From: Opitutia bacterium | GTDB lineage: Bacteria > Verrucomicrobiota > Verrucomicrobiia > Opitutales > JANYEO01 | Length of the DNA stretch: 33,542 nucleotides | Direction of reading: 5' to 3' | Assembly (NCBI GenBank): GCA_025363025.1 | Contig: JANYEO010000035.1 | Span: 1-33,542, forward strand | Shown here: positions 1-33,542 of the stretch, piece after piece | Layout: every line of letters begins with the position of its first letter | How positions within the stretch are numbered: the stretch's first letter is position 1 | Notes under the pieces: model-generated | Seen by the model: the letters and a program-made list of their open reading frames with translations, nothing else | What the model was told of the DNA's origin: nothing | Databases searched by the model: none | Program-made: the position numbers and the translations under genes

Positions 1-1120
1 CACTTTGGACGGGCCCTTTGGCAATAGCGGCTTCTGCCCGCTTAAAGGCCATATAGGCCGTATTACTCTTCGGGGCCGTTGCTAAAAAAACCACCGCATG
101 TGCCAGATTAATCCCACACTCGGGGAGGCCTATCGCCTCGCAGGCCTGGAAGGTCGCCATGGCCAGTGGCAACCCCCGTGGGTCAGCCATCCCCACATCT
201 TCTGAGGCCAGTATCACTAAGCGGCGGGCAATAAAACGCGGGTCCTCCCCCCCGGCCAACATTTTGGCAAGCCAATACAAAGCCGCATCCGGGTCCCCCC
301 CGCGCATACTTTTAATAAAGGCTGAGGCCGTATCATAATGCTCATCCTCATTGCGGTCATAACGGATATGCCGCTCCAGCGCAAAGGCCTCCAACGCCTC
401 CTGGGATAACGGCGCCCCCAAGGGCAAACTTTGGACGACCACCTCCAGCGCATTCAAAGCTCGACGCAAGTCCCCCTCGCTAAAGCCTGCAATCGCCTCC
501 AAAACCCCCGGGGCAGCCTCACAGCGAAAGCCTCCAAGCCCCCTCTCCGTATCGACTAAAGCGGCCCCTAATACCTGGGTTATCGCCTCTACACTCAGTG
601 GCTCCAGGCGGAAGAGCTGGCTGCGGCTAAGTAGCGGCGCCGTTAGGTAGAAGCTCGGGTTATGGGTGGTCGCCCCAATTAAGCGGACATGCCCCGCCTC
701 AACATCCGGCAGCAACAGATCCTGCTGCGCCTTGTTAAAACGGTGGATTTCATCTATAAATAAAATGGGCCGCTCCTGCGGGTATTGGCGCGCAAGTCGG
801 AGGACGTCCCTCAACTCCGCCACATTCGACATCACCGCATTGAGGCGGATAAATCGACTTGCTGTCTGTGCTGCGATCACCTCAGCCAAAGTCGTCTTCC
901 CGGAGCCTGGGGGGCCATAAAAGAGCACACTGCCCAATTGATTGGCTTTAATTAAACGCGGCAGCAGGCAATACGGCCCCACCAAATGGGCTTGCCCCAC
1001 TACCTCCGCTAGCGTACGAGGGCGCATACGGGTACTCAGCGGCCGATAAGCTCCCCCTTCAGCCTGAGGCACCGCCGGGGTTGCAAAAAAATCCGACTGG
1101 TTATCCTGTGAGCCTGGCAT
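1..1120 (-). CDS. rarA: Replication-associated recombination protein A (RarA/MgsA, AAA+ ATPase); 3' end runs off the window
   Basis: Absent from the ORF track because no stop lies in the window. My minus-strand translation from the ATG at 1120-1118 gives MPGSQDNQ...LFYGPPGSGKTTLAEVIA (Walker A), ILFIDEIHRFNKAQQD (Walker B region), and GEDPRFIARRLVILASEDVGMADP...TAPKSNTAY (typical MgsA C-terminal motifs). Confidence 0.85.
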   Translation of the reverse strand, partial: MPGSQDNQSDFFATPAVPQAEGGAYRPLSTRMRPRTLAEVVGQAHLVGPYCLLPRLIKANQLGSVLFYGPPGSGKTTLAEVIAAQTASRFIRLNAVMSNVAELRDVLRLARQYPQERPILFIDEIHRFNKAQQDLLLPDVEAGHVRLIGATTHNPSFYLTAPLLSRSQLFRLEPLSVEAITQVLGAALVDTERGLGGFRCEAAPGVLEAIAGFSEGDLRRALNALEVVVQSLPLGAPLSQEALEAFALERHIRYDRNEDEHYDTASAFIKSMRGGDPDAALYWLAKMLAGGEDPRFIARRLVILASEDVGMADPRGLPLAMATFQACEAIGLPECGINLAHAVVFLATAPKSNTAYMAFKRAEAAIAKGPVQS

Positions 1121-1184
1121 GACAAGATTCCTCAACAAAAACTAGCCCGTGGCAAACGAATTCCCCAAATGCTCAGCAAACTGC

Positions 1185-2555
1185 CTACAAATTCCCTACT
1201 TGCCAAATTTCCGCAAGCAACCCCTCGCGGTTATCAATCGCAATCGGGATCACATTATCAATAACCACAGCCTCCATCGCGGCTAATAATAGAGTTAAGC
1301 CCAATAATAAATGATCCTTCTTATTCAGTAAAACTTGGGGCAAGCGCAGGGCCAAAACCTGTTTTTCTGGCATCTCCACTAGCTTCAAAATCGTACGCCG
1401 GAGCTGGTCTTGCGTATAACGAGGCGTCTGGATCCCTAAAATCGCCTGCACATAATGGTGCGCAAATAAATGGTGAATGAGCCCCACCCCGTACACCTTG
1501 CGCTGGGCTACAAAGTTGCGCAAGCGCCCCAACTCATCCCCCTCAAACCCTTTACGCGCCAAGGCCGGATACCCAGCGGCAAAGAGTGCATGCGCACACG
1601 CATAAGCTTTTTCAAAAATAGGCATCGTATCAATGGGTTGTCCTGCATCTTCCGCCTGCCACATTTCTATAAAATGAAAAAGCCCGCCATCACTGCCCAA
1701 AACACTCAGGCCCGTCGCTTCTTGGGCCGTCCACTGCATGCTCTTGCCCCCAATATCCCACGCCAACGCTTTATCTAAGGCCAACTGAGGGTGTCTATAA
1801 ACTAACCCCCGCAAAGCCAAAGCCCCCTCCTCCCTTTGAGACAATATGCGAACCGGCACCCCCCACGCATCAACGGCTACCCGTAACCGCTCCCCCAAGG
1901 GAGAGGCCCGCAGCCCAGCCGTCGCAATCGCCCGGTGCTGCAAATCATTCCCCGGGAAAAAAGCCTCAACCCCCCACTTAATAGCCACCCAGGCCGCCAG
2001 CCGCCCCGGCAAATCCCCCTCCTCATAATGGGATGGCAGCGGGATCGTCGCCCGAAAGTGCTCAAGCGCCCCTTTTTCAGGATCTGCCGGGTCTATATCT
2101 GCTACAAGCAGGCGCACACTGCTAGACCCCCAATCATACACCACATAGCGTTGCACGGGTGCCTCCGGAGGCAAGCACTGGGGTATACGCGCGCACTGCA
2201 GGTTCTTAAACTCTACCGGCAAAATGGCATCCAACGTGGTATTTTGGATCCCCGCAAACCAATCCGCCAAAGCATCGCCCCCCTCAGGGTGCATTAAGCA
2301 AACCGCATCTAGATTCAGTCTTTCATTCTCAAAAAACGCTCCCTCCTCCCAAAAAAGAGGCCTAATCGAGGCTTGTACCCCTATGCTTAAATTTAGCCCG
2401 CAAATAAAAATAACTCCCCAAGCTACCCATCGCCCCCACCCCCCTAATTGCAAAAATAAATACCTCATAAGGTCCACTAACAAAACAAATTTCGACAAAA
2501 GGGCGATGCCAAAAGGATGCAGTATAATGCAAAAACAACGCAGGCGGGCTCCCAA
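1185..2555 (-). CDS. Membrane-anchored ASKHA-fold phosphatase (Ppx/GppA family or GDA1/CD39-like NTPDase)
   Basis: 456-aa ORF. Motifs: VVYDWGSSSVRLLV, ATAGLRAS, SQREEGALALRG and WDIGGKSMQ. These are the phosphate-1, phosphate-2 and adenosine motifs of the ASKHA phosphatases. An N-terminal hydrophobic segment is present. An alternative start exists at the ATG at 2468 (MRYLFLQLGGWG...). Confidence 0.6.
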   Translation of the reverse strand: MGARLRCFCIILHPFGIALLSKFVLLVDLMRYLFLQLGGWGRWVAWGVIFICGLNLSIGVQASIRPLFWEEGAFFENERLNLDAVCLMHPEGGDALADWFAGIQNTTLDAILPVEFKNLQCARIPQCLPPEAPVQRYVVYDWGSSSVRLLVADIDPADPEKGALEHFRATIPLPSHYEEGDLPGRLAAWVAIKWGVEAFFPGNDLQHRAIATAGLRASPLGERLRVAVDAWGVPVRILSQREEGALALRGLVYRHPQLALDKALAWDIGGKSMQWTAQEATGLSVLGSDGGLFHFIEMWQAEDAGQPIDTMPIFEKAYACAHALFAAGYPALARKGFEGDELGRLRNFVAQRKVYGVGLIHHLFAHHYVQAILGIQTPRYTQDQLRRTILKLVEMPEKQVLALRLPQVLLNKKDHLLLGLTLLLAAMEAVVIDNVIPIAIDNREGLLAEIWQVGNL

Positions 2556-2638
2556 TAAAGGAAACCCGCCTGCTGAAAAGCCCTAGAGCTTTTTTAGACA
2601 AAGCTTGAGCATTGCCGAAGCAACGCTAAACCCTGGCC

Positions 2639-3406
2639 TTAGAAGCGCCAGTTGAAGCCCATGTCCACCACGAGGGAGGTTGCTTCAGCATCTAGCTTGT
2701 TACGTACATCACCAAACTTGAACTCTTCGGTGAAGAAGGCACGAAGCCCTACTAACGCCGAGAAGTTATCGGTAATGGCATAGCCCATTTGGCCGAAGAT
2801 CTGGGCTGCGAATTCCGTGTGGCTGTCATGATCAGAGTATGAACCCGTAACCGTTTTTCCGCCCGTTTTTGAAGTTTCTGAATAACATATGTCCGTTTTA
2901 GTACGGGCAAAGTTAATACCGATACCGACACCTAGGTTGAAGAGCACGCGCTTCATCCAGTCATGGTCACAGCAGCCAAAGTCGGCCAAGCAACCATGGT
3001 AGCGGTAGTTTAACATAAGCGGCCATTGCTCCAACTTTGCATTAAGCTGATTGGTCGTCAGAATAGGATTACCCTTCGTATACCCCAATGCCTTGTTCTT
3101 AAAACTACCATTCAAACACTGATCGGCTTCACTACCGAAGTAGTTCAACTCAAGCTCAACGGCATGGTTCTTGTGGAAGAAGTAGCCTACATGCCCCGTT
3201 CCGCCCCAACCATTGAATTTATGGTTCGAAGAATAAACAGGTCCGCCTCCGACGTAGAAGCGGTGCATGGACATATCCCAATTACAGGGCATCATGCAGT
3301 TAGTAGAGCAAGATTGACTGCTAGCAGCCGCTTCAGCAGCTACAACAGCAGAAGCACCTAAACCGAGGAGGCTAGAGGCAACAATTAAGGAACGAAATAA
3401 TTTCAT
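2639..3406 (-). CDS. Cysteine-rich outer-membrane beta-barrel protein (OmpA-like/porin-type)
   Basis: Signal peptide MKLFRSLIVASSLLGLGASAVVAAEA. Alternating amphipathic strands. C-terminal ...MGFNWRF with a terminal aromatic, typical of OMPs. Cys clusters: SCSTNCMMPCNW and GCLADFGCCDHDW. Confidence 0.7.
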   Translation of the reverse strand: MKLFRSLIVASSLLGLGASAVVAAEAAASSQSCSTNCMMPCNWDMSMHRFYVGGGPVYSSNHKFNGWGGTGHVGYFFHKNHAVELELNYFGSEADQCLNGSFKNKALGYTKGNPILTTNQLNAKLEQWPLMLNYRYHGCLADFGCCDHDWMKRVLFNLGVGIGINFARTKTDICYSETSKTGGKTVTGSYSDHDSHTEFAAQIFGQMGYAITDNFSALVGLRAFFTEEFKFGDVRNKLDAEATSLVVDMGFNWRF

Positions 3407-3462
3407 AGTAATAGGGTACTAGAGGTTAATTTTATAGATAATAGTATAACAAATAATCAGTT

Positions 3463-4434
3463 TTACTCGTCGTCACTGATTTCGAGGTAGTCGCAAGCAA
3501 TTTTACCACTGTTGCAATCTCTGGCATAAGTAGCCCAAGTTTGGTGAGCAGCTGCGTTTAACATGTCAGTGTTAGCATTAGAGTTGTAGTCAATCGCGCT
3601 GCCGGTACCAGGCGTTACCGCTGATTGGATATCAGCTAAACCAAAACCCTTGAGCGTGACTTGAGCAGGAGTAGCACCTAAGGCTATGCTTGAAGCTGAA
3701 GTTGCACTAGTAGCCGTACATGTAATAGCCGTACCTGTCGTAACAGCCGCACCCACTGCTGCAGGCGCACCCACGGCATCAGTAAAGACTTCTACGATTT
3801 GGTAGCTACCATCTGCACAGGCCATAAAACGGCCATGTACAAAGAGCGGGCATTGAAGCGAAACAATCTCATTACCGGCACCCACTAACCCAACTGGAAC
3901 ATTTCCAGTAGGAACAGTGACACCAAAGAAATTTGCCCCCGCATTGGTTGTTGAATTCCAAAAAGGTAACCCGAAAGGTGTATCTTGAAGAGTCCCAACA
4001 GTAAGCGCAGGGAACGCCACAGTTTGTGATTTAATGGGCATCGAGACAACATCGGCAAAGGCCAACGTGCAAGTGCTGCTAGCTGCGACCGTGTTATCAG
4101 CTAATTTGAGAGATGCTGAAAATTTCAACTCAGCTTTATCTGTTTGAAGGCAATTTAGCAAATGATTGCCAGCAGCTTCCTCTGTCACGCAATGCTGACT
4201 TACGCCACCTGTCTTAAAGATATGATTTAAGCTCAGTGTCGGCACGCCTTCTATTGTAAATGCAAGCGTATCGGTGGCAGTAGTAATCAAAATAGGGGCT
4301 GCAAACACACAATTAACCACTGGCAACACAGCACCGTTATGGTTAAGCGTAAAATCTGACTCGTAGATTGCGTCGCAAGCAGCTAAAAGGCTACGGTTTT
4401 CGAGAGACTCATGGTTGAGTTTCATTTGTTTCAT
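3463..4434 (-). CDS. Hypothetical Ala/Thr/Gly/Val-rich surface or secreted protein with N-terminal LENRSLLAA motif
   Basis: 323-aa intact ORF that starts MKQMKLNHESLENRSLLAACD. The composition is low-complexity and beta-rich. The C-terminus is acidic (LEISDDE). No recognisable catalytic motif. Confidence 0.5.
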   Translation of the reverse strand: MKQMKLNHESLENRSLLAACDAIYESDFTLNHNGAVLPVVNCVFAAPILITTATDTLAFTIEGVPTLSLNHIFKTGGVSQHCVTEEAAGNHLLNCLQTDKAELKFSASLKLADNTVAASSTCTLAFADVVSMPIKSQTVAFPALTVGTLQDTPFGLPFWNSTTNAGANFFGVTVPTGNVPVGLVGAGNEIVSLQCPLFVHGRFMACADGSYQIVEVFTDAVGAPAAVGAAVTTGTAITCTATSATSASSIALGATPAQVTLKGFGLADIQSAVTPGTGSAIDYNSNANTDMLNAAAHQTWATYARDCNSGKIACDYLEISDDE

Positions 4435-4734
4435 TATGGATAGAATGAGGTTGGGTTTCGTTTTTTGAGGTTAAGCTTAGTTTTGAGGCCAAGCTTTTAC
4501 TGAGGGGTTATGAGTTAGCAGGGTGCCATCTAACAATCCTTAAGCAATGACGCAGAGTGTGAAGGCTTTCTTTAAAAAAGCAAATCCAAGTATAATGTAT
4601 CTTTAAATATAACGTTTTCTTCACCCCATAATACCACTCTTGAATACCTAAAAATACATACCAAAACCTCCTAGACCAACCCCTTACAAATCCTCTGCTC
4701 TAATAAACAACTAAAAAAATCGCACGCTTACAGT

Positions 4735-4859
4735 GAGACCGATTGCATAATGCCTTTCTTTTGAGTTTTTGGTCGGTTGTCGTTCCTCGAGTACCGCATG
4801 TACACTCGTCGCTTCGCCCTACAAATTCCTCAAAATCAAAACATGCTGCAATCGGTCTC
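4735..4859. repeat. Type-1 long palindromic intergenic repeat (about 125 bp), inverted orientation relative to copies at 24426 and 26662
   Basis: The termini gagaccgattgca...tgcaatcggtctc are self-complementary. The interior matches the reverse complement of 26662-26784 along most of its length (e.g. ctacaaattcctcaaaatcaaa / tttgattttgaggaatttgtag). Confidence 0.8.
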
Positions 4860-4926
4860 TTCATGATCTCGAAAGTTCAAAAATTGAAATATTTTTCAAC
4901 TCAGACTGCGTTAGCAGTCCGGACTC

Positions 4927-4957
4927 GCGCAGCGTGAGGCCCTGCCTCACGCTGCGC
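4927..4957. other. Perfect 13-bp GC-rich stem-loop (gcgcagcgtgagg-ccctg-cctcacgctgcgc)
   Basis: Read directly from the sequence. It is intergenic, downstream of tkt on the minus strand. There is no flanking T-run, so the terminator role is uncertain. Confidence 0.6.
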
Positions 4958-5107
4958 CTTATACCAAAAAACAGCGATTTCCTTCCTGGAGCATCTCTCA
5001 TTGTTCCCCTGATGTTTTCTCTTCACCCTTGAATAGGCCCCCTCTCCAACAACTCGGTTGATTCGTTAAAATAATCCGCATTTTTGGAAAAAATTATAAG
5101 GAAAAAA

Positions 5108-5189
5108 GCATTTCCATCGAGTGGAAGCGCGCGGAGCGTACGTTTTAGTACGTGAGCACGGTGATACTCGAAGGAATTCAAAAGCATGC
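5108..5189. repeat. Type-2 palindromic intergenic repeat
   Basis: Contains the conserved core gcgcgcggagcgtacgttttagtacgtgagcacggtga, shared with 24321-24410, 27788-27887 and 30766-30867 (reverse), and in diverged form with 23671-23770. It lies just 3' of the tkt stop. Confidence 0.8.
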
Positions 5190-5204
5190 ATTCTCTCATC
5201 GGTC

Positions 5205-7256
5205 TTAAGTGCCACACGCCGCATCGACCAGCGCCACCGTATCATCCAAATCACACGCCCCATTTTCCGTACACACCCCCTGGGCTACTTTAATAAAATG
5301 CTCCGCCGTCATCCCTAGCTCCCGCAGGACGGTGTCACCTGGGGCACTCATGCCAAAGCGGTCAATCCCAATCACACGGCCACTATCCCCCACATAGCGG
5401 TGCCACAAGGCCGTCACCCCCGCCTCCATGGCTATCCGGGCCCGGCAACTAGGCGGCAATACCTCGTCTCGGTAAGCCTGAGGCTGCCGGTCAAATCGCT
5501 CAAAACACGGCAAGGAGACAACCCGCGTCCCCGCTCCTAGTGTCTCAGCCGCGGTAAAGGCATGCTGCAGCTCACTCCCTGTCGCCATCAAAATACGCTC
5601 TAGGGGGGCCGTCTCTTTTTTCGCAATATAGCCGCCTTTTAATACCCCCTGCCGCCGCGTTTCTACCGGTACACTATCTAAAAGAGGCAAATCTTGCCGG
5701 GAAAGACTAAGCGCCGTCGGCCCATCCTTGCGCTGCAAAGCCGCCACATAGGCTCCAGCCGTCTCCTCCGCATCCGCAGGCCGTATCACATCTAAATTCG
5801 GGATAAGGCGCAAAGACGACACCGTCTCCACCGGCTCATGCGTGGGCCCATCTTCCCCAACCGCTACAGAGTCATGTGTCCAAATATAAAATACCGGTAA
5901 CTTCGCCAAAGCCGCCAACCGTACCGACGGCCTCATATAGTCGGAAAAGGTAAGAAAAGTCGCCCCGGAAACGCGAAAGAAGCCGTCATACGCAATCCCG
6001 TTCATCGTAGCCCCCATCGCATGCTCACGGATACCCCAGTGGATGTTCCGCCCTAGGGGGTTCTCCCGGTCAAAGTCTCCTACCCCTGCGATCAAATTCT
6101 TGGTAGAGCCATGCAGGTCCGCACTGCCACTTAAAACGAGCGGCATCGCCTCGGCAATTTTCTGGAGCACTTCCCCCCCGGCAGAGCGGGTCGCCACCTT
6201 CTTGCCCGCTGGGAAGGCCGGTATCTTGGCAGATAAATCCGCCGGCGTCATATGCGCCAAAGCCCCTTCTAGTAATTGCGCTTTCTCCGCATTAGCCGCC
6301 TTCCACGCCGTATAAGTGGCAAGCCACGTATTATAAGCCGCTACCTGCTTGGCCTTATGCTCAGCAAAATAACCCCGCACCTCGGGGGATACATAAAAAA
6401 GCTCCTCCGGTAGCCCCAATGCCTTCCGGGCCGCGGAGACAAACTTTACGCCGCCCTCCCCATGGGCCTTGCACGTCCCCGCTACCTCAGGTATACCCCG
6501 GCCAATCTGCGTACGCGCTACAATAAACTTAGGCCGCCCATTTTTAGCCGCCTTTGCCCGTTCAAACACTGCAAAAAAAGCCTCCATATCATGTCCATCC
6601 ACCGTCTCTACATCAAAGCCATAAGCTTTAAAACGCAGGGCCGTATCCTCGCTTTGGCTTTTACTAGCCGCCGCATCCAGCGTCACATCATTGGAGTCAT
6701 AAATTAAAATAAAATTATCCAGCCCCATATGCCCAGCAAAAGAAGCGGACTCGGCCGCTACCCCCTCTTGCAAACATCCATCTCCGGCAAGGGCTACCAC
6801 ATGGTAATCAAGCAGCGTATGCTCAGCCGTGTTAAAACGCGCCATGGCCATCTTGCCAGACATCGCCATCCCCACTGCATTCCCCACCCCTTGGCCCAAA
6901 GGCCCAGTCGTACACTCTACCCCATCGGTCTCTCCAAATTCCGGATGCCCGGGGGTAATGCTGTGCAATTGGCGGAATTGTTTTAACTGCTCCAGCGGCA
7001 AGTTATACCCTGCCAAATGTAGCCAGCTATAAAGGAACATGCTGCCATGCCCAGCGGAAAGGACAAACCGGTCCCGGTTTATCCAACGGGGCACCTCCGG
7101 GTTAAAGCGCAAAGCCTGGCCAAATAATACCGCCCCCACATCCGCTGCCCCAAGCGGCAAGCCCAAATGGCCCGAAGCCGCTTTTGTTACCGCATCCATC
7201 GCCAAGCCCCGCGCATCACGGGCCGAAAGTTTTAATAGGGGAAGATTAAAGTCCAT
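5205..7256 (-). CDS. tkt: Transketolase
   Basis: 683 aa. Motifs: [13 protein letters not shown], the ThDP-binding GDGCLQEGV(A)[20 protein letters not shown] and DRFGMSAPG. Length and motif order are typical of Tkt. Confidence 0.95.
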
Positions 7257-7479
7257 AGGTAAGCAGAAACCTAAACGATAAAATCCTAAAGATCAACCCT
7301 CACCTTTTACCTTATCTAATTTCACAAAAGCGCAAAAAGAACTATGTGGAACTATTTAAAAACCCGAAAACATGCATTATCTAGAAGCCGCGCACTCAGG
7401 TTGCATTGACTCGTCTAAACTCGAATGCTCAGGCCCACCTGTAAGGCTAACCCGCTCCACAATCTCAGAGGCTGCAACT

Positions 7480-8511
7480 TTATTTTAACTCATCAAGATC
7501 CTGAATGATCTCCTGCATCCTCACATGTACGGCTAAAGGGCTCGTATTAACATTATACCACCAGTGAAGAAGAGGCCCGTCATAGGCTACGTGGCTCAAA
7601 GGGTACCGCTCACAATGTACGGCTAATAACTCCGCTATTTTCATAACGCGCTCTCGAGACATTTGCTTAGTAACAGCCAAAGCCGCCTCTGTAAAAGCGC
7701 CTGTATGCATATCAAAATACCGATTTTCATCAGCCATAAAAATCGTCACATCCTCATAGGCTAAAGCCTCTAATGCATCTTCATCCACCTCCTGCTCATA
7801 ATCTCGCCACTTCTCCTGCTCCTGCATATCTGTGTCATCATCACTTATCCTATTATTATCCGCATAATTCTCTATAATATTAACCTGACTTCCCACTGGC
7901 TGCACTGGCTGAAGATGCAAAGTTGTATTCAATAATATATCATTAAGCGCCTCCTGAATACTCTTACCGAAAACAATACCACTACTCTGCTGCGAACAAG
8001 CCTCCTCGCAAACATCAAAATTCAACTGCTTAGACGATTTCCCCATTCGTTGATTCTCAATATTTACTCTTAGCCCTCTGCCGGGTTGCCGCTTCTTACT
8101 GAGTTGCTCCGCGTCAGGAAAGACTTTCAATACTTCCACTCGTCCCGCCTCATTCACCATGGCACCCACTCGCTCATCTACTATTAATTCAGGCACCTGT
8201 GAGCGCAATATACCCCTCTCACCAAATATACCGATTAATTCATTAATAAAATGCTGACCCATACCCGCATTACCAGCAAAATCTATCACATAGTCTAATA
8301 ACGCTGAACGGTCTTCTTCTGAAAGGTTTCTGTAATAACCCTTCAAATAACTTTCAATGACTGTGCCGAGGTGATTGTTTGAAAATTTAAATCGATCAAT
8401 ACGCCGCCAACAAACACGGGCCTCATCTGACATATTTGCGTGAGGAACGGCCCAAGCCCTCATAGGCATTGCCATCATCACCCCTATAAAAAATAACAAA
8501 CGTATATTCAT
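7480..8511 (-). CDS. Secreted hypothetical protein (AT-rich, acidic; effector candidate)
   Basis: The track ORF is 7480-8646, but its first 45 codons overlap the prfB 3' end. The internal ATG at 8511 gives a classic signal peptide, MNIRLLFFIGVMMAMPMRAWA. No recognisable domain. Confidence 0.55.
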   Translation of the reverse strand: MNIRLLFFIGVMMAMPMRAWAVPHANMSDEARVCWRRIDRFKFSNNHLGTVIESYLKGYYRNLSEEDRSALLDYVIDFAGNAGMGQHFINELIGIFGERGILRSQVPELIVDERVGAMVNEAGRVEVLKVFPDAEQLSKKRQPGRGLRVNIENQRMGKSSKQLNFDVCEEACSQQSSGIVFGKSIQEALNDILLNTTLHLQPVQPVGSQVNIIENYADNNRISDDDTDMQEQEKWRDYEQEVDEDALEALAYEDVTIFMADENRYFDMHTGAFTEAALAVTKQMSRERVMKIAELLAVHCERYPLSHVAYDGPLLHWWYNVNTSPLAVHVRMQEIIQDLDELK

Positions 8512-8585
8512 GTTATGAAAAACAAAGAAGAAGCAGCTTTTTTTAAAAATTGCGACGTCAATGCTATACATTTTAATTATTTCAT

Positions 8586-9735
8586 TTAATCTTCCTCCTC
8601 CACGCCCGCCTGTTTCCTTGCAGTAGGCCCCCCGGCCCGCAACCATGCATTGACAAAAGGATCAATATCCCCATCTAGAACCGCTTGTACATTCCCTGTA
8701 TCCACTCCCGTCCGCAAATCTTTTACTAATTGATACGGCTGCATCACATAACTGCGGATCTGGTTTCCCCAGCCCATTTCACCTTTTTCTCCATAAAATT
8801 TTTCCATCGTGCTGCGTTTTTCATCCTCCAAACGTTCCATCAAGCGGGATTTTAAGGTCTTCATCGCACTCTGCTTATTTTTAAGTTGGGAGCGCTCATT
8901 TTGGCACGTCACCACAATATTCGTGGGCAAATGGGTTATCCGAATAGCCGAATCTGTCTTATTCACATGCTGCCCCCCTTTTCCGCTAGAGCGATAAGTA
9001 TCAATTCGCAGCTCCGTCTCGTTAATATCAAATTTAATATCATCTTCAATTTCCGCAATCACATCCACTGAGGCAAAAGAAGTATGGCGGCGCTTATTCG
9101 AGTCAAACGGGCTAATCCGTACTAACCGGTGCACCCCCCGCTCTGCCTTGGCATACCCATAAGCATTCGGCCCACTGAGGCGTATAGTAGCCCGGGAAAC
9201 CCCGGCCTCATCCCCCGCTTGCAAATCTTGGATCTCCATCTCAAAGCCCCGGCGCTCCGCCCACCGCGTATAAAGACGCAGAAGCATCTCCGCCCAATCG
9301 CAAGACTCTGTCCCCCCTGCCCCTGCATGGATGCTCAGGATGGCGTTTGCCTTATCATGCGGCCCACTGAGGAAGCTCGCCACCTCAAGGGTCTCCATCT
9401 CGGCCTCAAGGGCCACTAAAACCCCTTCAAGCTCCGCCACATAGCTCACCTCTTCCTCCCCCGTTTCTTGGATCAAATCTTTAAGGGCCACCGCATCCTC
9501 TAAACGCTTCCGATAAGCCACAATCCCCTGGATGACGCCTTTAAATCCATTGGCCTGCCCAATCACTTTTTGAGCGCCTTCCTGGCTATCCCAAAACCCT
9601 GACTCCCCCATCTGAGCCTCTAGCGTCGCTATTTGTTCTTGTTTGCCCTCGACGTCAAAGAAACCTCCACAAATGCCCAGCCCGGCGCACTAAGCTCTCA
9701 CACGCAGTTTTAATTTCAGAAAATGGCCTTATCAT
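8586..9735 (-). CDS. prfB: Peptide chain release factor 2, requires +1 programmed frameshift at 9657
   Basis: The track ORF 8586-9611 carries SPF and GGQ ([21 protein letters not shown]). Frame 0 from the ATG at 9735 encodes [26 protein letters not shown] and then hits TGA. The +1 frame continues [23 protein letters not shown]. Confidence 0.95.
9654..9668 (-). promoter_or_regulatory. prfB autoregulatory +1 frameshift site (GGAGG-TTT-CTT-TGA-C)
   Basis: The minus strand reads ggagg ttt ctt tga c. This is an internal Shine-Dalgarno-like element 3 nt upstream of the CTT slippery codon, followed by an in-frame TGA and a C. Confidence 0.9.
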
Positions 9736-9836
9736 GGCTTCTTTTGTATAAAACCTATCATGAACAATGCAATGCCCTTTTGAGGAACAATTCTTACAAG
9801 GTTAACAAAACCCTCCATCTATAAAATTTTTTGCCC

Positions 9837-11129
9837 TTACTGCTGCTCTTCTTTAAATTTCTTAGGTTGTTTCCTGCGTCGTTCTTCTTCTTCTTCTTTC
9901 CGCTGTTCTTTCCGTTTGGTCCGTTCGTCTGCTTCTTTCTTTCGCCGAGCTTCGTCCAATGCCACCAAAACGTCTAGTCCTTCTGGAAGATGCAATCGAT
10001 ATAGAGGGAACTGATCTTCTGATTCAGGTTCTTCATTCTTTTTCTCCTCTATCAATGGCGTCGCATCAGCTGTCAATGGCGTCGTATTATCTAAATTAAT
10101 CTCCCTTATTTCCAAGTATTCAGGCTCTGTATACTCGCCTGTTTTTAAAGATGCCTCTATAGCGAGCGCTATGTCCGCTTCAAAGGCTGCTTCAGACTCC
10201 TCGTTAACTCGCTCAGAATGTACCTGTGCGGAAGCATCATAAACACCAAAGCCTGGCACATCATTCAAAAAACTAAAATCTTGAATAAAACTAAAATCTT
10301 GAAATTCACCCTGAGTGATAGCTCTCAAAATTGAGCACAAACTATCATCTAACGCAATAATCGCACCATATTTATTCACCAAGGATTGCAGAGCAATTTT
10401 CAAACCATCGACTCCAAGTTTATTATATAATTCGATTATAAACTGATAACCGCATTGATTGAAAGATAACTGCCTCAAGGTATGATCCGTATACTCTGTA
10501 TAACGCTTAACATTAGCTATAAACTGCGCGTGATACTTCAAGAGAATAATGGGCTTTATCAATTTATCATAATCAATATTCCCGAATCTCGAATCATCAT
10601 TTGCTTTTGCGTTCTGTAAATATGCAATCAGACTTTCAAGCCCTGGATAATTCAGATTATGCAGCCAACTATCAGCAGCCTCCGTCCAAAGATTATCTAG
10701 CGTGAAAAATTGATTGAGATTGTTAAGAAAATACTCTCCCCTCTCTAGCCCCAAATCCAAGACAGTCTCCTCATCGGTTCCGGGCTTTTCATTTTTTATT
10801 TTCACTATTGGATCTTCTGCGAAAGGCTGCTCAACATGAGTCGTATTACGGCGAAACATCTCGTGCCAATACACTCCCCCCTCATCTGGCTTTTCATTTT
10901 GATGAGGAATGAGCACTTGCATAGATAACTCAATCGCTAATTGCTCTTTCTCTTCCTCGGTCATTTCATCAACATTACGCATCCATGACCTATCTCCAAC
11001 ATCCCACCCTCCACTTTCCATACCTTGAACAAAGAAAGGCATCCCAATGCCTAATATACCCCAGCACACTGCTTGTTTTAATTTTTTAGTAATAATATTC
11101 ATGCAAAGAATAAAAGTTCTCAAATACAA
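9837..11129 (-). CDS. Secreted protein with two ubiquitin-interacting-motif (UIM)-like segments and a Lys/Glu/Arg-rich tail
   Basis: 430 aa. A hydrophobic N-terminus is present, with an alternative start at 11102 (MNIITKKLKQAVCWGILGIGMPFFVQG). EEEKEQLAIELSMQ and EADIALAIEASLK fit the pattern acidic-phi-x-x-A-x-x-x-S. There is a tandem QDFSF(I/L) duplication. C-terminus is KKEADERTKRKEQRKEEEEERRRKQPKKFKEEQQ. Confidence 0.65.
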   Translation of the reverse strand: MYLRTFILCMNIITKKLKQAVCWGILGIGMPFFVQGMESGGWDVGDRSWMRNVDEMTEEEKEQLAIELSMQVLIPHQNEKPDEGGVYWHEMFRRNTTHVEQPFAEDPIVKIKNEKPGTDEETVLDLGLERGEYFLNNLNQFFTLDNLWTEAADSWLHNLNYPGLESLIAYLQNAKANDDSRFGNIDYDKLIKPIILLKYHAQFIANVKRYTEYTDHTLRQLSFNQCGYQFIIELYNKLGVDGLKIALQSLVNKYGAIIALDDSLCSILRAITQGEFQDFSFIQDFSFLNDVPGFGVYDASAQVHSERVNEESEAAFEADIALAIEASLKTGEYTEPEYLEIREINLDNTTPLTADATPLIEEKKNEEPESEDQFPLYRLHLPEGLDVLVALDEARRKKEADERTKRKEQRKEEEEERRRKQPKKFKEEQQ

Positions 11130-11285
11130 TTTTTCACCTGACCGAAAGCAAACAGTTCAGAAGCAGCCGAACGCAGTAAAAACAACCTTCACCTCGCTTC
11201 GAAACGATGAATCTGAACAACATACATATGTTTTATACATGAAATAAGCTCGTAACAACTTTAACTCTAGAAATCCAGTAAATAT

Positions 11286-11819
11286 TTAAAACATCGCCCA
11301 CACAGGTTCTATTTCTACAAATTGAATCTCTGCCGAACCCTTAAAACTCTTTAAATAAACGTCCATTTCTTGCTCGAAAACACTCATACGATAAGTAACC
11401 CCACCTCCACTTTCCTTCGGCCTCCTTGTTCCCATGCTATACAACCCATAGGCGGATTCATCAAATAAAAGAAAGTCTACAGCCACGGTACCACCTACTT
11501 CAATGGTAGGGCTCCCAAGCCCCAGGTTCAGGCCAAAGGCCGCATGGGCTTCATCCACCTCTATCCCACAAAAAGGCAGCTGGACGCTTCTTTCATGCGG
11601 CAAAAGCCACACTGGCACTTCATAACGCCGCTCTATCACCCTCCCATTTGCGGAGAAAGCATAATGCACCCGAAGGCCCATGAGCGTCCAATAAAGCTTT
11701 GTAAAGGCCTCGGGGCTCAACCCCTTTAGGCCTTCATCTCCCGTAGCTGCCTTTACCATAAGGCTGAGCGGTAAACCATACTCACTTACCGGATATAAAA
11801 AATGAGGGTACGTTTCCAT
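11286..11819 (-). CDS. Hypothetical protein, last gene of the phage-like operon
   Basis: 177-aa intact ORF that begins 6 nt after the preceding stop. No recognisable motif. Confidence 0.45.
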   Translation of the reverse strand: METYPHFLYPVSEYGLPLSLMVKAATGDEGLKGLSPEAFTKLYWTLMGLRVHYAFSANGRVIERRYEVPVWLLPHERSVQLPFCGIEVDEAHAAFGLNLGLGSPTIEVGGTVAVDFLLFDESAYGLYSMGTRRPKESGGGVTYRMSVFEQEMDVYLKSFKGSAEIQFVEIEPVWAMF

Positions 11820-11824
11820 CTTAG

Positions 11825-13561
11825 TTAGCGTGCATAAGGCTTACTGGCGAGCACCAAGCGCTTAAGCAAAACGCCATTATGACACACCGTTTCCTCTCGC
11901 AACTCTACCTGTGCATTTTCTGGCAAAGCCGCCATATCAAGGACAATAGCCCCTGTTTTTTCCGTTTCGCTCAATACCAAACGCTTCATACGTCCTACCC
12001 CTCGGTCCGTATTCTCTAAACGCGCATGAGTCGCCTGCTTAATCGATTGACGAGAAGAAGACCGCCCCAGCGCTCGAAAAGGCGCCCTTTGAACCGGCCT
12101 GCGCTCGCGGTTTGCCCGCAAAAGCTCTACTAAATCATCCGCACCCAAGAGGCCTACCGGGCCAAATTTTAGTACCACATCCCCCGTCTCTACCTGGTAA
12201 GTTACAGACTGTATTAAAGCCCCCATCGCTTCCCATTCAGGCTTACCCCCCACCATACAAAGCGTCTTCCCCAAATAGGATTGATTCAAGTATTCACTCC
12301 CGCACAGGGCCACCTCCCCCTCATAAGACAGTGTCGCTACAGCTTCGTACAAAGCTTTGGCTAAGCCTAGCGGAGGAGCCTCCTCCATACTATCAGTCAT
12401 CGCATACGTGTACATTTTTTGAATCGCAGAAGTCGCCTGAAGCCTCACCGCTACTGGGTGCTCAACCGCAGTGCCCTCTAATGTTTCATACGCTAAAGTA
12501 GCCCGCACAACCTCTTCTTCTACCTCACAATTCATCCACTCTGCAATTGCACCCCCTACCAGCTCATCCGGTAGCATGCTTTGGCGCTGTGCATGCTTAA
12601 CCACGAGGGATCCTTCCTTTATAGCCCCCAAGCTCGGCAAATGACGGGCCCACCAATCGCCTGACTCTGGCAAAATGGGGGCCGTTTTAACCGCTTGCTT
12701 AAGCTCATGCGCCCGCAAGCCTGCAAGCTCAAGGGTCAAGACAATGGCCTTGGGCTGCTCTGCTCTTTCCCCTTCTGGGTAAGCCTCAATCTCAGTCGTA
12801 GCCCATGTATGGCTACCTACACGGTGGACTTTTTCATACTTAAGGATCACAGCGGGGGCCACACGGTCATGCCGCGGGGTAATGGCAAAACGCTTCAGCT
12901 TATCTTCCGTCACATGAAGGCTTAAAGGCATAGCACTGGCCCTCTGCCTAATATTTAAAACAGGATACCCCTCTGCATGATAATCAAAACTAACCACTGC
13001 ATCCGGAGCAAAACGGAGCACCCTTGACAAAGCTTCAGCACACGATACATCGCGCAGCTCATCCATTGGCAAGGGGTAATCCGATTCAATAGTACCTATA
13101 ACAAAGGGCGCTCCACAGCGTATGGCATACTCTGCAATATCAGCTATTGCCCCAGCGCTACGTATCGACTGCCCTGCTGTATTTTGGCCTAGGACAACCC
13201 GCCCTTTATAAACAGGGGCCCATTCTGTAGCCTCTGCCTCATAAGACGTCGCCTCCTGCCAAACTTGTTGGTAAACTGTATTCTCTAAATACCAAAAAGG
13301 CCCTTTCACCTCATAACTCATACGAGACCCAGTCGCCAGTGTGTAGCCAGGGGTGCGCGTTACAAGGCCTTCAAACCAGCGCACCCCGCCGTTCCAAATA
13401 GACAAAGGGGCCTCAGCTGCAAAAGCCTCTATCTCATCTCCTATTTGATTAAACGTTACCGTATCTTCCCCCGGGTTCATTACAGAGCGTTTGAGGTTTG
13501 TAATCCCCCATTCAGCTAGAGTTTTTTCAACCCCTTGATATTTTAGAGTCCAGTTTTCCAT
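11825..13561 (-). CDS. Phage-like structural protein, possible tail hub or distal tail protein
   Basis: 578 aa and the largest ORF of the operon. The N-terminus WTLKYQGVEKTLAEWGITNLKRSVMNPGEDTVTFNQ...WFEGLVTRTP...YEVKGPFWYLENTVY loosely resembles gpD/gp27/VgrG-type hub N-termini. The assignment is tentative. Confidence 0.45.
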   Translation of the reverse strand: MENWTLKYQGVEKTLAEWGITNLKRSVMNPGEDTVTFNQIGDEIEAFAAEAPLSIWNGGVRWFEGLVTRTPGYTLATGSRMSYEVKGPFWYLENTVYQQVWQEATSYEAEATEWAPVYKGRVVLGQNTAGQSIRSAGAIADIAEYAIRCGAPFVIGTIESDYPLPMDELRDVSCAEALSRVLRFAPDAVVSFDYHAEGYPVLNIRQRASAMPLSLHVTEDKLKRFAITPRHDRVAPAVILKYEKVHRVGSHTWATTEIEAYPEGERAEQPKAIVLTLELAGLRAHELKQAVKTAPILPESGDWWARHLPSLGAIKEGSLVVKHAQRQSMLPDELVGGAIAEWMNCEVEEEVVRATLAYETLEGTAVEHPVAVRLQATSAIQKMYTYAMTDSMEEAPPLGLAKALYEAVATLSYEGEVALCGSEYLNQSYLGKTLCMVGGKPEWEAMGALIQSVTYQVETGDVVLKFGPVGLLGADDLVELLRANRERRPVQRAPFRALGRSSSRQSIKQATHARLENTDRGVGRMKRLVLSETEKTGAIVLDMAALPENAQVELREETVCHNGVLLKRLVLASKPYAR

Positions 13562-13582
13562 GATAATATTACTGTATGAATT

Positions 13583-13780
13583 TTAAGTATTTCTCAGATT
13601 ACGCAAACGCCCATTATGGCTCTTCATTTCCTCTTCTATCCCACGAATGATTTCTTCGTATTCGCGCATGCGGCGCTCACGTGCGGCTTCGCGTTCCAAA
13701 TTTTCTTGGAATACGCGTCGCATATGACGTTCTTCAAGCTCCAACATTTCTTCTTCGCTGGCACAGTCGTAAAGCTTCAT
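13583..13780 (-). CDS. Small highly charged coiled-coil protein
   Basis: 65 aa, EER/REE-rich. Its ATG overlaps the upstream stop (ATGA at 13777-13780), which suggests translational coupling. Confidence 0.4.
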   Translation of the reverse strand: MKLYDCASEEEMLELEERHMRRVFQENLEREAARERRMREYEEIIRGIEEEMKSHNGRLRNLRNT

Positions 13781-14190
13781 GATAATTCTCGTTTTGTTTT
13801 ATGTTGAAACAGACCGCCAACAATCTCGTAACGATCAATCGTTATAGGCCCTTTAACGGTGCTCTCCACGCGTTTCATAACTGCCGTTTGCAAGGTAATC
13901 TCAGATGGTTTTTCATCTTCTGAGGTCGCTTTAAATAAGCCTTCTAGCCCTTGAAGCTTACTCGCATGCAAAAGCGCGTGCGTTAAAGCCCCTTCTAAAG
14001 AAGCGTGCTTTCTAACTATTTGAAAGCGCAAGGTATGGTGCGCATTGCCCCTATCTATTCGCTGGGCACTAATACTCCCAATCAAGTTTACCTCTTGGAC
14101 TAAGCGGCCACTCACGACGGTTAAGTCGATCGGGCCTTCTCTAAAAGCTTCTCCTTTTGAGAGCGTATGGGTTCCAAATTCAATTTTCAT
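13777..14190 (-). CDS. Phage-like structural protein, unknown role
   Basis: 137-aa intact ORF at the position of the head-completion or neck genes. No motif recognised. Confidence 0.4.
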   Translation of the reverse strand: MKIEFGTHTLSKGEAFREGPIDLTVVSGRLVQEVNLIGSISAQRIDRGNAHHTLRFQIVRKHASLEGALTHALLHASKLQGLEGLFKATSEDEKPSEITLQTAVMKRVESTVKGPITIDRYEIVGGLFQHKTKRELS

Positions 14191-14201
14191 AATAAATGTT
14201 T

Positions 14202-14651
14202 TTAATAGGTTTCAGGGATAGAAGCCCCACAATCAACCGCTACCACAAAGGTAAGCCGAACCGTTTCATGCGGGTGGTTTTTCGGGTCTTTTTCAATGAC
14301 CCAGGGAGAAGGTTCCGCTAATGTAAGCGGGGTTAAAACGCCCTTTACAGGCGGCTGCCAACCATGAAGAACTTCGCAAATATACTCTGCGACTTCTGTT
14401 GTAGAGGGTCCATTGATCATCAGGTAAGTATTCGTCACAACCCGCATAGAAAAGCGGACGCGGTCAAAATACGGCCCCGGCAAATGCGGATTAGGCCTCT
14501 CGGGTATAGGGGGCTCAACGATTACGGTTAAGCGGCTCGTTACAATGACTTCTTTTCCTGCGGTGGCGCGTATCAAATCAATCGGCCATTCTTTATCCCG
14601 TATTTGAGCCGTTACGCTATTTTGCAAATCACTTAAAGTAGAATGAAACAT
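14202..14651 (-). CDS. Phage-like head-completion or neck protein candidate
   Basis: 149-aa ORF that starts 2 nt after the adaptor gene stop. The call is based on position only. Confidence 0.4.
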   Translation of the reverse strand: MFHSTLSDLQNSVTAQIRDKEWPIDLIRATAGKEVIVTSRLTVIVEPPIPERPNPHLPGPYFDRVRFSMRVVTNTYLMINGPSTTEVAEYICEVLHGWQPPVKGVLTPLTLAEPSPWVIEKDPKNHPHETVRLTFVVAVDCGASIPETY

Positions 14652-14653
14652 AA

Positions 14654-15130
14654 TTATAATCCTCGAAAATGGTTACGTGAAAAAACAAGAGCCCGCTTAG
14701 ACAAAACATCTACCGGTGGGTGTTTTGGGAAAAACCCATCATAGGCATTTGTATCTTCTTCAAAAGGGCTCGGGTACGTAACAGGCACTTCTCCTTTAGA
14801 AATACGGCGAAGCAGTTCGCGGGCTTGCTTTGCATTTTCCTTCTGCTCATCGCTTAAAGAAATACCCGGCACACGGGATTGAATAGCTTCTAAAACAAGG
14901 TGCATGGCGGCACTGCGTACTTCTGGAGGCAGGGTTAAATGATCATCATCGAGCGCATTCTTCACCTTTCCGTGGACCTCTGCCCGGATGCGGGATATCG
15001 TATCTTCGATAATCATGGGTATGATATCGGGACCTCCGGGTATCGATGCATAATCGATAAGCGCGTTTAATTGAGGGGCAAAAAGATAAGTCTTTAGGCA
15101 CTCAAGGGTTATTGTTTTCCAAAGTTTCAT
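14654..15130 (-). CDS. Head-tail adaptor, DUF1320 / Mu gp36-like
   Basis: The pattern ITLECLKTYL..PQLNALIDYA....IEDTISRIRAEV...LPPEVRSAAMHLVLEAI...DEQKENAKQARELLRRISKGEVPV parallels the DUF1320 layout as I remember it. Confidence 0.6.
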   Translation of the reverse strand: MKLWKTITLECLKTYLFAPQLNALIDYASIPGGPDIIPMIIEDTISRIRAEVHGKVKNALDDDHLTLPPEVRSAAMHLVLEAIQSRVPGISLSDEQKENAKQARELLRRISKGEVPVTYPSPFEEDTNAYDGFFPKHPPVDVLSKRALVFSRNHFRGL

Positions 15131-15211
15131 GGTAATAGAAGGGGTGGCCGCTGCAAAAGACTACAGCGGCCGGGTGTGTTTTGTTTTGTATCAAACCGCC
15201 TTAAGCGATTG

Positions 15212-16159
15212 TTAGCTTATAATGAGCTTTTGGACGCCAAGCGTAGACGTCGTCACGATGTTAGAGTAATGCTCAACAGAGATATCGGTAAACTTCGCAT
15301 GCTCTTCTAAGAAGACACGGAAGGCCCCTTGCTCTGTTGGGGTGATGAAGCGCTTCAAATTTGAAGGATCATCTTTATCGAGCACTTGCTGCGCATTAAA
15401 GAGCACCGCGTAGTTGGCCAAGGCTTTGCCATCGGGGCCATCTAAGCGCTCTTTTGCAACGCGAACGGCTTCGAGCCCGTAATGGATAGCAAGATCTGAA
15501 GGACTTAACAGAAGACCTGCAAAGGCTGCAGCTTTATCATTCGTTGCATAATGTTGATGACGCAGCTGCCAGGCCCCACGACCAAAGAGGGCACGTGTAG
15601 GCTCTACCCCCGAGGCATTGCCTACAGCAAGAATAGCGGAAAGCACATCTGAATCAGGAGAAGCAGCTGAGTTATCCGACCAATTAAGCGCTTGGCCTAC
15701 TGAGTCTAAGGATAAGAGAGCGGCTAAGGACCGACGAAGCTCGCTGCGGTATAGGCGCTGCATGAGGATTTGTACATAACGCTCGTGCCAGCTATCGCCT
15801 GCGACATCATCATGGTCTACCCGAATGGTGAGGCCTTTGTTAAGCGTCTTTTCATTAACGCTGGAGCCCGTGTATTCAACACGTTTGAAGGCTGCCCCTT
15901 CTGCCCGAATATCATCGATTTCGGAGAGGAAGCATTGGGACTCATCTGCACGTTTAAACTCGAAGCGGCGAGCCACTTCTACAGGGGGGGCGATAAAATC
16001 CAAGAGCTCGACCAAAGGATCATTATCCTTCCATCCGACAGTGAAGGCAGTGAGCGGCTCCGAATAGTGGCTGTTTTGGAAGCGGTTTTCGTTAGCGATA
16101 TAGACTTGGCCGTTATTTAAGGATTGTCCATTATCGCGAGGCGTGTGGGTGTTCGACAT
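15212..16159 (-). CDS. Major capsid protein (HK97-fold type associated with a DUF2190 partner)
   Basis: 315 aa, located immediately after the protease and DUF2190 genes. Size and position are typical. No direct motif proof. Confidence 0.6.
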   Translation of the reverse strand: MSNTHTPRDNGQSLNNGQVYIANENRFQNSHYSEPLTAFTVGWKDNDPLVELLDFIAPPVEVARRFEFKRADESQCFLSEIDDIRAEGAAFKRVEYTGSSVNEKTLNKGLTIRVDHDDVAGDSWHERYVQILMQRLYRSELRRSLAALLSLDSVGQALNWSDNSAASPDSDVLSAILAVGNASGVEPTRALFGRGAWQLRHQHYATNDKAAAFAGLLLSPSDLAIHYGLEAVRVAKERLDGPDGKALANYAVLFNAQQVLDKDDPSNLKRFITPTEQGAFRVFLEEHAKFTDISVEHYSNIVTTSTLGVQKLIIS

Positions 16160-16195
16160 AATATGAGATACTTTTAGGATTATTAGAGATTTGTA

Positions 16196-16720
16196 TTAGC
16201 TGATGTTGATGGAGAGTGGGGCATAAGGATCGACCTCGATGACTTCCCCTGGGCGGCGTGCAAAGCCAAGGGCTTGACCGACACGGTAATAGGTACCCTT
16301 TTCTGTCGGGTAGCCTTGGATGCGACCTTCTGTAGCGGCAAAGACTTCTTCCCCTTCTTTAATAGGGGTAGCAGATACCATGAGGAATGTGCTATCAGCC
16401 GCCCCCATGAGGGCTACGGCGACAGCATCCCCCGCTGTGCCTCCGCTAAGAACCATACCTTGGGGCATAGAATGGGCATCGCAGATAACGACTTGATTAG
16501 GTGCAGAACCTGCTTTGACTAAGAGTCCGCGTTTAGAAACATTGACCCCCAAGATGCGGGTTAAACGGCCCGTATGGGTACCTTCCGATGCATTGGCAGC
16601 TTTATTCGGAAAGAAGGGATGGGGACGAGGCTTGCGAGCCACGGCACAGCTATCTAGCCAATTATAGCAGAGCCCGATAGGCGATAGGATGAATTTGAGA
16701 ATAAGGATTAATGTATACAT
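16196..16720 (-). CDS. DUF2190-family capsid decoration/cement-like protein (start uncertain)
   Basis: The C-terminal 110 aa read GLLVKAGSAPNQVVICDA....GMVLSGGTAGDAVAVALMGA..FLMVSATPIKEGEEVFAATEGRIQGY....YRVGQALGFARRPGEVIEVD. This matches the Gly-rich beta pattern of DUF2190. Confidence 0.55.
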   Translation of the reverse strand: MYTLILILKFILSPIGLCYNWLDSCAVARKPRPHPFFPNKAANASEGTHTGRLTRILGVNVSKRGLLVKAGSAPNQVVICDAHSMPQGMVLSGGTAGDAVAVALMGAADSTFLMVSATPIKEGEEVFAATEGRIQGYPTEKGTYYRVGQALGFARRPGEVIEVDPYAPLSINIS

Positions 16721-16765
16721 ATGATTTTTTAGTGTTTGATTTTGGTTATGAGTGATGGGGTTTTT

Positions 16766-17434
16766 TTAGGTACTAAGGGACTCGTAGCGCTCGGGGTGGC
16801 GGTATTTAGCGCGCGACCAAGCGGCAATGTAAGATTCTTCTTTCGAACGTTTACCGGATTGGACCGTGGCTAAAAATTTTCCCGCAGGAAGCTTATCTTG
16901 CGTTAAAAAACGCAGGTGCAATGTGTCACTGGCTACCTTTAATGCGACTTGAGGAATAACAACTTCTGGTACTACTACCTGCGTTTTTTGATTATCAATA
17001 CAGCAGCTAGGAATATTCGGATAATTGGTAAGCCCCACTGAAACTAATGTTTTGGGAATCGAAATATTGCCTTCGACAAATGCTAACAACCAATGGGGTG
17101 AAAAAAACTGATAGCGACCAGAAGCCATAAGGCAGGCGCCAGAAGGCGTCCACTTAACTTGCATCCACAGGCCATCTTCGCGGGCCTCTAAGGCTTTTAC
17201 GGTGCCGTAAACCTGAGGATTTTTGTGCCCCGGACGTTTAAAAAAACGTTCGCTATCGGGATGACCAATATAAATAGGAACCCGCGAAAAGCCGCGTAAA
17301 CAGCGATACAAGAATGAATGGAAGCGGTATGCCATGTTTTCGGCGGCTTCGCGGGTAAAGCATTGAAGGACGGGCCCGTAAGGGTGTTCCCCATAAGGAG
17401 CCATTAAAAACCAATCAGAAATCGTATGCGTCAT
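16766..17434 (-). CDS. Mu gpI-like prohead protease/scaffold
   Basis: The N-terminus WFLMAPYGEHPYG...FTREAAENMAYRF...VPIYIGHPD resembles the Mu-like_Pro (gpI) signature. It lies directly after the portal gene. Confidence 0.6.
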   Translation of the reverse strand: MTHTISDWFLMAPYGEHPYGPVLQCFTREAAENMAYRFHSFLYRCLRGFSRVPIYIGHPDSERFFKRPGHKNPQVYGTVKALEAREDGLWMQVKWTPSGACLMASGRYQFFSPHWLLAFVEGNISIPKTLVSVGLTNYPNIPSCCIDNQKTQVVVPEVVIPQVALKVASDTLHLRFLTQDKLPAGKFLATVQSGKRSKEESYIAAWSRAKYRHPERYESLST

Positions 17435-17452
17435 GACTTAAAAAAATTAAGA

Positions 17453-25077: not shown

Positions 25078-25110
25078 GGGGTGTTGGGGTTAGGGTTAGG
25101 GGTGTTGGGG
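25078..25110 (+). other. G-tract array GGGGTGTTGGGGTTAGGGTTAGGGGTGTTGGGG (potential G-quadruplex; 12-nt direct repeat)
   Basis: Five G3-4 runs with loops of 3-4 nt, read directly from the sequence. The array spans the sctD stop (25096-25098) and the entire spacer up to the yscE-like ATG (25077). Confidence 0.7.
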
Positions 25111-26535
25111 TTTAAAGACAACGGCCTCTTCTCCTTTTCGCAGAGTTACCCCTTGGTCGTCAAGTGAAACCACGGTGTAACCGCTAGGCAGAACAGCGCC
25201 GACAAAATATTTTTGCCCATTTTTGAGGGAAATAAAACCGAATTGCCCAGTACTTAGGCTTTCGATCTCCCCATCAAAGTATTGATTATCAATGGCAAGA
25301 GGATCCGCCCGGCTTGCTTCGTCCTTGATGAGCAAGCGGCCGCCTAGTTTTTGCTTAAGCTCCGTCAGGACGCCATCCCAACGTTTGCCCTGGGCACGTG
25401 TGAGGCTACCGGTGGCCAAGACAAAGTGGGGCATGGGGGTAAACGTAATGGCCCCGGCCAGACCTTGGGCTGTTAGCAGCGGCAGGGCCAGGCTATCTAG
25501 CCCATCGGCCGTTAATACGTTATCCTCCAAACTCTTGAGCCCGTCAACATCGTGCATTAGGAAGGCCTTGGCCCGCATCCAAAGCTCCATCGTTGGCACA
25601 TAGCCTGTAGCCCGTAAGGAACCTGCCTGGGCAGCCGCGGTAATACGAACGGGTAAAGATAACTCCCCCATTACAATTTGAGCGGCATTAACCAAGGCTT
25701 CCTCACTTTGTACGCGATAAAGGGCCTGAGGATCTACCTGGAGAACTGCCCGACGCAGGCTAAGGCGTGTGGCCTCCTTCTGCGTGCAACCTGTGATAAG
25801 GACTATATTTTGAGAAAGGGTTACGCTGAGCTCTTTACCCGCCCCCTGGAGCTCTATGGCTTGAAGGACACGTGTACGGCGCTCTTGCGGAGTGATAACC
25901 TGATGCTCCGGCATGGAGGGGCTACTGACCTGTTGATAGATCCAATAGATACCGCCGCCACACACACTAAGGCCTAAAATAAGCACGAGCCAAAGGGTAA
26001 TGGAAATGCCCCCTGAAGAAGATGATGCGGCTGGTAAAGGATCTAACAAGCTAGAAGTCATCGGTTGACCGCTGGCAAGCCCCATAGCGTCCGCAAGTGT
26101 ATTGACAGAAGGCTCTACGGGGGTGTGGTTGTCTGCCATAGGCAACACTGCAGCATCTTTAGAGGGAACAGAAGAGTCTTCAAGCTGAAGAGCGGGAGCA
26201 TCTGCCACGGTTAGAGGAGGCCACCCTCCCCCGTCTGGGCCTGCCACCATTTGGGTAGTGCCAACGGTTATAAATTGAAGAAAAGGAACGGCAACAGGCC
26301 CCTCGACCACGCGTTTACCATTTAAAAAAACAGGACCCGACAAAGGCTCCAGCGAAAGAGCAGGCGGGGTAAAGACGAGACGAAAATGCTCTGCCTCGAA
26401 AAGGGAATCCGATATAATAATATCGCACGCTTCGGATGCGCCGACTGTATAAGTCCCCGGGCGGAGCAAGACCTCTGCCCCCTGATGAGGGCCAGAAAGA
26501 ATCTTAAGAAGGCATTGATTACCAGAGGAATCCAC
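25096..26535 (-). CDS. sctD: Type III secretion inner-membrane ring protein with N-terminal FHA domain (SctD / YscD / CdsD family)
   Basis: The N-terminus LKILSGPHQGAEVLLRPGTYTVGASEACDIIISDSLFEAEHFRLVF is an FHA-type fold as in YscD. A single TM follows (ISITLWLVLILGLSVCGGGIYWIY), then a periplasmic domain of about 280 aa. Confidence 0.8.
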   Translation of the reverse strand: MDSSGNQCLLKILSGPHQGAEVLLRPGTYTVGASEACDIIISDSLFEAEHFRLVFTPPALSLEPLSGPVFLNGKRVVEGPVAVPFLQFITVGTTQMVAGPDGGGWPPLTVADAPALQLEDSSVPSKDAAVLPMADNHTPVEPSVNTLADAMGLASGQPMTSSLLDPLPAASSSSGGISITLWLVLILGLSVCGGGIYWIYQQVSSPSMPEHQVITPQERRTRVLQAIELQGAGKELSVTLSQNIVLITGCTQKEATRLSLRRAVLQVDPQALYRVQSEEALVNAAQIVMGELSLPVRITAAAQAGSLRATGYVPTMELWMRAKAFLMHDVDGLKSLEDNVLTADGLDSLALPLLTAQGLAGAITFTPMPHFVLATGSLTRAQGKRWDGVLTELKQKLGGRLLIKDEASRADPLAIDNQYFDGEIESLSTGQFGFISLKNGQKYFVGAVLPSGYTVVSLDDQGVTLRKGEEAVVFKPQHP

Positions 26536-26661
26536 TAAAAAGGGTAAAGAGGGGCTTATTGACGAAACAGGCTAATATTTTAAATAAGCCAGTGCAACTC
26601 TGAAATAAGCAAGAAGTCTCATTAAAAAGAAAATGGGGCTAACCCCAGCGAATTATTTAGA

Positions 26662-26784
26662 GGCCGGATGCAGAATGCTTTGATTTTGAGGAATTTGTAG
26701 GACGGAGTGATGAGTGTATATACGGTACAAGAGGCGCGACAACCTACCAAAAACTCATAAAGCAAGGCATTCTGCAGCGGTCTC
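26662..26784. repeat. Type-1 palindromic repeat in the divergent sctD / DMT-transporter intergenic region
   Basis: Begins ggccggatgcagaatgctttgattttgaggaatttgtagg and ends caaaaactcataaagcaaggcattctgcagcggtctc. The arms gcagaatgc/gcattctgc are complementary. Confidence 0.8.
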
Positions 26785-26827
26785 TTGTTGCGTTTAGCAA
26801 AGTCTATGCATACTGAATTAAGCTTCT

Positions 26828-27736
26828 ATGGATATTATTGATACTCCCCCACTGTTCGTCTACTGGGGGCCGCTTTTAAGCGCGTTTCTGTACGTTATCT
26901 CGGCTTTAGCCCTCAAGCAAGGGATGGTTCAAGGAACGGGCGCTATTCGTACGATTTGGATCTGCAATGCCATTCAGGCCCTTGTATTTCTGCCTTTATT
27001 TTGCTTTGCGGAGGGGCCTATTCTTCAACTTGAGATCTGGAAGCCCTTAGTCGTTAGCTTATGCTTATTTTTAGGAGAAGTATTTGTCATTATTGCCATA
27101 CGCTCGGCCGCAGTGTCTGTACAGTCCCCTGTTATGGGCAGCAAGGTGGTCATGGTTGCGGCATTAAGCGTACTGATCGGGGTGGGAACGGTGACCTTTC
27201 ACCTCTGGATTGCAGCGAGTTTGGCGGCGATGGCCGTCTTCATCCTTGGGCTTTCGGGCTTTAGGAAAGAGCGCGGACTGTTTAAGGGCATTGCGTATGC
27301 GCTGGCGGCAGCTGGCTGCTTTGCCATGGAGGATGTCCTCATACAAAAATGGTCGCACGATTATGAACCGTATAGCTTCCTCGCGGTTGCGTCTATCGGG
27401 ATTGCTTTCTGGGCCCTCTTTCTGCTGCCTTTTATGAAAGATGATTTTAAGCAGGCCTCCAAAAAAAGCAAACTGTGGGTATATTCAGGCGCTACCCTTA
27501 TGGCCCTACAAGGTGTCACTTATAGCTTACCCATTAGCCTTTATGGGTATGCTACTATCATCAACATTTGCTACAGCTCCCGTGGAATATGGAGTGTTTT
27601 GTGTGCATGGACGATTGGCCATTATTTTGGCAGTATTGAGCACAAGGCCGGTAAACGCGTCTTCTTTGAGCGCCTTACGGGGGCTATGCTGCTCTTTATA
27701 GCAATAATCATAGCTCTAATAGGGGGAGCGGAGTAA
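26828..27736 (+). CDS. EamA/DMT-superfamily transporter (10 TM)
   Basis: 302 aa, made of two similar five-helix halves of hydrophobic segments, typical of EamA domains. Confidence 0.7.
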   Translation: MDIIDTPPLFVYWGPLLSAFLYVISALALKQGMVQGTGAIRTIWICNAIQALVFLPLFCFAEGPILQLEIWKPLVVSLCLFLGEVFVIIAIRSAAVSVQSPVMGSKVVMVAALSVLIGVGTVTFHLWIAASLAAMAVFILGLSGFRKERGLFKGIAYALAAAGCFAMEDVLIQKWSHDYEPYSFLAVASIGIAFWALFLLPFMKDDFKQASKKSKLWVYSGATLMALQGVTYSLPISLYGYATIINICYSSRGIWSVLCAWTIGHYFGSIEHKAGKRVFFERLTGAMLLFIAIIIALIGGAE

Positions 27737-27787
27737 GACCGACTGGAGAATGCTGATTTGAAGAACCCATCAACCGGCTGCTTTTTT

Positions 27788-27887
27788 AAGGCCTCGATTT
27801 TGAGATGATTTTGTGCGGAGGCGCGCGGAGCGTACCTAGAAGTACGTGAGCACGGTGATGTGCAAAAGCGCTCAAAAGCGAGGCCTT
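27788..27887. repeat. Type-2 palindromic repeat between convergent genes; overlaps the flagellin stop codon
   Basis: The arms aaggcctcgattttgag...ctcaaaagcgaggcctt are near-perfect. Core: gcgcgcggagcgtacctagaagtacgtgagcacggtga. Confidence 0.85.
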
Positions 27888-28689
27888 AAACGAGCAACCG
27901 CAGGACGCTTTGAGAAGAATGATTAGCCTGAGACAACATCACCGCACCGGACTGCACTAAAATATTATAGCGGGCAAATTTAGTAGACTCGGCCGCAATA
28001 TCGGTATCTAAAATGCGACTATTAGCGGATTCCAAATTTGTACGATTAGTTAGCAATACTTCGCTCGCAAAATCTAAGCGATTGGTCTCCGCCCCGTTTT
28101 TGGCACGCTTGGTTGCGATGCTTTGAAGCGCGGCTGTGTAAGTCGGAATACTGGTAGCAGCTAAGCTTGCGGCGGTGGTAATCGGGGTAACCGCGGCTGC
28201 TAAATCGGCAAGGGTGATCTGCAAATTTTGAGTACCCTCTGCTGAGGTAACAACTGTTTTAGATGAAGCACCTGCGGCAAATAAACTGACCCCGTTAAAA
28301 GACTGAGCGAGTACGCTTATCAGTTGATCTTTTAGCGTTAAAAACTCTGTATTATAATTAGCAACATCTGCCGGGCTTTTCGTAGGGTCCCCACTTAAAG
28401 CTGAAAGCTCCGACATACGGGAAACAATAGCTGACGCAGACCCCATCGCCCCATCTTGCGTTTGAAGCAAAGAGACCGCATTGGCCACGTTGGTGATCAA
28501 TGCATCTGTACGACGAAGGGCTGCTTGCATTTTCATAGAAACGGCGAGGCCTCCTGCATCATCAGAAGGGCCTAATAATTTAAAGCCACTGGATAACCGG
28601 CCCAAACTCTTTTGAAATAAGGATTGATTGACATTTAAGTAATTCGACGCAGCTGTAGCGGCTGCATTTGAATTAATAACGAGTGACAT
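27886..28689 (-). CDS. fliC: Flagellin (short, D0/D1-only type), copy 1
   Basis: From the ATG at 28689: MSLVINSNAAATAASNYLN...LGRLSSGFKLLGPSDDAGGLAVS...LLQTQDGAM. C-terminus: NRLDFASEVLLTNRTNLESANSRILDTDIAAESTKFARYNILVQSGAVMLSQANHSSQSVLRLLV. Confidence 0.9.
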   Translation of the reverse strand: MSLVINSNAAATAASNYLNVNQSLFQKSLGRLSSGFKLLGPSDDAGGLAVSMKMQAALRRTDALITNVANAVSLLQTQDGAMGSASAIVSRMSELSALSGDPTKSPADVANYNTEFLTLKDQLISVLAQSFNGVSLFAAGASSKTVVTSAEGTQNLQITLADLAAAVTPITTAASLAATSIPTYTAALQSIATKRAKNGAETNRLDFASEVLLTNRTNLESANSRILDTDIAAESTKFARYNILVQSGAVMLSQANHSSQSVLRLLV

Positions 28690-28794
28690 GGCAGGTACAA
28701 CATTCCTTATTTGCCCCAAAGGGCCCCACCTTTTAAATGATGGGACCCTCCAATCTTAAGCAACAGGTACAAAGACCTGAAGAATACTAGCTAA

Positions 28795-29601
28795 CTACAT
28801 CAATAGACGCAGCACGTTTTGAGCAGACTGATTGGCTTGGCCCAACATCGCGGTACCGGATTGAACCAAGATGCCGTAGCGGGCAAACTTCGTAGACTCG
28901 GAAGCGATATCGGTATCAACGATACGGCTATTTGCAGCTTCTAAGTTCGTCCGGTTGGTTGTTAGCAGCTCGCTTGCGAAATCCAGACGGTTAGTTTCCG
29001 CCCCGTTTTGCGCACGTTTGGTCGCGATATTTTCAAGCGCAGTGGTAAAGGTAGCAATCGCACCCCCAGTTAAAGTACCTGCCATGGCTGTAATACCGGC
29101 AACCGCGGTCGTTAAATCTGCAATTGTAATACCAAAGCTTTGGCTACCATCTTCTGAAGTGGTAACAGTAGCAGTTGTCGCTGCGGCTCCAAAAAGATCG
29201 ACTCCATTGAATTTTGCACTCGTCAAGCTCGTTAATTGGGCACTCAAAGCAGCAAACTCAGTATCATAGTTTGCAACGTCTGTTGCGCCTTTTGTAATAT
29301 CCTTGCTCAAGGTACAAAGCTCGGACATACGAGAAACGATAGAAGTAGCCGAATTCATGGCGCCATCTTGAGTTTGCAAGAGAGAAACGGCGTTAGCGAT
29401 GTTCGTCACCAAGGCATCGGTACGACGTAATGCGGCTTGCATTTTCATCGACACGGCTAAGCCCCCTGCGTCATCTGATGGGCCTTGAATTTTAAAACCA
29501 CTGGACAAACGACCTAAGCTTTTCTGGTAAAGTTTGTTATTTGCATTCAAATAATTCGAAGAAGCGGTAGCAGCAGAATTGGAATTGATTACGAGTGACA
29601 T
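28795..29601 (-). CDS. fliC: Flagellin (short type), copy 2, tandem paralogue
   Basis: 268 aa. The N- and C-terminal helical regions are nearly identical to copy 1. The central region of about 80 aa is divergent. Confidence 0.9.
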   Translation of the reverse strand: MSLVINSNSAATASSNYLNANNKLYQKSLGRLSSGFKIQGPSDDAGGLAVSMKMQAALRRTDALVTNIANAVSLLQTQDGAMNSATSIVSRMSELCTLSKDITKGATDVANYDTEFAALSAQLTSLTSAKFNGVDLFGAAATTATVTTSEDGSQSFGITIADLTTAVAGITAMAGTLTGGAIATFTTALENIATKRAQNGAETNRLDFASELLTTNRTNLEAANSRIVDTDIASESTKFARYGILVQSGTAMLGQANQSAQNVLRLLM

Positions 29602-29704
29602 GATAGGGGATCTTCCTTGATGGGTTTATTTATTCCGTTAGACGGAACCCGAAACTTTCAGGCCGGGTAACCTGATCAAAACGTCCTTGTCTTGATACCC
29701 ATGT

Positions 29705-29731
29705 AAGTCGCATGAGGGGGACATAACTTTA
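29705..29731 (-). promoter_or_regulatory. Candidate sigma-28 (FliA)-type promoter for flagellin copy 2
   Basis: The minus strand reads TAAAGTTA-N11-tgCGActt, against the consensus TAAAGTTT-N11-GCCGATAA. The -35 element matches 7 of 8 and the CGA core is in register. It lies about 100 nt upstream of the ATG. Confidence 0.35.
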
Positions 29732-29835
29732 GAGTTTTTTTGAATAAAAAGTGTTTTTACGATTATTAACAGAAAAGGAGTTTGTGCCTCTATATACATA
29801 TAGGCTTTGATAAGCACAATAAACAGACCCTAAGA

Positions 29836-30750
29836 ATGCCTTCCTTAATGCCCCACTTGATACCTACGCCTCTTGAACCCGCTGCTTTGATGGAGCAGAT
29901 AAACAAAGCCCCGGAGCTGGCTTCCTTAAGAAGCATTAACTCGGCCCTTGGCGACTTATTAAAAGTAGAAATGGGGGTGACCTCCCAGATCGCAGAAATT
30001 ATCAGAAGAGATCCTTCCCTAACCGCACGCTTGCTGCGGCTCGTAAACTCTGCCCTCTTTGGCTTAACGCAACCAATTAATGGGATAGAAGAAGCTGTCT
30101 TTTACCTAGGACTCCGACAAATACGCCAACTGGCCCTAGCGACCCCCGTTATCGAAGACTTACATGGCCTGGCAAAAGGCTTAGACGAGGACCTATGGGA
30201 CAAACTCTGGCAACACTCCTTGGCCTCTGCGATTTTAACCCGAGAGATATTGGCGCTTGTAGGCTCTGAGTATAGCGATGAGATGGATTATATTTTGGGC
30301 CTCCTCCATAACATTGGAGAGATTGTCATAGCCTCTCTCTTCCCCAAGCACTTTGCAGCTATCTTAAAGCGGCAAGCAGAAGAAAAGGGCCCCCTGTATC
30401 TTTATGAAAGAGACATCCTTGGCTGGGACCATGCACAAGTAGGGGCTTATTATTTGAAGCGGCATGGACTTGCTGAAGAATTAATAGAAGCAACGGCCTT
30501 TCAACTAGAACCGGAGCTAGGAGGAGCCTATAAAAAATCGGCCGCAGCCGTACAGGTAGCCGATGCCCTAACCCGCGCCACAGGGCTACTAGGCCTAGAG
30601 ACAACAGCCATCCTTGACCAAACGGAGTGGACGAAACTTAGCGGCTGGAAAATTCTTTTCGGTGAAAATGAAGAAGATTACCCGCTGGTGGTGGCTTCCC
30701 TTAAATACAGCTTGGAGCGTCTGCCTACACTGCTCAAGGGCATGCTCTAG
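29836..30750 (+). CDS. HDOD-domain signalling protein
   Basis: Motifs: IAEIIRRDPSLTARLLRLVNSALFGLTQPINGIEEAVFYLGLRQIRQLALA...WQHSLASAILTREI...LLHNIGEIVIASLFP. The start is set at the first ATG (29836) rather than the TTG at 29782. Confidence 0.8.
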   Translation: MPSLMPHLIPTPLEPAALMEQINKAPELASLRSINSALGDLLKVEMGVTSQIAEIIRRDPSLTARLLRLVNSALFGLTQPINGIEEAVFYLGLRQIRQLALATPVIEDLHGLAKGLDEDLWDKLWQHSLASAILTREILALVGSEYSDEMDYILGLLHNIGEIVIASLFPKHFAAILKRQAEEKGPLYLYERDILGWDHAQVGAYYLKRHGLAEELIEATAFQLEPELGGAYKKSAAAVQVADALTRATGLLGLETTAILDQTEWTKLSGWKILFGENEEDYPLVVASLKYSLERLPTLLKGML

Positions 30751-30765
30751 GGGAGGCCATTGCCC

Positions 30766-30867
30766 TAATGCATGATTCTGAATGCTTTTGAGCATCATCC
30801 GTACTCACGCACTAAAACTTACGCTCCGTGCGTTTCCTCTCAAAATCTCTTCAAAATCAAAGCATTA
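30766..30867. repeat. Type-2 palindromic repeat (reverse orientation), 3' of the HDOD gene
   Basis: The reverse complement reads aatgctttgattttgaagagattttgagaggaaacgcacggagcgtaagttttagtgcgtgagtacggatgatgctcaaaagcattc. Confidence 0.75.
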
Positions 30868-31082
30868 GGACAACGGCCCCCGAGGTGTTTAAAATTTAAA
30901 GAAGAAGAGAAATGATCACGAGATCAATTGGAGATTCTACAGCGGCCTGTGAGTAATCATCTAAAAAGCAAAGCATTACTTATCCTGAAAAAATTAAATA
31001 CTCCATTAAGGAGACCGCTGCATAATAACGATTTCAAACAAAGCACACCCTATTTGATACTTTAATATTCGGGATTATAGAG

Positions 31083-31145
31083 AGGCCGCATGTGGAATGC
31101 CTTAATTTTGAAGAACTTGCCAGGCGGAGCGATAATACCGCAAGT
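31083..31145. repeat. Type-1 repeat, left arm only (truncated copy)
   Basis: aggccgcatgtggaatgccttaattttgaagaacttgccaggcggagcgata aligns with the left half of 26662-26784. The right arm is missing. Confidence 0.55.
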
Positions 31146-31300
31146 ATTTAAAAGAAATATAAATTAATTATCGACAAAAAGCATACCTGTGGCTACCTAG
31201 TTAAGGCCAGGAATGCGAATAAACTTTAACTATTAATAAAATCAATAACTCAATTACAGTCCTTGAGCGCAGAACTCTGTTTGCTGGAACGGAACAAGAA

Positions 31301-32044
31301 ATGAATAATTTTTTAGAGGAAGGAGATAACCTATCCCCTGATACCCTCGAATGCGTTAATACAGGTATTATGAATGGAATAAAATGCCTTTTAACCTTAA
31401 ATGCAATCCATGGGATTATCGCAGCTAATGTGCCAGACTTTACCCTTCCAACCCCCATTAATATACTGAGTGGGGTGACAGTAGGCGGTGCTCTTGGCTT
31501 GAGTACTGGCGGACTTATTAAATTGGGGCTGAATGCATATGAAAACCTACCGAGCAGCCTAAATGAACATGATACAGGAGTTGCTATTTATGCAGGGACA
31601 TTCGTCCTATCTTATTTCATGCTTGATATAGCTAAAAATCTAAGTGGCGATTTATTAAATACATCTCATATCAAGCCTCTATTAACGAATAATCTCAAAG
31701 ACATAAGTATTCTGACTCTAGGATCAATTACAGCCAGTGCCATTGGTTTTGGACTCAATGCCTTACACGAAACCCTAATCAATGCTGCCTTCCCGGAAGA
31801 TGCTGAAATTAAGGCAGCTGATTTCAGTTATTTTTCGGATTCTAAAGATGCCGTAATTCAAGGAATGAGCTGGGCTCTAATGGGCGCATTTTCCCAAAAT
31901 ATAATCGCAAAAGATCTATACACTTTCCCGTATGGCTTTTTATTAGGAGCTATAAAAGCCCCCATTGCCGTAATCTATACTAATCTTGCGGCTCAGAACT
32001 ATTTAATAGCAGAAGCATCTCGTGATCAAGGAACTGCCGCATAA
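31301..32044 (+). CDS. Hypothetical membrane protein in an AT-rich island
   Basis: 247-aa intact ORF with several Gly/Ala-rich hydrophobic segments (ILSGVTVGGALGLSTGGLIKLGL; ISILTLGSITASAIGFGLNAL). No recognisable domain. Confidence 0.45.
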   Translation: MNNFLEEGDNLSPDTLECVNTGIMNGIKCLLTLNAIHGIIAANVPDFTLPTPINILSGVTVGGALGLSTGGLIKLGLNAYENLPSSLNEHDTGVAIYAGTFVLSYFMLDIAKNLSGDLLNTSHIKPLLTNNLKDISILTLGSITASAIGFGLNALHETLINAAFPEDAEIKAADFSYFSDSKDAVIQGMSWALMGAFSQNIIAKDLYTFPYGFLLGAIKAPIAVIYTNLAAQNYLIAEASRDQGTAA

Positions 32045-32135
32045 TCCTCTTGCTAACCCCTTAAATCACACCTTCTAAAACCAGCCTCTATTAAGCATTA
32101 CTGAAAGACTTGCCAGGAATGATTTTTTTTCAATA

Positions 32136-32591
32136 ATGGAAGGCCAGATGCAGGACAATGTTGTAGAAGTAACGGTTAGGGCTGTTGTACCAACGGCCAA
32201 TGGCTGCGCTTTATTTTTAGCAAGCTCCGAAAAAACTTATGTCGTCTATATCGACCAAGGCATAGGGCAGCAGATCTCCCTCATCCAAAATAAGGTGCCA
32301 AAGGAAAGGCCCATGACGCATGACCTGATGCTCAACCTCCTCCACGGGCTTGGGGCTACCATTGAGCGCGTCGTCATCAACCATACAGATAATGGGACAT
32401 TTTATGCCCGCATTATTGTTAAGATGCAAAATGAATTAGGCATAAAGCTGGTAGAAGTAGATGCCCGCCCCAGTGACTCTATTGCCCTAGCTTTGCAAGC
32501 AGAACGCCCTATTTATACGGCCCGCGCGGTGCTAGATGCGGTAGTGGATATGACGGAGGTGTTAGAGCGCATTTTAAAACAAAAAAGTTAA
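32136..32591 (+). CDS. Bifunctional nuclease family protein (DUF151/BFN)
   Basis: Motifs: VYIDQGIGQQI...RPMTHDLM.NLL..LGATIERVVIN....GTFYARIIV......VEVDARPSDSIALAL....PIY. This is the typical DUF151 pattern. Confidence 0.8.
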   Translation: MEGQMQDNVVEVTVRAVVPTANGCALFLASSEKTYVVYIDQGIGQQISLIQNKVPKERPMTHDLMLNLLHGLGATIERVVINHTDNGTFYARIIVKMQNELGIKLVEVDARPSDSIALALQAERPIYTARAVLDAVVDMTEVLERILKQKS

Positions 32592-32602
32592 AGGCGCTGC
32601 AC

Positions 32603-32680
32603 AAGGCCTTTCTTTTGAGTTTTGGGTTATTTTTTATCATACGACTTGCTTTACAAATCGATGCCTTCATCTTGAAGCAA
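32603..32680. repeat. Degenerate type-1-like repeat fragment
   Basis: aaggcctttcttttgagttttgg...ctttacaaat resembles the start of the 4735-4859 copy (aatgcctttcttttgagtttttgg...cctacaaat). Confidence 0.4.
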
Positions 32681-32682
32681 CT

Positions 32683-33542: not shown

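Follow-up and report, generated by a model that had tools for sequence, protein, structure and literature searches.

Stop-codon-associated hairpin repeats in an Opitutia bacterium resemble MITE-like mobile elements and carry an apical core found in at least six phyla

In this study, we analyzed a stretch of DNA of 33,542 nucleotides (the window) from an Opitutia bacterium of the phylum Verrucomicrobiota. The window represents one entire contig (C212) of a 1.73-Mb assembly with 273 contigs, a GC content of 47%, and a completeness of 85%. Searches against Pfam confirmed its genes tkt, those for a TPR/HrpB1-like chaperone, the needle protein SctF, SctD, and two flagellins, and a gene for an HDOD protein. 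A sequence-only reading of the window had described five copies of a palindromic repeat, referred to as type-2, and five type-2 copies are indeed present at or near the proposed positions (Table 1). A covariance model of the core recovered exactly these five copies with 33–59 bits (E-values 2e-8 to 4e-16), and nothing else in the window scored above 10 bits. The conserved core, its loops gtttta, gtttga, and ctagaa, the double change to catac/gtatg, and the outer arms aaggcctcgattttgag / ctcaaaagcgaggcctt were all found as described, and the repeats also explain the spurious look-alike open reading frames in this region. The copies are imperfect hairpins, as proposed, but with a length of about 100–128 nt instead of 80–100 nt, and the copy placed at 5108 is 5′-truncated.

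Table 1. Repeat elements in the window, with positions, strands, and scores
Feature	Position	Strand	Fold, score, or sequence
Type-2 copy (the copy under study)	27789..27886	+	−64.9 kcal/mol, z −8.4; covariance model 54.1 bits
Cross-phylum core within this copy	27823..27857	+	GCGCGGAGCGTAC-CTAGAA-GTACGTGAGCACGG
Type-2 copy, diverged	23672..23769	+	z −6.3; covariance model 45.8 bits
Type-2 copy with its own arms (CGGGTGTTCAGTTTGAG / CTCAAAATGAATGTTCGG)	24315..24414	+	covariance model 58.9 bits
Type-2 copy, reverse	30751..30874	−	−60.4 vs −38.8 kcal/mol (two strands); covariance model 33.5 bits
Type-2 copy, 5′-truncated	5111..5204	+	z −3.0; covariance model 55.8 bits
Type-1 sister element, outer arms in common with type-2	24426..24550	+	profile search
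Further type-1 copy	~4735..4859	−	
Further type-1 copy	26662..26784	+	
Type-1 copy, left arm only	~31083..31145		

The copy under study runs from AGGCCTCG to CGAGGCCT and has TA on both sides (27787–88 and 27887–88) in a TTAA context; a looser palindrome around it extends from 27775 to 27900. Its last base plus the TA is overlapped by the stop codon of a flagellin gene (TAA, minus strand, 27886–27888). From the tip outward, its core consists of a 5-bp apical stem, a G·U pair, and an asymmetric internal loop (GGAG vs TGA), followed below the loop by the pairs C-G and R-Y, an A/C·A mismatch, and the pairs G-C and S-S. The diverged copy, in which the apical stem reads CATAC/GTATG as a compensated change, is likewise flanked by TA (23670–71 and 23770–71) in a TTAA context. 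It is located in the center of a further 12-bp palindrome, GGAGATCCTTGT (23658–69) / ACAACGATCTCC (23772–83), which extends as far as the TPR chaperone gene's stop codon (23783–85). The copy starting at 24315, whose two strands fold at −35.6 vs −24.0 kcal/mol, lies between the start of the TPR chaperone gene and the type-1 copy at 24426, which itself abuts the sctF stop codon. The reverse copy begins directly after the TAG stop codon of the HDOD gene (30748–50) in a CTAG context, and its apical stem has decayed to CGTAA/GTGCG by uncompensated changes. The truncated copy is devoid of the left outer arm, and CGGTC, its right end, directly adjoins the stop codon of tkt (TAA, minus strand, 5205–07). 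Immediate proximity to a stop codon, claimed for all five copies, was therefore confirmed for four of them, but not for the copy placed at 24321 (here 24315), which is set apart from the sctF stop codon by the intervening type-1 copy.

All five window copies fold better than dinucleotide shuffles of their sequences (z = −3.0 to −8.5; 0–1 of 200 shuffles folding equally well). For the pairing analysis, 18 type-2 copies from the genome and 27 consensus pairs were used, with 97.1% of all stem cells being paired. Changes on both sides occurred in 16 of the 27 pairs, compared to 5.4 ± 1.2 in shuffles, none of which reached 16 in 500 trials, and to 2–5 in slid controls, so that the proposal of compensatory stem changes stands. 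One-sided stem changes were mostly of the G·U type on one strand (17 cells vs 5 of the A·C type). To define the ends of the element, gapless palindrome extension and the outer pairs of minimum free energy structures were tried and dropped, both being too noisy. The suggested search of Rfam (release 15) yielded no match for the window at gathering thresholds and none for the element at E-values up to 10; with 14 loci from other phyla, the sole match was a T-box elsewhere in one locus. A likeness of the 3′ arm to words of the 23S sarcin-ricin loop and of SRP RNA, noted by eye, found no support in Rfam and is regarded as coincidence.

By profile searches of the whole assembly, we detected a superfamily of 243 loci covering 1.5% of the genome, which comprises 189 type-1, 27 type-2, and 27 type-3 elements; 28 of the 243 loci lie near contig ends. 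The outer arms are common to the three types (..GAGACCG-N-TGCAGAATGCTTTGATTTTGAG .. CTCAAAAGCATGCATTCTGCA-N-CGGTCTC..), and the cores differ by type. The elements are about 100–125 bp in size, non-coding, and present in many copies, and no reading frame is kept due to the variable loop length. In about 9 of 25 type-2 copies, the outer arms are unique within the genome. Their derivation from the flank of another copy was considered and rejected, since the unique arms have no match elsewhere in the genome. Type-1 represents the abundant sister family. In many of its copies, a conserved module of about 70 nt is added on the left (..GCAGAAAATTTCAATTTTTGAACTTTCGAGATTAT-NN-A/GAGACCG; slashes in sequences mark junctions), and several copies are bordered on both sides by the direct repeat ATTAT(N). 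Because of this module and these flanking repeats, the real type-1 unit may be longer than its hairpin.

The gene context was analyzed with a crude ORF caller, which predicted 1558 genes and 87% coding sequence. As proposed, type-2 copies are placed 3′ of genes, with none of 19 in a divergent spacer. Of all elements, 33% are located in convergent spacers, which make up 14% of all spacers. Between tandem genes, the element lies at a median of 5–12 nt past the stop codon of the first gene and about 90 nt ahead of the start of the second. No type of stop codon is enriched at the elements, which occur in either orientation relative to the gene upstream.

For the detection of the core in other organisms, we used the pattern GGAGCGTAC-N4-8-GTACGTGAGYAC, for which about one match is expected by chance in 596 Gb. 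It matches at least 120 loci in genomes of at least six phyla, nearly letter for letter over the tip of about 40 nt. Among the matches listed are Alphaproteobacteria (Mesorhizobium, Agrobacterium, Bosea, Brucella/Ochrobactrum, and Sphingosinicella), Nitrospira and other Nitrospirales, Bacillota (Paenibacillus, Listeria, Pelotomaculum, and others), Bacteroidota (Alistipes and Mucinivorans), and Myxococcota (Polyangiales and Kofleriaceae). The core always forms the tip of a hairpin of 100–150 nt, the arms of which are specific to the respective lineage. Elsewhere, 12–241 copies per genome were counted; Brucella cytisi has only 3 exact core matches. The core was found neither in 40 genomes of the same order nor in 400 genomes of the same phylum from 185 genera. 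This occurrence in many phyla, together with the absence from the sample of its own phylum, argues for an acquisition of the core by horizontal transfer, as judged from sequence distribution. Outside the search pattern, the next positions are a C-G pair (98%), an R-Y pair (G-C 147, A-T 14), an A or C facing an invariant A, a G-C pair (98%), and an S-S pair (G-C 106, C-G 43). The core loop is free in length (4–8 nt) and sequence, and the apical stem CGTAC/GTACG is invariant across phyla, without covariation. The notable feature of these elements is their core tip, which is asymmetric, hardly varies between phyla, and has no counterpart in Rfam. A literature search on the letters of the core returned nothing relevant. 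No neighboring gene recurs across phyla, and the clusters found reflect alphaproteobacterial gene order only.

The core was also present in 22 contigs of IMG/VR, and a related query returned 33 alphaproteobacterial plasmid records. In 14 of the 22 IMG/VR matches, one and the same high-GC alphaproteobacterial locus was recognized (within L121–L142), at which the element abuts the end of a gene on the opposite strand (..IKLLKF..; ..GAA(C/T)TTCAGCAGCTTGATC). These 14 matches probably reflect one conserved neighborhood and not carriage by phages. Throughout, the two strands of the element are not equivalent: the strand bearing the pattern folds better than its complement by a mean of 6.2 kcal/mol in this genome (18 of 21 copies) and by a mean of 9.7 kcal/mol in other genomes (125 of 142 copies).

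Several lines of evidence on mobility were obtained. The element as a whole is a hairpin with inverted ends, either AGGCCTCG.../...CGAGGCCT or GAGACCG.../...CGGTCTC, and the two TA-flanked window copies have the ends AGGCC.../...GGCCT. For a comparison of filled and empty sites, one orthologous convergent spacer was analyzed in 30 Mesorhizobium genomes (L183–L212), and both empty sites with spacers of about 20–40 nt and filled sites with the structure stop-TA/AGGTG...core...CACCT/TA were present. A TA on both sides, which may be a target-site duplication but is also its own reverse complement, marks these filled sites as well as two window copies; most copies in this genome have no clear target duplication. 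The Mesorhizobium spacer also contains derivatives that have lost the tip and consist of arms only, joined at a GGCCTG direct repeat, and nested inserts of other hairpins beside the core (+44 nt and +105 nt). As a further observation, hairpins of at least four unrelated families have inserted into this hot-spot spacer, all of them directly after one of the two stop codons. Regarding strain polymorphism in the bacterium studied here, contigs from other samples are 100% identical and other relatives are too distant.

Nesting occurs in this genome, too. Nine type-1 copies have the same insert of about 115 nt in the apical loop, and this insert is itself a hairpin (..ATTCCCCATGGTAAGGCGATGCCAGTCGACTTACCATGGGGGGAGG..), which indicates nested insertion into hairpin tips. 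Copies with the 115-nt insert were seen at C69:~3070–3250, C72:1166, C77, C83, C120:4544, C222:26590, and C247. Moreover, chimeras were detected, in which type-3 arms enclose either a type-2 or a type-1 core, or in which a type-1 left half and a type-2/3 right half are joined at the apical GTAC. Since the copy at 23672 is located centrally within the palindrome GGAGATCCTTGT/ACAACGATCTCC, copy-specific outer arms are probably palindromes into whose center the element inserted. TA flanks, filled and empty sites, and insertion into palindrome centers together point to the behavior of a TA-targeting MITE.

Small palindromic repeats such as REP, ERIC, and Correia elements have been known for decades. 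For ERIC, which is the closest known system to the type-2 element, we know of neither a cognate transposase nor a reason for its shape. ERIC (also IRU or RU-1) is a MITE of about 127 bp with inverted ends and TA flanks, it has orientation-dependent effects on mRNA via RNase E (PMC3184786, PMC10969869), and it has been reported only from Enterobacteriaceae and Vibrionaceae (PMC10969869). Both are imperfect palindromes of about 100–130 bp, found in transcribed spacers, often 3′ of genes, and in both orientations, and the TA at both ends of ERIC (PMC3184786 and an E. coli copy) has its counterpart in 2 of the 5 window copies. The E. coli copy reads TA/TACTC..CCCCA-GGAG-CTTAC-ATAA-GTAAG-TGA-C-TGGGG..GAGTA/TA. 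Its tip grammar GGAG-CTTAC-ATAA-GTAAG-TGA-C is nearly the same as GGAG-CGTAC-loop-GTACG-TGA-G in the core described here, with a single, compensated stem difference (G-C to T-A). However, the arms are unrelated, and the core studied here occurs in at least six other phyla. A search of this genome with ERIC by nhmmer found nothing, and the core model assigned only 13.6 bits to the ERIC tip (E 0.03 in 34 kb), which is not significant. The element behaves like ERIC and may be a distant cousin of it, but is not filed as ERIC because the sequence match is not significant.

Correia/NEMIS elements of Neisseria and RUP of pneumococcus are TA-duplicating MITEs linked to IS630/Tc1-type or IS5-type transposases. 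They resemble the type-2 element in being small, with inverted ends, a TA target, 3′-of-gene placement, and hairpins in the mRNA (PMC10969869). In contrast to our element, in which the interior tip is conserved and the ends are lineage-specific, their ends are conserved and the interior is free; also, no matching IS was found here. The ~100-bp palindromic intergenic repeats Bru-RS1 and Bru-RS2 of Brucella and RIME/Sm-repeats of rhizobia come from the Alphaproteobacteria, a class in which the core occurs as well. IS711, whose target is YTAR, uses Bru-RS elements as insertion hot spots (PMC2266754, PMC3163539). Compared by description only, Bru-RS and RIME may be old names for alphaproteobacterial elements with this core.

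In the search for a mobilizing enzyme, IS630-family (DDE_3) transposase fragments were found at two contig ends (C270:~6100–6437 and C90:1–170), and an IS630-family DDE transposase is the candidate enzyme class. As the actual partner, IS630 was rejected: both fragments end with ..TTCAACTAGATTTACTATA/TA, which is unlike the hairpin ends, and DDE_3 is absent from the core-carrying genomes of Paenibacillus (G042, 119 copies) and Listeria (G047, 35 copies). At C194:8362, a type-2 copy is interrupted by an end similar to ..TTCAACTAGATTTACTATA/TA. The search for an autonomous element having the ends of the hairpin found none in the assembly, whose incompleteness (85% complete) and fragmentation keep this absence from being proof. 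TnpB was not found in this genome. Reverse transcriptases were not found in the carrier genomes G043 and G044; in this genome, five RVT_1 matches above the cut-off were observed in unusually long frames of 759–1125 aa (C264:1716–2474, C132, C245, C268, and C240), plus a sixth, weaker match below the family cut-off.

Considering all results, we favor, with moderate confidence, the explanation that the five repeats are copies of a non-autonomous, MITE-like mobile hairpin of about 100–125 bp which carries no gene. In favor of it are the copy number, the 3′ placement, the TA flanks, the Mesorhizobium sites, nesting, chimeras, the unique outer arms, the horizontal origin, the IS630 fragments, the covarying stems, and the ERIC precedent. 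Against it are the missing autonomous element, the differing IS630 ends, the absence of DDE_3 from G042 and G047, the mostly absent target duplication, the absent preference for a stop codon type, and the complete identity of same-strain contigs. A known MITE with a cognate IS had been named as the outcome that would speak against the sequence-only reading; MITE-like behavior was found, a cognate IS was not.

Such a mobile hairpin would be built in layers, with the apical core of about 40 nt common to many phyla, family-specific inner arms, and outer arms that would be either shared, as a consequence of recent bursts of copying, or unique, then probably representing the target palindrome. A transposase acting in trans would insert the element at TA, often in a TTAA, CTAA, or CTAG context, with a putative preference for spots beside a stop codon or in the center of another palindrome. 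Copies sparing promoters would survive and thereby accumulate in 3′ spacers, and recombination of modules at the apical GTAC...GTAC could give rise to the chimeras of type-1, type-2, and type-3. The core would be held constant because some single-stranded form of one particular strand has to fold and be recognized. Transcription of the upstream gene is expected to include the hairpin, which, by analogy with ERIC and Correia elements, may alter the fate of the mRNA 3′ end.

Cut-and-paste transposition by a DDE enzyme fails to explain the strand difference of 6–10 kcal/mol and the conservation of the asymmetric central loop instead of the ends. A tentative, though possible, extension is that the ~40-nt tip (..S-G-[A/C]-R-C-GGAG-CGTAC-loop-GTACG-TGA-G-Y-A-C-S..) represents a functional module which has not been described before and moves between lineages. 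As a folded single strand, it would be recognized by a widely distributed enzyme or protein, and it would be borne by otherwise unrelated hairpins in many phyla, ERIC being its cousin in enterobacteria. In this case, there would be a whole class of tip-conserved mobile hairpins sharing one mechanism, which would be neither classical MITEs nor REP/RAYT systems.

A role of the repeats in termination or mRNA 3′-end protection had also been suggested. In its broadest form, this would make them host-selected, cis-acting RNA elements of the 3′ UTR, serving as exonuclease barriers or as sites for RNase E, RNase III, or a protein, and thereby setting mRNA decay or decoupling neighboring genes, with mobility as the mere route of arrival. 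The placement directly after stop codons and in convergent spacers, the very stable hairpins, and the compensatory changes preserving the stems fit this idea, as do reports that ERIC and Correia elements affect mRNA (PMC10969869, PMC3184786); in addition, the GGAG/UGA loop could form tandem G·A pairs, a common protein-binding motif. However, relative to the gene upstream, the better-folding strand is mostly the antisense one (10 of 13 tandem cases in this genome and 51 of 75 elsewhere), the latter figure being inflated by 14 viral-contig cases that resemble one common locus. This speaks against a structure selected in the sense of the mRNA. None of 17 terminator-like sites in the scan is located at a copy, their total is not above that of shuffles, the copies have no T-tail, and there is no Rfam family; truncated and decayed copies are tolerated (5111–5204 and 30751–30874). 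The type-2 element is not a classical terminator, and we consider selection as a cis-acting RNA element rather unlikely.

Nor is the type-2 element, for which a REP/BIME-like role had been suggested, a REP/BIME element. Like REP, BIME, and REPIN sequences, it is an extragenic palindrome 3′ of genes with compensated arms and possibly acts as a folded single strand, but it has no REP unit of 20–40 bp. A REP/REPIN-type mechanism, by which an HUH tyrosine enzyme (Y1, RAYT-like) would move the folded single strand at replication, with the core as its binding and cleavage hairpin, would accommodate the strand-specific fold, the conserved asymmetric internal loop, conservation at the tip and not at the ends, and the long hairpin with covarying arms. 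The search for a RAYT/IS200-like transposase, proposed on the basis of the REP likeness, gave no PF01797 match in this genome (85% complete), and no Y1/RAYT gene was found in the closed genomes of Paenibacillus (G042) and Acidocella (G044, 14 copies). Further arguments against such a mechanism are the missing GTAG or CGTC tag and the TA flanks in Mesorhizobium and two window copies. The orientation of the copies does not fit, either. An apparent bias between replication arms of a Nitrospirales chromosome was dismissed, as its run of 82 '+' copies was a listing artefact, and with a fixed-length pattern covering one loop class, 74 '+' and 42 '−' copies were interspersed in the Nitrospirales genome G041 without an arm switch. 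Transposition of the IS200 family is coupled to the direction of replication. In contrast to the core hairpins of G041, about 70 IS200-like Y1 transposase copies on contig C15 of the Nitrospirales genome G045 switch strand in blocks ('+' below 1.55 Mb, '−' from 1.76 to 4.03 Mb, and '+' above 4.25 Mb). A REP/REPIN-type origin is thus unlikely in our view.

REP/BIME elements bind gyrase and IHF. With this precedent, the repeats could be double-stranded or cruciform DNA sites for a chromosome protein (gyrase, an IHF- or HU-like protein, or a partition or methylation factor), spread because they organize the chromosome, and the invariant, non-covarying CGTAC/GTACG stem would then be read by sequence rather than by shape. 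The strand asymmetry with its G·T wobble bias, unexpected for a double-stranded site, the patchy distribution at the level of single genomes, and the loop length varying from 4 to 8 nt make this very improbable. Hardly credible is an independently transcribed family of trans-acting small RNAs, which the conserved, covarying structure and many copies might recall, considering that promoter-like sites are not enriched at the copies (10 vs 14.8 expected), that copies of either orientation lie against stop codons or overlap them, that the arms vary between copies, leaving no common seed, and that there is no Rfam match.

As a MITE-like mobile hairpin with its conserved tip, the element provides a handle on what moves ERIC-type elements and why they are shaped as they are. 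Since the core is shared across many hosts, its reader can be sought by pull-down or by cross-genome comparison. For genome analysis, it is of practical relevance that the repeats fragment assemblies and create spurious ORFs. In the bacterium studied here, they are located on the stop codons of virulence-related operons, i.e., those of type III secretion needle genes and flagellins, where, by analogy with known systems, they could alter the fate of the mRNA.
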